Assembly (NCBI GenBank): GCA_033763575.1
Contig: JANRKF010000006.1
Location: 16,166-80,165 of the forward strand
Source of the DNA: Alphaproteobacteria bacterium
GTDB lineage: Bacteria > Pseudomonadota > Alphaproteobacteria > Rickettsiales > SXRF01
Reading direction: 5' to 3'
Length of the DNA stretch: 64,000 nt
Shown here: piece by piece, positions 1-64,000 of the stretch
Position numbering within the stretch: the stretch's first letter is position 1
Layout of the letters: every line of letters begins with the position of its first letter
Position numbers and translations under genes: made by a program
The notes under the pieces: generated by a model
The model's database searches: none
Seen by the model: the letters and a program-made list of their open reading frames with translations, nothing else
What the model was told of the DNA's origin: nothing

Positions 1-510
1 CCCACCCAGGCGCTGCTCGACGCGCTGGCCATTCTCCAGCATCGTGGCAAGATCGAAGGGCTCACGGTGGCGATTTGCGGCGATATACTGCACAGCCGGG
101 TGGCACGCTCCAATATCAAGCTGCTAAAGTTGCTGGGTGCGAAGGTGCGCATCATCGCTCCGCGCACGCTGATGCCTGCGGCGCCGGAATCATTCGGTGT
201 GGAAATTTATCATGACATGCGCAAAGGCTTGCAGGGTGTGGATATCATCATGATGCTCAGGTTGCAGCTGGAGCGGATGGACAGCAATTTTGTGCCTTCG
301 GTGCGCGAATATTTCCATTTTTACGGGCTGGATCATGAAAAACTTTCTTATGCCAAGCCGGATGCGCTGGTGATGCATCCCGGCCCCATCAACCGCGGGG
401 TCGAGATCGACACGCAGCTTGCCGATGATATTGACCGCAGCATCATCCTCGATCAGGTGGAGATGGGTGTGGCGGTGCGGCAGGCGGCGCTGGAGATATT
501 GGCCCGGTGA
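1..510 (+). CDS. pyrB: aspartate carbamoyltransferase catalytic subunit, C-terminal part (5' end outside window)
   Basis: Frame 1 is open from base 1. The translation (..[42 protein letters not shown]..) matches the ATCase C-terminal domain. pyrC lies nearby. Confidence 0.9.
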
Positions 511-1952
511 GGCGGGTGCAGCAACTCCTCGGCGTGCTCTGCACGCTCGGCGCCGCGTGGTATATTCTTTGTTTTGTTGCGGTGGCACTGCTTTCCATGA
601 ATTATCCCTACTTCCTCGAATGGATGGAGGGGCATGTCATGGACATCGTCATGCGGGTGCGCGAGGGCTTGCCCATCTATGTGCCGCCGAGCATCGATTA
701 CATTCCCTTCATTTATCCGCCCCTTTATTATTATGTGTCGGCGCTGTTCAGCCTGCTGTTCGGGCCGGATTTCTTCGCAGCACGGCTGGTGTCGTTTTTG
801 TCGATTATGGGTGTGGGTGCGCTGCTGTTCGCCTGGGTGCGAAAGGAGGGAGGCGATAAGAAAACCGCGCTTATCGGCACGGGATTGTTCTTTGCGACCT
901 ATGAGTTTAGCTCGCGCTGGTTTGATGTTGCGCGTATCGACAGCCTCTATTTATTGCTGACGATGGCGGCGCTTTTCTGTCTGGTGCACGGTAAGGGCAC
1001 GGCCTCGGCCTGCTGGGCGGGGGGGCTGTGCACACTGGCCTTTTATACCAAGCAAAACGCAGCGCTAGTCGTGGCGCCGCTGCTGCTGTTGTTGCTTTGG
1101 GAACAGCGCGGGCGGGCGCTGCACACGATTGCGATTTTCGCTGTCACCAGCTTTGCCGTTTACTGGATGTATAACACAGCAAACGAAGGCTGGTTCAAAT
1201 ATTACCTGTTTGAGTTGCCAGCCTCGCACCGCGTCGACCGGAATTTTATTCTCGGCTTCTGGCGCGACGATCTTCTCAAGCCGCTCTGGCCGCTATTGCT
1301 GCTTGCGGCCATCGGGATCATAGACATTTGGAGAAGCGACCGCGTGCGCGCCCTGCGCTATCTTGCGCTTGCCGCCGGGATGGTCGGTGCCGCCTATTCC
1401 GGGCGCCTGCATCGCTATGGCTGGTCGAATGTGTTGATGCCGGCTCATCTGATGCTGGCTCTGGCCGCCGCGCTTACCCTGATGCATTGGAAATATAAAT
1501 GGATCGCGCAGCTGCTGGTCATCGTACAATTCGGCCTGCTTTACTATCCTCCGGCGCGCAATATTCCCGGTGATGAAGCCCGCGCCCAGGGCGATGCCTT
1601 TATCGACCGTATTGCGCAGATTGAAGGTGAGGTGTTGATGCCGGAGATCCAGTTCATACAGCGTCACGCGGGCAAGGAATCATTTGCCTATGGCGTGGCG
1701 GCGGTGGATGTGCTGCAATCACGTGATCCCGGACATTACCAATTCCGCCGCGAGCTGCGTAAGGAAATGGCCGACGCGATTGCCCAGCAGCGCTATGGGG
1801 CGATCATCACTTCGCGGCTGATTCGTCTTCCTGGTCTCGATCAATATTATGTGATGAAGGAATATATTGATTTCCCACAGAAATTCGTTTCGGGCTATGT
1901 TTCAGGCCGCCCCTATCGCATTTATGTGCCGCGTGATAACGTTCCCCGATGA
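507..1952 (+). CDS. polytopic membrane protein, GT-C fold (ArnT/PMT-like) glycosyltransferase candidate
   Basis: 481 aa with many hydrophobic segments. The N-terminal loop/TM pattern ([33 protein letters not shown]) resembles COG1807-type glycosyltransferases. The GTG start overlaps the pyrB stop (GTGA). Confidence 0.45.
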
Positions 1953-1987
1953 TTTTCCAATTTACCTAACGTTCAACCTAGCTTAAG

Positions 1988-3322
1988 TTGCATTCCATGA
2001 AACAGAACTTCACCCTCCCCACCCACAACCACACCAAAAAAGTAGCCTATACCAATGCGCGGCTGTTTGACGCGGAATCGGGGCTGGATGCGCCCGGCGG
2101 GCTGCTTTCCATCGGCAGCGAGATTGCTGATTTCGGCCCGGCGGTTTTTAACGGCGGCATTCCCGAAGGCGCGGAGGTGGTTGATTGCGGTGGACACCTG
2201 CTTTCGCCGGGGCTGCTCGACATCCAGGTGCATTTCCGCGAGCCGGGGCAGGAACATAAGGAAACCATCGCGACCGGTTCCAAATCGGCGGCGGCAGGCG
2301 GTGTGACGACGGTCGCCTGTATGCCAAACACCAAGCCGGTGGTCGATGATGTGCCGATTGTCGATTTCATCCACAAGCGTGCCCGCGAGACGGCCTATGT
2401 CAATGTTCGCACCTACGCCGCCATTTCCAAGGCGATGAAGGGCGAGGAAATCACCGAGATGGGCCTGCTGGTGGAAGCCGGCGCGGTCGGTTTCACCGAT
2501 GACGGATTGCCGGTGATGAATGCCGGGGTGATGAGAAAAGCGCTCACCTATGCCCGCGAGCTGGGGGTGCCGGTGGCGCAACATGCCGAGGATTTAAACC
2601 TCTCCTGCGGCAGTTGCATGAATGAAGGGCGCGTCTCCGCTCATCTCGGCGTGGGCGGTGCGCCAAACGCGGCAGAAGCGGTGATGGTTGCGCGGGATAT
2701 CATGCTCGCGGAACTGACCGGCGGGCAATATCATGTGCTGCATATTTCCACGGCGGAGGCGATCGAAGAAGTGCGCCGCGCCAAGAAAAAAGGATTGCGG
2801 GTGACGGCGGAGGCCGCCCCCCACCATTTCACGCTGACCGACGAGGCTGTGCTGGAATACCGCACTTTCAGCAAGATGAATCCGCCGCTGCGGGCGGAAA
2901 AAGACCGGCTGGCGGTGATAGAGGGTCTTGCCGACGGCACCATCGACGCCATCGCCACCGATCATGCCCCGCATGACCAGGAAAGCAAGCGTGTGCCGCT
3001 GGCATCGGCGGCCTATGGTATTGTCGGGCTGGAGACCATGCTGCCGCTCTCGCTTGGTTTATATCACAAAGGCATCATGAGCCTGCGCGATGTGATGGCG
3101 GCGATGACCTATAAACCCGCCGACATTATCCACCTGTCGTCTGGCCGCCTGAAGAAGGGCGCCCGCGCCGACCTCACCCTCATCAACCTCGATATGGACT
3201 GGGTGATGGATCCGAAGCAGTTCGTGAGCAAGTCGCTCAATTCACCGTTCGATGACTGGAAAACCAAGGGCCGCGCCATCCGCACCGTGGTCGGCGGTGA
3301 AACGGTGTATGTGTTTGAATGA
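1988..3322 (+). CDS. pyrC: dihydroorotase (long, allantoinase-like type)
   Basis: 444 aa with the motifs DIQVHFREPG, AAAGGVTTV.MPNT, HISTAEA and ATDHAPH, typical of class I dihydroorotase. A later ATG start at 1997 is possible. Confidence 0.9.
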   Translation: MHSMKQNFTLPTHNHTKKVAYTNARLFDAESGLDAPGGLLSIGSEIADFGPAVFNGGIPEGAEVVDCGGHLLSPGLLDIQVHFREPGQEHKETIATGSKSAAAGGVTTVACMPNTKPVVDDVPIVDFIHKRARETAYVNVRTYAAISKAMKGEEITEMGLLVEAGAVGFTDDGLPVMNAGVMRKALTYARELGVPVAQHAEDLNLSCGSCMNEGRVSAHLGVGGAPNAAEAVMVARDIMLAELTGGQYHVLHISTAEAIEEVRRAKKKGLRVTAEAAPHHFTLTDEAVLEYRTFSKMNPPLRAEKDRLAVIEGLADGTIDAIATDHAPHDQESKRVPLASAAYGIVGLETMLPLSLGLYHKGIMSLRDVMAAMTYKPADIIHLSSGRLKKGARADLTLINLDMDWVMDPKQFVSKSLNSPFDDWKTKGRAIRTVVGGETVYVFE

Positions 3323-3717
3323 GTGTGCATTCTTTCTCCGTTCGCGTTTATTATGAGGATACCGATGCCGGCGGGCGGGTGTATTACTCCAATTATTTGA
3401 ACTATGCCGAGCGGGCGCGCACCGAGATTTTACGAACACTTGGCATCGAGCAGATGGAGCTGTTGCGCGATCACGGCACCGGGTTTGTGGTGCGCAAATG
3501 TGCGATCGAATATTTCAAGCCCGCCATGCTCGATGACCTCTTGACAATCGAGACCACTGTCGACGATATAACCAAGGCGACGGTTGCGATGCAGCAGCGG
3601 ATTAAAAAAGACGGTGAAACGCTGGTGACGGTGGATGTCAAACTGGCGGTGATAAAGGCACAAGATGGTCGCGTGGCGCGCATGCCGGAGCATGTATTCG
3701 CCGCGCTTACACAATAA
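3319..3717 (+). CDS. ybgC: tol-pal-associated acyl-CoA thioesterase (4HBT/YbgC family)
   Basis: 132 aa with an N-terminus (VRVYYEDTDAGGRVYYSNYLNY.ERAR) typical of hotdog-fold YbgC. It sits directly upstream of tolQ and overlaps pyrC by ATGA. Confidence 0.85.
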   Translation: MSVHSFSVRVYYEDTDAGGRVYYSNYLNYAERARTEILRTLGIEQMELLRDHGTGFVVRKCAIEYFKPAMLDDLLTIETTVDDITKATVAMQQRIKKDGETLVTVDVKLAVIKAQDGRVARMPEHVFAALTQ

Positions 3718-3730
3718 AAAAAGGAGCGTT

Positions 3731-4498
3731 ATGAGTGATACTGTTTCAACGGCTGTACAAGGTGTAGACAGCACGGCACTGGAAGGCACGGCCACGGCGG
3801 TCGCGCACCATTTCTCGATGCTCGGCATGTTTTTGCAGGCCGACTGGGTTGTGAAGCTGGTGATGATCGGGCTGCTCATGGCGTCGTTCTGGTGCTGGGC
3901 AATTATTTTTGAGAAATACACGCTGTTCCGCCGCATCAAAGATAAGGCACAGCGTTTTGAAAGTGAGTTCTGGTCGTCGGAGGCGCTCGACAAGTTTTAT
4001 GAAAAAACCAAAAAGCGCGCCAATCACCCGATGGCGGTGATGTTCGTGGCGGCGATGGAGGAATGGTTCCGTTCCAAAAACAGCAATAATGCGGCAGGCA
4101 GCAGCATGCTGGCGCCGCAGGGTTTCCGCATTTCGCTCAAGGAGCGCATCGTGCAGGTGATGCTGGTGGCGCGTAACCGCGAGATAGAAAACCTGGAGCG
4201 CGGGCTGGGCTTCCTTGCCACCACCGGTTCGTCGGCGCCGTTTATCGGCCTGTTCGGCACGGTGTGGGGCATCATGAACAGCTTCCACGCGATTGCCGCG
4301 AGCAAGAACACCTCGCTGGTGGCGGTCGCGCCGGGCATTGCCGAGGCGTTGTTTGCGACCGCTATTGGCCTTTTTGCGGCCATCCCGGCGGTGATCGCCT
4401 ATAATAAATTCAATGCCGAGGTGACCCGCTACTCCAACAAGCTCGACGATTTCTCCACCGAGTTCGACACGATTCTTTCCCGCCAGCTGGAGTCATAA
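3731..4498 (+). CDS. tolQ: Tol-Pal system protein TolQ (MotA/TolQ/ExbB channel family)
   Basis: ATG at 3731 is preceded by AAGGAG. It has three TM segments and the conserved C-terminal stretch [13 protein letters not shown]....[24 protein letters not shown]. The ORF-track start at 3665 overlaps ybgC and is unlikely. Confidence 0.9.
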
Positions 4499-4500
4499 TC

Positions 4501-4962
4501 ATGGCAATGAATACGGGCTCAGGCGGCGGTTCACAGCGGGGAAGGCGACGCAGCAACCGCCAGTCGGCATTTTCTGAAATCAACATCACCCCGATGGTGG
4601 ATGTGATGCTGGTGCTGCTGGTGATCTTCATGGTGGCCGCACCGATGATGACCACGGGCGTCACCGTCGATCTTCCCAAAACCAATGCGAGCCCGATCGC
4701 CGGGCAGGACGAGCCGCTCACGGTCAGCGTGCGGCCGGACGGTTCCGTTTTCCTGCAAAAAACCCGCATCAGTCTCAATGACATCAAGACCAAGCTGAAC
4801 GCCATCGCCGGGCAGAAAAAAGACACGCGGATTTTTGTGCGCGGCGATAAGAGCGTCGATTACGGGCGCATTATGCAGGTGGTCGGCGAAATCAATGCGG
4901 CGGGGTTCACCAAAGTGGCGCTGGTGACGGAAACAGGCGCTGACAGCCCGCAAAGGAAATAA
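4501..4962 (+). CDS. tolR: Tol-Pal system protein TolR (ExbD/TolR family)
   Basis: 153 aa with EINITPMVDVMLVLLVIFMV, the canonical TolR/ExbD TM helix with its Asp. It follows tolQ. Confidence 0.9.
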   Translation: MAMNTGSGGGSQRGRRRSNRQSAFSEINITPMVDVMLVLLVIFMVAAPMMTTGVTVDLPKTNASPIAGQDEPLTVSVRPDGSVFLQKTRISLNDIKTKLNAIAGQKKDTRIFVRGDKSVDYGRIMQVVGEINAAGFTKVALVTETGADSPQRK

Positions 4963-4965
4963 AGG

Positions 4966-5793
4966 ATGCAGCAGGAGCATCGCAAAGGGCTGACTTACTC
5001 GGCGGCGCTGCACCTGCTGATTTTGTTTTTTGTCATCTTCGGGCTGCCGTCGTTTCTGGAGCCGGAGATACCGCCGCAACCGATGGTGATTGCGGTCGAT
5101 ATTCTCCCGATATCCGAAATGACCAATGTGAAGAATTCCGATTTGCCACTGGCCAAGGAAGAAAAGCCGGTGGAAAAACAGGAAGAAAAAGTGCCGACGC
5201 CGCCGGTAAAAAGCGAAGCACCGCCACCACCTCCGCCACCTCCACCGAAGAAGGAAGAAAAACCGGAGCCTAAAAAAGAAGAAAAAAAGCCGGAACCGAA
5301 AAAAGAGGAAAAACCGAAAAAGGCCAAGGAAGAAGACCTGGAGGCGGTGCTAAAGGCGCTCCGTGAAGATGCCAAGAAAGACCAGGCCAAGGCGGAAGTG
5401 AAGGAAAAAAAGGCGAAGGAGGAGGCCGGAACCAAGGTAAAAGCCAAGGACGCGCCATATGATCCGGGCCTGCCGCTCTCGATCAGCGAGATGGACGCCA
5501 TCCGAAGCCAGATTGCCAAATGCTGGAGTGTGCCGGCAGGCGCGAAGGACGCGCATGAGTTGCGGGTGACGGTGCGGGTGCAGTTGCAGCAGGACGGTAC
5601 GGTGATGCTGGTGGAGCTGGCGGATGATAGCGTCGGGCGTTATGCTTCCGGCGACAGCTTCTTCCGCGCCGCTGCCGACAGCGCGTTGCGTGCGGTGCGC
5701 CAGTGCAGCCCGCTTAAGAACCTGCCGCCGGAGAAATATCAGACCTGGAAGGACATCATCATGACCTTCGATCCGAAGGAAATGTTATTCTAG
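4966..5793 (+). CDS. tolA: TolA-like protein (N-terminal TM anchor, Pro/Lys/Glu-rich spacer, TonB/TolA C-terminal domain)
   Basis: Its position is between tolR and tolB. It has a single N-terminal TM, a PPPPPPPPPKKEEKPEPKKEEKKPEPKK low-complexity spacer and a C-terminal globular domain. Confidence 0.8.
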   Translation: MQQEHRKGLTYSAALHLLILFFVIFGLPSFLEPEIPPQPMVIAVDILPISEMTNVKNSDLPLAKEEKPVEKQEEKVPTPPVKSEAPPPPPPPPPKKEEKPEPKKEEKKPEPKKEEKPKKAKEEDLEAVLKALREDAKKDQAKAEVKEKKAKEEAGTKVKAKDAPYDPGLPLSISEMDAIRSQIAKCWSVPAGAKDAHELRVTVRVQLQQDGTVMLVELADDSVGRYASGDSFFRAAADSALRAVRQCSPLKNLPPEKYQTWKDIIMTFDPKEMLF

Positions 5794-5856
5794 TTCCGCA
5801 TTGACATTTCGTGCCAAAAAGCTAGTCATTTTACCTCATCCTGTTGGGAGAAAACC

Positions 5857-7167
5857 ATGTCCGCTTTCCGCCTTGTGGCTTCCGTATTTCTTGCATTTAT
5901 TCTTAGCGCCGCGCCCGCGCAGGCATTGCTGAGAATCGACATTACCAAAGGCAATGTCGAGCCGTTGCCGATTGCGCTGCCGGAATTGGCAGGCGGACAG
6001 GTGGGGCGCGATATTATGGAAGTGGTCGCGGCGGATCTGGAGCGCTCCGGGCTGTTCAAGGTTATTCCGCAGGCGGCGTATATTGAGCAGGTGACGGCGG
6101 CAACCACCGTGCCGCGCTATGCAGACTGGCGGCAGATCGAGGCGGCGGGGCTGGTGACCGGCAGCGTGGTCGATACCGGCGGCGGGCGGCTCAAAGTGGC
6201 GTTCCGCCTGTTCGACGTGTTTGCCGAGGAGCAGATTGCGGGCAAGGAATATAACACCTTCACCACCAACTGGCGGCGCATCGCCCATATCATGGCGGAT
6301 GAGATTTACAAGCGCATCACGGGTGAATCGGGTTACTTCGATTCGCGTGTGGTGTATGTGGCCGAGAGCGGTTCGGCGCTTAAGCGCGTCAAGCGCCTGG
6401 CGATCATGGACCAGGACGGCGCGAACCATAAATTCCTCACCGACGGGCGCTATCTGGTGCTCACGCCGCGTTTCTCGCCGAACTCGCAGGAGATTCTTTA
6501 TATGTCCTATGCGGGCAAGCAGCCACGCGTGTTCCTGCGTGATTTGCAGACGGGCCGCGAGGAATCGCTGGGCGCGTTTGAGGGGATGTCGTTTGCGCCG
6601 CGCTTTTCAAATGATGGCCGGTCGATCGTGATGTCGATCGCGCAGGGTGGCAGCACCAATATTTACCGCATGGATTTGTCGACGCGGCGCATGTCAAAGC
6701 TCACCAGCGGCAATGTTATCGACACCTCGCCGAGCTTCGCGCCGGACGGCACGCAGATCGTCTTCAACTCCGACCGCGGCGGCTCGCAGCAGCTTTATAC
6801 CATGAGCGCAAGCGGCGGCGATATCAAGCGCATCAGCTTTGGCGATGGCCGTTACGGCACGCCGGTCTGGTCGCCACGCGGCGACCTGATCGCCTTTACC
6901 AAAATGAGCGGCGGACGGTTCTTCATCGGGGTGATGCGCCCGGACGGTTCGGGCGAGCGAGTGCTCACCGAGAGCTATTTGGATGAAGGTCCAAGCTGGT
7001 CGCCGAATGGCCGGGTGATTATTTTCAACCGCCAATGGCCTTCTTCGGGCGGTGCGGCGGGGCGGTCACGGCTCTATTCGGTGGATCTGACCGGCTATAA
7101 CCTCCGCGAAGTGACGACGCCGATTGACTCATCCGATCCGGCGTGGTCGCCGCTGCTACCTTTATAA
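5857..7167 (+). CDS. tolB: Tol-Pal system beta-propeller protein TolB
   Basis: 436 aa with signal peptide ..SAAPAQA and repeated P.FSP.G..I.F...R.G...LY propeller blades ([57 protein letters not shown]). Confidence 0.92.
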
Positions 7168-7170
7168 GGG

Positions 7171-8964
7171 CTAATCCGCAAACCGCAGGCGCGTGCCGGG
7201 CAGGGTAATGGTCAGCTGTTCACTGGTGATGCTCATGCTGCCCTGATGAAGCTCGGCGAGGCGTTTAATCAGTTCAAGATGGGTGCTGAAGGTTCCTTCT
7301 TCCGCAGGAATGGCCGGGATGGTGACAGATATTTCGACATTCTGGCGGTCTTTCTTTTCCATCACGGTTTTGACGGCGATGGTTACGGTGCAGGCGGAAA
7401 GCCCTTGCTCGATGGCGTAGAGCAGCGCGTTGCTGATGAGCTGCTGGATGCGGAACTCGTCGGCGAAGAACAGCAGCGCCGGGTTCTCAAATTCGGTTTT
7501 GACAAGAATATCGGCGGTTCTCAGCGGATCGCCCAGCGATTCGACAGCGTGGGTGATGGTGGCGGGGAGTTCAATGGTCGATTCGCGAAGCACGGCATAA
7601 TGCGCCTCGATTTTGGCCAGTTCCAGCACATAGTCGAGCTGTGAAATCAGGTGGCTGCAGCTGGCATAGATGTCGCTGGCATATTGCCGGTATTTCTTAT
7701 TTTCGATGGGGCCGTAAATCTGGTCTTTCATCACCTGCGCGCAGCCCATGGCGCTGTTTACCGGTGCGCGCATCTCCTGGCAGATGAAGGCGAGGAATTC
7801 GGCTTTGCTGTGTTTGGACACTTCCATTTCCTTGGCCTGGCGGCGCAGCATGAACATCTTGTTACGCAGCTCGTCATCAACGCGTTTATGCTCCTCGATA
7901 TATTCGCGCACACGGCTTACCTGCGTGGCCAGCGCGCCGATTTCAATCGGGCCGACCGTGGGAAGGCGCACATCGGTGTTGCCACGAGCAACCTGCGCGA
8001 TGGCTTCGGTCACCTGCATTATCGGGCGGATCATGCGGTTGCGGACGACTATCAGGAACAATATAAAGAACGCCGCGATCACCAGCATCTGCAGCAGGCG
8101 CGACCATAACATGTTGCGCACGGCATCGTCCTGATAGTGGTTATCATAGCCCATCAGGATGATGTAGGGGTAATCGTTCGACACTGCGTAATAATTATAA
8201 TTTCCGGTGCCGAGGAACATGCTGCCCTGCGAGAGCAGGCCGCTCGGGTTTTTGACATAATCGATATTCACCAGCGTTTGCGCCGGGAAATTCTTGTCGA
8301 GGAAATCTTTGTCTTCGCTCACCTGCGTAAGCGGTATCAGCGTTTTGCTGATGATGGCGAAGCTGATGCCGTCGCGTTTGACCAGCGTGCTTACCCGCTC
8401 GGTGAGTTCGCTGATGTCGAGGCTGATGATGAGGGTGCCGATGAATCTGCCGGTGTAATCGGTGAGTCCCATCGCGACCGGGATAACCCAGCGGCCGGAG
8501 ACGCGGCCTTCGATCGGGCGACCGATATGCATTTTCCATGGGTCGACGAAGGCTTTCTTGACGAAGTCGCGGTCGGACACGTCGACAGGTTTATCCAGTA
8601 TGCCGCGATTGGAACTCACGATGATTTTCTGGTCGACATTGATCCAGTTGAAGACCGCATACATCTGGCCCTTGGCGTCGTAGGATTTGAGGATCTGGGC
8701 CAGTTCCACCAGGTCGCGGGCGTTATTCACCACGATCTGGCGCCCGAGCGCGGTGAGCAGGTAGTTGGCGTTTTCCATCTCGCTGCCGAGCGTCATTTCG
8801 ATGCGGTCCGCTTCGGTCTGTAGTTCGGTGGCGATGCGCTGGGTGTGGGCGGAGTAGGTGACGTAGGTGATCCACATCGACACCATAAACAACACGCAGA
8901 ATACGGCCGCGGAGAGCAGGGCAAAATCGCGGGAGAGGGAGGGCTGCGTCCAGTAATTTTTCAT
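7171..8964 (-). CDS. sensor histidine-kinase homologue (2 TM, Cache-like periplasmic domain, HAMP, degenerate DHp/CA): probable pseudokinase
   Basis: 597 aa. The H-box reads FLAFICQEMRAPVNSAMG, with Q where the phospho-His belongs. An N-box-like LISNALLYA is present, but no DxGxG or GxGxG boxes are visible in the C-terminal 90 aa. Confidence 0.7.
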   Translation of the reverse strand: MKNYWTQPSLSRDFALLSAAVFCVLFMVSMWITYVTYSAHTQRIATELQTEADRIEMTLGSEMENANYLLTALGRQIVVNNARDLVELAQILKSYDAKGQMYAVFNWINVDQKIIVSSNRGILDKPVDVSDRDFVKKAFVDPWKMHIGRPIEGRVSGRWVIPVAMGLTDYTGRFIGTLIISLDISELTERVSTLVKRDGISFAIISKTLIPLTQVSEDKDFLDKNFPAQTLVNIDYVKNPSGLLSQGSMFLGTGNYNYYAVSNDYPYIILMGYDNHYQDDAVRNMLWSRLLQMLVIAAFFILFLIVVRNRMIRPIMQVTEAIAQVARGNTDVRLPTVGPIEIGALATQVSRVREYIEEHKRVDDELRNKMFMLRRQAKEMEVSKHSKAEFLAFICQEMRAPVNSAMGCAQVMKDQIYGPIENKKYRQYASDIYASCSHLISQLDYVLELAKIEAHYAVLRESTIELPATITHAVESLGDPLRTADILVKTEFENPALLFFADEFRIQQLISNALLYAIEQGLSACTVTIAVKTVMEKKDRQNVEISVTIPAIPAEEGTFSTHLELIKRLAELHQGSMSITSEQLTITLPGTRLRFAD

Positions 8965-9042
8965 GGAGTATTTTTAGACGATAGCGGGGCCGCTGTCATC
9001 AGGGAAGTGACGCGAGTATCGCGCCGCATTCATTGCGGGGTC

Positions 9043-10116
9043 TTAAGCACCCATTTGTAACGTGCCTGCGGCTTCCGCCTGCCGGACGATGGCATCGGCA
9101 AAGCCTTCGCTTTTATCTTTTTTCGGCAAAATATCGGCAACGTGTTTTCCTGCTGGCAACACAACGCACTCGCGGTGATCGCCCGGTTTCAATTCGTCAC
9201 CGATTTCGGCAGGAATGGGCGGTGCATCATCGCCAATTTCATGAGGGGCTTTGGCTTTTTGTGCCCCATTTGTGAGTCGCATGACCAGCGCCGTAATTTT
9301 GGTGAATCCCGTATCAAGCGCTGCAAGCCCAAGCCAGCGCTGCATCCATGAGCCGGGATTGGTAAACGCTTCGCCGCCGGGCAAATGCGTAGCCGCTTTG
9401 TTGACCAGGCCAACAATTTGTTTTTCAGCCCATTCCTTGCCACCCATGTGATGGCCTTCGAATGTCAATTTCTGACTGTTGACATCGTAAGGGTTGATGC
9501 TGAAAGTTTGGTCAGGCGTCATTATTTTTTTATTCGCCAATGCATGTTCTATGATCTGGCCGGTGCCGACGACGGCAAGAGTTGCATAAATCCGTCGTTT
9601 GAAGGCGGTTAACCAACTTTGTTTTGGCTGCTCCTGCTCGATATAAATTTCGTCGGGCGTTTCTTTGTGTCCGTCCGGGGCCGTTTGGTCGACTCCCATC
9701 CAGTCGTTGAGGTTATGCACCCACCAGCGCTTATGGTCTTCCATCAGTTTCATGGGCACCAGCAACGCCCATCCACCGCTCATGAGCGATAGCGTTTCAA
9801 GGGCGGTTTTCGAGTTTTTATAAGCATTCTTGAGGGGCATTCCGGTCGCTTCTAGGGCTTTGGCAGCCTTGCCGATCGCCCAATCCAGCTTTACCCGTCC
9901 GCCTTTGTGGATCAAATAGTCTGCGATTGCGATGGAGGAAATCAGGTTAACCCAATAATTAATACCCTCATAGACGACCCAATTATATACGCGCTCCCCC
10001 TTGCTCATCTCTGGTTTGAGGGCAGGAGTGGTGGCCTGCGCCGGCGCTTTATCATCATCCATTTGTTTATTAATGATATTTTCTTCTTTTTCCACAAAAT
10101 TCCATTCGCTGCGCAC
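9043..10116 (-). CDS. hypothetical protein with hydrophobic segments
   Basis: Long 357-aa ORF with no strong competing ORF on the other strand. It is visibly AT-richer than its neighbours and I recognise no family. The start is uncertain; an internal Met is at aa 19. Confidence 0.5.
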   Translation of the reverse strand: MRSEWNFVEKEENIINKQMDDDKAPAQATTPALKPEMSKGERVYNWVVYEGINYWVNLISSIAIADYLIHKGGRVKLDWAIGKAAKALEATGMPLKNAYKNSKTALETLSLMSGGWALLVPMKLMEDHKRWWVHNLNDWMGVDQTAPDGHKETPDEIYIEQEQPKQSWLTAFKRRIYATLAVVGTGQIIEHALANKKIMTPDQTFSINPYDVNSQKLTFEGHHMGGKEWAEKQIVGLVNKAATHLPGGEAFTNPGSWMQRWLGLAALDTGFTKITALVMRLTNGAQKAKAPHEIGDDAPPIPAEIGDELKPGDHRECVVLPAGKHVADILPKKDKSEGFADAIVRQAEAAGTLQMGA

Positions 10117-10225
10117 AGTGTTCTATGGTTATTTATACCATAAAACGCGGGCAAGTTTTGTGAAGCTTTTGTGAAGAAAGGGGAAAATGGGGGGCGTTAT
10201 ATGACAATAAAGGTGTAAAACAGGC

Positions 10226-10747
10226 CTACATGCTGGCGCGTATGGTGGAGAAGGTCTGAACCTTGAGAATCCGGCCACACAGCACCTCTCTGGCTTCATG
10301 CAGGTCGGTCATAGAGGCATACCATTCTTCCGCATGAGGTGTTTGTTTGGCGCCGGGCGCCCAGTTGTATCCTTCCATCAGGGGGGCGTTGTATATAGGA
10401 CGCGCATGCCCGTTTTTCGCCGCCGTGAAATAGGGCTTGTACATTTTTTCCAGAATATTCCGCGCCTGAGCCAGTGTGGCGGGCGCCTGCTCGAGGCTTT
10501 GGAGATTATCCGGGTGGAGTGTTCCGCCATTCCGCACTATGGCCAGCGAGGCATATAGCCGGGTGAGTTCAGTGGCAACCCGGTCCTTGTGGTCATTGGC
10601 ATGCCAGTCATGGATAAGCCAGTCTTTCATGTGCAGAGAGGCGCCCAGTATCTTTTCTCCATAGTCGGCCAGAAAATTACCCACTTCGCCTTGGAGGGCT
10701 TTGTATTTTTCTCTGTCACCATGCAGAATTTTTTCGATATACGACAT
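10226..10747 (-). CDS. hypothetical protein
   Basis: 173-aa ORF whose ATG is preceded by AGGGAAAT. I recognise no family. Confidence 0.5.
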   Translation of the reverse strand: MSYIEKILHGDREKYKALQGEVGNFLADYGEKILGASLHMKDWLIHDWHANDHKDRVATELTRLYASLAIVRNGGTLHPDNLQSLEQAPATLAQARNILEKMYKPYFTAAKNGHARPIYNAPLMEGYNWAPGAKQTPHAEEWYASMTDLHEAREVLCGRILKVQTFSTIRASM

Positions 10748-10755
10748 ATTTCCCT

Positions 10756-10783
10756 AAACAAAAAAGGCGCCCCGGAGGGCGCC
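10756..10783 (-). terminator. rho-independent terminator downstream of groEL
   Basis: Stem GGCGCCC / loop / GGGCGCC (10766-10783), followed on the minus strand by a T-run (complement of 10756-10765). Confidence 0.75.
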
Positions 10784-10826
10784 TTTTATTGTAGGCAAAA
10801 CGGCTGTCAGGTCAAGCCGGATGTGG

Positions 10827-12570
<1,744 letters not shown>

Positions 12571-12573
<3 letters not shown>

Positions 12574-12885
12574 AGCGGCTTTCTTACCAGCCGATGCGCC
12601 TTCAATGATACCGATGACATCGCTTTCTTTGAGGACGAGCAAATCTTTGCCATCGAGTTTGATTTCGTTGCCGGCCCATTGGGTGAAGAGCACGATATCG
12701 CCCACAGCCACATCCACCGGGATGCGTTTGCCGTTTTCGTCTTTCGCGCCTGCGCCGACGGCGAGCACTTTCGCCTGTTTCGGTTTTTCTTTGGCAGAAT
12801 CCGGGATGATGATGCCGCCAGCAGTTTTTTCTTCTTGTTCGATACGTTCAACGACGATACGGTCGCCGAGTGGTTTGATGTTCAT
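12571..12885 (-). CDS. groES: co-chaperonin GroES (Cpn10)
   Basis: 104 aa. [35 protein letters not shown] is a canonical GroES N-terminus and mobile loop. Confidence 0.97.
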
Positions 12886-12953
12886 GGTTTCTCTCCTTCA
12901 TAGATCATCGTGAATTTAGGATTTCCGCGCCTTTCGCGCAGAAACAGTGGTGC

Positions 12954-12986
12954 AGATATAGTCGTTTGAAATGGCGTTTCAAGGGG
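12954..12986 (-). promoter_or_regulatory. candidate heat-shock (sigma-32-type) promoter of groESL
   Basis: The minus strand reads CCCCTTGAAA, then 16 nt, then CTATATCT, about 70 nt upstream of the groES ATG. This resembles the CTTGAA / CYTATNT-type RpoH promoters of alphaproteobacteria. No CIRCE element was seen. Confidence 0.4.
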
Positions 12987-12999
12987 TAAAGTCAAAAAA

Positions 13000-13611
13000 A
13001 TGCAATCTCCCGCCAAGAATTGTTCTAAATGCCCGCGTTTATGCGGTTTCCGCAAAGAAAACGCGGTAAAATTTCCCGGCTATCATAATGCGCCGGTGCC
13101 GTCGTTCGGCGAGCTTTCGGCGGAGCTTCTGGTGGTGGGGCTTGCCCCAGGCCTGCATGGCGCCAACCAGACCGGGCGGCCTTTTACCGGCGATTATGCG
13201 GGGATTGTGCTCTATGCTGGGCTGCAGAAATATGGTTTTACGCTGGCCAATTGCCGCATCACCAATGCCGTGCGTTGTGTTCCGCAGGAAAATAAACCGG
13301 AGCCGTCGGAAATTAAAAACTGCAACGTGTTTCTCAAGGATGAAATCGCCGCCATGCCGAACCTGAAGGCGATTCTTTCATTAGGGCTGGTCTCGCATAA
13401 TGCGGTGCTGCGGGCGCTGGGGCTTAAAGCGAGTGCCGCGAAATTCGCGCATGGCGCCATTTACAGCTTGCCTGCCACTTGCCACCTATCACCTGTCACC
13501 TTGTACGACAGCTATCACTGCTCGCGTTACAATATTAATACCGGGCGGCTCTCGCAGGGGATGTTTGACGTGGTGATAGAAAATATAAGTTCGTCATTGC
13601 GAGGAGCGTAA
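13000..13611 (+). CDS. uracil-DNA glycosylase superfamily protein (family 4/5-like)
   Basis: 203 aa with CSKCPRLC, GLAPGLHGANQTGRPFTGD and SYHCSRYN.NTGRL motifs. The last residues SSLRGA and the stop codon are encoded by a palindromic repeat. Confidence 0.8.
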   Translation: MQSPAKNCSKCPRLCGFRKENAVKFPGYHNAPVPSFGELSAELLVVGLAPGLHGANQTGRPFTGDYAGIVLYAGLQKYGFTLANCRITNAVRCVPQENKPEPSEIKNCNVFLKDEIAAMPNLKAILSLGLVSHNAVLRALGLKASAAKFAHGAIYSLPATCHLSPVTLYDSYHCSRYNINTGRLSQGMFDVVIENISSSLRGA

Positions 13612-13686
13612 GCGACGCGGCAATCCATCTGTCTATCTGCTATAAATAAGATGGGATCGCCGCGGCCTTTGGCCTCGCGATGATGA
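13591..13686. repeat. nested palindromic element, GTCATTGCGAG type (copy A1)
   Basis: TCGTCATTGCGAGGAGCGTAAGCGACGCGGCAATCCATCT ... AGATGGGATCGCCGCGGCCTTTGGCCTCGCGATGATGA. It fills the gap between the convergent udg gene and the 13687 gene. Confidence 0.8.
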
Positions 13687-14283
13687 TTAGTTTTTATCCC
13701 ACGGCATTGGCGGGCGGAAATCGCTGGAGTCGATATCGGGTCTTTCGAATTGCGGGGTGTTGACGGAAGGCGCGGAAAGGTTCGGGGTGTGCGGGACCAT
13801 GCCGTCGGTATTGACGCCGACGCTGGTGCCGAGCAAATCATCGATCACCTGGTTGCCCTGCAAAATAGCGAAGCGGGCGCGTTTTTTTAGCGGCGATTCC
13901 AGCTTTTCCAGCGCGCAGCTTTGCGGGTTATCGCCATGCACGCGGCACCAGCCGGCCTTGCCCTGGCGCTTGCAGGCCACACCCGATTCCACCTTCTGCG
14001 CGTCATGGGTGCGGGCAACTTCCACATAATGCCGACAGTCTGCTTTCTGCTTGCTGACATAATGTTTTCCCACCGAAATCCGGCCATTCACTGCCGCCAC
14101 CGACCAGTCCTGATATTCGCCTTCCTTCAGGTTATCCATCGCATAGTCGAATGTTTTTTCGAGGTAGTCGATCTCGCTGTCGGTGAAAGCGCGGGCGACC
14201 TGTGGTGCGCGGGTGATGGGCTTGTTAAGCTGCCACGTTACCCATGCCACGATGATTGCCAGTGTAATGTAAAATGTACGCAT
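13687..14283 (-). CDS. hypothetical membrane-anchored protein (possibly a 17-kDa surface-antigen-like Cys motif)
   Basis: ATG at 14283 is preceded by GGAGG. It has an N-terminal TM (FYITLAIIVAWVTW) and a CRHY...G.ACKRQGKAGWCRV pattern that is loosely reminiscent of COG4520 surface antigens. Confidence 0.5.
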   Translation of the reverse strand: MRTFYITLAIIVAWVTWQLNKPITRAPQVARAFTDSEIDYLEKTFDYAMDNLKEGEYQDWSVAAVNGRISVGKHYVSKQKADCRHYVEVARTHDAQKVESGVACKRQGKAGWCRVHGDNPQSCALEKLESPLKKRARFAILQGNQVIDDLLGTSVGVNTDGMVPHTPNLSAPSVNTPQFERPDIDSSDFRPPMPWDKN

Positions 14284-14322
14284 GCCTCCGAGAATACCTA
14301 AAAAATCGTGATTTTGCAATGA

Positions 14323-15813
14323 CTAGAACGCTGTCCAAACGATAATAATGGCGGCGGCGAGCGCCGTCCAGCCCAGCAGGAGCCACGGGCGTTGGGTTTT
14401 CCGGCGGGCGGCGTTTAGCGCCTCGATGCTGCCCGGGTGCAGCCTCAGGCCGCCTTCTTCGCCGATGGCATCCAGCGCCCGTTCGACTTTTTTAAGCATC
14501 TCCGGCAGTTTGAGGACGTGTTTTTTGGCTTCGGCCAGTGCTATTTTTGCCTGCGCGGTTTTGGAAAATTGTTCGCCTGCCCACTCCTCGATCAGCGGTT
14601 TGGCCAGCTCCCACATATTCAGCCTGGGGTTCAGCATGCGGCCCACGCCTTCGGCGACCATGAGCGTTTTTTGCATCAGCAGCAATTGCGGCTGCGTTTC
14701 CATCTCGAATTCGGCAGCGATCTTGAACATCTGTCCGAGCAGGGCGGCCACCGAAATTTCGTTCAGCGGCTTGCCGAGAATGGGCCGCGCCACTGCCCGG
14801 CAGGCCTGGGTGAAGGCCTCTTTATTTTTATGGTAAGGCACATAGCCGGCGGCGAAATGCAGCTCGGCGACGCTTTCGTAATCCTCATTTAAAAACCCAT
14901 GGACGATGCGGGCGATGGTGGCGCGGGAATGCCAGTCCAGCCGCCCGGTGATACCGAAATCGACCGCCACCAGCTCGCCGTTTCTGGTATCGAGGAACAG
15001 GTTGCCGGGGTGCAGGTCGGCGTGGAAAAACCCGTCGATGAAGACTTGTGCGAACAGGCTCCTCGACATTTTTTCCAGCAGCGCATCGGTATCGAAACCG
15101 CTTTCGCGAATGGCCTCCATATCGTTGAAGGAAATGCCTTCCACCCACTGGGCGGTCAGCACGCGGCGGGAGGTCAGGTTCCAGTCCACGTCCGGAATCG
15201 TCATGCCCACCGCATGTTTTTTCATGTTGGCGCCCATCTCCTCAGCGGCGGCGGCCTCAAACCGCAAATCCAGCTCAAAGAATACGGTATCTTTGAAGGT
15301 GCGGATAATCTCGCGGGGTTTCAGGCGGCGGTAGCGCGGCAGGTAATCATCCATCAGCCCGGCCAGCCAGAAGAACAGTTCGATGTCGCGGGCGAATGCC
15401 TGCTCGATACCGGGGCGGGTGACTTTGACGGCGACGGCGCTGCCGTCTTTTGTCACTGCTTTGTGCACCTGTGCGATGGAGGCGGCGGCGATTGGCGTGT
15501 TTTCAAATCGCACGAATAATTCGTCCAGCGGCTTGCCGAATTCCGCTTCGATGATGGCGCGGGCCTGGTGGCTGGGGAAGGGGGGCAGGTCGTCGCGCAG
15601 CCGCGACAGGTCGGCGGCGACATCCTCGCCGATAAAATCCGAACGTGTTGAGATTGCCTGTCCCAGCTTGATGAAGGCGGGGCCGAGGCGTTCCAGCGCG
15701 TGCGCCAGCCGCTCGCCGCGCCGCATGCCGCTTTTGCGCAGGCACAGCACATCATAGCGCAGCAATACAAATGCGATGAAGATGAGGCGGAAGATGTTTC
15801 GGAAGGGGCGCAC
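14323..15813 (-). CDS. ubiB: ubiquinone biosynthesis regulatory kinase-like protein UbiB (ABC1/ADCK family)
   Basis: 496 aa with GPAFIKLGQ..STR.D, AAASIAQVH.A and FFHADLHPGNLF motifs plus C-terminal TM helices. It lies immediately downstream of ubiE. Confidence 0.92.
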   Translation of the reverse strand: MRPFRNIFRLIFIAFVLLRYDVLCLRKSGMRRGERLAHALERLGPAFIKLGQAISTRSDFIGEDVAADLSRLRDDLPPFPSHQARAIIEAEFGKPLDELFVRFENTPIAAASIAQVHKAVTKDGSAVAVKVTRPGIEQAFARDIELFFWLAGLMDDYLPRYRRLKPREIIRTFKDTVFFELDLRFEAAAAEEMGANMKKHAVGMTIPDVDWNLTSRRVLTAQWVEGISFNDMEAIRESGFDTDALLEKMSRSLFAQVFIDGFFHADLHPGNLFLDTRNGELVAVDFGITGRLDWHSRATIARIVHGFLNEDYESVAELHFAAGYVPYHKNKEAFTQACRAVARPILGKPLNEISVAALLGQMFKIAAEFEMETQPQLLLMQKTLMVAEGVGRMLNPRLNMWELAKPLIEEWAGEQFSKTAQAKIALAEAKKHVLKLPEMLKKVERALDAIGEEGGLRLHPGSIEALNAARRKTQRPWLLLGWTALAAAIIIVWTAF

Positions 15814-16623
15814 CTATAACTTCCTCCCCGTATGCAGCGCGACCACACCGCCGGTCATGTTGCGGTAGTTCACATTTCCGAAGCCTGCGACCTTTATCAT
15901 TTTTGCGAATGTTTCCTGGTCGGGGAATTTGCGGATGCTCTCCACTAAATACTGGTAGCTCGCCCGGTCCTGCGTGATCTGCTGGCCTATCCACGGAATT
16001 ATGTTGAAGGAATAGCTGTCATAAATTTTTGCCAATACCTCGTTGGGAATATGGCTGAATTCGAGGCACAAGAATTTTCCGCCGATTTTCAGCACGCGGT
16101 AGGCTTCGGCGAGCGCCTTTTCAATATGGGTGACGTTGCGGATGCCGAACGCGATGGTATAGGCGTCGAAATGCGCGTCGGGGAAGGGGAGCGCTTCGGC
16201 ATTGCCCACCACCCATTCGAGGCCTTCGCGCCGGTTGGCATCGATCGCACGATTTTTTCCTTCATTCAGCATCGCCTCATTAATATCGCAGACAGTGACA
16301 TTAATTCCGTCATCCCGGCGAAGGCCGGGATCCATATCAGGCGACTCGCTCGTAGATGAACGTAGATTCCGGCCTGTGCCGGAATGACAATATTTCAAAA
16401 TGCGAAACGCGATGTCCCCCGTGCCGCCCGCCACATCCAATACATGCTGTCCGGATCTGGGGGCAAGCGCGCTGACCATCTCGCGTTTCCACAGACGGTG
16501 CAGGCCCGCGCTCATCACGTCGTTCATGATGTCGTATTTGCCTGCGACCGAATCGAATACGCCGCGCACGCGCCGCTCTTTTTCCTGCTCGTCGACTGTC
16601 TGGAATCCGAAATGGGTTTGCAT
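15814..16623 (-). CDS. ubiE: demethylmenaquinone/ubiquinone C-methyltransferase UbiE, carrying an in-frame repeat insertion
   Basis: [48 protein letters not shown] and the GG.F.CLEFS motifs identify it. Start is the ATG at 16623. An extra segment ([29 protein letters not shown]) follows motif I. Confidence 0.9.
16304..16390. repeat. nested palindromic element, GTCATCCCGGC type (copy B1), inside ubiE
   Basis: CCGTCATCCCGGCGAAGGCCGGGATCCAT ... GATTCCGGCCTGTGCCGGAATGACAA. Each arm contains its own hairpin. Confidence 0.8.
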
Positions 16624-16630
16624 GAAGATG

Positions 16631-16734
16631 GTCTCTGGGTTTCTAGGTCGCTTGGTCTCTCGGTTGGACAACATACACATTCTTTTGTACCAATCAACCT
16701 AGAGACCTAGCAACCGAGCGACCAAGAAACCCAC
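16631..16734. repeat. period-8 NGGTNNCT word hairpin element filling the ubiE/mutM divergent spacer
   Basis: Left arm: GGGTTTCTAGGTCGCTTGGTCTCTCGGTTGG. Reverse complement of the right arm: GGGTTTCTTGGTCGCTCGGTTGCTAGGTCTCTAGGTTG. Confidence 0.7.
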
Positions 16735-16736
16735 TT

Positions 16737-17561
16737 ATGCCAGAATTACCCGAAGTAGAAACTGTTGTGCGTGGGTTGAGCGCGAGTATCACCGGCAGCC
16801 GCATTCGCGCCGTCCGGCTGCGCCGCAAGGATTTGCGTTTTCCTTTTCCCAGGGGTTTTGCGGCAGCGCTCGCGGGCGCCAGGATCCTCGGCGTTTCCCG
16901 CCGGGCCAAATATTTATTATTCACGCTCGATAATGATTACAGCATCATCTCGCATCTTGGGATGAGCGGTCGTTTCATTATCCCCGCACTTGTTGCGGGG
17001 TCTGGTCTTTCAAAGCACGATCACGTCATCATCACGCTCGATGATGGCCGCACGCTGATTTATAACGATCCACGCCGTTTCGGGGTGATGACGCTGGTGA
17101 AAACCGCCGATGCCACGCGGCATCCTCTCCTCAGAAATCTTGGGCCGGAGCCTCTTTCAAGCGATTTTACCGCCTCCTACCTGAAAGCGGAATTGCTGCG
17201 GCGGAAGGGTGCGGTCAAGCCGGTGCTGATGGACCAGAAGCTGGTGGTGGGCGTGGGTAATATTTATGCAAGCGAGGCCTTGTTCCTGGCCGGGATCGAT
17301 CCGCGCATGTCTGCTCCAAAAGCCGCGCCGGAAGCGGCGTTGCTGGTGAAGTCCATCCGCAAGGTGCTGCGTGACGCCATCGCATCCGGCGGTTCGTCTT
17401 TGCGCGATTTTGTGCATATTTCCGGCGAGTCGGGCTATTTCCAGCACCGCTTCAATGTGTATGGGCGCGAGGGTGAGCCTTGTTTTGCCTGTAAGACACC
17501 CCTGCGGGGTATACGGCAGGCGGGCCGCGCCACTTTCTACTGCCCGAAATGTCAGCGGTGA
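16737..17561 (+). CDS. mutM: formamidopyrimidine-DNA glycosylase
   Basis: 274 aa with the MPELPEVETVVRGL N-terminus and a C-terminal zinc finger (CFACKTPL....GRATFYCPKCQ). Confidence 0.95.
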   Translation: MPELPEVETVVRGLSASITGSRIRAVRLRRKDLRFPFPRGFAAALAGARILGVSRRAKYLLFTLDNDYSIISHLGMSGRFIIPALVAGSGLSKHDHVIITLDDGRTLIYNDPRRFGVMTLVKTADATRHPLLRNLGPEPLSSDFTASYLKAELLRRKGAVKPVLMDQKLVVGVGNIYASEALFLAGIDPRMSAPKAAPEAALLVKSIRKVLRDAIASGGSSLRDFVHISGESGYFQHRFNVYGREGEPCFACKTPLRGIRQAGRATFYCPKCQR

Positions 17562-17573
17562 GTGCAAAACTCC

Positions 17574-17582
17574 TGTGGATAA
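17574..17582 (-). promoter_or_regulatory. perfect DnaA box (TTATCCACA)
   Basis: The plus strand reads TGTGGATAA just downstream of mutM and upstream of rpsT-dnaA. Confidence 0.6.
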
Positions 17583-17741
17583 CTCCCTCAAAATGCTACG
17601 GTTTCCGCCATGTTGATAAGTTTTGAAAGAAAATGATTTTGCATGATATTTTGCACTTGACGGGCGGAATTTATGTGGTTACTTTCACCCTCCCTCGGAA
17701 CGGTCTTCGGGGATAACATTTCAACATACGGACACAGACAC

Positions 17742-18008
17742 ATGGCGAACCACAAGTCTTCAGAAAAACGCAACCGTCAAACCATCAAGCGCACCGAACG
17801 TAACCGGGTGCGTGAAAGCCGCATCAAATCGTTCCTCCGCAAGGTGGAAGAAGCGATCGCGAGTGGCGATAAAAAAGTGGCGGGTGAGGCTCTGAAGGCT
17901 GCTCAACCTGAGTTGATGAAGGGTGTGACCAAGGGTGTGCTGAAGAAGGAAACCGCCTCGCGCAAGATGAGCAGGCTGTCGTCCCGCGTGAAAAAACTCG
18001 CCGCTTAA
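17742..18008 (+). CDS. rpsT: 30S ribosomal protein S20
   Basis: [36 protein letters not shown] is a canonical S20 sequence. Start is the ATG at 17742. Confidence 0.95.
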
Positions 18009-18097
18009 CATTCTGTTTTTCATATATTAAATCTCCACCGTCCGCTCAAGAGACGGGTCTTGTTTTGCAATCAAATTTACCGTAACGGGAACGAAAC

Positions 18098-18592
18098 ATG
18101 GCCGCTGCCAACGCTTCTCTTTCTGCCGAAAACTCTTTGTCAGAGCTGATTTCCAGGGCCTCTGCCCGCAAGAACCCTGCCTGCGGTTATGTGGGTGAAT
18201 TGCTGCCGGCCGAGGTGTTCGCCTATCTGGTGCAGCAGGGCGGATTGCTGGTGGATGTGCGCACCCTGCCGGAATGGCAATTCGTCGGCCTGCCGGAGCT
18301 TTCCGGCTGTAAGGGCCAGTTAGCAGCGATTTCGTGGAAAATCTATCCGGAGATGGCGGAAAACCCGCATTTCGCCGCGCAGCTGGCGGAAACCGGCATT
18401 GCCAAAGAGTCGCCGATCTTTTTCATGTGCCGCGGCGGCGGGCGCTCATCCGCTGCGGCCAACGCCATGGCGGCGGCCGGTTACAGCTGCTGTTTCAATG
18501 TGGCGACCGGTTTTGAAGGTGAGGTGGATGCAGAAGGCCATCGCGGCCGCAAGAGCGGCTGGCAGGGAACGGGGTTGCCATGGAAACATTGA
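18098..18592 (+). CDS. rhodanese-domain sulfurtransferase
   Basis: 164 aa with [11 protein letters not shown] and the active-site loop [13 protein letters not shown]. Confidence 0.8.
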
Positions 18593-19992
18593 TGGAAGCG
18601 CCAGAGACCCAAACGATGGACGACGTGCTGGCCGCGACCTGGAAGCGTATCAGTGCGAGCCTCCACGCCCAGTTCGGCGATGCGATTTACCGCAGCTGGC
18701 TGAAGCCGCTGCAATTTGTCGGCGCTCGCGATCACCATGTGCAGCTTGCCGTGCCGACGCGGTTCATGCGTGAATGGATCAACACCCACTACATCAACGC
18801 CATCACCGAATTATGGAGCGTGGAGCCGAGCGCGGAAGGCTATGCGCTGGACATCATCATCGCTTCGCCCGCAACGGCCGCGACGGCGGAACCGCAGGAA
18901 AAAAACGTCATCGTCCATCCGTCATGGTCGAATAACGAAACGCCGGAACCCGATAACAATTTTGGCGCGCCGCTCGATCCTCGCTATACGTTTGAAAATT
19001 TTGTCGTAGGCAAGCCGAACGAACTGGCCCATGCAGCCGCCCGCCGCGTAGCCGAATCGGCGCAGGTGGTGCAGGGTTGCAATCCGCTGTTTCTCTATGG
19101 TGGTGTCGGGCTTGGCAAGACCCATCTGATGCACGCAATCGCCTGGCATATCCGCACGCATTCGCCGAACCGCAAGGTGATTTACCTCTCGGCGGAAAAA
19201 TTCATGTACCAGTTCGTGAAGGCGCTGCGCTTCAAGGAATCTTTCGCGTTCAAGGAGCAGTTCCGCTCGGTGGACGTGCTGATGATCGACGACGTGCAGT
19301 TCATCAGCGGCAAGGATTCGACGCAGGAAGAATTTTTTCACACCTTCAATGCGCTGATCGACCAGAACAAGCAGCTCGTCATCTCCGGCGACCGCTCGCC
19401 GTCCGATCTCGAGGGCATCGAGGAGCGCGTGCGCTCGCGCCTAGGCTGGGGTCTGGTCGCGGACATTCACACCACCAGCTATGAGCTGCGCCTCGGCATC
19501 CTGCAATCGAAAGCGGCGAACATGCCGCATGTGCAGATTCCCGATAAGGTCATTGAATTTCTTGCGCACAAAATCACCTCGAATGTGCGCGAGCTGGAAG
19601 GTGGCTTAAACCGCGTGGTCGCGCATGCGACGCTGGTGGGCCGCCCGATCACCATGGAAACGGTGCAGGAGGTGCTGCATGATTTGCTGCGCGCCAATGA
19701 CCGCCGCATCACGGTCGAGGACATCCAGAAACAGGTGGCGCAGCATTATAACATCAAGGTTTCCGACATGCATTCTGCGCGGCGCTCGCGCTCGGTGGCG
19801 CGGCCCCGTCAGGTGGCCATGTATCTTTCCAAAAAATTCACCACCAAGAGCCTGCCCGATATTGGCCGCCGCTTCGGCGGCAAGGACCACACCACGGTCA
19901 TGCATGCCGTGAAAAAAGTTGAAGAACTGATTGCGGCGGATGCGGAATTCTGCTCAGATGTGGAATTATTATCGCGGATGTTACAGAATTAA
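18580..19992 (+). CDS. dnaA: chromosomal replication initiator DnaA
   Basis: 470 aa with Walker A ([14 protein letters not shown]), box VII, and the domain IV motifs [10 protein letters not shown] and [11 protein letters not shown]. Its start overlaps the rhodanese gene end, and downstream Met starts are possible. Confidence 0.95.
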
Positions 19993-20064
19993 GAGATAGT
20001 TGCGGAGTCAGTTATGAGTGCTATAGTCGCTGCCAAGGAATCACCCACTGCTTCGGAAAACCCT

Positions 20065-21183
20065 ATGAAATTTGTCATTGAACGGGCACATCTGCTGAAG
20101 GCGCTCGGCCACGTGCAGTCGGTGGTCGAAAAACGCGGCACCATCGCGGTGCTGGCCAACGTCAAGATCGACGCGCAGGGCGAGAATATCTCCTTCACCG
20201 CCACCGATATGGACATTGCGATTGTCGAAAAAGTGCCCGGCAATATCGCCCGCAACGGCATCACCACCATTCCTGCCCACATGCTGTATGAAATCGTCCG
20301 CAAGCTGCCGGATGGCGCGCAGATCGAAATCACCGAAAGCGATGATGGCGGCAAGGTGAGCCTCCGTTCCGGTGGCTCGCGCTTTTCGCTGGCCTGCCTG
20401 CCGGTGGAGGATTTCCCGGTGATGGCGGAAGGCGACCTGGAATACAGCTTCAGCCTGAAAGCGGCGGAATGCAAGGCGCTGATCGACAAGCCAAGCTTCG
20501 CCATGAGCAACGAGGAAACACGCTATTACCTGAACGGGATTTATTTTCACACGGCGGGTAATGGCGCGGATAAGACGCTGCGTGCGGTTGCCACCGACGG
20601 TCACCGCCTGGCCCGTATCGAAGTGGCGATGCCTGCGGGCGCAAGCGGCATGCCGGGGGTGATCGTGCCGCGCAAAGTAATTTACGAACTCAAAAAACTC
20701 CTCGCCGAAAGCGAGTCGGATGTGAATATTTCGCTCTCCGACAGCAAGATCCGTTTTGTGGTCGGCAGCGCGGTGATCGTATCGAAGCTCATCGATGGCA
20801 ATTTCCCGGATTATGAGCGGGTGATTCCTTCCGGCAACGATAAAATCCTTGAGGTCGACCGCAAGCTGTTCGCGCAGGCGGTGGATCGCGTGTCGGTGAT
20901 TTCCTCGGAAAAAACGCGTTCGGTGAAGCTTTCGGCGGAAAGCGGAAAATTGACGCTCACCGCCAGCAGCGCTGAGCACGGCGCGGCGACCGAGGAGCTG
21001 GATGCCACCTATTCCGCCGCTCCCATCGAGATCGGTTTCAACGCGCGCTATTTGCTTGAAATGCTGACCAACATCGAAGGTGATACCGCGCAATTTTTGC
21101 TGAATGACGGCGCGTCGCCCGCGCTGGTGCGCGATAGCTCGGATGTATCTGCCCTTTACGTCATCATGCCGATGCGGGTGTGA
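20065..21183 (+). CDS. dnaN: DNA polymerase III beta sliding clamp
   Basis: MKFVIERAHLLKALGHVQSVVEKR....LANV. Length is 372 aa from the ATG at 20065, and it ends ..YVIMPMRV. Confidence 0.95.
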   Translation: MKFVIERAHLLKALGHVQSVVEKRGTIAVLANVKIDAQGENISFTATDMDIAIVEKVPGNIARNGITTIPAHMLYEIVRKLPDGAQIEITESDDGGKVSLRSGGSRFSLACLPVEDFPVMAEGDLEYSFSLKAAECKALIDKPSFAMSNEETRYYLNGIYFHTAGNGADKTLRAVATDGHRLARIEVAMPAGASGMPGVIVPRKVIYELKKLLAESESDVNISLSDSKIRFVVGSAVIVSKLIDGNFPDYERVIPSGNDKILEVDRKLFAQAVDRVSVISSEKTRSVKLSAESGKLTLTASSAEHGAATEELDATYSAAPIEIGFNARYLLEMLTNIEGDTAQFLLNDGASPALVRDSSDVSALYVIMPMRV

Positions 21184-21187
21184 CCCC

Positions 21188-21304
21188 TTCGTTTATTATG
21201 GTCAGTTTCGTTGTTATCCGCGTGCTCGAATCCTCACGTAGCCTTGCTACGCTCCGGTCCTGCGCGCGCGGCTGCCTTGAAACTGGCTCATACTAATAAA
21301 CGAA
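21188..21304. repeat. long inverted-repeat element (E type) filling the dnaN-recF spacer
   Basis: Termini are TTCGTTTATTA ... TAATAAACGAA. The core CACGTAGCCTTGCTACGCTCC is shared with the element at 57875-57981. Confidence 0.7.
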
Positions 21305-22426
21305 ATGCAGCTTAATATATCCTCCCTTTCCCTCCACCATTTCCGCAATTACGAGGCAGCGCGGCTTTCGGTAACGCCTGCGCCGGTGGTGCTGTTCGGC
21401 CATAACGGTGCGGGAAAAACCAACCTGCTCGAAGCGCTTTCGCTTTTGGTGCCGGGCCGGGGTTTGCGGCGGGCGAAGCTTGGTGATTTGAAACAGGCTA
21501 GCTGCGCCGATCCGTGGGCGGTGGTAGCCTATGCGAACGGCCTGCAGGGCGAGGTGATGATTGCCACCGGGCGCGATATGGAAAATACCAGCGACATTGA
21601 AAAACGGGCGCTCAAGATCGATGGCAAGCCGGCCAAATCCCAGGCCGATCTCACCCGCCATATGAGCATGCTGTGGCTCACCCCGCAGATGGAGCAGATT
21701 TTTCTGGAGAGCACGTCCGAGGCGCGGAAATTCCTCGACCGCCTGGTCTATAGTTTTGCGGCCGAGCATGCGACCCATGTGAATGCGTATGAGCAGGCGA
21801 TGCGCGAGCGAAACCGGCTGCTGGCACTTGGAAACGCCGATTCCTCATGGCTTTCGGCGCTGGAAAATACCATGGCGGAAAAGGCGGCGGCGATTGCGGC
21901 GGCACGGCTTTCCACCGTGCAGCATATCAACCATGCCGTGCAAGGCTCAACGCTTTCTTTTCCCAAGCCGCAACTGGCGGTGCGCGGGCTGGTGGAGGAT
22001 GCGCTGGCCGAGGGAAAATCGGCGCTCGAAGCCGAAAACCACTTCCGCGATGCGCTTTGCGGCGGCAGGAACCGCGATGCGGCGGCGGGGCGCACGCTCG
22101 CTGGCCCGCACCGTTCGGAACTGCTGGTAACGCACCGTGAGCGCGGGGTCCTTGCGCATTTATGCTCCACCGGCGAGCAGAAGGCGCTCATTTTATCGAT
22201 TATTCTGGCGCAGAGCCGCGCTGGCTCTATGTGGAACGGGGTGGTGCCGGTGATTTTGCTCGATGAGGTGGTCGCCCATCTCGACCCGGCGAGAAGGCTT
22301 GAATTATTTGCAGAAATCTGCGATAGTAAAGCCCAGGTCTGGATGACCGGAACCGACCGCTCACTCTTTTCCGGCATCGAATCGGCGGCACAGTTTTTTG
22401 AAGTAAGAAATGGAACGATTGTATGA
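21305..22426 (+). CDS. recF: DNA replication/repair protein RecF
   Basis: 373 aa with L.L..FRNY, Walker A (GHNGAGKTNLLEA) and the signature S.GEQK.L.LS, followed by LLDEV.AHLD. Confidence 0.93.
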   Translation: MQLNISSLSLHHFRNYEAARLSVTPAPVVLFGHNGAGKTNLLEALSLLVPGRGLRRAKLGDLKQASCADPWAVVAYANGLQGEVMIATGRDMENTSDIEKRALKIDGKPAKSQADLTRHMSMLWLTPQMEQIFLESTSEARKFLDRLVYSFAAEHATHVNAYEQAMRERNRLLALGNADSSWLSALENTMAEKAAAIAAARLSTVQHINHAVQGSTLSFPKPQLAVRGLVEDALAEGKSALEAENHFRDALCGGRNRDAAAGRTLAGPHRSELLVTHRERGVLAHLCSTGEQKALILSIILAQSRAGSMWNGVVPVILLDEVVAHLDPARRLELFAEICDSKAQVWMTGTDRSLFSGIESAAQFFEVRNGTIV

Positions 22427-22863
22427 GTGAAGGTAAAGAAAAAACACCGCTGGAAATTGCACAGAAGCTTGCTAAGAATGTTCTGCAGCCAAATGTTCGA
22501 CGCCAGTCGGATTTCTTGCCGGAAGGGTTTGATTCTGGGAAGGCAGCGGAAGCAGTGCATGCTATGTTCATGCAATTTGTCGAACGTCGAGCCTGTAACC
22601 TTTTGCCTGCGGGCGAGCTGTATATCCTCATGTTAACCCCAGATAATCCAGCCTATACGCGCAATCTATCTTTTCCTTATAAAGGTGAATTATCGGAGGC
22701 AAACGTAGCAGACCTGAAATACGCGCTACTATTAATGGCAACGCCTGAACTCATTCCTGATGCGCCACCGCCAGAACCGGGTAATCCGGGTGATGTGACC
22801 GGCGCGGCCAAAGCATATCCCATAAATACGGGTGCGTCCACCAGCCTGGACGGCAGCGCATAA
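22423..22863 (+). CDS. hypothetical protein between recF and gyrB
   Basis: 146-aa ORF whose ATG overlaps the recF stop (ATGA). It is AT-richer than its neighbours and I recognise no family; it does not look like DUF721. Confidence 0.5.
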   Translation: MSEGKEKTPLEIAQKLAKNVLQPNVRRQSDFLPEGFDSGKAAEAVHAMFMQFVERRACNLLPAGELYILMLTPDNPAYTRNLSFPYKGELSEANVADLKYALLLMATPELIPDAPPPEPGNPGDVTGAAKAYPINTGASTSLDGSA

Positions 22864-22908
22864 CAACCCAAATTTACCCGCAAAAAACAGCGTATAACGC
22901 TTGAATAA

Positions 22909-25673
<2,765 letters not shown>

Positions 25674-25692
25674 CGGATTTTCCTTTCTTACT

Positions 25693-25785
25693 GTCATGGT
25701 CGCGCTTGACGCGACCATCCATCGCAAGTGCCGTGGGCACAATTAAATTTTAGATGGATCCTCGGATCAAGTCCGAGGATGGCAG
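25693..25785. repeat. nested palindromic element (copy B2) between the ferredoxin start and the yggT stop
   Basis: GTCATGGTCGCGCTTGACGCGACCATCCATC ... GATGGATCCTCGGATCAAGTCCGAGGATGGCAGC. The architecture matches the A and B copies. Confidence 0.75.
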
Positions 25786-26073
25786 CTACCAGTTATAGAA
25801 ATAGGTATAAAGCGCGTTGCTGGTGAAGTTGAGCAGGAGCATCAGGATGATCGGCGAGAGGTCGATGCCGCCGAGATCGGGCATATATTTCTGGATCGGG
25901 CGGAGCGCAGGCAGCACCAGCCGGTCGAGCGCAACCATGATGCGCTGCACCAGCGGCTGGTAGCCGTTGATGATTTTGAAGGAAATCAATGTGGAGACCA
26001 CGGCCCACACAATCACGCAGATGAGGTAGAGGTGAAGGACGCTGGCGAGCAGGTCGATAAAGGGATTGAGCAT
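25786..26073 (-). CDS. yggT: YggT family membrane protein
   Basis: 95 aa from the ATG at 26073 (MLNPFIDLLASVLHLYLICVIVWAVVS....DLSPIILMLLL). Only this part of the 265-aa track ORF looks real. Confidence 0.75.
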   Translation of the reverse strand: MLNPFIDLLASVLHLYLICVIVWAVVSTLISFKIINGYQPLVQRIMVALDRLVLPALRPIQKYMPDLGGIDLSPIILMLLLNFTSNALYTYFYNW

Positions 26074-26094
26074 ATTTTTGTATTTCGCTAGAAT

Positions 26095-26631
26095 GTGTTC
26101 ATGAAAGAAAATAAACCGCGTGTTAGTTTCACCGCCTGTATCGTCATAGTATGCCTCGTCGCTCTGCACAATAGCAAACGTTGGGCGCATCTGGTCACGC
26201 GGGAGGATGCAGAATTTTACAAAACATGCCTGACGCAGGCCGGGAAATATTCCCTCGTCGTCAGGCTGCTCTCGCCGTTTCCTGCGCTGGTCGCGTTGCT
26301 TGTCGAAAGTTTTTTTGCCAAGGGCATGGTGAAGCATTATGCGCTCCGCAAGCTGGATATACGGCGATTGATCGAAGATGCGCGGGCGGATGGCGCCGAG
26401 CAGTGTGTGATATTGGGTGGCGGATTTGATATATGTGCGTACCGCATGGCAAGCAAACATAAAGATTTTAACGTGTTTGAAATAGATCGCCCGCTGATGC
26501 ACTGGGTGCAGCTGCCAATAAGGGCGAGCGGGTCGTTTCCCTGGAGAATCAATCCGGGGAGTATGTTGTGTCGGCAAAGACACATTAAGAAGTCTTTGAA
26601 ATCAAACATTACAAACTATCTACATTTTTAA
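26095..26631 (+). pseudogene. truncated SAM-dependent (LCM/TcmP-type) O-methyltransferase remnant
   Basis: The central part (GMVKHYALRKLDIRRLIEDARADGAEQCVILGGGFDICAYRM....VFEIDRP) matches the N-terminal half of PF04072-type methyltransferases. The sequence then diverges and stops, and the C-terminal half is absent. Confidence 0.45.
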
Positions 26632-26687
26632 TAAAATTTTAAATAAATGTCATTAGCGTGACCTCGTAAGTAACCAGAGGTCTTGCT

Positions 26688-28664
26688 ATGAATAAACTAT
26701 TTTATACTACGCTTTTAAGCTCGACTATTTTATTCGGTGCAGTCCAGAGTGCGATGGCGGCCTCGGATGTTGATTCCGATGATTTGCTCAATATGTCGCT
26801 TGCTGAGCTTTCCAACGTGGAGGTGACCTCGGTATCCAAGAAAGCCGAAAAAGAAACCGAAGCCGCCGCTGCGATTTTCGTGATCACCCAGGAAGATATT
26901 CAGCGCTCCGGCGCCACCGCTATTCCCGATTTACTGCGCATGGCCCCCGGTATTACGGTGACACAGGCCGGTTCGCATGACTGGACGGTGACAGCGCGCG
27001 GCTCCAACGACCAGTTCTCCAACAAGCTACTGGTGCTGATGGACGGCCGGACGATTTATTCACCGCTTTTCTCCGGCGTGATCTGGGACGTGCAGGACAC
27101 GATGCTCGAAGACATCGACCGCATTGAGGTGATTCGCGGGCCGGGCGCGACGCTCTGGGGCGCGAACGCGGTGAACGGCGTAATCAATATCATCACTAAA
27201 AACGCAAAAGATACGCAGGGCGGCTTGGCCGTGGTCAGCGCAGGTAATCAGGTGAAGGGTATTGGTTCGGCGCGTTATGGCCTGAAGGTTGGCGAAGATA
27301 GCTATGTGCGGATGTATGCCAAGCAAAAAGAATATAATTCAGAAGACCTGACTTCTGGCGCTACGGCCAATGATAACTGGAAGCGCAGTCAGGCGGGATT
27401 CAGGGGTGATTTGAGTGTTGGCGATGGAGACAAGCTCACGGTTCAGGGCGATATTTATGCCAATGATGAAGACGCCAATTATACAATCCCCGATCTAACT
27501 GCGGCTGGATTTATCAGCCATCCGGAAGGCATCAAGGCGGCGGGTGGAAACGTTCTGACGCGTTGGGAGCGCAAGCACAGCGAGGAATCGCAAACGACTG
27601 TGCAGATGTATTTTGATAATACCAGCTATAAAACCAGCTTCTTTAATGACCTGACCAACACCGGCGATATTGATGTTCAAAACGTATGGACTGGGTGGGG
27701 CGGCCAGGAAATCGTTTGGGGTGCCGGCTATCGCCTGGTCAGCAGCGAAAACGACCCGCAATCAGCGCAATACTCCCTGACGCCGAAACATCGCAACGAC
27801 AATTTATTCAATGCATTCGTTCAGGACAAGATTACGCTGATTCCAGAGGATTTATTCCTGACGCTTGGTACGAAGGTTGAGCATAATGATTATACGGGTG
27901 TTGAGGTGCAGCCGAGTGTTCGCATGTCCTGGCTACCTGCGGAAAATCAGGCGGTTTGGGGTTCTGTTTCACGCGCGGTGCACACGCCGTATCGTTATAC
28001 GGATGATGCTGTTCAGGCGGGCGGCATTGCAATATTGCCTGGCCCTACTCCGGTCTATATTCTTACGGCTCCCAACAAAAGTTTAAAATCCGAAGAACTC
28101 ATTGCTTATGAGCTGGGTTACCGCATTCAGCCGACTAAGGCGCTCTCATTTGACCTCGCTACATTTTACAATGAGTATGATGAGCTATTTTTTAGCAATA
28201 TAGGCACACCGACGACGTTTGTTCCGGCTGTGATTGATAACACCGGCTCAGGCACCTCCATGGGCTTTGAGCTTTCCAGCAAATGGAACGTTTCCAATCA
28301 GTGGCAGTTGGCTGGCGCTTACAGTTACATCAATGAAGTGTTTGATAAAAAGACGGCGCTTGCCCCTAGCTTTGTTGGAAAAACCCCGACGCATCAATTT
28401 AATGTCCGCTCTAGCTATGTGTTCATGCCGGGGGTGGAGATGAACAATGCCCTGTATTATGTGGACGACTTAAATGGCGTGGGGATTAAAGGATATTACC
28501 GCTTTGATACGAGCCTTGCCTATCGTGTGACGGATGACATTGAGGTGAGTATCGTGGGCCAAAACCTGTTCCGCAACAGCCACCAGGAGTTCAGCCCCTT
28601 CGCCTATCGGGCTGCTACGGAAATTGGCCGAAGCATCTACGGCAGCCTTACGGCTAGATTCTAG
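26688..28664 (+). CDS. TonB-dependent outer-membrane receptor
   Basis: 658 aa with a signal peptide, a plug domain (LSNVEVTSVSKK.E...EAAAAIFVITQEDIQRSGATAIPDLLRMAPGI, IEVIRGPGATLWGANAVNGVINIITK), a beta-barrel and a terminal aromatic (..SLTARF). Confidence 0.9.
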   Translation: MNKLFYTTLLSSTILFGAVQSAMAASDVDSDDLLNMSLAELSNVEVTSVSKKAEKETEAAAAIFVITQEDIQRSGATAIPDLLRMAPGITVTQAGSHDWTVTARGSNDQFSNKLLVLMDGRTIYSPLFSGVIWDVQDTMLEDIDRIEVIRGPGATLWGANAVNGVINIITKNAKDTQGGLAVVSAGNQVKGIGSARYGLKVGEDSYVRMYAKQKEYNSEDLTSGATANDNWKRSQAGFRGDLSVGDGDKLTVQGDIYANDEDANYTIPDLTAAGFISHPEGIKAAGGNVLTRWERKHSEESQTTVQMYFDNTSYKTSFFNDLTNTGDIDVQNVWTGWGGQEIVWGAGYRLVSSENDPQSAQYSLTPKHRNDNLFNAFVQDKITLIPEDLFLTLGTKVEHNDYTGVEVQPSVRMSWLPAENQAVWGSVSRAVHTPYRYTDDAVQAGGIAILPGPTPVYILTAPNKSLKSEELIAYELGYRIQPTKALSFDLATFYNEYDELFFSNIGTPTTFVPAVIDNTGSGTSMGFELSSKWNVSNQWQLAGAYSYINEVFDKKTALAPSFVGKTPTHQFNVRSSYVFMPGVEMNNALYYVDDLNGVGIKGYYRFDTSLAYRVTDDIEVSIVGQNLFRNSHQEFSPFAYRAATEIGRSIYGSLTARF

Positions 28665-29710
28665 CCCCTTTGGCGATGGTTGAGCAGAGATCGCAGCCCT
28701 GAGCAGTAATTCTTCAAAATGGTGGCGTGATAAGGGTGGTTCTTCGGCAAAATCGTAAGTAGATGGCGGTGAGCGGCTTCCATATTGTGATAAGGAATTT
28801 GTGGAAACATGTGATGCAGCGCATGGTAGCGCAACCCCACGGGAAAAAATAATGTATTGAATAGTGTTGGGGGAAGTGTGGTGGAATCGATAATTTGCTG
28901 TTTATGGCTGGTTTGAGTAAAATTGCTGATATATCGATGGCTCATGATGACGCGGTAGTAGTTAATGACACTAGTGAGGTAAATTGCAGCGCACCATACC
29001 CCCATCAGCGTGATGGGTAATACGCCTGTGTAGAGAAGCACCGCTGTGGCCAGGGTATAAACGGCGCACCCTGCATCCTGCAGATACCATTCTTTTTTTT
29101 CTGCATCCGTCGGAAGAGGTCGGACATATTTCAGGTTCAGAGCAAGCGTGGACATATAGCGGAATACGAAAGTTCGCCCATTGCTGCCTATAAATGGCAG
29201 CAGAAACGGAATAATTCCCCAGCGTATGATTAAAAACAGCGGCAAGAAAAGCGAGACGACGAAGGGAGAAAACACCAAGATATAGAAAGGGCCGCGATGC
29301 CCCAGATTATCATACTCCGCATCTTCCATGGTGCCATAAGTTCTTGGCAGATGATGGTAGAGATGGGTGTTGTAATTATACAGTGGGACTTTGTGCAGGA
29401 AGCCATGAAACAGATTATACATCATCCCCGTCCACCCAAGTTTTTTATTCAGATGATAAATTTCATGCATAAAAATGGTCATGCGGAATAGCGCTAGCGA
29501 GGCAATGATGATAAGGACAAATTGTATAAGGGAACCCGTTTCTTCCATGGCGGCCAATACCAGGCATACATTTCCAATAAGAAACGTGATTAGAAAGTCG
29601 ATAAAATAAAATATTTTATTGGGCTGAAGATAGGGCTGCATTTCAGGAAGAAGTTTGGCAAGATCAAGTTTTTCAGAAGCCGTATCGTTCAAAAATAATT
29701 CACTGTACAT
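28661..29710 (-). CDS. membrane fatty-acid desaturase family protein
   Basis: 349 aa with three His boxes (HEIYH, HLYHH, HALHH) and TM helices. It is AT-richer than the core genes. Confidence 0.8.
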   Translation of the reverse strand: MYSELFLNDTASEKLDLAKLLPEMQPYLQPNKIFYFIDFLITFLIGNVCLVLAAMEETGSLIQFVLIIIASLALFRMTIFMHEIYHLNKKLGWTGMMYNLFHGFLHKVPLYNYNTHLYHHLPRTYGTMEDAEYDNLGHRGPFYILVFSPFVVSLFLPLFLIIRWGIIPFLLPFIGSNGRTFVFRYMSTLALNLKYVRPLPTDAEKKEWYLQDAGCAVYTLATAVLLYTGVLPITLMGVWCAAIYLTSVINYYRVIMSHRYISNFTQTSHKQQIIDSTTLPPTLFNTLFFPVGLRYHALHHMFPQIPYHNMEAAHRHLLTILPKNHPYHATILKNYCSGLRSLLNHRQRG

Positions 29711-29834
29711 GCTAATAGACCTTGTTTCACTGTGGTTTCTACATTAGAATTTCTTCTGTTTTATTGCAACAGTTATGAGCATTAACTCAGACCACGCCAT
29801 CCATTTATCGCTTCCTCCCTAATTGGCTCAGCTG

Positions 29835-30806
29835 ATGGAAAAAGAAGAATACCTAGAAATTAAGAAGCAGCTCTCGTTTGAGAAGCCTGTGATTCTGACG
29901 TTGGTCACTATGGCTGTGCAGCTTTCGCTGTTGGCTCTTGCCATCGCATTGCTATTGCAAGGAACAGCCTTGACGTATCTTCTGTCGCAGTTGTTATTTG
30001 CGTTGTATTTTTTTCATGCGTTTGCCATGCTGCATGAAGCTGGCCACGGCAATCTTCACAAGAAACGCTTGGTGAATTGGGTTGTCGGACATTTCTTCAG
30101 TGTTTTTTGTTTCATCCCCTTTTTTTCATGGCAGCATATGCATCAGGGGCACCATGTTTATGCCGGCAGCATTAATAAAGACCCCGGCTCCAGGACGCTG
30201 CGAAAGATTCGCCAGCTCGGGAAAGTTCCAAAGCTTTACCAAATTGGCTGGAAACTCTGGGTTCCGATGCCCGCCATAGCGCAGCATGTGATGCTTTGGT
30301 TTTACCCCTTGCGGATATGGAGGGAGGAGCCGGAAAACAAGAGGACACTCTACCAAAGCTTTTTTTCAGTGTGTTTTTTGGTGCTGGCGTATCTGTTGCT
30401 ATTCCAGCTTTTTCCTGAAGTGGTAACGGCTCAGAATTTTCTTCCTGCTATCTTGCTGTATTTCGTGCTGACAGAGATTATTAACGCTCCACATCATGTG
30501 GGTATGCCACATTTTTATTCCACGCCGGAAAAGGACAGACTCAGGCTTTGGGAGCAGAACCTGCCCACAAGAAGCTGCCATTATTACGGTGTCTTATCGG
30601 AAATTGTGACGCTAAATTTCAGCCTGCATACCGAGCATCATTTTTTCCCCACGCTTCCGTGGTACCGCTTAAAGAAAGCGCGCGATCTTATCAAGCCAAG
30701 GCTGGGCAAGTCCTATAACGAGGTAGGAGATTTTTCCTGGAACTGGAGAACTCGTAAAGTTGCTGCAGGCAAGGTTGTTTTATCAGATGATGCGTTATTG
30801 GGCTAA
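29835..30806 (+). CDS. membrane fatty-acid desaturase family protein
   Basis: His boxes HEAGHGNLH, HQGHHVY and HTEHHFFP. I prefer the ATG at 29835 to the TTG at 29823. Confidence 0.8.
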   Translation: MEKEEYLEIKKQLSFEKPVILTLVTMAVQLSLLALAIALLLQGTALTYLLSQLLFALYFFHAFAMLHEAGHGNLHKKRLVNWVVGHFFSVFCFIPFFSWQHMHQGHHVYAGSINKDPGSRTLRKIRQLGKVPKLYQIGWKLWVPMPAIAQHVMLWFYPLRIWREEPENKRTLYQSFFSVCFLVLAYLLLFQLFPEVVTAQNFLPAILLYFVLTEIINAPHHVGMPHFYSTPEKDRLRLWEQNLPTRSCHYYGVLSEIVTLNFSLHTEHHFFPTLPWYRLKKARDLIKPRLGKSYNEVGDFSWNWRTRKVAAGKVVLSDDALLG

Positions 30807-30817
30807 CGTCAAAGCGC

Positions 30818-31540
30818 CTACTTTATCAGCTCAAGCTTTCTTTCTTTAGGTGTATGAACTTTGGGATGAATATTCCCACAAACATCACTTAAGTCCGACA
30901 TTACGAGATAAGCTTTCTCCTCAAAGTTCGGAATCGGCGGCACTATAATTTCATCGCAAATACGGGTGTGGGCCGCTCCAAAGCTGTTGGCGATGCGTCG
31001 CCAGTTGCGGGCCAGTGCCGCAGTCGTGCGCACAAATATATAGTGGGTATCTGCGCCGATTACTTTCTCAAACATAATTTTGCATAAGCCATGCATAATT
31101 TCCTGCTGGCGATGCTCCTCAAGGATGGCGAATTTAGAAATCACCCCGTGGCGCTCTTTATCAAGCGGAAGGTTATGGAAGGCTTCTCTAAGCTTGAAAT
31201 CTTCCGTTTCCATTGGCAGGAGGAAGCTCTCATCTCCCTCACGTACGGTCAGGCGGCAGGCACCGATGAGAAGCTTGCCGCGGCGGGCTACCAATATCTC
31301 GCTGATTTTATCATGGTTGTCGGCGCCGCCGCTACCATCACTGTTCATGACATCGCGGCCAAACATCTGGTCGCGCAGGCGGTAATATTGGTGGAGTAGC
31401 GCTTTATCGTCCGTGAATTCAAAAACGACCGGCTCAGGTTGGGGGGCTGGTCTGCCGAAACGCCTGATGAGCGCTTCTTGTGCGCTCTCAAGAAAGCTTT
31501 TTGTTTTTGGGGCCTCAACGGCATCGGTTGGCTTCGTCAT
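30818..31540 (-). CDS. GNAT-fold N-acyltransferase (OlsB / N-acyl amino acid synthase / LuxI-like)
   Basis: 240 aa with the pattern YYRLRDQMFG....D..HD..SEILVAR.G.LIGACRL and later ISKFAILEEHR. This resembles PF13444-type acyl-ACP-dependent N-acyltransferases. Confidence 0.55.
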   Translation of the reverse strand: MTKPTDAVEAPKTKSFLESAQEALIRRFGRPAPQPEPVVFEFTDDKALLHQYYRLRDQMFGRDVMNSDGSGGADNHDKISEILVARRGKLLIGACRLTVREGDESFLLPMETEDFKLREAFHNLPLDKERHGVISKFAILEEHRQQEIMHGLCKIMFEKVIGADTHYIFVRTTAALARNWRRIANSFGAAHTRICDEIIVPPIPNFEEKAYLVMSDLSDVCGNIHPKVHTPKERKLELIK

Positions 31541-31854
31541 ATAGTTAACTTTCAGTTAATGACATTCTCAATGGTTAACCTTATATTAGGTATTTTTGCA
31601 AAAATCAATAGGTATTTTTTTCCTAGATAGCACATAATTCGCATCTTTGCAACAGGATTATGCAAAGATCATTATCCTTCTATTTGCCTGTATTCCTTAA
31701 TAAAACAGCAATGTTTTGCCGCTATCCTGACGCTTGTAAGACTATCAAAAGGCTTGGAAATACGTGCATGCATAAAACACCGTACAATAATATATTTAGT
31801 AATTTCAGATGCTTGTTGCGGTGCTATCCGCCCTCTCGTGGTGTGGTGTGACCC

Positions 31855-32400
31855 ATGTATATATACCGTCAATTTAAAATTATTGTAATTTTTTCGTGTC
31901 TCTTCGGTTTCGTGGCGGCGCCTGCCTATGCGGCTCCCACACCGGATCAGATCAAAGCGGTGATGATCCGCAAATTCGTCGAATTCATTCGCTGGCCCGA
32001 GGCATCCGCACCGCAAAAGGAAATGCTGGTCAAAATTTGTGTGTATGGCGATTCGGCGATGTCGGGCATGAACGCGGTGTTCTCCAAAACCTCTTCCGCT
32101 AACGCCATTCAATACAGCCTGAGCAATATTTCGCAGCTCGATAATGTGGCGGGCGCCTGCCATGTGGTGTTTATCTCGGCGTCCAGGCAAGACCAGCTCT
32201 CGTCCATACTTGCGGTGCTGCGTTCCAAGCCGGTGCTTACGGTGAGCGATGTCAATAATTTTGCCGAGCGGGGCGGGATGATCGGTTTCCATATCATCGA
32301 CGGGAAAATACGTTACAACATCAATAATAAGGCGTTTGAGGCAGCGCAGCTCAAAGTCGATGCGCAACTGCTTGAAATCGCCAACAAGGTGGTGGAGTAG
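31855..32400 (+). CDS. YfiR-like periplasmic protein (DUF4154)
   Basis: 181 aa with a signal peptide (..APAYA), then IKAVMIRKFVEFIRWP, ICVYGD, CHVVFIS, PVLTVSD...F.ERGGMIGF and R.NIN. These are typical of the YfiR family. Confidence 0.75.
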   Translation: MYIYRQFKIIVIFSCLFGFVAAPAYAAPTPDQIKAVMIRKFVEFIRWPEASAPQKEMLVKICVYGDSAMSGMNAVFSKTSSANAIQYSLSNISQLDNVAGACHVVFISASRQDQLSSILAVLRSKPVLTVSDVNNFAERGGMIGFHIIDGKIRYNINNKAFEAAQLKVDAQLLEIANKVVE

Positions 32401-32404
32401 GCTT

Positions 32405-33925
32405 ATGCTCAAGCTGAAAAACACGTCCATCCGCCAGCGCCTGACCCTGATTATCATGGGTATCAGCTGTGTGACCGTGCTTGTGACTACGCTCACCATT
32501 TCGATTATCGGGGTGTATAGCCTGCGGGCGAACATCGTGTCCGAGCTTGATATTTCCGCCACCATCGTCGGCGATCGCAACCGTGCAGCCCTGAGCTTCG
32601 GCAAACAGGAGCAGGCGATCAGCAACTTAAGTATTCTTGGGGTGAAGCCGCCGATTGTGCAGGCCTGTTTATATGATAGCGAGGGCAAGGAGTTCGCTGC
32701 CTATATCAATCCGAAATATCGCGGCTCGGCGATATGCCCGACCACGCTGGATCCGCGGGCAATCGTGACCGGCGAGCGGATCGAATTGATGAAAACCATC
32801 GACGGGGATTTCGGCGTCACCGGCTATATTTATCTTGAATCGACGCTGGAGCAGATCGACCAGTATATCGAGAAGCAAAGCACCATCGCCCTGACCGTGG
32901 CGCTGGGCGCGTTCCTGCTGTCCTACTTGCTGGCGGTCAATTTACAGAAAGCGATTTCGCAGCCGCTGCTGCATCTGGCCTCGGTGGCGCGGCATGTGAC
33001 CGAGCATAAGGATTATTCGGTGCGGGCCAAGCAGCAGGGCGATCCGCGCCAGGAAAACAAGAACGAGCTTACGATCCTAACCCACTCCTTCAATAACATG
33101 TTAAGCGAGATCGGTGCGCGGAATAAGCAATTGCAGGAACAAAATGTCGAGTTGGAACGTTCGCGTGACTTGGCGGAGAGTTCCAACCGCGCCAAATCGC
33201 AATTCCTCGCCAATATCAGCCATGAGCTGCGCACGCCGCTCAACGCCATTATCGGCTTCTCCTCTATTCTGATGAATCAATTGTTCGGGGCGCTCGGCGA
33301 TCCGAAATACCTTGAATATGCCAAAGACATCAACGATTCCGGCACGCACCTGCTCGACATCATCAATGACATTCTCGACCTGTCGAAAGCCGAGGCCGGG
33401 AAACTGGCGCTGGCCTTCGAAGAAATGCATGTCGCCAAGGCGATACAAAAATGTGTGACGATCATGACCGAGCGCGCCGAAAAAGGTGAGGTCAGGCTGA
33501 TTACAAATGTGCCGAAATCGCTGCCGTCGCTGGTGGTGGATCGTTTGCGCTTTATCCAGATCCTGCTCAATGTGCTTTCCAACGCCGTCAAATTCACCAA
33601 TCCCGGCGGCACGGTGGATATTTCGGTGAGCACGAAAGAAACGGATTCCGTGGTCACCCATTTCGTCATCACCATCAAGGATACCGGCATCGGCATGACG
33701 CAGGAAGACATCGACAAAGCCTTCCAGAGCTTCGGGCAGGTCGATAGCGGCCTGAACCGCAAATATGAAGGCACCGGCCTCGGCCTGCCGCTGACAAAGA
33801 AATTGATCGAGCTGCACCATGGTGATATAACCATCGAAAGTGAGCTTGGGCATGGCACCAGCGTGGCACTGATTTTCCCCGCCATGCCGCCGGAAGGATA
33901 TGTGCAGGAGCAGGATGCGCTGTAA
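32405..33925 (+). CDS. sensor histidine kinase (2 TM, HAMP-like linker, HisKA, HATPase_c)
   Basis: The ATG at 32405 lies 5 nt after the yfiR-like stop. It has a canonical H-box (FLANISHELRTPLNAIIGF), an N-box (LLNVLSNAVKFT), G1 (KDTGIGM) and G2 (GTGLGLPL). Confidence 0.9.
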   Translation: MLKLKNTSIRQRLTLIIMGISCVTVLVTTLTISIIGVYSLRANIVSELDISATIVGDRNRAALSFGKQEQAISNLSILGVKPPIVQACLYDSEGKEFAAYINPKYRGSAICPTTLDPRAIVTGERIELMKTIDGDFGVTGYIYLESTLEQIDQYIEKQSTIALTVALGAFLLSYLLAVNLQKAISQPLLHLASVARHVTEHKDYSVRAKQQGDPRQENKNELTILTHSFNNMLSEIGARNKQLQEQNVELERSRDLAESSNRAKSQFLANISHELRTPLNAIIGFSSILMNQLFGALGDPKYLEYAKDINDSGTHLLDIINDILDLSKAEAGKLALAFEEMHVAKAIQKCVTIMTERAEKGEVRLITNVPKSLPSLVVDRLRFIQILLNVLSNAVKFTNPGGTVDISVSTKETDSVVTHFVITIKDTGIGMTQEDIDKAFQSFGQVDSGLNRKYEGTGLGLPLTKKLIELHHGDITIESELGHGTSVALIFPAMPPEGYVQEQDAL

Positions 33926-33998
33926 CTATTTGTTTTAGGCGCATAAAGTCTTTGTTAAGAATTGCGCTTTAAGCTTAAGACCATCTAAGGAGTCGTTC

Positions 33999-34469
33999 AT
34001 GAAAGCATTATATACCGAAGCCGTGTTGATGATCGAGCGTTTGCACCGCCGTTTTCTCGATGTGGTGAATACCGAGCTGGAGCGTATGAAAACGGACGAT
34101 ATCAATAACGTCCAGGCGCTCATCCTCTATAATATAAACACCGAGGAACTCACCATCGGCGAGCTGACCAACCGTGGTTTTTACCTGGGGTCGAACGTGT
34201 CGTACAACGTAAAGAAGCTGGTGGAAAACGGTTATCTGGAGCAGGAAAAAGCGCCGCACGACAAGCGTTCGGTGCGCATCAAGCTTTCGGATAAAGGCCT
34301 TGCCCTGTGCAAACGTATCGACGATTTGTACCAGCGCAATGTCGATATGCTGGCCAAGGAGGCGGATGCTAATGCATTGATGAACCTCAATAAGATGCTT
34401 TCCACCCTGGAGCGCTTCTGGACGGATTATATCAATAGCAGCTACCGTTCCCCGATAAATAATGCTTGA
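33999..34469 (+). CDS. MarR-family winged-helix transcriptional regulator
   Basis: 156 aa with the wHTH region TIGELTNRGFYLGSNVSYNVKKLVENGYLEQEKAPHDKRSVRIKLSDKG. Confidence 0.7.
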   Translation: MKALYTEAVLMIERLHRRFLDVVNTELERMKTDDINNVQALILYNINTEELTIGELTNRGFYLGSNVSYNVKKLVENGYLEQEKAPHDKRSVRIKLSDKGLALCKRIDDLYQRNVDMLAKEADANALMNLNKMLSTLERFWTDYINSSYRSPINNA

Positions 34470-34530
34470 CGCCGCGGCCAATAACCTTTAGGAATCCCGC
34501 CTCTTAATATCGATTTGGATAGGATTTTTT

Positions 34531-34833
34531 ATGGCTAGACGTTGTGATCTCACCGGCACCGGCGCGCAAAGCGGCAATCTCGTGTCGCACTCCAACCGCA
34601 AAACCTGCACCAGTTTCCGCCCGAACCTGCAGCATGTGTCGCTGATGAGCGATGCGCTCGGTGTGAGCGTTTCGCTTCGCATCACGGCGGCGACGCTGCG
34701 TTCGGTTGAACATAACGGTGGCCTCGACCAGTATCTCATCAATCACTCGGTTCGCAAACTTACGCCGGAAGCGGGCCGCCTGAAACGCCAGATCGAGAAA
34801 AAACTGGCCAAAACCGCAGTCAAAGCGGCATAA
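34531..34833 (+). CDS. rpmB: 50S ribosomal protein L28
   Basis: MARRCDLTGTGAQSGNLVSHSNRKTCTSFRPNLQ is a canonical L28 sequence. Confidence 0.95.
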   Translation: MARRCDLTGTGAQSGNLVSHSNRKTCTSFRPNLQHVSLMSDALGVSVSLRITAATLRSVEHNGGLDQYLINHSVRKLTPEAGRLKRQIEKKLAKTAVKAA

Positions 34834-34922
34834 TTTTAAGTTGCCTCCGGTGCTCGCTACTGCTCGCCCCATGAGGCGTAGCTCAAGGCTGGTTCGGCGC
34901 TACTCGCCTCTCATAACGATTA
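34834..34922. repeat. D-type dispersed repeat (copy D1) downstream of rpmB
   Basis: TTTTAAGTTGCCTCCGGTGCTCGCTACTGCTCGCCCCATGAGGCGTAGCTCAAGGCTGGTTCGGCGCTACTCGCCTCTCATAACGAT aligns with the copies at 48933 and 58011 and with the inverted copy at 58143. Confidence 0.7.
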
Positions 34923-34927
34923 GGTGA

Positions 34928-36697
34928 TTATTTAAATAGCTCCGTCAACTGCTCCGTCATCGTCTCCCCCAGCTTATCGATATCCGAGATGGTGACGGCG
35001 CGTTTGTAGTAGCGCGTGACGTCATGGCCGATGCCGATGGCCAATAATTCAATGGGTAATTTGTTCTCCACATGCGCGATCACCTCGCGCAGATGCGCGT
35101 CCAGATAGTTGCTGTTATTGGTGGAAAGCGTTGAATCGTCCACCGGCGCGCCGTCGGAGATCACCATCAGGATGCGGCGCTGCTCGGGCCTTGCCAGCAG
35201 CCGGTCGCACGCCCAGAGGATCGCCTCGCCGTCGATATTTTCTTTCAGAATTCCGTCTTTCAGCATCAGCCCAAGCTGCTTGGCGGCCTTGCGGTAATGC
35301 ATATCGGCGGATTTGTAGATGATGTGGCGCAGCTCGTTCAAACGGCCGGGCTGGGCGGGTTTTCCGTCTTTCACCCATTGCTTGTAGGCTGCGCCGCCCT
35401 TCCATTCGCGGGTGGTGAAGCCGAGGATTTCGACCTTCACGCCGCAGCGTTCCAGCGTGCGGCTGATGATGTCGGCGGAGATGGCGGCGATGGTGATGGG
35501 CCGTCCGCGCATCGACCCGGAATTATCGATCAGAAGCGTCACCACCGTATCGCGGAACTCGGTATCCTGCTCGCGTTTATAGATGGTTTCGATGCCGGGC
35601 GTGGTGATGAGGCGGGCGAGTTTCTTGCTGTCCAATATGCCGTCCGATTCGTCATATAGCCAGCGGCGGGCCTGTTTGGCCAGCAGCAGGCGCTGCAATT
35701 TGCTGGCAAGTTTCGCCGTCACCGTTTGCAGCGACAGCAGCTTCTGGTCGAGCTGGTCGCGCAGGTAGGCCAGCTCGGTCGGCGTGGCGAGGTGGCTTGC
35801 GCCCACTACCTCGTCATACTGCGTGCTATAGGCGTGGTAGGGGGCGGTGGCCTGTTCCTGCGAGCGGTTATAGGGGTAGGGGTTGCTGCTGCCCGCCACT
35901 TCCTGTCCCTGCTGCGGCAGTGCATCGGGCGGCGCGCCACCGGCTTTTTTCATGAAGACCGGCACTTCGTCGGCATTGTCATCGCCGCCGGACGCAGCGT
36001 TCATCGCATCGCTCTCGCTGCCTTCGGGCTGGGTGGCGATTTCACTTTCCGCCTCGTTCTCACCGCTGGATTCTTCGCTCGGTACGCTCGGGTCGGTGCT
36101 GCCCGCGAGGTGGGAGAAGGCATCGATCAGCGACAGCGATTGCTCGGCATAGTGTTGCTGGGCGCTGGTTTGCGCGGTGAGGGTGGCGAGTTGCGGCAAG
36201 ATGGAGGCGTAATCGCTTTCGGCTTTTTCCAGCGCCGATTTCAGGAAATCGGGAATCGCCTGCGCCAGGATATGGCGGCGGGCGAGCAGCTCCAACCGCG
36301 CCGCCGGGGTGCCCATGCCCTGCTGCATGGCGCTGGCGATATAGCGCTGGGTGAGGTTGTATCGCACGCCCGTTTTGCTCACGCCGATCTGCGATTCCAG
36401 CCGGATTTGCTCCAGCATGTCGTAAAGATTGGCATTGGCCGGGACCGTAGGGCGGAGTTTTTTATGCACCGCCTTGTCATGGAAACGGATGGCGGAGGCC
36501 TGCGCATCGGCCATGCCGCGCAGCTGGGCGAGGCCTTCGGGCGTGGGCAGGTCGGTGAGCGCGGGCAGGGCGATGGTGGCGCCCTTGACCTCCGCGCCAA
36601 ACCCGACCGTGATATTTTTCTTCCGGGCGAGCGCCCTGGTGGCCGCGGTGATGGCGGTTTTCAGAGCGGGTAATTGTTGGGCGTTGTGTTGGGTCAA
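34928..36697 (-). CDS. cobT: CobT-like VWA-domain protein (partner of the CobS AAA+ ATPase)
   Basis: 589 aa with an N-terminal CobT-type region, an acidic linker and a C-terminal VWA domain ([12 protein letters not shown]). The apparent TTG start overlaps the stop of the upstream ORF (TTGA). Confidence 0.85.
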
Positions 36698-37074
36698 AAC
36701 TGGTTCCTGTCCTGTTCGGCCCGGCTGCGCTGCTTTTCTTCAGCCGGGCGGGGGGCCGGTTTTTCAACTATTGCTTCCGGCGGTTCTTCCACGTTCGCTT
36801 CGTCCCTGTATTTCATTTGGATCAGGCGTTTGCCGACGGCGCTGTCTTCATGGATCAGCATGCTATTGCCGCATTCCGAGCAGGCCGGTACTTTTCTGAA
36901 CATACTGCCGATGGAGTGCATCATCTTAGCGATTGTTTTTCCTCCGAAGCCCAGCAGGGCGATGTTCATCGGCACCACCACCCAGCCGGAAGGGACGTAT
37001 TTGCTGGTGTCATGCCTTTTTTTCACCGGGGGGCCGACATATTGGCACTTAGGACAAATAATGCGGCTGGCCAT
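36694..37074 (-). CDS. small zinc-ribbon protein (CPKC...CSEC) with a central hydrophobic segment
   Basis: About 126-131 aa. It has two CxxC pairs and the sequence [16 protein letters not shown]. It is wedged between cobS and cobT and appears translationally coupled to cobT. Start is at 37074 or 37089. Confidence 0.5.
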
Positions 37075-37203
37075 AGGCTCTACCTGCAACGGTCAACCGG
37101 CTTGTTAAAAACGTCCTCAAATGCGCACGTATGACCATATACGCTTACGCTTTTGCGGGCGTTTTTAACGGCGCGTTTGCCTCGTTGCAGCGAGCCTACA
37201 GGA

Positions 37204-38166
37204 TTATGCAAGGGCATGGTTGAACACCCTCTGGTAATATTCGGCGATGATCGGTTTTTCGTTATCGTCGCATTTATTGAAGAACGTGAAGGTGAACGCG
37301 GTGTGCGGATCGCCGAAGATGGCCATGTTTTCCGCCCAGTTGATGACGGTGCGCGGGGACATGACGGTGGTGATGTCGCCTCCGGTAAAGCCCTGGCGGG
37401 TGAGGTCGGCGAGCGCGATCATCTGCTTGGCCACTTCCTTGTTCTTGCCGGTGGCGAGTTCTTTTACTTTGCCGGTCACCACTTTGAGTTCGTCTTCGGC
37501 CTGCAAATAGCCAAGGTTCGCCACGATATTCCAGCGGTCCATCTGGCCCTGGTTGATCGGCTGCGTGCCGTGATAAATACCCGATGAGTCGCCCAGCCCG
37601 ATGGTGTTGGAGGTGGCGAACAGTCGGAAATAAGGGTGAGGGGAGATCACCCGGTTCTGGTCGAGCAGGGTGAATTTCCCGTCGGCTTCGAGCACGCGCT
37701 GGATCACGAACATCACGTCCGGCCGCCCTGCGTCATACTCGTCGAACACCAGCGCTACGGGCCGCGTGAGCGCCCAGGGCAGGATGCCTTCGCGGAATTC
37801 GGTCACTTGTTTGCCGTCTTTCAGCACGATCATGTCGCGGCCGACCAGGTCGGTGCGGCTGATATGGCTGTCGAGGTTCACCCGGATGCAGGGCCAGTTG
37901 AGGCGGGCGGCGACCTGCTCGATATGGGTGGATTTCCCGGTGCCGTGATAGCCCTGGACGAGCACGCGGCGGTTATGGGCGAAACCGGCGAGGATGGCGC
38001 GGGTGGTTTCCGGCTCGAAATGGTAGTTCGGGTCGATGGCGGGCACATGTTCCTCGGCCTGCGAAAAGGCGGGCAGGGAGTGCGGCCATTTCACACCGAA
38101 TAATTTCTCGGCGGAGGCGACGGTATCGGGATGATCGGGGGTGGCGGCTTTTTGTTGTTTGGTCAC
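37204..38166 (-). CDS. cobS: CobS-like AAA+ (MoxR-type) ATPase
   Basis: 320 aa with Walker A (GYHGTGKSTHIEQ), Walker B (LVFDEYD) and typical CobS N- and C-terminal regions. Confidence 0.9.
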   Translation of the reverse strand: MTKQQKAATPDHPDTVASAEKLFGVKWPHSLPAFSQAEEHVPAIDPNYHFEPETTRAILAGFAHNRRVLVQGYHGTGKSTHIEQVAARLNWPCIRVNLDSHISRTDLVGRDMIVLKDGKQVTEFREGILPWALTRPVALVFDEYDAGRPDVMFVIQRVLEADGKFTLLDQNRVISPHPYFRLFATSNTIGLGDSSGIYHGTQPINQGQMDRWNIVANLGYLQAEDELKVVTGKVKELATGKNKEVAKQMIALADLTRQGFTGGDITTVMSPRTVINWAENMAIFGDPHTAFTFTFFNKCDDNEKPIIAEYYQRVFNHALA

Positions 38167-38236
38167 GGTTTATCGCTTTATTGTGGGTTGCAAAACGACA
38201 TCATAATGCGCAAGGCTCTGAGCGCAAGCGATTTGC

Positions 38237-38791
38237 TTACGATTCATGCAGGTGCGCTTCCAGCACTTTGTAGGCGCTGGCGACGGCCTTGAATTTTTCC
38301 TCGGCGAACTTATCGCCGGGGTTGCGGTCGGGATGGGTGCGTTTGACCAGCGTCTTATACTGGATTTTCAGCGCGGAGGCGGTGTAGGGGTAATCGATTT
38401 CGAACAGGGCGAGGGCCTTGCGTACCTTGGCGCTCACATGCGGCGCGGGCTTGGTTATTTTGCGGTTGACGTTCAGGAAATCGTTGACGGCGTTGTAGAG
38501 TTTTTCCTGCGGGTCGGAGATATTGCCCACCCGTTCCCATGTTGGGCGGTGGCCGGTCACCGCATCTTTCATGAAGGCTTCGATCTCCTCGGCGCCCATG
38601 CCGGAGAAATAATCCCACATCTTATTATGCTCGCGCACATGGTCGAGGCAGAAATAACGATATTCATGGAGCCTGTCGCGGGATTTGGGGGCTTTATAAA
38701 TGCCTTCCTGCGTGCAGCCTTCCGCCTCGCAGCATTGCGTTTCATCTCCGGTGACGTGGGGTGCGAAATCTTTTTTGCTGCGTTTGGCCAT
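38237..38791 (-). CDS. J-domain protein with an N-terminal Cys-rich domain
   Basis: Start is the ATG at 38791. The C-terminal J domain reads LKIQYKTLVKRTHPDRNPGD..AEEKFKAVASAYKVL. The N-terminus reads CCEAEGCTQEG....YFCLDHVREHN. Confidence 0.8.
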   Translation of the reverse strand: MAKRSKKDFAPHVTGDETQCCEAEGCTQEGIYKAPKSRDRLHEYRYFCLDHVREHNKMWDYFSGMGAEEIEAFMKDAVTGHRPTWERVGNISDPQEKLYNAVNDFLNVNRKITKPAPHVSAKVRKALALFEIDYPYTASALKIQYKTLVKRTHPDRNPGDKFAEEKFKAVASAYKVLEAHLHES

Positions 38792-38803
38792 GGTTCCACC
38801 AAA

Positions 38804-38834
38804 TAAAAAAGGGGGCCGCAAAGCCCCCTTTTTT
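38804..38834 (-). terminator. rho-independent terminator (bidirectional shape) after the Ala-rich gene
   Basis: The stem-loop GGGGGC-CGCAAA-GCCCCC is flanked by A- and T-runs. Confidence 0.7.
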
Positions 38835-38849
38835 CATGTATCCGAAAGC

Positions 38850-39218
38850 TTATTGGGCTGGCGGAGCGGAAGGATCCACAGCGGGAGCGGCAGGAGCCGT
38901 GCCTGCTGGTACCACAGGGGTTTCAGCAGGAGCCATTGCTGCGTCCGGAGCTGGGGTCACTGCACCCTCAACAGCGGCAGCGGCATCGCTTGCAGCGCCT
39001 TCAACGGCAGTAGCAGCGCTTTCTGCCGCGGCAGCAGCTTCGGCTGCGGCTTTTTCAGCAGCTTCCTGCGCCGCTTCCGTTACGGATTGCGTATTTTCGG
39101 CAGGTGCTTCAGCCACGGCCGGGGTGCCGGCTTGGTCTTCTGGTTTCGGTTTCATCATCAGGGCTACGACCACGACGGCGAGCAGGGTTGCGATGATATA
39201 AATCAGGTTCTTATTCAT
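38850..39218 (-). CDS. small membrane-anchored Ala/Glu/Pro-rich low-complexity protein
   Basis: 122 aa with an N-terminal TM (LIYIIATLLAVVVVALMM) followed by an A/E/P-rich tail. The ATG is preceded by AAGGAGAA. Confidence 0.55.
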   Translation of the reverse strand: MNKNLIYIIATLLAVVVVALMMKPKPEDQAGTPAVAEAPAENTQSVTEAAQEAAEKAAAEAAAAAESAATAVEGAASDAAAAVEGAVTPAPDAAMAPAETPVVPAGTAPAAPAVDPSAPPAQ

Positions 39219-39330
39219 AATTTTCTCCTTGTTACTGTAATGAACGTCTCTAATACGCGACTGGGTCCCTTATAAACGCATTTTTTAATATCGCAAAAGT
39301 TTTTTTCTTTTTCTTAATGAAATCTTTGTA

Positions 39331-39422
39331 TAGCCAATTAAGCCTATAAATTGGCTATGAAAATCGTTCCGAGAGAACGATTTTCTGCGCCGTAGGCAGC
39401 GTCCGAATGTGCAAACATTCGG
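39331..39422 (+). other. three consecutive perfect hairpins upstream of rimP (possible leader or sRNA)
   Basis: The pairs are TAGCCAATT/AATTGGCTA (39331-39357), GAAAATCGTTC/GAACGATTTTC (39359-39385) and CCGAATGT/ACATTCGG (39403-39422). Confidence 0.4.
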
Positions 39423-39487
39423 TTAGTGAGCTATAGATATGCCACAAAGGGCTTGCAAAATTCCGTGCAGCGCCTATTGCACAACGT

Positions 39488-39991
39488 ATGGATGTGATTG
39501 ATAAAATTACCGCGCTGGTCGCGCCTTCGCTGGATGCGATGGGGTATGCGATCGTGCAGCTTAAGCTCGCCGACAGCGCCCGCCGGAAAACGCTGACGCT
39601 GATGGCGGAGCGCAACGACGGGCGGATCATGGGTTTTGATGACTGCACGGCGATCAGCCGCACGGTATCGGCGCTGATGGATGTGGAAGACCCGATCACG
39701 AGCGCCTATGATCTTGAGGTGTGTTCGCCCGGAATCGACCGCCCGCTGGTGAAATTTGCCGATTATGCGCGCTATGCGGGTTATGAGGTCAAGCTGGAAA
39801 CGCTGATTCCTGTCGAAGGCCGCAAGCGTTTCCGGGGCATTATTACCGGCGCGAAGGATAATGTGGTCTCTCTCAAAACCGACAATGGTGATTTTTCTAT
39901 CCCTTTCACCAACATCAAATCGGCCAAGCTGGTGATGACGGATGAGCTGGTAAAATCTTTCCTGAAACAGCAGAAAAAAGAGCAGGGATAA
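39488..39991 (+). CDS. rimP: ribosome maturation factor RimP
   Basis: 167 aa with LEVCSPGIDRPL and a C-terminal SH3-like region. It sits upstream of nusA. Confidence 0.88.
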   Translation: MDVIDKITALVAPSLDAMGYAIVQLKLADSARRKTLTLMAERNDGRIMGFDDCTAISRTVSALMDVEDPITSAYDLEVCSPGIDRPLVKFADYARYAGYEVKLETLIPVEGRKRFRGIITGAKDNVVSLKTDNGDFSIPFTNIKSAKLVMTDELVKSFLKQQKKEQG

Positions 39992-40093
39992 GGATTAAGC
40001 GATACCGGCGTAGGCGGGTTCCATTCGCTATTTGCATTGATTTCATCATCAAATGATGCTATAATTGATGCATATATGAAGGGAATACGTTGT

Positions 40094-40291
40094 ATGCGCA
40101 CCACGGTCTCACTAGATGATAAACTGCTGAGAGATGCAAAATCTTACACTGGTATTAAGGAAACCTCCGCTTTGATGAAAGAGGCGCTTAAGGTGTTGGT
40201 GGCACGGGAAGCCGCCCGCCGTTTAGCGCTTTTGGGAGGAAGCGAGCCGCAGCTAAAAGTTGCGCCAAGGCGGCGTATGGATAAGAAATGA
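40094..40291 (+). CDS. vapB: type II antitoxin, VapB family
   Basis: MRTTVSLDDKLLRDAKSYTGIKETSALMKEALKVLV is a typical VapB-type antitoxin sequence. Its stop overlaps the vapC start. Starts at 40037 or 40076 are also possible. Confidence 0.75.
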   Translation: MRTTVSLDDKLLRDAKSYTGIKETSALMKEALKVLVAREAARRLALLGGSEPQLKVAPRRRMDKK

Positions 40292-40674
40292 TTCTGGTAG
40301 ATACATGCATTTGGGTCAATCACTTACGCTCGGCGTATGGGCCAATGCAGAGATTATTGGATGCAGAAGGCGTAGCGGTTCATCCCTATATTACAGGCGA
40401 ATTGGCGATTGGTAATTTAAAGCAGCGAAGCCTTATTCTAACGGCGCTTGCGCAGTTGCCGCAGATTATGCCGGTTTTAGATGAGGAAGTTTTACTGTTT
40501 ATCGAAAAAAACAGTTTGCACGGAAAAGGCCTTAGCTATGTTGACGCGCATCTGCTGGCGTCTGCGCGTTTAAGCTCCTGCTTACTTTGGACGGAGGATA
40601 AGAAATTGAAAGAAGTCGCAGCAGATATGCAATTGGATGCGGCGGATTATATTGCCGGGTGCGAGCTTCATTAA
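40288..40674 (+). CDS. vapC: type II toxin, PIN-domain ribonuclease VapC
   Basis: 128 aa beginning MILVDTCIWVNHLR, with downstream acidic residues (ITGEL, YVDAHL) consistent with a PIN domain. Confidence 0.8.
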   Translation: MILVDTCIWVNHLRSAYGPMQRLLDAEGVAVHPYITGELAIGNLKQRSLILTALAQLPQIMPVLDEEVLLFIEKNSLHGKGLSYVDAHLLASARLSSCLLWTEDKKLKEVAADMQLDAADYIAGCELH

Positions 40675-40804
40675 TTCTCATTCGTCACAAAGCACTGAAA
40701 ATCCCCGCTTTTACGCAGCGCGTGCAGATGCAGAGAATAATGTTGTAGAAAAATGACATTTCCCCCTTGCGTGACACAATAAAGGCGCTTATGATTAAAA
40801 AATG

Positions 40805-40834
40805 AAAGGTGGGCACGTCCCGCCTTTATTTTTT
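40805..40834 (+). terminator. rho-independent terminator or attenuator immediately upstream of nusA
   Basis: AAAGGTGGG-CACGT-CCCGCCTTT followed by ATTTTTT, ending about 28 nt before the nusA ATG. Confidence 0.65.
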
Positions 40835-40861
40835 GCCTAATTTCTAAGAAGGGATATGTGT

Positions 40862-42403
40862 ATGGGTGCCGCTCAAAGTATTTACGGAAGTGCCGAACTG
40901 CTGCTGATCGCAGATAGCGTGGCGCGTGAAAAAGGGCTTTCCAAAGAATCCATCTTGGAAGCGATGGAGCAGTCGATTCAGGTGGCGGGCCGCCGTAAAT
41001 ACGGCCATGAGCACGACATCCGCGCCTATATCGACCGCAAGACCGGCCAGATCGAGCTGTACCGCGTGCGTACCGTGGTGTCCGATAACGATGCGGATAA
41101 CGCCGGCGAAGATGGCGCGGAATTTGAGTTCAACGACCATACGCAGATTCGCCTGAAGCAAGCGAAGAAAATTGATAAAGATGCCAAAATCGGCAGTGAA
41201 ATCCGTGATGCGCTGCCGCCGATCGATTTTGGCCGCGTCGCCGCCCAGACCGCGAAACAAGTGGTGCTGCAAAAAGTGCGCGATGCCGAGCGCGAAAAGC
41301 AATTCGAAGAATTCAAAGACAAGATCGGCGAGATCGTATCGGGCACCGTCAAGCGTGTGGAATATGGCAATGTCATCGTCGATTTCGGCCGCACCGAAGC
41401 GATGATCCGCCGCGATGAGCTGATTCCTCGCGAAGTATTCCGCCCGAGCGACCGCATTCGCGCCTATATCGCCGATGTTCGCCGTGAGCGAGCCGGTCCG
41501 CAGATTTTCCTCTCGCGCATCCATCCGGGTTTTGTCGCCCGCCTGTTCGCGCAGGAAGTGCCGGAGATTTATGACGGCATCATCGAAGTCAAAGCCGTGG
41601 CGCGTGATCCTGGGAGCCGTGCCAAGATCGCCGTATTCTCCAACGATCCGAGCGTGAATCCTGTGCTCTCCTGCGTCGGTGTGCGCGGTAGCCGCGTGCA
41701 GGCGGTGGTCGGCGAGCTTCAGGGCGAAAAGATCGACATCGTCGAATGGTCGCCGGATTATGCGACGTTCATTGTCAACGCGCTGTCTTCGGCGGAAGTG
41801 TCGAAGGTGGTGATCGACGAAACCAAGGCCCGCGTGGAAGTGGTGGTGCCGGACGATCAATTGTCGCTTGCGATTGGCCGCCGCGGCCAGAACGTGCGCC
41901 TTGCCTCGCAGCTCACCGGCTGGAATATTGATATCCTCACCGAAGCGACCGAGTCCGAGCGCCGTGCCGAAGAATTCAAAAACCTTTCGGAACTGTTCGT
42001 CGAAGCGCTGAACGTGGAAGAAGTGATCGCGCAACTGCTTGTCACCGAAGGTTTTACCTCGGTGGAGGAAGTGGCATTTATTCCGGTGGAAGATCTTGCT
42101 GGCATCGAAGGGTTCGATGAATCGGTGGCGGAAGAGCTCCATAACCGTGCCGAAAGCTGGGTAACGGCTAAACAGGAAGAAACAGCGCGCAAGCTGACCG
42201 AGCTTGGTATGGATGCATCGCTCATCGGTTTCCAGGGGCTTGCTCCTGAATGGCTGGTGGTGCTGGGTGAAAACAAGGTGCTCACGCTCACCGATTTCGC
42301 TGATCTTGCCACCGACGAGCTGCTCGAAATCCTGCCGCAGGGCGCGCTGGACTTCGATGACGCGGGCGCACTGATTATGAAGGCACGTGAACTGGCCTAT
42401 TAA
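40862..42403 (+). CDS. nusA: transcription termination/antitermination factor NusA
   Basis: It has S1 and KH domains (GEIVSGTVKRVEYGNVIVDFG, ..LAIGRRGQNVRLASQLTGWNIDI) and C-terminal HhH repeats. The ATG at 40862 is preceded by GAAGGGA. Confidence 0.95.
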   Translation: MGAAQSIYGSAELLLIADSVAREKGLSKESILEAMEQSIQVAGRRKYGHEHDIRAYIDRKTGQIELYRVRTVVSDNDADNAGEDGAEFEFNDHTQIRLKQAKKIDKDAKIGSEIRDALPPIDFGRVAAQTAKQVVLQKVRDAEREKQFEEFKDKIGEIVSGTVKRVEYGNVIVDFGRTEAMIRRDELIPREVFRPSDRIRAYIADVRRERAGPQIFLSRIHPGFVARLFAQEVPEIYDGIIEVKAVARDPGSRAKIAVFSNDPSVNPVLSCVGVRGSRVQAVVGELQGEKIDIVEWSPDYATFIVNALSSAEVSKVVIDETKARVEVVVPDDQLSLAIGRRGQNVRLASQLTGWNIDILTEATESERRAEEFKNLSELFVEALNVEEVIAQLLVTEGFTSVEEVAFIPVEDLAGIEGFDESVAEELHNRAESWVTAKQEETARKLTELGMDASLIGFQGLAPEWLVVLGENKVLTLTDFADLATDELLEILPQGALDFDDAGALIMKARELAY

Positions 42404-42445
42404 TTACTAGTCTCACCGCAACAAAGAGAGTATAAGCAACGTCCT

Positions 42446-44950
42446 ATGACTGATGAAAGCTCGAAAAAAGACACGCTGAAGGTGGCAAACCCAGGCAAGC
42501 TGTCCCTCACCAAGACCATTGAAAGTGGCAAGGTGAAGCAGAACTTCACGCATGGGCGCTCCAAATCCGTGACGGTGGAAGTCAAGCGCACGCGCACCTT
42601 CCAGCAGGGCTCTGCGGGTATGGTCGAGGTGAAGCCTGCTTTCACGCCGCCCGGACACCCGTCTTCCCCGATGCATGCCGCCGGTGACCGCCATCTGACG
42701 CAGGATGAGCAGCAAGCGCGCCTGAAGGCGCTCAAAACTGCCGAGGAGAATTTCCGGCAGGCTCCGCCGCCGGTTCCGCGTCGTGCGGATGTAGCGTCTG
42801 ATGATGCGGCGCCGGAAGCGGCAGAAACCGCTGCGGATGAGCGTCCGGAGGCCTCCTCCGGTATTGTGCGCCCGAAAAAGCCGATCGGCGTGGAGGCCGC
42901 TCGCGATAAAACCAATGTCAACCTGGCCGCGCCGCTGGTGGCCAACCCGAACAAACCGGCCCGCACGCTTACCACTCCTGCGGATGAACCGGAAGATCGC
43001 AGTGACAAATCAGGCAAAGGCGGAAAACTGAAATTACGCAGCGGCGATGAACGCCGTGCTGGCGGTAAAATCACCGTGGTGCAGGCGCTTTCCAATATCG
43101 AAGACAGCCGCGTGCGTTCGCTCGCCTCCATGCGCCGCCAGCGCGAAAAGGCGATGAAAAAAGCCATGGGCGTGCAGACGCCGACGGAAAAAGTCATCCG
43201 CGATGTGGTGATTCCGGAAGCGATCACCGTGCAGGAGCTGGCCAACCGTATGGCCGAGCGTGCGGTGGATGTCATCCGCACCCTCATGAAACTGGGCGTG
43301 ATGGCGACGGCCAACCAGTCGATCGATGCCGATACCGCCGAGTTGGTGGTCGGCGAGTTCGGCCATAAATTCAAGCGCGTCACCGAAGGCGATGTCGAAA
43401 ATATCATCCAGGACGATGCGGTGGAGCCGGAAGGTTCGCTCCAGCCGCGCCCTCCGGTCGTCACCATCATGGGTCACGTTGACCACGGTAAAACCTCGCT
43501 GCTGGATTCTCTGCGCAAGACCGACGTGGTGGCCAAAGAGGCCGGCGGCATCACCCAGCATATCGGCGCCTATCAGGTGACGGTGGCAAGCGGCAACAAA
43601 ATCACCTTCCTCGATACGCCGGGCCACGAAGCCTTCACCGCCATGCGCGCGCGCGGCGCAAAGATTACCGACATTGTCATTCTCGTGGTCGCCGCCGATG
43701 ACGGCATCATGGCGCAGACCAAGGAAGCGATTTCCCATGCCAAGGCGGCGGGCGTGCCCATCATTGTGGCGGTCAATAAAATCGATAAGCCGGGCGCGGA
43801 TGCCAACCGGGTGAAACAGGAACTGATGCAGCATGACCTCGTGCCGGAAGAATTCGGCGGCGATGTGATGGTGGTCGAAGTCTCCGCTAAAACCGGACAG
43901 GGCCTCGACAAGCTGGTCGAAACGATTTTGCTGCAGGCCGAAGTGCTGGAGCTGAAAGCAAATCCGGATCGCGCCGCTGCCGGCGTGGTGGTGGAAGCCA
44001 AGCTTGACCAGGGCAAAGGTGTGGTCACTACGGTGCTGATGCAAAAAGGGTCGCTGAATGTCGGCGATGTGGTGGTTGCAGGCCCGGCCTACGGCAAGGT
44101 GCGTATGCTGATCGACGATAAGGGCGAGCCTCTTAAAACAGCCATCCCCGGTATGCCGGTGCAGTTGCTCGGCCTGAATATCGCCCCGGAAGCGGGCGAC
44201 AGCTTCTCGGTGGTGGAAAATGAAAAAACGGCGCGTGACATTGCGGAATACCGCGCCCGCCGCATCCGCGAACAGAACGTGGTGGCTTCGGCCCGCACGA
44301 TGGACAGCCTGTTCGGCGAGGCCGCCGGAACGAATGCGAAAGAGCTGCCGGTGATCGTGAAAGGTGACGTGCAGGGTTCGGTGGAAGCCATCGTCGGCTC
44401 GCTGGCCAAATTCACCACCGATGAGGTGACGGTGCGGGCGCTGCATTCCGGCGTGGGCGGCATCACCGAATCGGACATCACGCTGGCCAAGGCCACGGGG
44501 GCGATGATTATCGCCTTCAACGTGCGCGCCACGCCGAAAGCCAAGGAAATTGCCAGCCGCGAGCAAATCAATATCCGTTATTATTCGATCATCTATAATG
44601 TGGTCGATGATGTGAAGGCGGCGCTTTCGGGCATGCTTTCGCCGACGCTGCAGGAAAATTTCCTGGGCTACGCCGAAATCCGCGAAGTGTTCAACATCAC
44701 GAAATCGGGCAAGGTCGCAGGTTGCATGGTCACTGACGGCGTCATCAAGCGCGGCTGTAAAGTCCGCCTGCTGCGTGACAGCGTGGTGATCCACGAAGGC
44801 ACGCTGAAAACGCTGAAACGCTTCAAAGACGAAGTGAAAGAAGTGAAAAACGGCCTCGAATGCGGCATGGCCTTTGAAAATTACGAAGACATCCGCGTCG
44901 GCGACCAGATCGAATGTTTCGAGGTCGAGGAAGTGGCAAGAACAGTGTAG
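42446..44950 (+). CDS. infB: translation initiation factor IF-2
   Basis: 834 aa with the G domain ([27 protein letters not shown]) and a conserved C-terminal domain. Confidence 0.97.
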
Positions 44951-45012
44951 TCGTTGGTCGCCAGTCTTTGGTCTCGGGGGACTAAAGACAAAAGACCAGA
45001 GACCAGGGACTA
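44951..45012. repeat. GGTCT-word hairpin element in the infB-rbfA spacer
   Basis: TCGTTGGTCGCCAGTCTTTGGTCTCGGGGGACTAAAGACAAAAGACCAGAGACCAGGGAC uses the same words (GGTCTTTGGTCT, ACTAAAGAC) as the groES-groEL spacer. Confidence 0.65.
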
Positions 45013-45016
45013 TTTT

Positions 45017-45421
45017 ATGGCAAAACTACACGATTTATTTTCACAAAAAGGCTCGGCAGGACAGCGTCCGAAGCGGGTGGGCGAGGAAATCCGCCGGAGT
45101 CTTGCGGATATTTTCCTGCGCGGCGAGTGCAACTTTCCCGATTTGCTGGGCCATTCCATTACCGTATCGGAAGTGCGGGTGGCGCCCGATATGAAAAACG
45201 CCACGGCGTTCGTCATGCCGCTGGCCGGGAATAACAAAAAAGAATTGCTCGATGCCCTGAAAATCGCCGCGCCCGAACTGCGCTATCTTGTTTCCAAAAA
45301 GATGCAGCTGCGCTATATGCCACGCATCCATTTCGCCCTCGACGAATCCTTTGAAGTGGCCGAAAAGATCGACCTCCTGCTCAAAAAGCCGGAAGTGGCC
45401 AAAGACCTCGAACCCAAATAA
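45017..45421 (+). CDS. rbfA: ribosome-binding factor A
   Basis: Starts at the ATG at 45017. Contains RPKRVGEEIRRSLADIF, ITVSEVRVAPDMKNATAFV and PRIHF.LDES. Confidence 0.9.
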   Translation: MAKLHDLFSQKGSAGQRPKRVGEEIRRSLADIFLRGECNFPDLLGHSITVSEVRVAPDMKNATAFVMPLAGNNKKELLDALKIAAPELRYLVSKKMQLRYMPRIHFALDESFEVAEKIDLLLKKPEVAKDLEPK

Positions 45422-46368
45422 TGCACGGCTTCATCAACCTCAACAAGCCGCTCGGCCTGTCCTCGGCGCAGGCTGTGGAACGGGTGAAGAAAATACTTCG
45501 TTCGTCATTGCGAGCCGAAGGCGAAGCAATCCAGCCTGGATTGCCGCGTCGCTCCGCTCCTCGCAATGACATAAAGATAGGCCATGCCGGAACGCTTGAC
45601 CCACTGGCTTCCGGGGTGCTGGTGCTGGCGCTGGGCGAGGCGACCAAGCTGGTGAACTACGCCCAGGATGCTCAGAAAGCCTATGAATTTACAGCCACAT
45701 GGGGCGAGGCGCGTGATACCGACGATGCCGAGGGAGCGGTCGTCGCGACCTCCGATAAACGCCCGGCGCAAGCGGAAATAGAAGCGATCCTGCCGCAATT
45801 CACCGGGGAAATCATGCAGGCTCCCCCGGCCTTTTCCGCGATCAAAATGGGCGGGAAACGGGCCTATGCCATGGCGCGGGCGGGCGAGGCGCCAGAAATG
45901 CAGGCGCGGCCGGTGCGGGTAGACAGGTTGCAGGTGACAGGTGACAGGGGGCAGAAAGATTCCCATGCCACCTCATTCTTCATAGAATGCGGCAAAGGCA
46001 CCTATATCCGGTCACTGGCACGCGATATGGGGCAGCAATTGGGGGTTTACGGCTATGTTTCCATGCTGCGGCGGGTGGGGGTAGGAAAATTCGGTATTTC
46101 CGATGCGATTTCGCTGGATAAACTGGAAGAAATGGTGCATAAGGGCGACCTCGGTTTTTTAAAGCCGCCTCAGTGGGTGCTGGACGACATCTTGGCATTC
46201 ACGCTGAACGAGGCGGAAGCGGGCATGCTGAAGCGTGGCCAGGCGATTGAGAAACACCCTGCTCTTGCAAGCGATCAGATTGTCGCCTGTGTGCTCGGGG
46301 GCACGCTCATTGCCGTCGGTCGCACAGATGCGCGCTTTCTGAAGCCGGAGAGAGTGTTTAATTTATAA
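45421..46368 (+). CDS. truB: tRNA pseudouridine-55 synthase TruB, carrying an in-frame repeat insertion
   Basis: GFINLNKPLGLSS, then a 25-aa insert, then GHAGTLDPLASGVL.LALGEATKL, PPAFSAIK and CGKGTYIRSLARD. Confidence 0.92.
   Translation: MHGFINLNKPLGLSSAQAVERVKKILRSSLRAEGEAIQPGLPRRSAPRNDIKIGHAGTLDPLASGVLVLALGEATKLVNYAQDAQKAYEFTATWGEARDTDDAEGAVVATSDKRPAQAEIEAILPQFTGEIMQAPPAFSAIKMGGKRAYAMARAGEAPEMQARPVRVDRLQVTGDRGQKDSHATSFFIECGKGTYIRSLARDMGQQLGVYGYVSMLRRVGVGKFGISDAISLDKLEEMVHKGDLGFLKPPQWVLDDILAFTLNEAEAGMLKRGQAIEKHPALASDQIVACVLGGTLIAVGRTDARFLKPERVFNL
45499..45573. repeat. nested palindromic element, GTCATTGCGAG type (copy A2), in frame inside truB
   Basis: CGTTCGTCATTGCGAGCCGAAGGCGAAGCAATCCAGCCTGGATTGCCGCGTCGCTCCGCTCCTCGCAATGACATA encodes RSSLRAEGEAIQPGLPRRSAPRNDI. 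Confidence 0.85.
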
Positions 46369-46387
46369 CCTATAAGGAGAAGCTACG

Positions 46388-46678
46388 ATGTCGAATAAAG
46401 CGAAACAAGCCAGCATTGCTGGCGTTGCAAAACAAGATATTATCAAGGAATACGCCACCAAGGAAGGCGATTCCGGTTCACCGGAAGTGCAGGTGGCGTT
46501 GCTCACTGGCCGCATCAACCACCTGACCGAGCATTTCGGCACCCATAAGAAAGACCACCACTCGCGTCGTGGCCTGTTGATTATGGTTGGCCGCCGCCGC
46601 CGTCTGCTGGATTATCTGAAAAGCAAAGATACCGGCCGTTATGAGAACCTGATTAAGAAATTGGGCATCAGGAAATAG
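46388..46678 (+). CDS. rpsO: 30S ribosomal protein S15
   Basis: [46 protein letters not shown] is a canonical S15 sequence. Confidence 0.95.
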
Positions 46679-46683
46679 CTACA

Positions 46684-46768
46684 AGGGGCTAGGTTCTAGG
46701 GGCTAGGTGCTAGTAAAGCGGCGTTAAAATGCCTTTTTACTAGACCCTAGAGCCAAGCGCCTAGCGCC
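46684..46768. repeat. CTAGG-word long imperfect hairpin in the rpsO-pnp spacer (rpsO terminator and/or pnp leader)
   Basis: AGGGGCTAGGTTCTAGGGGCTAGGTGCTAGTAAA ... TTTACTAGACCCTAGAGCCAAGCGCCTAGCGCCT. About 25 of 34 arm positions are complementary. Confidence 0.65.
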
Positions 46769-46796
46769 TTTCATCAACACGAAAGGAAATAGAAGA

Positions 46797-48932
46797 ATGT
46801 TTAATATCACCAAAAAATCAATCGAATGGGCGGGTAAAACCTTGACGCTGGAAACCGGGCGCATTGCGCGTCAGGCCGACGGTGCGGTACTCGCCACCTA
46901 TGGTAATACGTCGGTGCTGTGTACCGTGGTCGGTGCAAAAGCGGCGAAGCCGGATGTGGATTTCTTCCCGCTCACCGTGCATTACCAGGAAAAAGCATTC
47001 GCAGCCGGCAAAATCCCCGGCGGTTTTTTCAAGCGCGAAGGCAAGCCGAGCGAGAAGGAAGTGCTCACTTCCCGCCTGATCGACCGGCCGATTCGCCCGC
47101 TCTTTCCGGATGGCTTCTATAACGAAGTGCAGGTGGTGTGCACCCTGCTTTCGCACGATCTTGAAAATGATGCCGATATTGTCGCCCTGGTTGGCGCGTC
47201 GGCGGCGCTTACCCTTTCCGGCATCCCGTTCATGGGGCCGATCGGTGCGGCGCGTGTGGGCTATATCGATGGCCAGTATGTCATCAACCCGATGAAGTCC
47301 GAACTCGAAGGCAGCGCGCTCGATCTCGTCGTTGCCGCGACCGCCCGCTCGGTGATGATGGTGGAATCGGAAGCGAAAGAACTTTCGGAAGAAGTGATGC
47401 TGGGCGCGGTAGTAGCCGGTCACAAAGCCATGCAGCCGGTCATCGCGATGATTATCGAACTGGCGGAACAAGCTGCCAAGGATCCGTGGGACTTCCAATA
47501 CAGCGTTAACGATGAGCTGATGAACCGCGTGATGTTCCTTGCGGAAGCAGGGCTGGTCGAGGCTTACAAGCTCACGGTGAAACAGGAGCGCTCGAACAAG
47601 CTCGATGAAGTGAAGAAACACGCGAAACATACGCTGGTTGAAGAAGGTTTCGATGAGAAAACCGTCGGCAATTACCTGAAGAAAATCGAGCAGGACATTG
47701 TGCGCGGCGAGCTGGTGAAAACCAAAAAACGTATCGATGGCCGTGGCCCGGAAAATATCCGCCAAATTGATTGCCAGGTCGGCGTGCTGCCGATGGTGCA
47801 CGGTTCGGCCCTGTTCACCCGCGGTGAAACGCAGGCGATCGTGGTCGCCACGCTCGGCACCGGACAGGATGAGCAGCGTATCGATGCCATCGACGGCGAA
47901 TACACCGAAAACTTCATGCTTCACTATAACTTCCCGCCATACTCGGTTGGTGAAACAGGCAGAATGTCTGGTCCCGGCCGCCGCGAAATCGGCCACGGCA
48001 AGCTGGCATGGCGCGCTATTCACCCGATGCTGCCGGGCAAGGAAGAGTTCCCCTACACGCTGCGTTGCGTATCGGAAATCACCGAATCCAACGGCTCGTC
48101 CTCGATGGCGACTGTGTGCGGCGGGTCGCTTGCGATGATGGATGCGGGCGTGCCGCTGAAACGTCCGGTGGCGGGTATCGCCATGGGCCTCATCAAGGAA
48201 AAAGACAGCTTCGTGGTGCTTTCGGATATTCTGGGCGACGAAGATCACTTAGGCGATATGGATTTCAAAGTGGCCGGTACCGACGAAGGTATCACCGCGC
48301 TGCAAATGGACATTAAGATCGACGGCATCACCGAAGAAATCATGCAGATTGCCCTGAAACAGGCGCATGCCGGGCGCAAGCACATCCTCGGTGAAATGAA
48401 CAAAGCGATGACCGCGCCGCGTGAATCGGTCGGCGCCACCGCGCCGCGTATCACCACGCTGCAGATTCCGAAGGAAAAAATCCGCGATGTGATCGGTTCC
48501 GGCGGTAAAGTGATTCGCGAAATCTGCGAAGTCACCGGCGCTAAAATCGATATCGACGATGACGGGCTGGTGAAAATCGCTGCCGTCAATGCCGAAGCGG
48601 GCCAGAAAGCCTATGACTGGGTGTACGGTATCGTCGCCGAGGCGGAAGTGGGCAGAATCTACAGCGGCAAAGTGGCTAAAATCGTCGATTTCGGCGCATT
48701 CGTCACCTTCATGCCGAGCAAAGATGGGCTGGTGCATATCTCCGAGCTCGCCGATTACCGCGTCGCCAAAACCGATGATGTGGTGGCCGAAGGCCAGGAA
48801 GTGAAAGTCAAAGTACTGGAAATCGATGGCCGCAGCGGCAAGGTTCGCCTGTCCATGCGTGTGGTCGACCAGGAAACCGGCGAAGACATCTCCGAGAAGA
48901 TCGCTGCCAAGAAAAAAGAAGCGAACGGTTGA
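46797..48932 (+). CDS. pnp: polyribonucleotide nucleotidyltransferase (PNPase)
   Basis: 711 aa with two RNase PH domains, a KH domain ([10 protein letters not shown]) and an S1 domain ([18 protein letters not shown]). Confidence 0.97.
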
Positions 48933-49021
48933 TTTTTAAGCTGCGCCCGTGGCCGCTACTGCGGCCACATGGCGCGAAGCTCAGGGCTGGCTCATGCTAC
49001 TGCATTCGCATAACGTTATCG
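48933..49021. repeat. D-type dispersed repeat (copy D2) downstream of pnp
   Basis: TTTTAAGCTGCGCCCGTGGCCGCTACTGCGGCCACATGGCGCGAAGCTCAGGGCTGGCTCATGCTACTGCATTCGCATAACGTTATCG. Confidence 0.75.
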
Positions 49022-49080
49022 TTGAGACAATCCGTAGGATTAGCTCTGCTCAGTGAGGAAATCGCGGGGGCTTAAGTATA

Positions 49081-49115
49081 AAAAAAGGGGCACCGCGAGG
49101 CGCCCCTTATTTTTA
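49081..49115. terminator. bidirectional rho-independent terminator between pnp and the H1-like gene
   Basis: AAAAAA-GGGGCACC-GCGA-GGCGCCCC-TTATTTTT. Confidence 0.7.
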
Positions 49116-49150
49116 AGTCAATGGGAGTTTGACCTTTGTTTCCAATCCAA

Positions 49151-49342
49151 TTAGAGGCGGATCGGGGTAACTTTTTTAGCAGCTGAAGTTTTCAGCAGGC
49201 TGATGCCAACTTTTTTCTTCGCGGCTGGTTTTTTAGCAGCTGGTTTTTTAGCAGCTTTTTTCACTGTTTTTTTAACAGCTTTTTTAGCGGCTGGTTTTTT
49301 AGCAGCTTTTTTAGCAGCTGGTTTTTTTGCTTTCTTTAACAT
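49151..49342 (-). CDS. histone H1-like Lys/Ala-repeat basic protein
   Basis: MLKKAKKPAAKKAAKKPAAKKAVKKTVKKAAKKPAAKKPAAKKK.. The ATG at 49342 is preceded by GGAG. The DNA consists of tandem GCAGCTGGTTTTTTA-type units. Confidence 0.6.
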   Translation of the reverse strand: MLKKAKKPAAKKAAKKPAAKKAVKKTVKKAAKKPAAKKPAAKKKVGISLLKTSAAKKVTPIRL

Positions 49343-49712
49343 AGAGAACTCCATTTTGGTTAGATTGATACCCGTTCACACCGTGTTCCCGGGTAGCGAA
49401 TACAGTTTTCCGCCAAAAGTATAAATTTTCTGTTAACGCCAAAGGCAATATCAGGAAGTTTTGCAGCCTTAGTAAAACTATGCACAGCCATTCATTCCGG
49501 GTTCGTAATGAATTGATTCTTCATAAAACGGTCACTCACTCTTAATTATATCGTTACGTGCATGTTATGATTTTTTAAAAACCTGCTCTGAAATCGCTGG
49601 CAATAGCAAAAATATTTTTCTTATTTTTCATTCCGACTGTGATATAAAAAACACAATAGTGTTCATGATAATCATCCTGTAAAATAAAAAACGAACCTGG
49701 AAATCGTTTCTC

Positions 49713-50369
49713 ATGCAGCCCATTTCATTCCGCTTCCGGATTATTTTTGTTCTTACCTGCGTTGTATGTTTTGCTGTGGCGGAACGTGCGGATGCCGGCG
49801 TTTCCTATTTTGATATGAGTGAGGATATCAGCAGCAACTTAAAGCCGTTCCCGAAATGGACCAGCGTGATGAGCCGCTATCGCGGCCAGCAGAAAACTCC
49901 TGATAGCGAGTGCGGGAAGACGGCCTTCCATCCATGTGTGATACCGCAGTGGAAATCGCTGGTGGCGGGCCTGCGCGATGAATCGATGGAAAATAAACTT
50001 GAGGCGATCAACGACTGGGCGAACGCGCATCCTTATATTGTCGATCAACTGAATTGGGGCTTGAACGATTACTGGTCGACACCCTACGAGTTCATGGAAG
50101 TCAACGGCGATTGCGAGGATTACGCCATTGCCAAATATTATTCGCTGCGCGCTGCCGGTGTGCCGGAAGACCGCCTGCGCATCATGGTCGTGCAGGACCT
50201 GAACCTAGGCGGCATCATCCACGCCATCCTCGGCGTCTATGACGATGACAAGCTGTGGATTCTCGATAACCAGATCAAGCAGGTGGTCGATGCCTATAGT
50301 ATTTATCACTACCGTCCTATTTATGGCGCCAACGGACAGCATTGGTGGCGCTACTATCCCAAAAATTAG
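49713..50369 (+). CDS. periplasmic transglutaminase-like cysteine protease (BTLCP / LapG family)
   Basis: 218 aa with a signal peptide (..AERADA) and the Cys-His-Asp triad context (GDCEDYAIAKYYSL, GIIHAILGVY, WILDNQ) typical of PF06035. Confidence 0.8.
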   Translation: MQPISFRFRIIFVLTCVVCFAVAERADAGVSYFDMSEDISSNLKPFPKWTSVMSRYRGQQKTPDSECGKTAFHPCVIPQWKSLVAGLRDESMENKLEAINDWANAHPYIVDQLNWGLNDYWSTPYEFMEVNGDCEDYAIAKYYSLRAAGVPEDRLRIMVVQDLNLGGIIHAILGVYDDDKLWILDNQIKQVVDAYSIYHYRPIYGANGQHWWRYYPKN

Positions 50370-50431
50370 CTATGAAAACCGGCTGATATCACTATAATCG
50401 CCGCTTCTTATCGAATTCCCAACGACAACGC

Positions 50432-52585
50432 ATGCGAGGACCTATGGAACAGGATAATGATGCCGCAGCAGTAGAGGCTCAGCCTACGCTCTTTGTGCCG
50501 AAGTTTTACGGCATCGCGCTTCTGGTCGGCGCCATCGTGTTGCTGGGGCTGTGGCTGGTGACGCGTTATGTAGCGCTTGATGTGGCGCGTGACATGCGTA
50601 CCTGGCAGGAAAAACTGAACCTCATCGCCGAAAGCCGGGCGGCGGATGTCACGCGCTATGTCAGCGACCACTTCAAGGAATTGCATACGCTTTCGGATAA
50701 TCCGTCGCTGCAACTTTATCTCACCGAACTGCAGATGATGCCGGAGGCGACGCCGGGAAAACCCGCCGAGCCGCCCGCGCAGCTTGAATACCTGCGCAAC
50801 CTGCTGATTTTCACGGCCCAGCGCGGCGGCTATATGGCACCTGCGATGAGTGCTAATATTCCGGCCAATGTCGAGACCGATAATCAAAGCGGCCTCGCGG
50901 TGCTCAATAATAACAATGAAATGGTGGTGTCCACGGCGATTCCGCAATCGGTCAAAGACGAGATGACTGCGAATGTCGTGCAGGGCGCGGGGCTCGAAGA
51001 CCGCCTGATCGATTTGAAGAAAAGTGACGACGGCTCCTTATATATGGGCTTCGTCGTGCCGATCTTTTCCATTCAGGGCGAGCGCAACAAGGAATCGCAG
51101 GTCGGCACCATCGTCGCCATCCGTGCGGTGGATAAGGATTTCTTCAGCCTGCTCAAGCATCCCGGCGTGGTGGAGAATACGCTTGAAACGGTGCTGGTGC
51201 GGGCCGATGGCGGCAATATTGAATTCCTGACGCCGCTGCTCGATAAATCGCAGGCGCTCACCAAGACGATCGATAAAGACAGCCGCCGCTTTGTCGAAGC
51301 GCGGTTGCTGCAGACGGTGGGCAACTTCGTTTCTGACATGCGGGATTACGGCAAAAAGCAGGTGCTGGCCACCTCGCGCTCGATTGCCGGGACGCCGTGG
51401 ACGATGATCGTCAAGGTCGAAAAAGACGAGGCGCTGAAAAGCAGCTCGCAGAACCGCAATAATATGATCGCGTTTTTCTTCCTCATCATTGCCATCATTG
51501 CGCTGCTGATCGTGGCGATCTGGTGGCATGCCAGCTCGAAGCGCTCGCTGATGCTATCGACCCATTACCGTTATCTCGCCACCCAGGCGCAGGCGCAGGA
51601 ACGGCTGCTCAGGCTGGTATCGGATAACCAGCCGGAGGCGATTTTCATCCTCGATGCGGAGCATCGCTACCAGTTCGCCAACCGCCGGGAAGCCGAGCAT
51701 GCGGACATGCAGTTGGAATCGGTGGCGGGCAAGCATGTGCAGGACGTGCGCGGCACGGCCCGCGCCCGCCACATCATCCAGCAATGCGAAGAGGCGCTCG
51801 CAGGGCAGGAGATCACCTATCATACCTTCCAGCATGAAGAAGGCGGCGAACAACGCAGCTACCGCAGCGCGTACGTGCCGGTCGCGCATATTCCGCTGGT
51901 GCATCTGCCGGTGCCGTCGCCGGGCGTGCTGGTGGTCGAGCAGGACATCACCGAGGTGGTGGGCGAGCGCGAAAAACGCCTGCAGATCAGCAACGACCTG
52001 ATCGGCACGCTGGTGACGCTGGTCGACCGGCGCGATCCGTTCGCGGCCAACCACTCGCTGATGGTGTCGGGCCTTGCCCGGAATATCGCCGAGGGCATGG
52101 AGCTGGACGAGGCGATGGTGGATACGGCAACCACCGCCGCCAGCCTGATGAATATCGGAAAAATCGTGGTGTCGCCGCAACTGCTCACCAAGACCGGCAC
52201 GCTTACCGAAGAGGAGCGCCTCATCATCCGCGATTCGATGCTCGATGCGGCGGAGCTGGTGAAGCCGATCCATTTCGAAGGGCCGGTCTACGAAACGCTC
52301 TGCCAGTGGCAGGAGAAATGGGACGGCAGCGGCACGCTGGGCCTGAAAGGCGAGGCGATCCTGGTGTCGGCGCGCATCCTGGCGGTGGCCAATACCTTCG
52401 TCGGCATGATCAGCCCGCGCAGCTGGCGCAACGCACTCAGCCATGAAGACGCCATCAAATTCCTGATGGGCAATTGCGGCACGCTGTTCGACCGCCGGGC
52501 GGTGGTGGCGCTGGTGCATTTCATCGAGAACCAGCAGGGCAAGGCATGGCTTTCATCGATGACCGGTGGCCGTGACGCCGCCTAA
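50432..52585 (+). CDS. membrane sensor protein: 2 TM, Cache-like periplasmic domain, PAS, C-terminal degenerate HD-GYP domain
   Basis: 717 aa. The HD-GYP-homologous region reads ANHSLMV..SLMNIGKIVV..LTEEE..CQWQEKWDGSGTLGLKGEAI..ARILAVANTFVGMISPRSW. HD is replaced by MN, HHE by WQE, GYP by GTL, and the DxxD by NTFV. Confidence 0.7.
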   Translation: MRGPMEQDNDAAAVEAQPTLFVPKFYGIALLVGAIVLLGLWLVTRYVALDVARDMRTWQEKLNLIAESRAADVTRYVSDHFKELHTLSDNPSLQLYLTELQMMPEATPGKPAEPPAQLEYLRNLLIFTAQRGGYMAPAMSANIPANVETDNQSGLAVLNNNNEMVVSTAIPQSVKDEMTANVVQGAGLEDRLIDLKKSDDGSLYMGFVVPIFSIQGERNKESQVGTIVAIRAVDKDFFSLLKHPGVVENTLETVLVRADGGNIEFLTPLLDKSQALTKTIDKDSRRFVEARLLQTVGNFVSDMRDYGKKQVLATSRSIAGTPWTMIVKVEKDEALKSSSQNRNNMIAFFFLIIAIIALLIVAIWWHASSKRSLMLSTHYRYLATQAQAQERLLRLVSDNQPEAIFILDAEHRYQFANRREAEHADMQLESVAGKHVQDVRGTARARHIIQQCEEALAGQEITYHTFQHEEGGEQRSYRSAYVPVAHIPLVHLPVPSPGVLVVEQDITEVVGEREKRLQISNDLIGTLVTLVDRRDPFAANHSLMVSGLARNIAEGMELDEAMVDTATTAASLMNIGKIVVSPQLLTKTGTLTEEERLIIRDSMLDAAELVKPIHFEGPVYETLCQWQEKWDGSGTLGLKGEAILVSARILAVANTFVGMISPRSWRNALSHEDAIKFLMGNCGTLFDRRAVVALVHFIENQQGKAWLSSMTGGRDAA

Positions 52586-52612
52586 TCTCTATCTAACAAA
52601 GGTAATCCCACA

Positions 52613-53893
52613 ATGAGTAAAAAAATATCTGCGACCAAAAAATCCGGTATAAAAAAACAATCCACTGCCACCAAAGCCCTGATCGCCAAGGGCCGCAAAT
52701 ATTACACGCTCGCCTATAAACCGCGTGAGACCATCATCGCCAGGGGCAAGGGTGCCAGCGTCTGGGATTTGGACGGCAACCAGCATATCGATCTCGGCGC
52801 AGGCATCGCGGTCACCGCGCTCGGCCATCATAACGACGCGCTCAAAAAAGCCCTGATGAAACAGGCCGGAAAAATCTGGCACACCAGCAATATCTTTTTC
52901 ACCGAGCCGCCGATTTTATTGGCCGAAGCGTTGGTGAAATCCTCGAAATTTGCGCGTCGCGTATTCCTCACCAATTCCGGCGGCGAAGCCAACGAAGCGG
53001 CGATCAAGCTCGCCCGCAAATACGCCGCCGACAAAGGCAAGCCGCCCGAAAAACGTAATATCATCACCTTCACCGGCTCGTTCCATGGCCGCACGCTCGC
53101 CACCGTCACCGCCACCGCCCAGCCGAAATATCAGGCCGGTTTCGAGCCGCTGCCGGGAGGGTTTATTTATGTGCCGTTCAACGACATCGAGGCGCTCAAA
53201 AAAGTGATGGACGATTCGGTGTGCGCGGTGATGCTGGAAGTGGTGCAGGGCGAGGGCGGCATCACCCCTGTGAAACCCGGATTTTTAAAAGCGGTGCAGG
53301 ATCTTTGCCACAAGCATGACGCGCTTTTGATGCTCGACCAGGTGCAGTGCGGCATGATGCGTACCGGGCATTTATTCTCACACTTCGCGGAAAAAGGCGT
53401 AACCCCGGATGTGGTGACGCTCGCGAAAGCGCTCGGCGGCGGCATGCCGATCGGCGCCTGCCTCATCGGTGCGCGTGCGGAAAACACCTTCCAGTTCGGC
53501 TCGCACGGCTCCACCTTCGGCGGCAATCCGCTGGCCTGCGCGGTGGCAAGCGAAGTGCTGAAAATCCTGCAATCGAAGAAATTGCAAAGCAATGTCAAAG
53601 ACCGCAGCAAGGAAATTTTTGCGGGTCTCAATGCCATCAATAAGAAACTCACACTCTTCAAGGAAGTGCGTGGGCGCGGGTTGATGATTGGCGCAGAATT
53701 GCTGCCCGCTTATCATGGGAAGGCCGGGGATATCGCCGAACTTGCGCGCGCGCATGGCGTGCTGATTTTGCAGGCGGGGCCGAACGTGTTGCGCTTCCTG
53801 CCGCCACTCACCATCACCAAAAAAGAACTGGCCGAGGGAATGAAACGGCTGGAAAAAGCGCTCGCTGCGTTCCAGAAAACAGTGAAAGCATAA
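52613..53893 (+). CDS. astC: class III aminotransferase (acetylornithine/succinylornithine aminotransferase)
   Basis: 426 aa with G.G.ALGH, NSGGEANEAAIKLARKY, LDQVQCGMMRTG and TLAKALGGG (the PLP lysine context). It sits directly upstream of astA. Confidence 0.8.
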   Translation: MSKKISATKKSGIKKQSTATKALIAKGRKYYTLAYKPRETIIARGKGASVWDLDGNQHIDLGAGIAVTALGHHNDALKKALMKQAGKIWHTSNIFFTEPPILLAEALVKSSKFARRVFLTNSGGEANEAAIKLARKYAADKGKPPEKRNIITFTGSFHGRTLATVTATAQPKYQAGFEPLPGGFIYVPFNDIEALKKVMDDSVCAVMLEVVQGEGGITPVKPGFLKAVQDLCHKHDALLMLDQVQCGMMRTGHLFSHFAEKGVTPDVVTLAKALGGGMPIGACLIGARAENTFQFGSHGSTFGGNPLACAVASEVLKILQSKKLQSNVKDRSKEIFAGLNAINKKLTLFKEVRGRGLMIGAELLPAYHGKAGDIAELARAHGVLILQAGPNVLRFLPPLTITKKELAEGMKRLEKALAAFQKTVKA

Positions 53894-53894
53894 C

Positions 53895-54908
53895 ATGCTG
53901 ATCCTCCGCCCGGTGATGATGAACGACCATGCCGCGCTGCTGGCGCTTGCCAAAGAGGCGGGCATCGGCATGACGTCGCTGCCGGCGGATGCGGATGTGC
54001 TGGAAAGCAAGATCGGGCGGGCGGAGCTGAGCATGGCCGGCAGCGAGGAATGGAAAGGGCTGGAGGCCTTCCTGCTGGTGCTGGAAGACAGCGAAACCGG
54101 CAAGCCCGTGGGCACCACCGGCATCGTCGCGCATGTGGGGCTTCGCAATCCGTTTTATTCCTACAAGCTTTCGACCATCGTGCAGGCCTCGAAGGAGCTG
54201 GGGGTTTATTCCAGCCAGCAGGTGCTGCACATGGTAAATGATTATACCGGCGCGTCGGAAATCGGCTCGCTGTTCCTGACCAAAGACTACCGCCGCGACG
54301 GCATCGGCCGTTTCCTCTCCCGCGCCCGTTTCCTGATGATGGCGGAATTCCCGGAATATTTTTCCGACGTGGTGATTTCTGAAATTCGCGGCGTGCAGGA
54401 CGAGGCGGGCGAATCGCCCTTCTACAAAAACCTCGCGCAGCATTTTTTCCAGATGCCGTTCAAAAAAGCCGATTTTATCCACGCCACGCAGGGCGGCCAG
54501 TTCGTCACCGACCTGATGCCCCGCTACCCGATTTACGTGAACCTGCTGGATGCGCGGGCGCAGGCGGTGATCGCCCAGCCGCACCAGCTTTCCCTGCCCG
54601 CCAAGCAAATGCTGGAGGCCGAAGGATTTACCCACCAGGGGTATATCGACGTGTTCGACGCCGGGCCGACGTTGCAGGCGAACCGTGCCACCATCCGCAC
54701 CGTGCGCAAGAGCCGGAAGCTGCCGGTCGCGGAGATTAAAAATATCGACGGCGCCTCCACCCACATGGTCGGCAATACCCGCTTCGATCATTTCCGCATC
54801 GCCCCCGCCGCGATTGAAATCGGCAAGGATGGCGTGGCGGTGGATGCCGCACTCGCCGAGGCGTTGCGCCTCAGCATCGGCGACCCGGTGCGGGTGGCGG
54901 AGCTGTAG
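53895..54908 (+). CDS. astA: arginine N-succinyltransferase
   Basis: 337 aa. It appears collinear with E. coli AstA as I recall it (LRPV...D...L..LA...G.G.TSLP, SYKLSTIVQASKELGVY, SPFY..L...FF.M.F..ADF, MP..PIYV.LL, IDVFD.GPTL). Confidence 0.85.
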   Translation: MLILRPVMMNDHAALLALAKEAGIGMTSLPADADVLESKIGRAELSMAGSEEWKGLEAFLLVLEDSETGKPVGTTGIVAHVGLRNPFYSYKLSTIVQASKELGVYSSQQVLHMVNDYTGASEIGSLFLTKDYRRDGIGRFLSRARFLMMAEFPEYFSDVVISEIRGVQDEAGESPFYKNLAQHFFQMPFKKADFIHATQGGQFVTDLMPRYPIYVNLLDARAQAVIAQPHQLSLPAKQMLEAEGFTHQGYIDVFDAGPTLQANRATIRTVRKSRKLPVAEIKNIDGASTHMVGNTRFDHFRIAPAAIEIGKDGVAVDAALAEALRLSIGDPVRVAEL

Positions 54909-54909
54909 G

Positions 54910-55488
54910 ATGACCGAACCTTTCGCGCAATTTTCTGAATGGCTGGAAGCCGCCAAAGCCTGCAAGGAAATTTCCGAGCCGACGGCGATGGCGCTGGCAA
55001 CGGCGACGAAGGACGCTATACCCTCCGTGCGTATCGTGTTATTAAAAGGCATCGACGAGCGTGGCTTCGTTTTTTATACCAACATGGCCAGCCGCAAAAG
55101 CCGCGAACTCATCCAGAACCCAATGGCATCCGTATGTTTCCACTGGATGCCGCTTTCCCGTCAGGTACGGGTAGGGGGTATAGTAGAGCGGGTGAGCGAC
55201 GCCGAGGCCGACGCCTATTTTGCCAGCCGTCCGCGTGAGAGCCAGATTGGGGCGTGGGCGTCGCAGCAGTCGGAGCCGCTGGCGTCGCATGCCGCATTGG
55301 AACAGGCGGTCAAAGAGGTGGAAAAACGATTTGAGGGGAAAGAGGTGCTGCGCCCGCCGCATTGGTCGGGGTGGCGGTTGATACCGCAGGAGATGGAATT
55401 CTGGCAGCAGGGGAAATTCCGGTTGCATCACCGGGAGGTGTTTATCAGGACGAAGGACGGGTGGGATCAACAGCTGTTATATCCCTGA
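54910..55488 (+). CDS. pdxH: pyridoxamine 5'-phosphate oxidase
   Basis: Starts at the ATG at 54910. Contains EPTAMALATA...IPSVRIVLLKG.DERGFVFYTN..SRK, RQVRV.G, SRP..SQIGAWAS.QS and EFWQ....RLH.R. Confidence 0.9.
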   Translation: MTEPFAQFSEWLEAAKACKEISEPTAMALATATKDAIPSVRIVLLKGIDERGFVFYTNMASRKSRELIQNPMASVCFHWMPLSRQVRVGGIVERVSDAEADAYFASRPRESQIGAWASQQSEPLASHAALEQAVKEVEKRFEGKEVLRPPHWSGWRLIPQEMEFWQQGKFRLHHREVFIRTKDGWDQQLLYP

Positions 55489-55640
55489 TTTTTCTCACAC
55501 CATCTCCAGCCTATATTTATAGAATCCCATGCCCGGATGTGTCACGGAAGGGGGAAAATGCAAAAAAATGCATTTTTTTCGAATTATTTTATAAGCGCAT
55601 GATTTTAATCACTCTTAGGGCTGAATTCTCCGCCGTTTGC

Positions 55641-55727
55641 GACGTCATTGCGAGCGACAGCGAAGCAATCCATCTTGACAGCCTGCGAAAGATGGATTGC
55701 CGCGTCGCTTCGCTCCTCGCAATGACG
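55641..55727. repeat. nested palindromic element, GTCATTGCGAG type (copy A3), intergenic
   Basis: GACGTCATTGCGAGCGACAGCGAAGCAATCCATCTTGACAGCCTGCGAAAGATGGATTGCCGCGTCGCTTCGCTCCTCGCAATGACG. Confidence 0.85.
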
Positions 55728-55767
55728 AATACCCCGCTGCTTGCGGTGGGGGTGGTTTATAAAAGAA

Positions 55768-56193
55768 TTAGGCGACTTCCGCCCGGCAATTGGGTGTTTC
55801 ATGCAGCGTGACCTGCGTGCAGCGCAGCCCGCTTTTCCCGAATAAATCCGGGCAGACCACATTGAAAATATAGGCCGCCATATTCTCGGCAGTGGGGTTT
55901 TCGGGCAGGTAGAAAATCGCCTGCTGCGTGTGTTCGGCGATGGACCGGCCCAGCGGCGCATCTTTCCGGTAGAGGATCGTATTGTGATCCCAATGCTCGT
56001 CGATCCAGCCACCCAGCTTTTCCTTGATGACCGCGAAATCGACCACCCGCCCGAGCGCATCGAGCGTATCGGCGGTGAACGTGACTTCCAGCACATAGCG
56101 GTGGCCGTGCAGATGCTTGCACTGCCCCTCATGCTCCATCACGCGGTGGGCGGCATCGAATTCAAGGCGTCGGGTGCAGGTGATCATGGTCAT
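55768..56193 (-). CDS. queD: 6-carboxy-5,6,7,8-tetrahydropterin synthase
   Basis: F.AAHRV..HEGQCKHLHGHRY.LEVT and DH...L. The start is uncertain (56187, 56193 or 56211). Confidence 0.85.
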   Translation of the reverse strand: MTMITCTRRLEFDAAHRVMEHEGQCKHLHGHRYVLEVTFTADTLDALGRVVDFAVIKEKLGGWIDEHWDHNTILYRKDAPLGRSIAEHTQQAIFYLPENPTAENMAAYIFNVVCPDLFGKSGLRCTQVTLHETPNCRAEVA

Positions 56194-56300
56194 TGGTTTG
56201 TTTATATACATTAATTAGGTTGATTTTTATTCTATTTGCAGGCTACAAAAGGATAGCGTAGGCGTGGCCTGCGTTCAACAGAATATCGTGGGGAATATTT

Positions 56301-56642
56301 ATGACGGAAAACAAGGCGACATTTCAGATTACCGCTATCGCCGCTAACCATTTAAGGGTAACGCATAATAATGAAACACCCCATATTGAGGTCGCCATCG
56401 ATGGGATGGATGTTAGGGGATTTTCAAAAGTCATACCACACGTCATGACCGATCCGAAAAGAATCTGGAGTGCGCGGAACGATGGGAAATCTATCCGTTT
56501 AGACGTGCGATTCATGGACGCGGCTGACGTTAAACATTTTGTCGGTGCCGCTGCGAGGGAATTGGACGCTGAGGCGCAGACAATAGTTGCTGAATGCAGA
56601 ACGGCCTGTGACGAATTTACTCAGGGGCAGGTTGCTCGATAG
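56301..56642 (+). CDS. hypothetical protein
   Basis: 113-aa ORF that is AT-richer than the core. I recognise no family. Confidence 0.4.
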   Translation: MTENKATFQITAIAANHLRVTHNNETPHIEVAIDGMDVRGFSKVIPHVMTDPKRIWSARNDGKSIRLDVRFMDAADVKHFVGAAARELDAEAQTIVAECRTACDEFTQGQVAR

Positions 56643-56763
56643 ATCGGTCGCCGCCATCCGCCGCATTTACCTCCACACGGTTTTTTATGCTTGAGTTACG
56701 CTGTCCATCAGAGTAACACGGCCCCTGAACCTGCTCCAAACCGAATAATAAGAAGAGGCAGTC

Positions 56764-57867
56764 ATGGCCCGTCGCAGCTTTATACGGAAACGCTTAGTCC
56801 CGACATCGCACAAGCCGAACCCCGGCTCGGCTCCCGGTGTGCTGACCGTCAGCCCGCTTTCCTACCCGACCGAGCTGCTGATGATCGGCTACGGCCCCGA
56901 CGGCTATATGGAGCAGAGCTGCGTCAGCGTTGACGATATCGCCAAATTCATCACGGCGTGGCCGGTGGTGTGGGTGAATGTGATCGGGCTGGGCAACCTG
57001 CAGCTGATCGAGGATATCGGCAACCTGTTCGCGCTCGACCGCCTGTCGCTCGAAGACGTGCTCGATACCTCGCACCGGCCCAAGGTCGAATATTATGAGC
57101 ATTACATGTTCACCATCATCAAGGCGATGCAGCCGGGCGAGCAGTTCGAAAGCGAGCAGCTCTCCATCTTCCTGAAAAAAAATGTGGTGGTGGTGTTCGA
57201 GGAAAAACCCGGCAGCAGCTTCGGGCAGGTGCGCGACCGCATCCGCCGCGGCACCGGGAAAATCCGCCATTCCGGCACCGATTATTTATATTACGCGCTG
57301 CTCGACGAAGTCATCGATAAATATTTCCCGATCCTCGACAGGCTGAACCACCAGCTGGTGACGCTCGAAGACGAGATCATGACCAACGCGGTGGATTCGC
57401 AGCCGACCAACGTGATCCAGAGCATCCACCATACGAAAAGCGACCTGCTGCTGATGCACCGGAATATCTGGCCGGTCTCCGACATTATCAGCATGATTAT
57501 CCGCGAGGAAACGCCGCTGATTACCAAGGCGGTGCGCGGCTTCCTGCGTGACTGCTACGACCATGCGATGCAGGCGAACGAGCTGACGCAGTTCTACCGC
57601 GATACCGCCTCCGGCCTGCTCAACACCTTCCTCGCCTACGAGGGCCACAAGACCAACGACATCGTGAAAACCCTCACCATCATCTCCTCGATTTTCATTC
57701 CACTCACCTTCATCTCCGGCATCTACGGAATGAATTTCGATACCGCCCGCTCCAAATTCAACATGCCCGAACTGGAATGGGCCTACGGCTACCCCTTCGC
57801 CCTCTTCATGATGCTGATGGTGGCGCTTTTCATGCTGGTGCGGTTTAAACGAAAAGGCTGGGTTTAA
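56764..57867 (+). CDS. corA: magnesium/cobalt transporter CorA
   Basis: 367 aa with a C-terminal two-TM region and the YGMNF signature (SGIYGMNFD). Confidence 0.92.
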   Translation: MARRSFIRKRLVPTSHKPNPGSAPGVLTVSPLSYPTELLMIGYGPDGYMEQSCVSVDDIAKFITAWPVVWVNVIGLGNLQLIEDIGNLFALDRLSLEDVLDTSHRPKVEYYEHYMFTIIKAMQPGEQFESEQLSIFLKKNVVVVFEEKPGSSFGQVRDRIRRGTGKIRHSGTDYLYYALLDEVIDKYFPILDRLNHQLVTLEDEIMTNAVDSQPTNVIQSIHHTKSDLLLMHRNIWPVSDIISMIIREETPLITKAVRGFLRDCYDHAMQANELTQFYRDTASGLLNTFLAYEGHKTNDIVKTLTIISSIFIPLTFISGIYGMNFDTARSKFNMPELEWAYGYPFALFMMLMVALFMLVRFKRKGWV

Positions 57868-57874
57868 ATTCTAC

Positions 57875-57981
57875 TAGGCCTTGTTGCAAACATCGTTTTC
57901 CTCCGCTGCTGCTCGGTCACGTACTAAGCTGTACGCTCCCTCGCAGTTCTCGGAAGAACGATGTTTTCACTGGCGGCCTAG
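57875..57981. repeat. long inverted-repeat element (E type, copy 2) downstream of corA
   Basis: CTAGGCCTTGTTGCAAACATCGTTTTCC ... GGAAGAACGATGTTTTCACTGGCGGCCTAG. The core CACGTACTAAGCTGTACGCTCC is related to the dnaN-recF element. Confidence 0.7.
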
Positions 57982-58010
57982 CGAATTTATTGGGTGTATA
58001 TATTGTTCCC

Positions 58011-58194
58011 GTGCGAGTCTGCTGACTCGCACATGGAACGCGCTCAGGGCTGGCTCATGCTTCCTGCATTCGCATCACGTTATCGCCGCGTACGGCGGCG
58101 ATAACCTCGAATAAGGAAGTAGCGCTGCTAAAGCCGCAGCGCGATGTCATGAGAGCGCAGCAGGCGCGAACCAGCCCTGAGCGGTGCGCCATGG
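58011..58194. repeat. inverted pair of D-type repeats (D3 forward, D4 reverse) flanking two small hairpins
   Basis: 58011-58085 is GTGCGAGTCTGCTGACTCGCACATGGAACGCGCTCAGGGCTGGCTCATGCTTCCTGCATTCGCATCACGTTATCG. 58143-58194 is the reverse complement of a CCATGGCGC..GCTCAGGGCTGGTTCGCGCC.. copy. Between them lie the hairpins TATCGCCGC/GCGGCGATA and GCGCTGC/GCAGCGC. Confidence 0.7.
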
Positions 58195-58228
58195 AATTTT
58201 CAGTAGAAAATTCCGGGCGCGACTAAAA

Positions 58229-58768
58229 TCATTTCGCCGGGCAGGCCGCTGGCTCCTTGCCAAGCTTTCTGCCCTCTGCGCACTCGATGTCGCAGGCCTC
58301 GGCGCGGGTGGCGGCAATGCGCGAATAGGCGGCGCCATGGCGGGCGAAAGCGCATTCCGAAGAACGCTCAAGGAAGGCCTGCTCGCGGCGCTGTGCCGCA
58401 AGATCGTTGGCCTTGTCGGTGGCAGCGGCGGTTGCCTGCTGCGGTGTGGGCACTACGACCGCTGGCGGAGGCCCCGCATCCGACTCGCCCTTGCCTTCGG
58501 GAATCGTCCAGCCCTTATCATTCATGCACCGGCTGAACAGCGAAACAAGCCTGCTGGTACGCGCTTTTTCACTTCCGCTCGCCGTCATCGAGGTGTCGGT
58601 GTCGAGATGAAGCTGCGCGTATTTCCGGCAAAGATTCCGGTCTTCGATATAGTCGCTCTGCACGCCGGTTTGCTCGCTGCAAAATAAAAAGCAGCGGAAT
58701 TTATAGGCAGATACAAGCTGCATGCAGGCGATCAGTAAGACGATGTGGATGGCGGGGCGTAATCTCAT
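58229..58768 (-). CDS. hypothetical secreted Cys-rich protein
   Basis: 179 aa with an N-terminal hydrophobic signal-like segment and several Cys residues. I recognise no family. Confidence 0.45.
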   Translation of the reverse strand: MRLRPAIHIVLLIACMQLVSAYKFRCFLFCSEQTGVQSDYIEDRNLCRKYAQLHLDTDTSMTASGSEKARTSRLVSLFSRCMNDKGWTIPEGKGESDAGPPPAVVVPTPQQATAAATDKANDLAAQRREQAFLERSSECAFARHGAAYSRIAATRAEACDIECAEGRKLGKEPAACPAK

Positions 58769-58862
58769 ATATTCACTGACGACTATAGCATATTTTTACT
58801 GCGTTCAAAAGGCGATAACCTTTGCTCTTGATTGTTGTATAAAAAGAGGGTAATAACAATCT

Positions 58863-59540
58863 ATGATTGAAAAAACGATGCCGATGGAACAGCAAATACT
58901 ATTGATTACGCCCCAATCTGAGACATTGGCGCCGCTGGTCGCTGTAATGCGCACCATTTTACAGCAGATACCGACACTGGTAAAGCCCTATGAATCGTTG
59001 TCTGTCATTGAGAAAGGCTCCTACGACCTGATTATTTTCGATATGCAGGGCACGTACGAAGATGTGCCGCTGATCCGCAACCTGAAACAGAGTTTTCCAT
59101 TGATTCCGGTGGTGGCAATGGTGCCGTACGGCGATGTGCGCATGGTGGAGAAGGCGCTGGAGCAGGGCGCCGACGATTATATTTCACAACCCATCTCGCT
59201 GGAGCGCCTGAAAACCACGCTGCGTAACGCGCTGCGTGTGCGCAAGCTGTTGCAGGCGGCTTCGGCGGGGCCAATCTCAATGCAAGCCTTGAATGGCGTG
59301 GGGGTGCCGGGTATGGCTTTGCTGACCGACCCGAAAGGCGAACTTAAAACCCTCCGGGCAATCGAGGATATGGTGATCCAGCACGCGATTTCCGCGTGCG
59401 ACGGTTGCATCACGCAGGCGGCGCAGGCGCTGGGCATTGGCCGCTCCACCCTCTATCGCAAGATGCAGGAGCGGATGCAATCCGCAGGCAATTCGCAATC
59501 CACGCCGGGTGCGTTGCAGGCATCGGGAAAAGGCGGCTAG
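58863..59540 (+). CDS. atypical receiver-like domain fused to a Fis-type HTH
   Basis: The C-terminus (ITQAAQALGIGRSTLYRKMQE) is an HTH_8. The N-terminal CheY-like fold keeps an Asp in LIIFDMQG but lacks the N-terminal acidic pair. Gln replaces the conserved Lys (YISQP). There is no AAA+ domain. Confidence 0.65.
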   Translation: MIEKTMPMEQQILLITPQSETLAPLVAVMRTILQQIPTLVKPYESLSVIEKGSYDLIIFDMQGTYEDVPLIRNLKQSFPLIPVVAMVPYGDVRMVEKALEQGADDYISQPISLERLKTTLRNALRVRKLLQAASAGPISMQALNGVGVPGMALLTDPKGELKTLRAIEDMVIQHAISACDGCITQAAQALGIGRSTLYRKMQERMQSAGNSQSTPGALQASGKGG

Positions 59541-59544
59541 GGCT

Positions 59545-59568
59545 CCATTCCCGCGAAAGCGGGGATAG
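59545..59568. repeat. solo half-arm of the nested palindromic element acting as a hairpin between convergent genes
   Basis: CCATTCCCGCGAAAGCGGGGATAG follows the GTCAT-hairpin-ATCC arm pattern (stem CCCGC/GCGGG). Confidence 0.5.
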
Positions 59569-59574
59569 AGTTCA

Positions 59575-60264
59575 TTATATCTCCCGCGAGAACCATACCA
59601 CGCGGCCAACGATATTGTGCTCCGCCAGCGGCGCTTCATAGGTGGAGTAGTGCGGGTTATCATAAATAACCCGCAGCTTCGGCCAGTCGGCCTGCGCCAG
59701 CAGCTCCAGCCGCTTGGCCGCCAGCCCCACCCCGTCGAACAAAATAAAAATACCGGGCGGCGAGGGGTGTTTCTTGCTGGTATCGACCAATACAATATCG
59801 CCGTTGCACAAGGTCGGCGCCATGCCGTCACCGCTTATCGTCAGGATGCGTAAATCGGCAGGCGAAACGCACAGTTTCCTGCGTATCCAGTCTTTGCGGA
59901 AGTGGCAGTTTTCCATCGGGTCTTCGTTCGCCACCAGCGCGCCGCCCTCGGTGAATAACCGCGACACCGGAACATAATCCTGCGTCTGCGACGGCAGCGA
60001 AAATTCATAGCCCGCGACCGGCGAATCGCTGGTGCCGGCGAGATAGGTTAGGCTCACGCCGAGCGATTCCGCTACCCGCGCCAGCTTGATGGAAGAAGGG
60101 TTGGCCGATTTGCCGCTGATGACGTCATAAAGGAACGAGGTTTTGACATCGGCGCGCTTGGCAAGCTCCACGGAGGAGATGCCGCGCTTCTTCATTTCCA
60201 GCCGCAGCCGCTGGCCCAGCCCCTGATGATTGTCATTAAGCCCGAAGGCTTGCTTTGTGTACAT
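59575..60264 (-). CDS. CI/LexA-like repressor: XRE-type HTH plus S24 peptidase domain
   Basis: N-terminus: ELAKRADVKTSFLYDVISGKSANPSSIKLARVAESLGVSLTYL. C-terminus: ISGDGMAPTL..GDIVLVD...GLAAKRLE (Ser/Lys dyad context). Confidence 0.8.
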   Translation of the reverse strand: MYTKQAFGLNDNHQGLGQRLRLEMKKRGISSVELAKRADVKTSFLYDVISGKSANPSSIKLARVAESLGVSLTYLAGTSDSPVAGYEFSLPSQTQDYVPVSRLFTEGGALVANEDPMENCHFRKDWIRRKLCVSPADLRILTISGDGMAPTLCNGDIVLVDTSKKHPSPPGIFILFDGVGLAAKRLELLAQADWPKLRVIYDNPHYSTYEAPLAEHNIVGRVVWFSREI

Positions 60265-60423
60265 CCCGCGATTCTAAAACAGTTGCCGGGTGAAGTCAAA
60301 AGGTCTGGGCAGTTACATCGCACTACAACCTCTTGTTGTGAAGCAACGCCATACCTTCCCTCTTTACTAAATTTTAGGGTTTATACGCCAATAGTGGATG
60401 AGGCCTTTTTTATTGGATGAGTT

Positions 60424-61077
60424 ATGAATCACGAACTACGTATGGCAGAGCTTCTCTGCACACGCCTTTGTCACGATCTGACCGGCCCTATCGGCGCGGT
60501 GAATAACGGTGCGGAATTCTTAAGCGAAGAAGGTTTCAACATGCAGAATCAGGCGATCGACCTGATCGTCAGCAGCGCTTTTTCCGCCGTCTCGCGTTTG
60601 CAGTTTTATCGCCTCGCTTACGGCAATGTCAAAGAAAGCGGCGAAGCGAATTTATCCGACAAGCAAAAACTCGCCGCCGATTTTTTCGCGGGCAGCAAAA
60701 TCACCCTCGACTGGCCCGATACCGAAACCGAAGCCTCTGGCGTATCGGTGAGCCTGAAAATGTCGCGGCTGATTTTCAACCTCCTTATCATGGCCTCGGC
60801 GGTGCTGATTCGCGGCGGCGTCATCACCGTGCGCGTGCAGCAGGATAATGAAGGCAAGCGCCATCTCTCGGTCTCGGCGAAAAATACGCATATTAAATGG
60901 GAGCAGGAAATCACCGATATCCTGGAAGGAAGGTTGTCGACGGATGACCTGAGCCCGAAAAACGTGCAGGCGCAGCTCACCCGGTATTTTGTCGACGATC
61001 TGGGCGCGACGCTGCTGCACAAAGTATCCGAGGATGAAGTGGTGTTCGAGGTGGTGCAGCCCGCGCCGCCCGTATAA
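60424..61077 (+). CDS. chpT: histidine phosphotransferase ChpT
   Basis: 217 aa. LLCTRLCHDLTGPIGAVNNGAEFL, LQFYRLAYG and TLDW match my recollection of Caulobacter ChpT. Confidence 0.75.
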   Translation: MNHELRMAELLCTRLCHDLTGPIGAVNNGAEFLSEEGFNMQNQAIDLIVSSAFSAVSRLQFYRLAYGNVKESGEANLSDKQKLAADFFAGSKITLDWPDTETEASGVSVSLKMSRLIFNLLIMASAVLIRGGVITVRVQQDNEGKRHLSVSAKNTHIKWEQEITDILEGRLSTDDLSPKNVQAQLTRYFVDDLGATLLHKVSEDEVVFEVVQPAPPV

Positions 61078-61108
61078 CATTTGAATGTGTGAAACTAGGT
61101 AGGTTTTT

Positions 61109-63883
61109 ATGGATGATTTAATCAGCGAGTTTATCACCGAAACCACGGAAAGCATCTCCATGCTTGATTCCGAAATGGTGAAACTTGAGCAGAACCCGGA
61201 AGATGCCGCCATCCTTGGCAATATTTTCCGCATCATGCATACGATCAAGGGCACCTGCGGCTTCCTTGGCCTGCCGCGCCTCGAATCGGTGGCGCACGCC
61301 TCGGAAAACGTGCTGGGAAAAATTCGCGATAAGCAGCTGGATGCATCCGCCGAAGCGGTGACGCTGGTACTCGAATCGCTCGACAGCATCAAGGAGCTGA
61401 TCGAACATTTAAGCGGCCACGGAAGTGAGCCGGAGGGCGACGATTCCGACCTGATCGGCCGCCTCAATTATTTTGCCGATACCGGCACCATCGGCGGCGG
61501 CGCGGAACATGCGGCCCATGGCGCGCACGCGCATGCGGCACCGGCGGAAATAGTGCCTTCGGCAGCGGCGGCAACGCCTGCTCAAGGCGCGGTATATTCG
61601 CATTTCAAAGATGACGGCATGGACCCGGAAATGTCGGCGGCGATTGCGAAACTCGAAGCGGAAATGGCGGCAAAAGCAGCGGCGGAGGCCGCCGTTGCGG
61701 CGCCTGCGGAAAAACCGGCAGCACCGGCCCTGGTAAAATCCGAACCGGCGAAAGCGGCCCCCAAACCGGCGGCAAAAAAAGAAGAGGCCAAGGCCGAGGG
61801 TGGCGAGGGCGGGGCGGGAGCGAACCAATCCATCCGCGTCAGCATCGACGTGCTGGAAAACCTGATGCAGATGGTGAGCGAGCTGGTGCTTACCCGCAAC
61901 CAATTGATGCAGATCGTGCGCACCAAGGAAGACAACGATTTCCTGACGCCGCTGCAGCATCTCTCGCATATCACCTCCGAATTGCAGGAAGGCGTGATGA
62001 AAACGCGCATGCAGCCGATCGGCAACGCCTGGTCGAAATTCCCGCGCCTGATCCGCGATTTGTCGTTGGAGCTGGGCAAAAAAATCGACCTGAAAATGGA
62101 AGGCGCCGAAACCGAACTCGACCGCCAGCTGCTCGAAGTCATCAAGGATCCGCTGACCCACATGGTGCGCAATAGCTGCGACCACGGGCTGGAAACCCCC
62201 GCTGACCGCTTGGCCGCCGGCAAGGGCGAAATGGGCACGGTGACACTTTCGGCCTATCACGAAGGCGGCCATATTATTATCGACATCATCGATGACGGGC
62301 GTGGCATCAATATCGAGCGCGTGAAGAAAAAAGCGCTTGAGAGCGGCATCGTCACCGAAGCGCAACTCGAAACCATGAGCGAAAAACAAATCGCGCAGTT
62401 TATTTTCGCCGCCGGTTTTTCCACGGCGGAAAAAGTGACGGCGGTGTCGGGCCGCGGCGTCGGCATGGACGTGGTGAAAACCAACATCCAGAAAATCGGC
62501 GGCACGCTCGATCTCGATTCCACCTTCGGCAAAGGCTCGAAAGTGAGCATCAAAATCCCGCTCACGCTCGCCATCGTATCGGTGCTGATCGTCGAGGCGG
62601 GCGGCCAGAAATTCGCCCTGCCGCAGATCAATGTGAGCGAGCTGGTGCGGGTTTCGCCGAATTCCGAGCTGGCGATGGAAGTAATTAACAATGCGCTGGT
62701 GCTGCGCTTGCGCGGCAAGCTGCTGCCGCTGGCGGTGCTTTCCGAAATCCTCGGCCAGAAAGTGGACCGCGCCGAATTGATGGGCAAGGAAATGTATATC
62801 GCCGTCTGCCGCGTCGGCAGCTACGATTTCGGCGTGCTGGTCGACCGTGTGTATGACACGGAGGAAATCGTGGTGAAGCCGGTATCCGAAATCCTCAAAA
62901 GCATTTCGGTCTATTCCGGAAATACGATTCTCGGCGACGGCAATGTCATCATGATTCTCGACCCGAACGGCATTGCCCGTTCGCTCGGCACCATGGATTC
63001 GGTGCGCAGGGACACCGCAGACAGCGTGCGTGAAATTGCAGGCGTGCGAGACGGCGAAGTCGGATTCCTGTCCTTTACCGCCGGTGGCGGCGCGCCAAAA
63101 GCGGTGCCGCTGGAGCTGGTTTCCCGCCTTGAGGAAATCGACGTGACCACCATCGAAATCGCCGATGCGAACCCGGTGGTGCAATATCGCGGCGACCTGA
63201 TGCGTCTGGTCACGCTGAATAAAGACCAGAAAATTCCCGACAAGGGCTGCATCGATGTGATCGTGTTCAGCTATGACAAGCGCGTGGTCGGGCTGGTGGT
63301 TGACGAAATACTGGACATTGTGCACGCGCCGTTCGATATCAAGCTCGCCTCAAAAGAATCAAAAAGCCATGGCCTGCTTGGCAGCATGGTGATTACCGGC
63401 AAAGCCACCGACGTGGTGGATGTCGGCTCGATCTTGAGCGAAATCGTCGATGCGGCGGTAAGCGACCAGAGCAAAATCAGCAAGGAGCAGGCGAAAAACT
63501 GCGAGCTGCTGCTGGTCGAAGACAGCCCGTTCTTCCGTAACCTGACCATGCCGTTCCTGTCGGCGGTGGGGTATCACGTCACCTCGGCGGAGAGCGCGGA
63601 GCAGGCGCTTTCCATGCTGATCGACCAGGGCAAGCATTTCGACATGATCGTCACCGACATCGAAATGCCCGGCATGAACGGCTTTGAATTCGCTACCGCC
63701 TGCCGCAATGCCAAGCAGTTGAACGGCATTCCGATCGTGGCCTATACCGCTTCGATGAGCGACGAGGTGATGAAACGCAGCAAAAAATCGGGCATGAACG
63801 ATTGCATCGTCAAAACCGACAGGCCGGGGCTTCTGCAATCGGTCGCCCGCCATTTGAGTGAACATAGGGAGGTCGCAGCATGA
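61109..63883 (+). CDS. cheA: chemotaxis histidine kinase CheA with a C-terminal receiver domain
   Basis: 924 aa with Hpt (MHTIKGTCGFLGL), an Ala-rich linker, a dimerisation domain, HATPase (DDGRGI, GRGVGMDVV), a CheW-like domain and REC (LLLVEDSPFFR..DIEMPGMNG). Confidence 0.93.
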   Translation: MDDLISEFITETTESISMLDSEMVKLEQNPEDAAILGNIFRIMHTIKGTCGFLGLPRLESVAHASENVLGKIRDKQLDASAEAVTLVLESLDSIKELIEHLSGHGSEPEGDDSDLIGRLNYFADTGTIGGGAEHAAHGAHAHAAPAEIVPSAAAATPAQGAVYSHFKDDGMDPEMSAAIAKLEAEMAAKAAAEAAVAAPAEKPAAPALVKSEPAKAAPKPAAKKEEAKAEGGEGGAGANQSIRVSIDVLENLMQMVSELVLTRNQLMQIVRTKEDNDFLTPLQHLSHITSELQEGVMKTRMQPIGNAWSKFPRLIRDLSLELGKKIDLKMEGAETELDRQLLEVIKDPLTHMVRNSCDHGLETPADRLAAGKGEMGTVTLSAYHEGGHIIIDIIDDGRGINIERVKKKALESGIVTEAQLETMSEKQIAQFIFAAGFSTAEKVTAVSGRGVGMDVVKTNIQKIGGTLDLDSTFGKGSKVSIKIPLTLAIVSVLIVEAGGQKFALPQINVSELVRVSPNSELAMEVINNALVLRLRGKLLPLAVLSEILGQKVDRAELMGKEMYIAVCRVGSYDFGVLVDRVYDTEEIVVKPVSEILKSISVYSGNTILGDGNVIMILDPNGIARSLGTMDSVRRDTADSVREIAGVRDGEVGFLSFTAGGGAPKAVPLELVSRLEEIDVTTIEIADANPVVQYRGDLMRLVTLNKDQKIPDKGCIDVIVFSYDKRVVGLVVDEILDIVHAPFDIKLASKESKSHGLLGSMVITGKATDVVDVGSILSEIVDAAVSDQSKISKEQAKNCELLLVEDSPFFRNLTMPFLSAVGYHVTSAESAEQALSMLIDQGKHFDMIVTDIEMPGMNGFEFATACRNAKQLNGIPIVAYTASMSDEVMKRSKKSGMNDCIVKTDRPGLLQSVARHLSEHREVAA

Positions 63884-64000
63884 GCGCGCAGAGAAACACC
63901 GCATTAGCGGACCAGCGGGCGCTGGACGCAGAGTTGTGCATGTTCGTTACCATGCGTATCGACCGGCAATTATTCGGGGTGCCGGTGCGCCATGTGCGCG
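63880..64000 (+). CDS. cheW: chemotaxis coupling protein CheW (3' end outside window)
   Basis: The ATG overlaps the cheA stop (ATGA). The N-terminus (..CMFVTMRIDRQLFGVPVRHVR) is typical of CheW. Confidence 0.75.
   Translation, partial: MSAQRNTALADQRALDAELCMFVTMRIDRQLFGVPVRHVR

Follow-up and report, generated by a model that had tools for sequence, protein, structure and literature searches.

How does a palindromic repeat come to lie inside the reading frame of a conserved enzyme gene, just upstream of the codon for the catalytic aspartate, what kind of repeat is it, and why is the gene unbroken? The question is raised by the truB gene in a 64-kb stretch of alphaproteobacterial DNA (G+C content, 55.5%), referred to below as the window. 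Pfam identifies the ORF as TruB (TruB_N, E = 9e-49, plus TruB_C_2), and the NCBIfam equivalog TIGR00431 gives 218 bits, above its cutoff of 151, with a match that begins only at residue 52. The gene is located in an infB-rbfA-truB-rpsO-pnp cluster, and the protein is 100% identical to GenBank MDX2072983.1, whose source is a metagenome-assembled genome (MAG) named 'Alphaproteobacteria bacterium'. The features discussed here are collected in Table 1.

Table 1 Features of the window, and GIY-YIG units of other loci.
Feature	Position	Strand	Description
truB (tRNA pseudouridine-55 synthase)	45421..46368	+	315-aa ORF, host of the palindrome
Extra codons in truB, as delimited in the preliminary description	45499..45573	+	25 codons = RSSLRAEGEAIQPGLPRRSAPRNDI
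Palindromic element proper in truB	45503..45571	.	69 nt, inverted dimer of CGTC-tagged units
Second family copy	13591..13686	.	Left arm intact, right arm decayed; overlaps 3′ end of UDG gene
Third family copy	55643..55727	.	85 nt, 11/11 outer stem, CGTC on both arms
GIY-YIG gene between both arms	L082, L163, L183, L197, L200, L214, L233		Units of 360-495 bp; Pfam PF01541

The preliminary description of this DNA reported a 75-nt element that adds 25 residues to TruB in frame. The sequence is as quoted there; the 25 codons contain zero stops, the frame is kept, and the ORF is intact. In accordance with its statement that only a few residues separate the flanking blocks in E. coli TruB, the E. 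coli and M. tuberculosis proteins align on either side and leave query residues ~27/29-51 unmatched. Over its closest orthologues, the protein gains a net 21-22 residues, and the insert region of the alignment is 22 residues, as determined from the alignment and from a codon-level comparison with the empty truB site in locus L002. The insert is positioned between helix α1 and the catalytic strand KIGHAGTLDP. The invariant catalytic aspartate, D60, follows nine residues past the insert. If the insert is translated, a peptide containing it would be, for example, AEGEAIQPGLPR.

Such a finding could arise from mis-assembly at a repeat or from a truB gene that is decaying into a pseudogene. The source is a MAG, and repeats are classic points of mis-assembly. 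However, a single sequencing read is longer than the element, the truB sequence on its two sides is contiguous and in one frame, and all the invariant catalytic residues are retained. In addition, the rest of the protein is modelled with high confidence (see below), and an independent assembly from another sample (L001) carries the same kind of insertion. We consider an artefact or a pseudogene highly improbable. The label 'essential-type', which had been given to truB, has to be dropped, as E. coli truB deletants are viable. PMC11214086 refers in general terms to tRNA-modifying enzymes that can be deleted with no obvious phenotype.

The truB element forms an outer stem of 11/11 pairs and an inner stem of 8/8 pairs, closed by a loop of ~3 nt. 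The left arm reads CGTC-ATTGCGAG-CCGAAGGCGAA-GCAAT-CCAG, with the CGTC tag at 45503-45506. The right arm is a long form ending ...CTCGCAATGACA, and on the minus strand it presents a TGTC tag at 45571-45568. The element is predicted to fold with -35.6 kcal/mol as RNA (z = -3.6; 0/200 shuffles) and with -21.9 kcal/mol as DNA (z = -4.8). Single arms have only a 5-bp ATTGC/GCAAT stem around an interior of 12-18 nt, and their folding energies (-2.7 to -4.5 kcal/mol) are no better than those of shuffles. Four of the six reading frames through the element are free of stops, and the frame used by truB (SLRAEGEAIQ...PRRSAPRND) is among these four. An Rfam search of the whole window at gathering thresholds gives no match; a relaxed match of the element to the SAH riboswitch (17.6 bits against 37, E = 0.43) is treated as chance. 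A literature search with exact 11-mers of the element retrieves unrelated primer sequences only.

With an arm profile built from 164 arms of other genomes, the window yields exactly three elements, whose arms score between E = 2.5e-9 and E = 8.9e-8; no other match is under E = 2.8. In truB, the nhmmer matches are 45502-45534 (+; E = 2.5e-9) and 45571-45536 (-; E = 8.9e-8). All three window copies share the arm pattern CGTC-ATTGC...GCAAT-CCAG with the family consensus. The repeat thus recurs in the same genome fragment, and both further copies announced in the preliminary description, at 13591 and 55641, exist. It took both to be intergenic. The copy at 55643 is indeed located between two convergent genes, one pdxH-like (54685..55488, +) and the other queD/PTPS (55768..56211, -), but the copy at 13591 is not purely intergenic, as it provides a family-4 uracil-DNA glycosylase (UDG) gene (13000..13611, +) with its last codons (...SSSLRGA) and the TAA stop. 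No direct repeats are found flanking the three window copies.

The closest TruB orthologues (P0002-P0005, 71-76% core identity) are without the insert and have a linker of 7-10 residues. In these relatives the empty site reads CTT CGC CGT ATT ACC AAA GAT TTC AAG ATC. In one other TruB (P0010, encoded in L001), this linker is likewise filled by a member of the family, in the same orientation and frame. Its relatives P0029, P0030, and P0035, which are 81% identical, have an empty KP[SD]K linker, indicating that the insertion is recurrent and not ancestral. This is a second, independent insertion of the family at this linker of TruB, in a different lineage.

The 25 residues could instead reflect ordinary protein divergence, either as a lineage-specific loop of TruB or as an ancestral segment that merely resembles a repeat. 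The homologous segment in P0010 and the variable length of the linker among orthologues would be consistent with this. However, the DNA is a perfect palindrome that matches the family profile with the E-value given above, its right arm is 97% identical to that of the intergenic copy at 55643, 10 kb off, and the nearest relatives of both P0001, the TruB of the window, and P0010 are without the segment. Ordinary divergence is effectively refuted. Orthology of the window and L001 inserts, which their shared, seemingly rare spacer CCGAAGGCGAA might suggest, is rejected as well, as this arm variant is abundant and both genes have closer relatives with an empty site. The variant occurs in at least 120 metagenome stretches, and 0 of 131 metagenomic copies are in truB among the matches listed. 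Therefore, the shared variant is no argument for common descent of the two inserts. Recombinational transfer of a 5′ patch of truB is also rejected; judged by eye, the flanking DNA of the window and L001 genes is no more alike than the conserved protein motif requires.

Long inserts among 120 TruB sequences cluster at two sites: ~20 sequences have one at the linker, and ~28 have one in a loop near residue 174-182. Outside these sites, single cases are rare, and the few extensions at the N terminus may reflect wrongly called starts. All six linker inserts checked as DNA are palindromes (z from -2.8 to -8.1), and they represent three or more subfamilies of the CGTC type as well as a 'GEG' family that is unrelated to them. 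Across alphaproteobacterial TruBs, the linker is accordingly occupied by at least four palindrome types. Beyond the two inserts of the family studied here, it holds three CGTC-type and two GEG-type inserts; the GEG family also occupies the second loop of TruB. Several of the filled sites end with ...GAC AAR ATA AAA ATC (KIKIGH). Filled and empty sites have different linker codons in either clade, and their comparison yields neither a clean insertion junction nor a target-site duplication.

This clustering raises the question of whether the linker, which lies shortly before the highly conserved AAAATCGGCCAYGC (KIGHA), is a preferred DNA target, its recurrent filling then being due to specific integration and not to the survival of chance hits. 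Insertion of the same family in the same orientation and frame in two clades with empty-site close relatives argues for targeting, as do the three further CGTC-type and two GEG-type inserts at the same place and the KIKIGH ending of several filled sites. However, the ancestral linker is only ~3 codons long, so any tolerated hit would fall within ~9 nt. The presence of the unrelated GEG family at both the linker and the second loop points to tolerance by the protein. In addition, ~80 copies in other genomes show neither a shared target nor a duplication, and none of the metagenomic copies of the arm variant mentioned above is in truB among the matches listed. Targeted insertion is therefore unlikely, although it is the strongest of the competing accounts.

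An AF2 model of the insert-bearing TruB superposes on the E. coli TruB-RNA complex (PDB 1K8W) with TM-scores of 0.84/0.87. The model has a mean pLDDT of 93.8 and an intact fold; the lowest confidence is in the insert (pLDDT 71-74), and the rest of the protein is above 90. Helix α1 is predicted to run to residue 34, with the first eight inserted residues continuing the helix, and residues 35-52 are predicted to be coil.

A continued helix might indicate that the insert has been put to use, contacting tRNA or a partner of TruB; alternatively, the hairpin in the mRNA might tune expression of rbfA-truB-rpsO-pnp. Besides the modelled helix, the strength of the RNA hairpin and the presence of further palindromes between infB and rbfA and between rpsO and pnp would suit such a function. 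However, the DNA palindrome is still perfect, indicating a young insertion or constraint at the DNA level and not refinement at the protein level. Close relatives function without the insert, the insert is the least confident part of the model, and different lineages have unrelated sequences at the same site. An acquired function is quite improbable, more so than targeting.

The preliminary description supposed a system specific to this organism and distinct in sequence. This does not hold, as the family is present in at least 120 genome stretches from many phyla, with hosts that include Bradyrhizobium, sphingomonads, Rickettsiales, Legionellales, Bacteroidota, Chloroflexota, and others. The consensus of the family arms is CGTCATTGCGAG-(CGAAGCGAA or GAGCGAAGCGACGAA)-GCAATCCAG. 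Most of the ~80 copies in other genomes begin with CGTC or TGTC, and the complete ones are all inverted dimers whose tags face outward. The flanks of these copies have no common target and no duplication, and for several copies they prolong the palindrome. Tandem repeat clusters are found in L175 and L234. Among 21 long ORFs spanning copies elsewhere, only that of UvrA in L070, which carries the family in frame, and truB look like genuine genes; the remainder are judged by appearance to be spurious GC-rich ORFs. An HMMER search with a 30-aa insert peptide returns 12 proteins, all of them spurious ORFs through tandem repeat arrays, and they are rejected as host proteins. A 50-aa fragment from the N terminus of TruB that includes the insert finds no match in a protein word search.

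Among the closest known systems is the CGTC-tagged REP superfamily. According to Di Nocera, De Gregorio and Rocco 2013 (PMC3733652), this superfamily takes in Neisseria dRS3 as well as Rickettsia RPE-4 and RPE-6, occurs chiefly in alphaproteobacteria with further members in other phyla, allows TGTC and CCTC as variants of the tag, and is usually found just 3′ of genes and occasionally in frame inside them. The window arms fit its hallmarks: an outer CGTC/TGTC tag, a stem that starts A-T then T-A, and a CCA tail. CGTC-tagged REPs are also mostly inverted dimers that make one long hairpin, as is the truB element. However, the units described in that paper have a stem of 8-9 bp and a loop of 4-5 nt, whereas the arms here have 5 bp around 12-18 nt. 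The same authors name truB as a host gene of repeats in S. maltophilia, in E. litoralis (residues 164-190), and in S. alaskensis (residues 169-177), and recall RPE-1 in R. conorii truB. The sphingomonad truB insertions they describe are at the second loop (site B), whereas the insert of the window is at the α1 linker. They found no RAYT flanked by CGTC repeats, and as of 2013 these repeats had no known mobilising enzyme.

The preliminary description compared the element with the Rickettsia palindromic elements. RPE-1 elements are dispersed palindromes that enter unrelated housekeeping genes in frame and add peptide while the fold is kept (Ogata et al. 2000, summarised in PMC10969869). The comparison is borne out for behaviour, as the family studied here is in frame in unrelated genes, namely truB, the 3′ end of the UDG gene, and UvrA of L070. 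Size and host differ: RPE-1 is ~150 bp, against 69 nt here, and the host, with a G+C content of 55.5% and a record named 'Alphaproteobacteria bacterium', is not a Rickettsia. In REPINs, two inverted short palindromic units form a longer, non-autonomous hairpin, and a single-copy RAYT gene has the same flanking repeats (Bertels and Rainey 2011, PMC3116915). Inverted units, lack of autonomy, and an enzyme gene flanked by the same repeats are found here too, but the tag is CGTC/TGTC and not GTAG, and the flanked gene encodes a GIY-YIG protein and not an IS200/IS605-type tyrosine (HUH) transposase. As in MITEs, the truB arms are of the same type as those flanking a longer coding unit, here the GIY-YIG unit; unlike in MITEs, the parent unit is without a recognised transposase gene.

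The same two arms flank a gene for a ~95-aa, single-domain GIY-YIG protein in at least eight fetched loci. In seven of these the automated count detects both arms (Table 1); in L173 both arms are seen by eye, the left arm being a GTGATTGCGAG variant that the automated count missed. The arm-flanked ORFs match the Pfam family with E-values of ~9e-16 to 1e-19, and NCBIfam gives no match for them. A PDB sequence search with the GIY-YIG proteins finds only UPF0213 BH0048 (best, E = 1e-4) and UvrC. No GIY-YIG gene of the arm-flanked type is present within the 64-kb window.

This arrangement recalls that of the Ssn nucleases, GIY-YIG enzymes that bind hairpins with a CGTC tag as single-stranded DNA and cleave a few nucleotides upstream of them (Chenal 2025, PMC11893778). 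Cleavage and binding are shown there for the Neisseria and Wolbachia homologues only. The ssn genes are framed by hairpin repeats, an arrangement that the authors term identical to insertion sequences, and a role of Ssn in transposition, like mobility of the CGTC repeats, is put forward solely as their hypothesis; the NTS repeats are rarely intragenic (2% in N. meningitidis; PMC11893778). The arms on both sides of the GIY-YIG gene, in loci other than the window, reproduce the NTS-ssnA-NTS layout. In addition, the GTC before the palindrome and the C right after it, which are critical for Ssn cleavage and binding, are conserved in the family arms, and the repeats of both systems also form tandem clusters. 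However, the published SRM motif, HGTCWYN(0-2)YYVSBRHN(0-5)WNVSBRGN(0-2)RNCYNB, is matched by 0/6 window arms and not by the family consensus. The NTS consensus, used as a control, is recognised by this expression, and in the window the scan matches a different dimer, 16308-16389. A canonical Ssn-type repeat dimer is found in frame in ubiE of the same window. As the family arms do not match the SRM motif and a single arm has only a weak 5-bp stem, assignment of the family to the Ssn class is by architecture alone.

Taken together, the truB insert is very probably a non-autonomous mobile hairpin repeat that was kept after entering a permissive surface linker. The truB element would be the arms-only form of the 360-495-bp unit that has a GIY-YIG gene between its arms, as in the Ssn/NTS architecture. 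It may have been copied via a single-stranded DNA intermediate by a nuclease supplied in trans, and it would have entered truB after the lineage split from its nearest sampled relatives. The perfect stems and the empty site in the closest TruBs argue for a recent insertion. The insert could be kept because it landed in a short, length-variable surface linker before the catalytic-Asp strand, because the element plus junction is a whole number of codons, and because the frame used is one of the four stop-free frames. With these three conditions, ribosomes presumably read straight through the element in the truB mRNA. They would make a TruB that has a longer helix α1 and, as modelled, an extra loop of ~18 residues. 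This enzyme is probably still active, and the insert would stay in the protein and be neutral there.

In-frame insertions of REP and RPE repeats, in truB among other genes, are already known, and this general picture is unchanged. What is new here is the second, independent insertion at the same linker, the presence of at least four palindrome types at this linker, and the Ssn-type dimer in frame in ubiE. It is a speculative proposal, with a small chance of being correct, that the TruB linker is a true DNA-level integration hot spot for Ssn-associated repeats (for example via single-stranded DNA or a hairpin beside AAAATCGGCCAYGC) and that ATTGCGAG-type arms represent an Ssn/repeat pairing outside the published SRM motif. 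In that case, truB alleles with and without an insert would be a natural assay for the movement of the so far 'transposase-less' CGTC repeats. The paired alleles could serve studies of insertion and excision, and two loops of TruB are marked as tolerating ~20-60 extra residues.

The locus also joins two published threads, the CGTC repeats without a known mobiliser (Di Nocera 2013) and the Ssn genes framed by such repeats (Chenal 2025), as the arms found inside truB frame GIY-YIG genes in other loci. Nine residues ahead of the catalytic aspartate, a young selfish hairpin extends a conserved enzyme and leaves the gene unbroken, illustrating a route by which mobile DNA adds peptide material to proteins.

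The palindrome lies in truB of an infB-rbfA-truB-rpsO-pnp cluster (ORF list), with the insert sequence within the ORF exactly as quoted in the preliminary description; the observation as a whole, a palindrome in frame in truB, is confirmed. Both insert flanks align with the solved TruBs of E. coli and M. tuberculosis, and query residues about 27/29-51 are without counterpart. The invariant catalytic Asp is D60, nine residues past the insert. The folding energy of the palindrome is -35.6 kcal/mol for RNA (z -3.6; 0 of 200 shuffles equally stable) and -21.9 kcal/mol for DNA (z -4.8). Four of the six reading frames of the element are stop-free.

Genes, repeat copies and palindromes located in the window
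Feature	Position	Strand	Description
truB	45421..46368	+	315-codon ORF; Pfam TruB_N 9e-49 and TruB_C_2; NCBIfam equivalog TIGR00431, 218 bits vs cutoff 151
Insert in truB	45499-45573		within truB ORF
Palindrome proper	45503-45571		69 nt; outer stem 11 bp and inner stem 8 bp, no mismatch
Further truB-type copy	about 13591-13686		decayed
Left arm of decayed copy	13591-13611		within family-4 uracil-DNA glycosylase ORF 13000..13611 (+)
Further truB-type copy	55643-55727		between pdxH and queD
Canonical Ssn-type (CGTC-1-like) dimer	16308-16389		in frame in ubiE (15814..16680, minus strand); CGTCATCCCGGCGAAGGCCGGGATCC...GGATTCCGGCCTGTGCCGGAATGACA
Further repeat type	12493-12574, 16636-16733, 44980-45020		rich in GGTCTTTGGTC / GACCAAAGACC
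rpsO-pnp spacer palindrome	46683-46770		88 nt, imperfect, CTAGG-rich; arms 74% complementary

In the nearest TruBs of a 5.8-billion-protein collection (71-76% core-column identity), the linker between helix alpha1 and the catalytic-Asp strand has 7-10 residues versus 25 or more in the window. The empty site of the nearest relative (locus L002) reads CTT CGC CGT ATT ACC AAA GAT TTC AAG ATC, and the filled site reads CTT CGT, then the element, then ATA AAG ATA. A target-site duplication was sought by comparing filled and empty truB sites, and none could be reconstructed. The stems are still perfect, which argues for a young insertion.

A TruB from a different clade, P0010 (contig L001), also carries a ATTGCGAG-type element, in the same linker, orientation and frame (SSLLRAEGEAILSDSKAGLPRRLAPRNDKI). 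In its relatives at 81% identity (P0029, P0030, and P0035), the linker is empty and has the canonical form KP[SD]K. The two truB copies have the arm spacer CCGAAGGCGAA in common. In a metagenome scan, this variant occurs in at least 120 stretches (at least 131 copies), none of them in truB among the matches listed. Since the variant is widespread outside truB, the shared spacer just marks a common subtype. Judged from these comparisons, the insertions in the window TruB and P0010 are best read as independent. Immediately 5' of truB in L001, at 408-1055, a MazE-antitoxin/PIN-domain toxin pair overlaps the truB start; the usual occupant is rbfA.

The element had been taken for a selfish palindrome of RPE-like behaviour belonging to a separate, organism-specific system. 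The former is right in kind and the latter is wrong, as the pattern recurs across phyla. In particular, the pattern GTCATTGCGAG-N(4-16)-GCAATCC in a genome collection has among the matches listed Bradyrhizobium, Sphingomonadales, Rhodospirillales, Micavibrio, Rickettsiales, Candidatus Finniella, Legionellales, Bacteroidota, Chloroflexota, Planctomycetota, Melainabacteria, and Helicobacter. The arm anatomy, drawn from about 80 complete copies, is CGTC-ATTGCGAG-(short CGAAGCGAA or long GAGCGAAGCGACGAA)-GCAAT-CCAG, followed by a variable loop and the mirror arm, and a ATTGCGAG-type element usually pairs one short with one long arm. By most defining features, the truB element is a member of the cross-phylum CGTC-tagged repeat superfamily. 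According to Di Nocera et al. 2013 (PMC3733652), units of this superfamily are recognised by their CGTC tag, AT-first stem, and CCA tail, and most are arranged as inverted dimers. The superfamily is found mainly in Alphaproteobacteria; the authors count Rickettsia RPE-4/-6 and Neisseria dRS3 among its members and find that it 'apparently' lacks a dedicated transposase. The same paper already reports truB-internal repeats for four species.

The 90-nt ATTGCGAG-type element also forms head-to-tail arrays with a period of 119-121 nt at L234 139-840 (six copies) and L175 329-1006 (five copies), and gene callers report such arrays as repetitive 'proteins' (e.g. P0121-P0132). At L010 7245-7357 and L190 2074-2190, a GEG-type or second ATTGCGAG-type unit lies within a ATTGCGAG-type loop or arm, and this nesting suggests that the repeats insert into each other.

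Ssn proteins (cd10448) are single-domain GIY-YIG proteins of ~94 aa that bind CGTC-type hairpins in their single-stranded DNA form and cleave a short distance upstream; ssn genes are typically repeat-flanked, a layout termed identical to insertion sequences by Chenal et al. 2025 (PMC11893778). In many metagenomic loci, a lone arm lies directly against the stop codon of a short ORF that ends in ...REKQIKGGSRAKKIALIETMNPEWKDLYESLA, and translation reveals ~95-aa ORFs between both arms of ATTGCGAG-type elements. These arm-flanked ORFs are GIY-YIG catalytic domains (Pfam, E 9e-19 and 9e-16). A small profile finds 13 such ORFs among the fetched loci, seven with both arms within 200 nt. The two-armed GIY-YIG units of L082, L163, L183, L197, L200, L214, and L233 span 360-495 bp, and L173 has both arms as judged by eye. 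Since the arms enclose GIY-YIG ORFs in other loci, the 69-nt truB element corresponds to the two arms alone of a unit that includes the nuclease gene at those loci. A profile search finds no arm-type GIY-YIG ORF within the 64-kb window.

A lone ATTGCGAG arm has a stem of only 5 bp, and the degenerate Ssn-related motif (SRM), as published, fails to recognise ATTGCGAG arms. As in the Ssn system, the GTC before the palindrome and the C after it, critical according to Chenal et al. (PMC11893778), are conserved in the arms. The flanked GIY-YIG genes are probably Ssn-like, with an arm type that the SRM motif misses. The nuclease may mobilise the element, and the insert may be retained in the protein and be neutral.

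Both further copies named in the preliminary description are present, and a profile of 164 arms from other genomes finds exactly three elements in the window, with no other match below E = 2.8. The glycosylase gene takes its final seven codons (...SSSLRGA) and its TAA stop from the left arm of the decayed copy. The other copy separates convergent genes, a position typical for REP. The published SRM regex finds a single canonical dimer in the window, the one in ubiE, which is of a different subfamily from the truB element and adds ~27 residues just past the SAM-binding motif LDVAGGTGD. UbiE with its insert scores above the NCBIfam equivalog cutoff, the match being in two pieces. Likewise, UvrA of another organism (L070) passes its equivalog cutoff with the match broken at an in-frame ATTGCGAG-type insert.

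Other repeats lie close by. In L070, the open frame 5' of the UvrA start reads CHSEQSEESL...FTAFRMT, a peptide that marks one more type of palindromic repeat. Two GGTCTTTGGTC/GACCAAAGACC copies directly precede ubiE and rbfA as counted from their probable real starts, and the over-long ORF calls run through them as similar peptides, one being ..TKDKRPETRDYFM.. In E. coli, the rpsO-pnp spacer forms an RNase III-processed hairpin that autoregulates pnp; the spacer palindrome here could be a pnp leader hairpin or another mobile repeat.

Among 120 aligned TruBs, inserts of ten residues or more form two clusters, one in the alpha1 linker (~20 sequences) and one in a loop near residue 174-182 (~28); elsewhere they are rare single cases, plus N-terminal extensions that may be mis-called starts. 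All six linker inserts with fetched DNA are significant palindromes (z -2.8 to -8.1): two are of ATTGCGAG type, those of P0049 and P0025 are other CGTC/TGTC-tagged dimers, and those of P0021 and P0034 come from an unrelated 'CCCTCTCCC...GGGAGAGGG' family, the 'GEG' peptides of which are also found at the second loop. The published sphingomonad insertions (residues 164-190 in E. litoralis and 169-177 in S. alaskensis; PMC3733652) map onto the second loop, not the linker. At this second hot spot (~170-186, window numbering), P0014, P0021, P0027, P0032, P0038, P0040, P0043, P0063, and P0074 carry segments of 39-66 residues instead of 13-18, and many of the inserts have the GEG-family signature PSPL.GEG...PLP.GEG.

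The AF2 model of the window TruB (mean pLDDT 93.8) is weakest in two stretches, the insert (71-74) and the loop at 171-180 (75); alpha1 is lengthened to residue 34, with coil up to residue 52, and the model can be superposed on E. coli TruB in complex with RNA (TM 0.84/0.87). Recurrence at one linker could reflect true DNA-level targeting by hairpin repeats. However, the ancestral linker has about three codons, and therefore any surviving insertion must appear 'site-specific'; we consider targeting improbable. Taken together, the two-loop clustering, the several palindrome types per site, the model, and the stop-free frames favour a survival filter, in which palindromes insert at many places and are kept only where they are in frame within one of two tolerant surface loops.

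Deletants of truB are viable in E. coli, and its earlier labelling as an 'essential-type' gene is inaccurate. For tRNA-modifying enzymes in general, the abstract of PMC11214086 reports deletion without obvious phenotype. The additions to the published truB repeats are modest: independent recurrence at one TruB linker, with four palindrome types there; an arm type unseen by the published SRM motif, yet framing GIY-YIG genes; and, in 64 kb, two insertions in frame together with a fusion to the 3' end of a gene.

What the first reader, a model, noticed from the sequence alone, without database searches (positions are those of the whole stretch)
49713..52585. LapG-type periplasmic protease paired with a Cache-PAS membrane protein whose HD-GYP domain has lost its metal ligands
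**Seen in the sequence**
- A secreted BTLCP protease with an intact Cys/His/Asp context (GDCEDY, IIHAIL, ILDNQ) is followed 62 nt later, on the same strand, by a 717-aa protein.
- That protein has 2 TM helices, a roughly 300-aa periplasmic Cache-like domain, a PAS domain and an HD-GYP-homologous domain.
- Aligned by eye to RpfG-type HD-GYP domains: LHDIGK becomes LMNIGK, HHERWDGSGYP becomes WQEKWDGSGTL, and ADVFDAL becomes ANTFVGM. Most His/Asp metal ligands are therefore gone, while the fold signature is kept.

**Established knowledge**
- BTLCP/LapG proteases are controlled by LapD. LapD is an inner-membrane receptor that uses degenerate GGDEF-EAL domains to sense c-di-GMP and sequesters LapG in the periplasm.
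- The usual gene order is lapG then lapD.

**Inference**
- This pair may be an analogous inside-out switch in which a catalytically dead HD-GYP domain replaces the degenerate EAL as the nucleotide sensor and a Cache domain replaces the LapD periplasmic domain.
- I am not aware of such a pairing being characterised.
- No adhesin substrate lies in the window.
Basis: partly seen in the sequence, partly recalled or inferred. Interest (0 to 1): 0.72.

Follow-up and report, generated by a model that had tools for sequence, protein, structure and literature searches.

The report
DvhG/DvhD-type protease and c-di-GMP receptor pair

Summary
A secreted BTLCP protease gene (49713-50369) lies 62 nt upstream, on the same strand, of a 717-aa protein (50432-52585). 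That protein has two TM helices, a periplasmic dCache domain, a PAS domain and a degenerate HD-GYP domain.

The proposed mechanism, a LapD-like inside-out switch built on a dead HD-GYP, has already been demonstrated. It is DvhD/DvhG of Desulfovibrio vulgaris (PNAS 2024; Nat Commun 2026).

- **Cytoplasmic half:** its best solved-structure match is DvhD PAS/HD-GYP (9rc0, E 1.6e-37). Active HD-GYP enzymes score about 1e-13.
- **Periplasmic domain:** its AlphaFold model matches the DvhD periplasmic domain best (9rc2).
- **Binding site:** the metal ligands are replaced in essentially all 120 homologues. The DvhD residues shown to matter at the main c-di-GMP site (R650, Y652/R653, M646) are kept.
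- **Pairing:** the protease and receptor are adjacent in 70 of 76 evaluable alphaproteobacterial genomes.
- **Context in relatives:** more distant members of the same subfamily sit beside T1SS genes and RTX adhesins carrying a conserved F-x-TAAG motif.

Three things differ here. The pair belongs to a distinct "MN" subfamily. The GYP tyrosine is deleted. In this clade the pair sits beside pnp, with no T1SS or adhesin nearby.

Verdict: new member of a known kind, with modest interest.

The parts
49713..50369 (+). BTLCP (LapG/DvhG-like) periplasmic cysteine protease, 218 aa. It has a signal-peptide-like N-terminus (residues 1-28), the triad C134/H170/D185, and the Ca-site flank D133/E135.
   Evidence: The D-C-E motif corresponds to DvhG D316/C317/E318, which is required for activity.
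50370..50443 (+). Short intergenic region: 62 nt to the first ATG, 74 nt to the probable start at 50444. GAGGA lies at 50436-50440. No terminator-like site was found, which fits co-transcription.
   Evidence: The NCBI model is 713 aa.
50432..52585 (+). DvhD-like inner-membrane receptor, 717 aa by the first ATG and 713 aa by the probable start.
50510..50572 (+). Transmembrane helix 1, about residues 27-47.
   Evidence: Hydropathy analysis.
50573..51466 (+). Periplasmic dCache domain, residues 48-345. Its long N-terminal helix is broken into alpha1 and alpha1'. The alpha1' segment (residues 91-102, PSLQLYLTELQM) and residues 121-130 are the best-conserved periplasmic blocks.
   Evidence: AlphaFold2 pLDDT 87.8. 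The Foldseek top hit is 9rc2, the DvhD periplasmic domain, followed by many dCache domains.
51467..51535 (+). Transmembrane helix 2, about residues 346-368.
   Evidence: Hydropathy analysis.
51593..51961 (+). Cytoplasmic PAS domain, about residues 388-510.
   Evidence: Pfam PAS_4 at residues 398-485. It aligns to the DvhD PAS domain in 9rc0.
51962..52561 (+). Helical stalk plus degenerate HD-GYP domain, residues 511-710. Metal ligands are replaced (M573 N574, W626 Q627, N654). Nucleotide-contact residues are kept (R534, F537, L591, R596, M659, R663, W665/R666). The GYP Tyr is deleted.
   Evidence: Pfam HD_5 at residues 527-688.

Best explanation
The two genes encode a DvhG/DvhD-type module, which is the HD-GYP-based counterpart of LapG/LapD.

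**Shown here**
- The receptor has the DvhD architecture: TM, dCache, TM, PAS, stalk, HD-GYP.
- Every module matches DvhD best among solved structures.
- Its HD-GYP domain has lost the metal ligands needed for hydrolysis but keeps most DvhD c-di-GMP contact residues under strict conservation.
- The protease keeps an intact Cys-His-Asp triad, the calcium-site residues and an export signal.
- The two genes are a conserved neighbouring pair.

**Inferred from the DvhD/DvhG experiments**
- At high c-di-GMP the dimeric pseudo-enzyme binds the nucleotide.
- The stalk helices then splay, and the change passes through the PAS domain and TM helices to the dCache domain.
- The dCache domain restrains the protease, probably through its conserved alpha1' helix.
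- At low c-di-GMP the protease is free to cut the N-terminal retention module of a T1SS-secreted RTX adhesin at a [T/A/P]AAG site, releasing the adhesin from the cell surface.

**Unknown**
- The substrate in this organism, which must be encoded outside the 64-kb window.
For: **1. Cytoplasmic half.** The best PDB sequence match is DvhD PAS/HD-GYP, 9rc0 at E 1.6e-37 and 9rbz at 6.9e-34. Active HD-GYP enzymes score about 1e-13.
- Identity to DvhD is 33% over PAS plus HD-GYP.
- Identity is 39% in the HD-GYP domain, against 28% to PmGH.
- In a neighbour-joining tree DvhD is sister to the window's subfamily in 71 of 100 bootstraps.

**2. Periplasmic domain.** The model has pLDDT 87.8. Its top Foldseek PDB hit is 9rc2, 'DvhD, periplasmic domain' (E 5.8e-9, TM 0.60/0.70), ahead of about 70 other dCache hits.

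**3. Pseudo-enzyme under selection.** Across 120 homologues:
- HD becomes MN (119/120 and 120/120).
- The first His of the HH pair becomes W in 120/120.
- The catalytic Asp becomes N in 120/120.

**4. DvhD c-di-GMP contacts are conserved.**
- R650 is R in 120/120.
- Y652 is W in 120/120.
- R653 corresponds to R666, which is invariant in the 71-sequence alignment.
- M646 is M in 120/120.
- L577 is L in 117/120.
- K582 is K or R in all.
- K520 is R in 120/120.
- Y523 is F or Y in 119/120.

**5. Protease.** It matches PF06035. C/H/D and the D-C-E motif are intact. D-C-E equals the DvhG residues required for activity.

**6. Pairing.** A BTLCP gene is adjacent in 70 of 76 evaluable genomes.

**7. 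Functional context in the same 'MN' subfamily.**
- T1SS ABC, MFP and TolC genes lie next to the pair in Sneathiella and Oceanibacterium.
- Giant RTX adhesins lie directly downstream in 9 loci.
- Four adjacent adhesins have an N-terminal FecR-like module followed by a conserved F-x-TAAG motif. This fits the published LapG/DvhG cleavage consensus [T/A/P]AAG.

**8. Experimental basis for the mechanism.**
Against: - **No nearby substrate or secretion system.** No T1SS or adhesin lies in the 64-kb window, or within 10 kb of the pair in any of the 36 closest genome loci.
- **Altered binding site.**
  - The GYP tyrosine (DvhD Y621, which contacts a phosphodiester) is deleted in this clade.
  - E668, which reads the guanine amino group, is N or C here and Q or N in the family.
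  - The bridging-site residues P567 and R569 are S581 and Q583 in the window protein.
  - Affinity, stoichiometry or nucleotide preference may therefore differ.
- **Incomplete pairing.** Five close relatives keep the receptor without an adjacent BTLCP.
- **Untested here.** Nucleotide binding, the protease-dCache contact and the substrate were not tested. No diguanylate cyclase is visible in the window.
- **Open question in DvhD itself.** How the receptor restrains the protease is still only a model.
Confidence: 0.7

Rival explanations
1. The pair is an orphaned module with a different job. The dCache domain senses a periplasmic ligand (outside-in or coincidence signalling), or the protease processes a periplasmic or outer-membrane protein other than a T1SS adhesin. 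In this clade the link to adhesin release has been lost.
For: - In the window's clade the pair sits downstream of infB-rbfA-truB-rpsO-pnp.
- There is no T1SS or adhesin within 10 kb in 36 loci, or within the 64-kb window.
- Five relatives have the receptor without an adjacent protease.
- dCache domains are usually ligand sensors, and whether DvhD's dCache binds a ligand is unresolved.
Against: - Lap-type adhesins are often encoded away from their regulators; the paper notes second adhesins elsewhere.
- Sister lineages of the same subfamily are embedded in T1SS and RTX-adhesin loci with TAAG sites.
- The protease active site and the nucleotide pocket are both strictly conserved.
Confidence: 0.15
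2. The receptor works as described but senses a nucleotide other than c-di-GMP, for example 3'3'-cGAMP or pGpG.
For: - DvhD itself binds 3'3'-cGAMP with a Kd of about 0.5 uM.
- The guanine-reading E668 is replaced and the GYP Tyr is deleted in this family.
Against: - The residues shown by mutation to matter for c-di-GMP binding at the canonical site (R650, Y652/R653, M646) are invariant or conservatively replaced.
- Q or N at the E668 position can still accept a hydrogen bond from a guanine amino group (inference).
Confidence: 0.1
3. The HD-GYP domain is an active phosphodiesterase, so the protein is an ordinary sensor-PDE that merely sits next to a protease gene.
For: - Pfam HD_5 and HD matches are significant.
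- The first His of the HD fold (H541) is retained in 120/120 homologues.
Against: - The HD dyad, the HH pair and the downstream Asp are all replaced by non-ligand residues (M, N, W, Q, N), and these replacements are fixed across the family.
- DvhD, with equivalent losses, shows no hydrolysis with any metal tested.
- The gene pairing is conserved.
Confidence: 0.03
4. It is a canonical LapG/LapD system.
For: - The protease aligns with the LapG structures 4fgo and 4u65_E.
- The gene order, protease then receptor, resembles lapG-lapD.
Against: - The receptor has no HAMP, GGDEF, EAL or LapD_MoxY_N domain.
- The protease scores 87 bits against the 320-bit LapG equivalog cut-off.
Confidence: 0.01

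Closest known systems
DvhD/DvhG (DVU1020/DVU1019) of Desulfovibrio (Nitratidesulfovibrio) vulgaris Hildenborough; PDB 9rc0, 9rbz, 9rc2; PMC10990149 and PMC13090378
   Same: - The receptor architecture is the same: TM, dCache, TM, PAS, stalk, degenerate HD-GYP.
- The metal ligands are lost.
- Most c-di-GMP contact residues are conserved.
- A BTLCP with the C-H-D triad and the D-C-E calcium site is adjacent.
- Relatives of the window pair sit next to T1SS genes and RTX adhesins with a [T/A/P]AAG site.
   Different: - Identity to DvhD is only 32-39%.
- The HD motif is MN rather than SQ.
- The GYP Tyr is deleted, giving DG[ST]G-[PT].
- E668 and the bridging-site residues P567 and R569 are not conserved in the window protein.
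- The protease has a signal peptide rather than the TM anchor plus 180-residue linker of D. vulgaris DvhG. The paper says most DvhG orthologues also have signal peptides.
- No T1SS or adhesin lies nearby.
- The host is an uncultured alphaproteobacterium.
LapD/LapG of Pseudomonas fluorescens and Legionella pneumophila (PDB 4u65, 4fgo)
   Same: - The logic is the same: a periplasmic BTLCP protease controlled by an inner-membrane receptor that uses a degenerate c-di-GMP-metabolising domain.
- The protease catalytic and calcium residues are conserved.
   Different: - LapD has a LapD_MoxY_N periplasmic domain, HAMP, GGDEF and EAL. None of these is present here.
- According to the DvhD papers, the LapD Trp and LapG pocket interaction is not expected in this family.
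Active HD-GYP phosphodiesterases (PmGH 4mcw/4mdz, V-cGAP3 5z7c, PA4781 4r8z, RpfG)
   Same: - The HD-GYP fold is shared.
- The overall nucleotide pocket is similar.
   Different: - The catalytic metal ligands (HD, HH, D) are replaced here.
- Sequence similarity is far weaker, about E 1e-13 against 1e-37 for DvhD.
Second ('SQ-type') dCache-PAS-HD-GYP receptor plus BTLCP pair inside the T1SS operon of Sneathiella and Oceanibacterium (L066 407-3185; L053 742-3569)
   Same: - The domain architecture is the same.
- It is paired with a BTLCP.
- The HD-GYP domain is degenerate.
   Different: - Identity to the window receptor is only 23-28%.
- It keeps GYP and the first Asp of the downstream D-x-x-D motif (reading ADILIAR), and has SQ as in DvhD.
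- Its BTLCP has Ser in place of the catalytic Cys in Sneathiella.

Membership tests
DvhD-type receptor (dCache-PAS-degenerate HD-GYP) | Two TM helices flanking a periplasmic dCache domain of about 300 aa | tested here: met
   - Hydropathy analysis.
- AlphaFold2 model with pLDDT 87.8.
- The top Foldseek hit is 9rc2, the DvhD periplasmic domain, followed by many dCache domains.
- Several homologues carry PF02743.
DvhD-type receptor (dCache-PAS-degenerate HD-GYP) | Cytoplasmic PAS domain, helical stalk and HD-GYP fold | tested here: met
   - Pfam PAS_4 and HD_5 matches.
- A continuous alignment of residues 388-710 to DvhD chain 9rc0, E 1.6e-37.
DvhD-type receptor (dCache-PAS-degenerate HD-GYP) | Loss of the HD-GYP metal ligands (HD dyad, HH pair, downstream Asp) | tested here: met
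   The window has MN, WQ and N, and these are fixed in 119-120 of 120 homologues.
DvhD-type receptor (dCache-PAS-degenerate HD-GYP) | Conservation of the c-di-GMP contact residues seen in the DvhD crystal structure | tested here: inconclusive
   - Kept or conservatively replaced: R650, Y652 (W), R653, M646, L577, K582 (R), K520 (R), Y523 (F).
- Not kept: Y621 (deleted), E668 (N or C), P567 (S, with P shifted by one residue), R569 (Q).
- Sources.
DvhD-type receptor (dCache-PAS-degenerate HD-GYP) | [quoted passage not shown] | not testable with these tools
   This needs ITC, DSF and HPLC on purified protein, as was done for DvhD.
DvhD-type receptor (dCache-PAS-degenerate HD-GYP) | Encoded next to a BTLCP protease gene | tested here: met
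   - In the window the protease gene is 62 nt upstream on the same strand.
- The two genes are adjacent in 70 of 76 evaluable genomes.
DvhD-type receptor (dCache-PAS-degenerate HD-GYP) | Locus also encodes a T1SS and a large adhesin with a retention module and a [T/A/P]AAG site | tested here: not met
   - There is none in the 64-kb window or within 10 kb in the 36 closest loci.
- The feature is met in more distant members of the same subfamily.
- The rest of this genome could not be searched.
LapG/DvhG-type BTLCP protease | BTLCP fold (PF06035) | tested here: met
   - Pfam match at E 5.3e-17, 62.5 bits against a cut-off of 27.
- It aligns to the LapG structures 4fgo and 4u65_E.
LapG/DvhG-type BTLCP protease | Cys-His-Asp catalytic triad | tested here: met
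   C134, H170 and D185 align with the LapG triad and are conserved among 89 family members.
LapG/DvhG-type BTLCP protease | Calcium-binding Asp and Glu flanking the catalytic Cys (DvhG D316/E318) | tested here: met
   The GDCEDY motif has D133 and E135.
LapG/DvhG-type BTLCP protease | Exported to the periplasm | tested here: met
   - The N-terminus MQPISFRFRIIFVLTCVVCFAVAERADA has a basic n-region, a hydrophobic core and an A-x-A site.
- No dedicated signal-peptide predictor was available.
LapG/DvhG-type BTLCP protease | Reaches the NCBIfam LapG equivalog cut-off | tested here: not met
   NF045674 scores 87.1 bits against a cut-off of 320. It is LapG-like, not a LapG orthologue by that model.
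LapG/DvhG-type BTLCP protease | Cleaves an adhesin at a di-alanine site | not testable with these tools
   No substrate has been identified in this genome.
Canonical LapD receptor | LapD_MoxY_N periplasmic domain, HAMP, and degenerate GGDEF and EAL domains | tested here: not met
   None of these domains is found by Pfam or NCBIfam.
Active HD-GYP phosphodiesterase | Intact HD, HH and Asp metal ligands and the GYP motif | tested here: not met

The most novel reading that the evidence does not exclude
In this clade of uncultured Alphaproteobacteria, the 'MN-type' DvhD/DvhG pair has been uncoupled from the T1SS-adhesin locus and fixed beside the infB-pnp housekeeping cluster. It may have been re-used in one of two ways. 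It could control a different periplasmic or surface substrate. Alternatively, its remodelled pocket (GYP Tyr deleted, guanine-reading Glu replaced) could read a nucleotide other than c-di-GMP.
Probability: 0.15. Interest if true: 0.55.

Novelty: new member of a known kind. Interest (0 to 1): 0.3.

Why it matters
- **Reach of the design.** The HD-GYP-based replacement for LapD is not confined to sulfate reducers. A large alphaproteobacterial subfamily carries it: more than 200 homologues and 80 species-level genomes were found here.
- **Natural mutagenesis.** The subfamily's invariant residues map onto the experimentally defined DvhD main c-di-GMP site. They therefore show which contacts are essential (R650, Y652/R653, M646) and which are dispensable (the GYP Tyr, E668).
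- **Test case.** The clade represented by the window has no linked T1SS or adhesin. It can show whether these modules always regulate adhesin release.
- **Limit.** The principle itself was published in 2024-2026, so this is not a discovery of principle.

Tried and rejected
- **Riboswitch or regulatory RNA upstream.** The only Rfam hit was MicX at 21 bits against a gathering score of 75 (E 0.13), which I treat as chance.
- **Promoter and terminator scan of 48800-52800.** It found no more sites than the shuffles did. The only clear feature is a hairpin at 49085-49108 belonging to the small minus-strand gene.
- **Extending beyond the window.** I tried look-up of encoding contigs with the CheA ORF, an early ORF and P0001. 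None is on record, so the remaining 29 kb or so of the 93-kb contig could not be read.
- **Searching for the substrate.**
  - I built a profile of the adhesin N-terminal module from L039, L040, L042 and L062 and searched 5.8 billion proteins.
  - It returned 371 hits. The named ones among the best 120 are mostly Rhodospirillales and Rhodospirillaceae.
  - None could be tied to the window's clade.
- **T1SS queries against the window.** tblastn with the Sneathiella ABC, MFP and TolC proteins and the adhesin N-terminus found nothing.
- **Diguanylate cyclase in the window.** A GG[DE]EF motif scan found none.
- **Complex prediction.** A protease-dCache complex model was not attempted. The structure tool takes single window sequences only, and a fusion without a paired alignment would be uninformative.
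- **Rejected readings.** Active PDE and canonical LapD, as set out under the rival explanations.


Full report
**1. What is in the sequence**

The window has two co-directional ORFs at exactly the stated coordinates. One is 49713-50369 (218 aa) and the other is 50432-52585 (717 aa), and they are 62 nt apart.

The receptor probably starts at the second ATG (50444). A GAGGA sequence lies just upstream of it, and it matches the 713-aa NCBI model MDX2072988.1, annotated 'MAG: HD domain-containing phosphohydrolase [Alphaproteobacteria bacterium]'.

The 218-aa protein:
- It matches Pfam PF06035 (BTLCP), E 5e-17.
- It aligns to the LapG crystal structures 4fgo and 4u65_E.
- C134, H170 and D185, and the D133-C-E135 motif, are intact.
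- It has a signal-peptide-like N-terminus.
- It does not reach the NCBIfam LapG equivalog cut-off, scoring 87 bits against 320.

The 717-aa protein:
- It has two hydrophobic segments, at about residues 18-52 and 341-370.
- It has a PAS_4 match at residues 398-485 and an HD_5 (HD-GYP type) match at residues 527-688.

- HD becomes M573 N574.
- HH becomes W626 Q627.
- The downstream Asp becomes N654.
- The GYP Tyr is missing.

**2. This pairing has already been characterised**

A full-text search for 'HD-GYP' plus 'LapG' found two papers from the O'Toole and Sondermann groups.

PNAS 2024 (PMC10990149) reports:
- DVU1020 (DvhD) of Desulfovibrio vulgaris is encoded next to the LapG-like protease DvhG.
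- It is a membrane protein with a periplasmic domain, a PAS domain and a predicted-inactive HD-GYP domain.
- It rescues adhesin retention in a c-di-GMP-dependent way.
- It binds c-di-GMP with a Kd of 322 nM.

Nat Commun 2026 (PMC13090378) reports:
- No hydrolysis with any metal tested.
- A stalk-splaying conformational change on nucleotide binding.

The published list of 78 DvhD homologues already contains Alphaproteobacteria: Pelagibius, Denitrobaculum, Kiloniella, Fodinicurvata, Oceanibacterium and Sneathiella.

**3. Is the window protein a DvhD relative?**

Cytoplasmic half:
- The best solved-structure match by sequence is DvhD, with 9rc0 at E 1.6e-37 over residues 388-710. Active HD-GYP enzymes score about 1e-13.
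- Identity to DvhD is 33% over PAS plus HD-GYP.
- Identity is 39% in the HD-GYP domain, against 28% to PmGH.
- In a neighbour-joining tree of the HD-GYP domain rooted on PmGH, DvhD is sister to the window's subfamily in 71 of 100 bootstraps.

Periplasmic half:
- An AlphaFold2 model of residues 48-345, built on 71 homologues, has pLDDT 87.8 and pTM 0.83.
- Its top Foldseek hit in the PDB is 9rc2, 'DvhD, periplasmic domain' (E 5.8e-9, TM 0.60/0.70). Dozens of dCache ligand-binding domains follow.
- The long N-terminal helix is broken into two parts (H2-41 and H44-55), as described for DvhD alpha1 and alpha1'.
- The alpha1' segment (residues 91-100) and residues 121-130 are the best-conserved periplasmic blocks across 84 subfamily members. 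The DvhD paper proposes alpha1' as the protease-binding surface. This agreement is suggestive only.

**4. The nucleotide pocket**

I derived the offset between PDB chain 9rc0 and DvhD numbering (+373) from the alignment, then mapped the published contact residues.

| DvhD residue | Window residue | Family (120 homologues) |
|---|---|---|
| R650 | R663 | R in 120/120 |
| Y652 | W665 | W in 120/120 |
| R653 | R666 | invariant in the 71-sequence alignment |
| M646 | M659 | M in 120/120 |
| L577 | L591 | L in 117/120 |
| K582 | R596 | K or R in all |
| K520 | R534 | R in 120/120 |
| Y523 | F537 | F or Y in 119/120 |
| Y621 (GYP Tyr) | deleted | deleted in all 120 |
| E668 | N681 or C682, depending on the aligner | mostly Q or N |
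| P567 (bridging site) | S581, with P at 582 | P in 96/120 |
| R569 (bridging site) | Q583 | mostly E |

Two conclusions follow:
- The domain is a pseudo-enzyme under strong purifying selection.
- The residues shown by mutagenesis to matter most at the canonical site are preserved, but the pocket is not identical to that of DvhD.

**5. Conservation of the pair and genomic context**

A scan of one genome per bacterial species found 80 loci, all alphaproteobacterial. A BTLCP gene is adjacent in 70 of the 76 loci that have enough flanking sequence.

The window's clade:
- It comprises 36 loci at 42-69% receptor identity, labelled 'Rickettsiales bacterium' or 'Alphaproteobacteria bacterium' MAGs.
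- The protease lies immediately upstream on the same strand, usually 40-170 nt away.
- The pair sits downstream of infB-rbfA-truB-rpsO-pnp in 22 of these loci.
- No T1SS gene lies within 10 kb in any of them.
- Five of them keep the receptor without an adjacent protease.

More distant members of the same subfamily (34-39% identity; Sneathiella, Oceanibacterium, Rhodospirillales):
- The protease is divergently transcribed.
- T1SS ABC(C39-like), MFP and TolC genes lie directly alongside in 14 loci. Weaker ABC and MFP matches occur in 5 more.
- Giant RTX proteins (HemolysinCabind, Cadherin_4/5, Big_9, Laminin_G_3) lie directly downstream of the receptor in 9 loci.
- Four adjacent RTX adhesins (L039, L040, L042, L062) share an N-terminal FecR-like module followed by a conserved F-x-TAAG motif. 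This fits the LapG/DvhG cleavage consensus [T/A/P]AAG.

This ties the window's subfamily, not only D. vulgaris DvhD, to T1SS adhesin control.

**6. Most likely mechanism**

Shown here:
- Homology of all modules to DvhD and DvhG.
- A dead catalytic centre with a conserved binding pocket.
- An intact protease.
- A conserved gene pair.
- Adhesin and T1SS linkage in sister lineages.

Inferred from the DvhD and LapD experiments:
- c-di-GMP binds the HD-GYP dimer.
- The stalk helices splay, and the signal passes through the PAS domain and TM helices to the dCache domain.
- The dCache domain restrains the protease.
- When c-di-GMP falls, the protease cuts the retention module of an RTX adhesin and the adhesin is released.

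Unknown: the substrate in this organism. Nothing resembling a T1SS, an RTX adhesin or a diguanylate cyclase lies in the 64-kb window. I could not read the rest of the contig.

**7. Rivals**

- **Active phosphodiesterase.** This is effectively excluded by the fixed loss of metal ligands and by DvhD's lack of activity.
- **Canonical LapD.** This is excluded by the domain content.
- **Still open, at low probability.** In this clade the module may have been uncoupled from adhesin control, or it may read another nucleotide. DvhD also binds 3'3'-cGAMP, and the GYP Tyr and E668 are changed here.

**8. Novelty and score**

The principle was published in 2024 and 2026, and alphaproteobacterial homologues were already listed.

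What is new is incremental:
- The window's protein belongs to a large, distinct 'MN-type' subfamily. A second 'SQ-type' paralogue coexists with it in Sneathiella and Oceanibacterium.
- The GYP Tyr is deleted.
- In this uncultured clade the pair is fixed beside pnp with no secretion system nearby.

I rate it a new member of a known kind, with interest 0.3.

Noticed in passing
L066 407-12070 (Sneathiella sp. HT1-7). The same layout occurs in L053, L060, L063-L065, L067, L069, L072, L073, L080, L081 and L083.: Two receptor-protease pairs flank one T1SS. An 'SQ-type' dCache-PAS-HD-GYP receptor and a BTLCP lie in the ABC-MFP operon. A divergent 'MN-type' pair lies beyond TolC. In 12 Sneathiella-type loci the operon-internal BTLCP has Ser instead of the catalytic Cys (GDSEDF or GGSRDF). 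In L053 the corresponding position reads GDPLDL. It could be a pseudo-protease or a Ser-nucleophile variant.
   Followed up: partly
L039 5426-8149, L040 12149-15598, L042 14660-16315 and L062 12123-14954, all on the minus strand: RTX adhesins encoded convergently, directly after the MN-type receptor. They share an N-terminal FecR-like (PF04773) module followed by a conserved F-x-TAAG motif, which is a candidate BTLCP cleavage site. The module family has 371 or more members, mostly Rhodospirillales among those with names.
   Followed up: partly
window 49151-49354 (-): A 67-aa Lys/Ala-rich ORF with KKPAA-type repeats, resembling histone H1-like nucleoid proteins, lies between pnp and the protease gene. 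A strong hairpin sits at 49085-49108, just past its 3' end.
   Followed up: no
L003 and L004, 16184-22157: In one relative, a ShlB/TpsB-type two-partner-secretion transporter and a very large ORF (called as 3197 aa, running off the locus) lie 4-6 kb downstream of the pair. This is probably coincidental, because BTLCP substrates are T1SS adhesins.
   Followed up: no
L006, L007, L011, L032 and L033: Close relatives keep the receptor but have no BTLCP within the available flanks. Neighbouring genes are tgt, aroA and hisG-type housekeeping genes. The protease may be encoded elsewhere or lost.
   Followed up: partly
P0181: One metagenomic protein, 449 aa, carries both PF04773 (FecR-like adhesin N-terminal module) and PF06035 (BTLCP). 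It is either a fusion or a mis-called gene boundary.
   Followed up: no
window 28001-32000: GC content drops to 0.46-0.47 against 0.54-0.60 elsewhere. The region begins at the 3' end of a TonB-dependent receptor gene (26688-28664) and includes a fatty-acid desaturase gene (28661-29710). It may be a horizontally acquired segment.
   Followed up: no
window 50432 and 50444: The receptor ORF has two in-frame ATGs 12 nt apart. Only the second has a GAGGA Shine-Dalgarno-like sequence upstream, and it matches the NCBI 713-aa model.
   Followed up: yes
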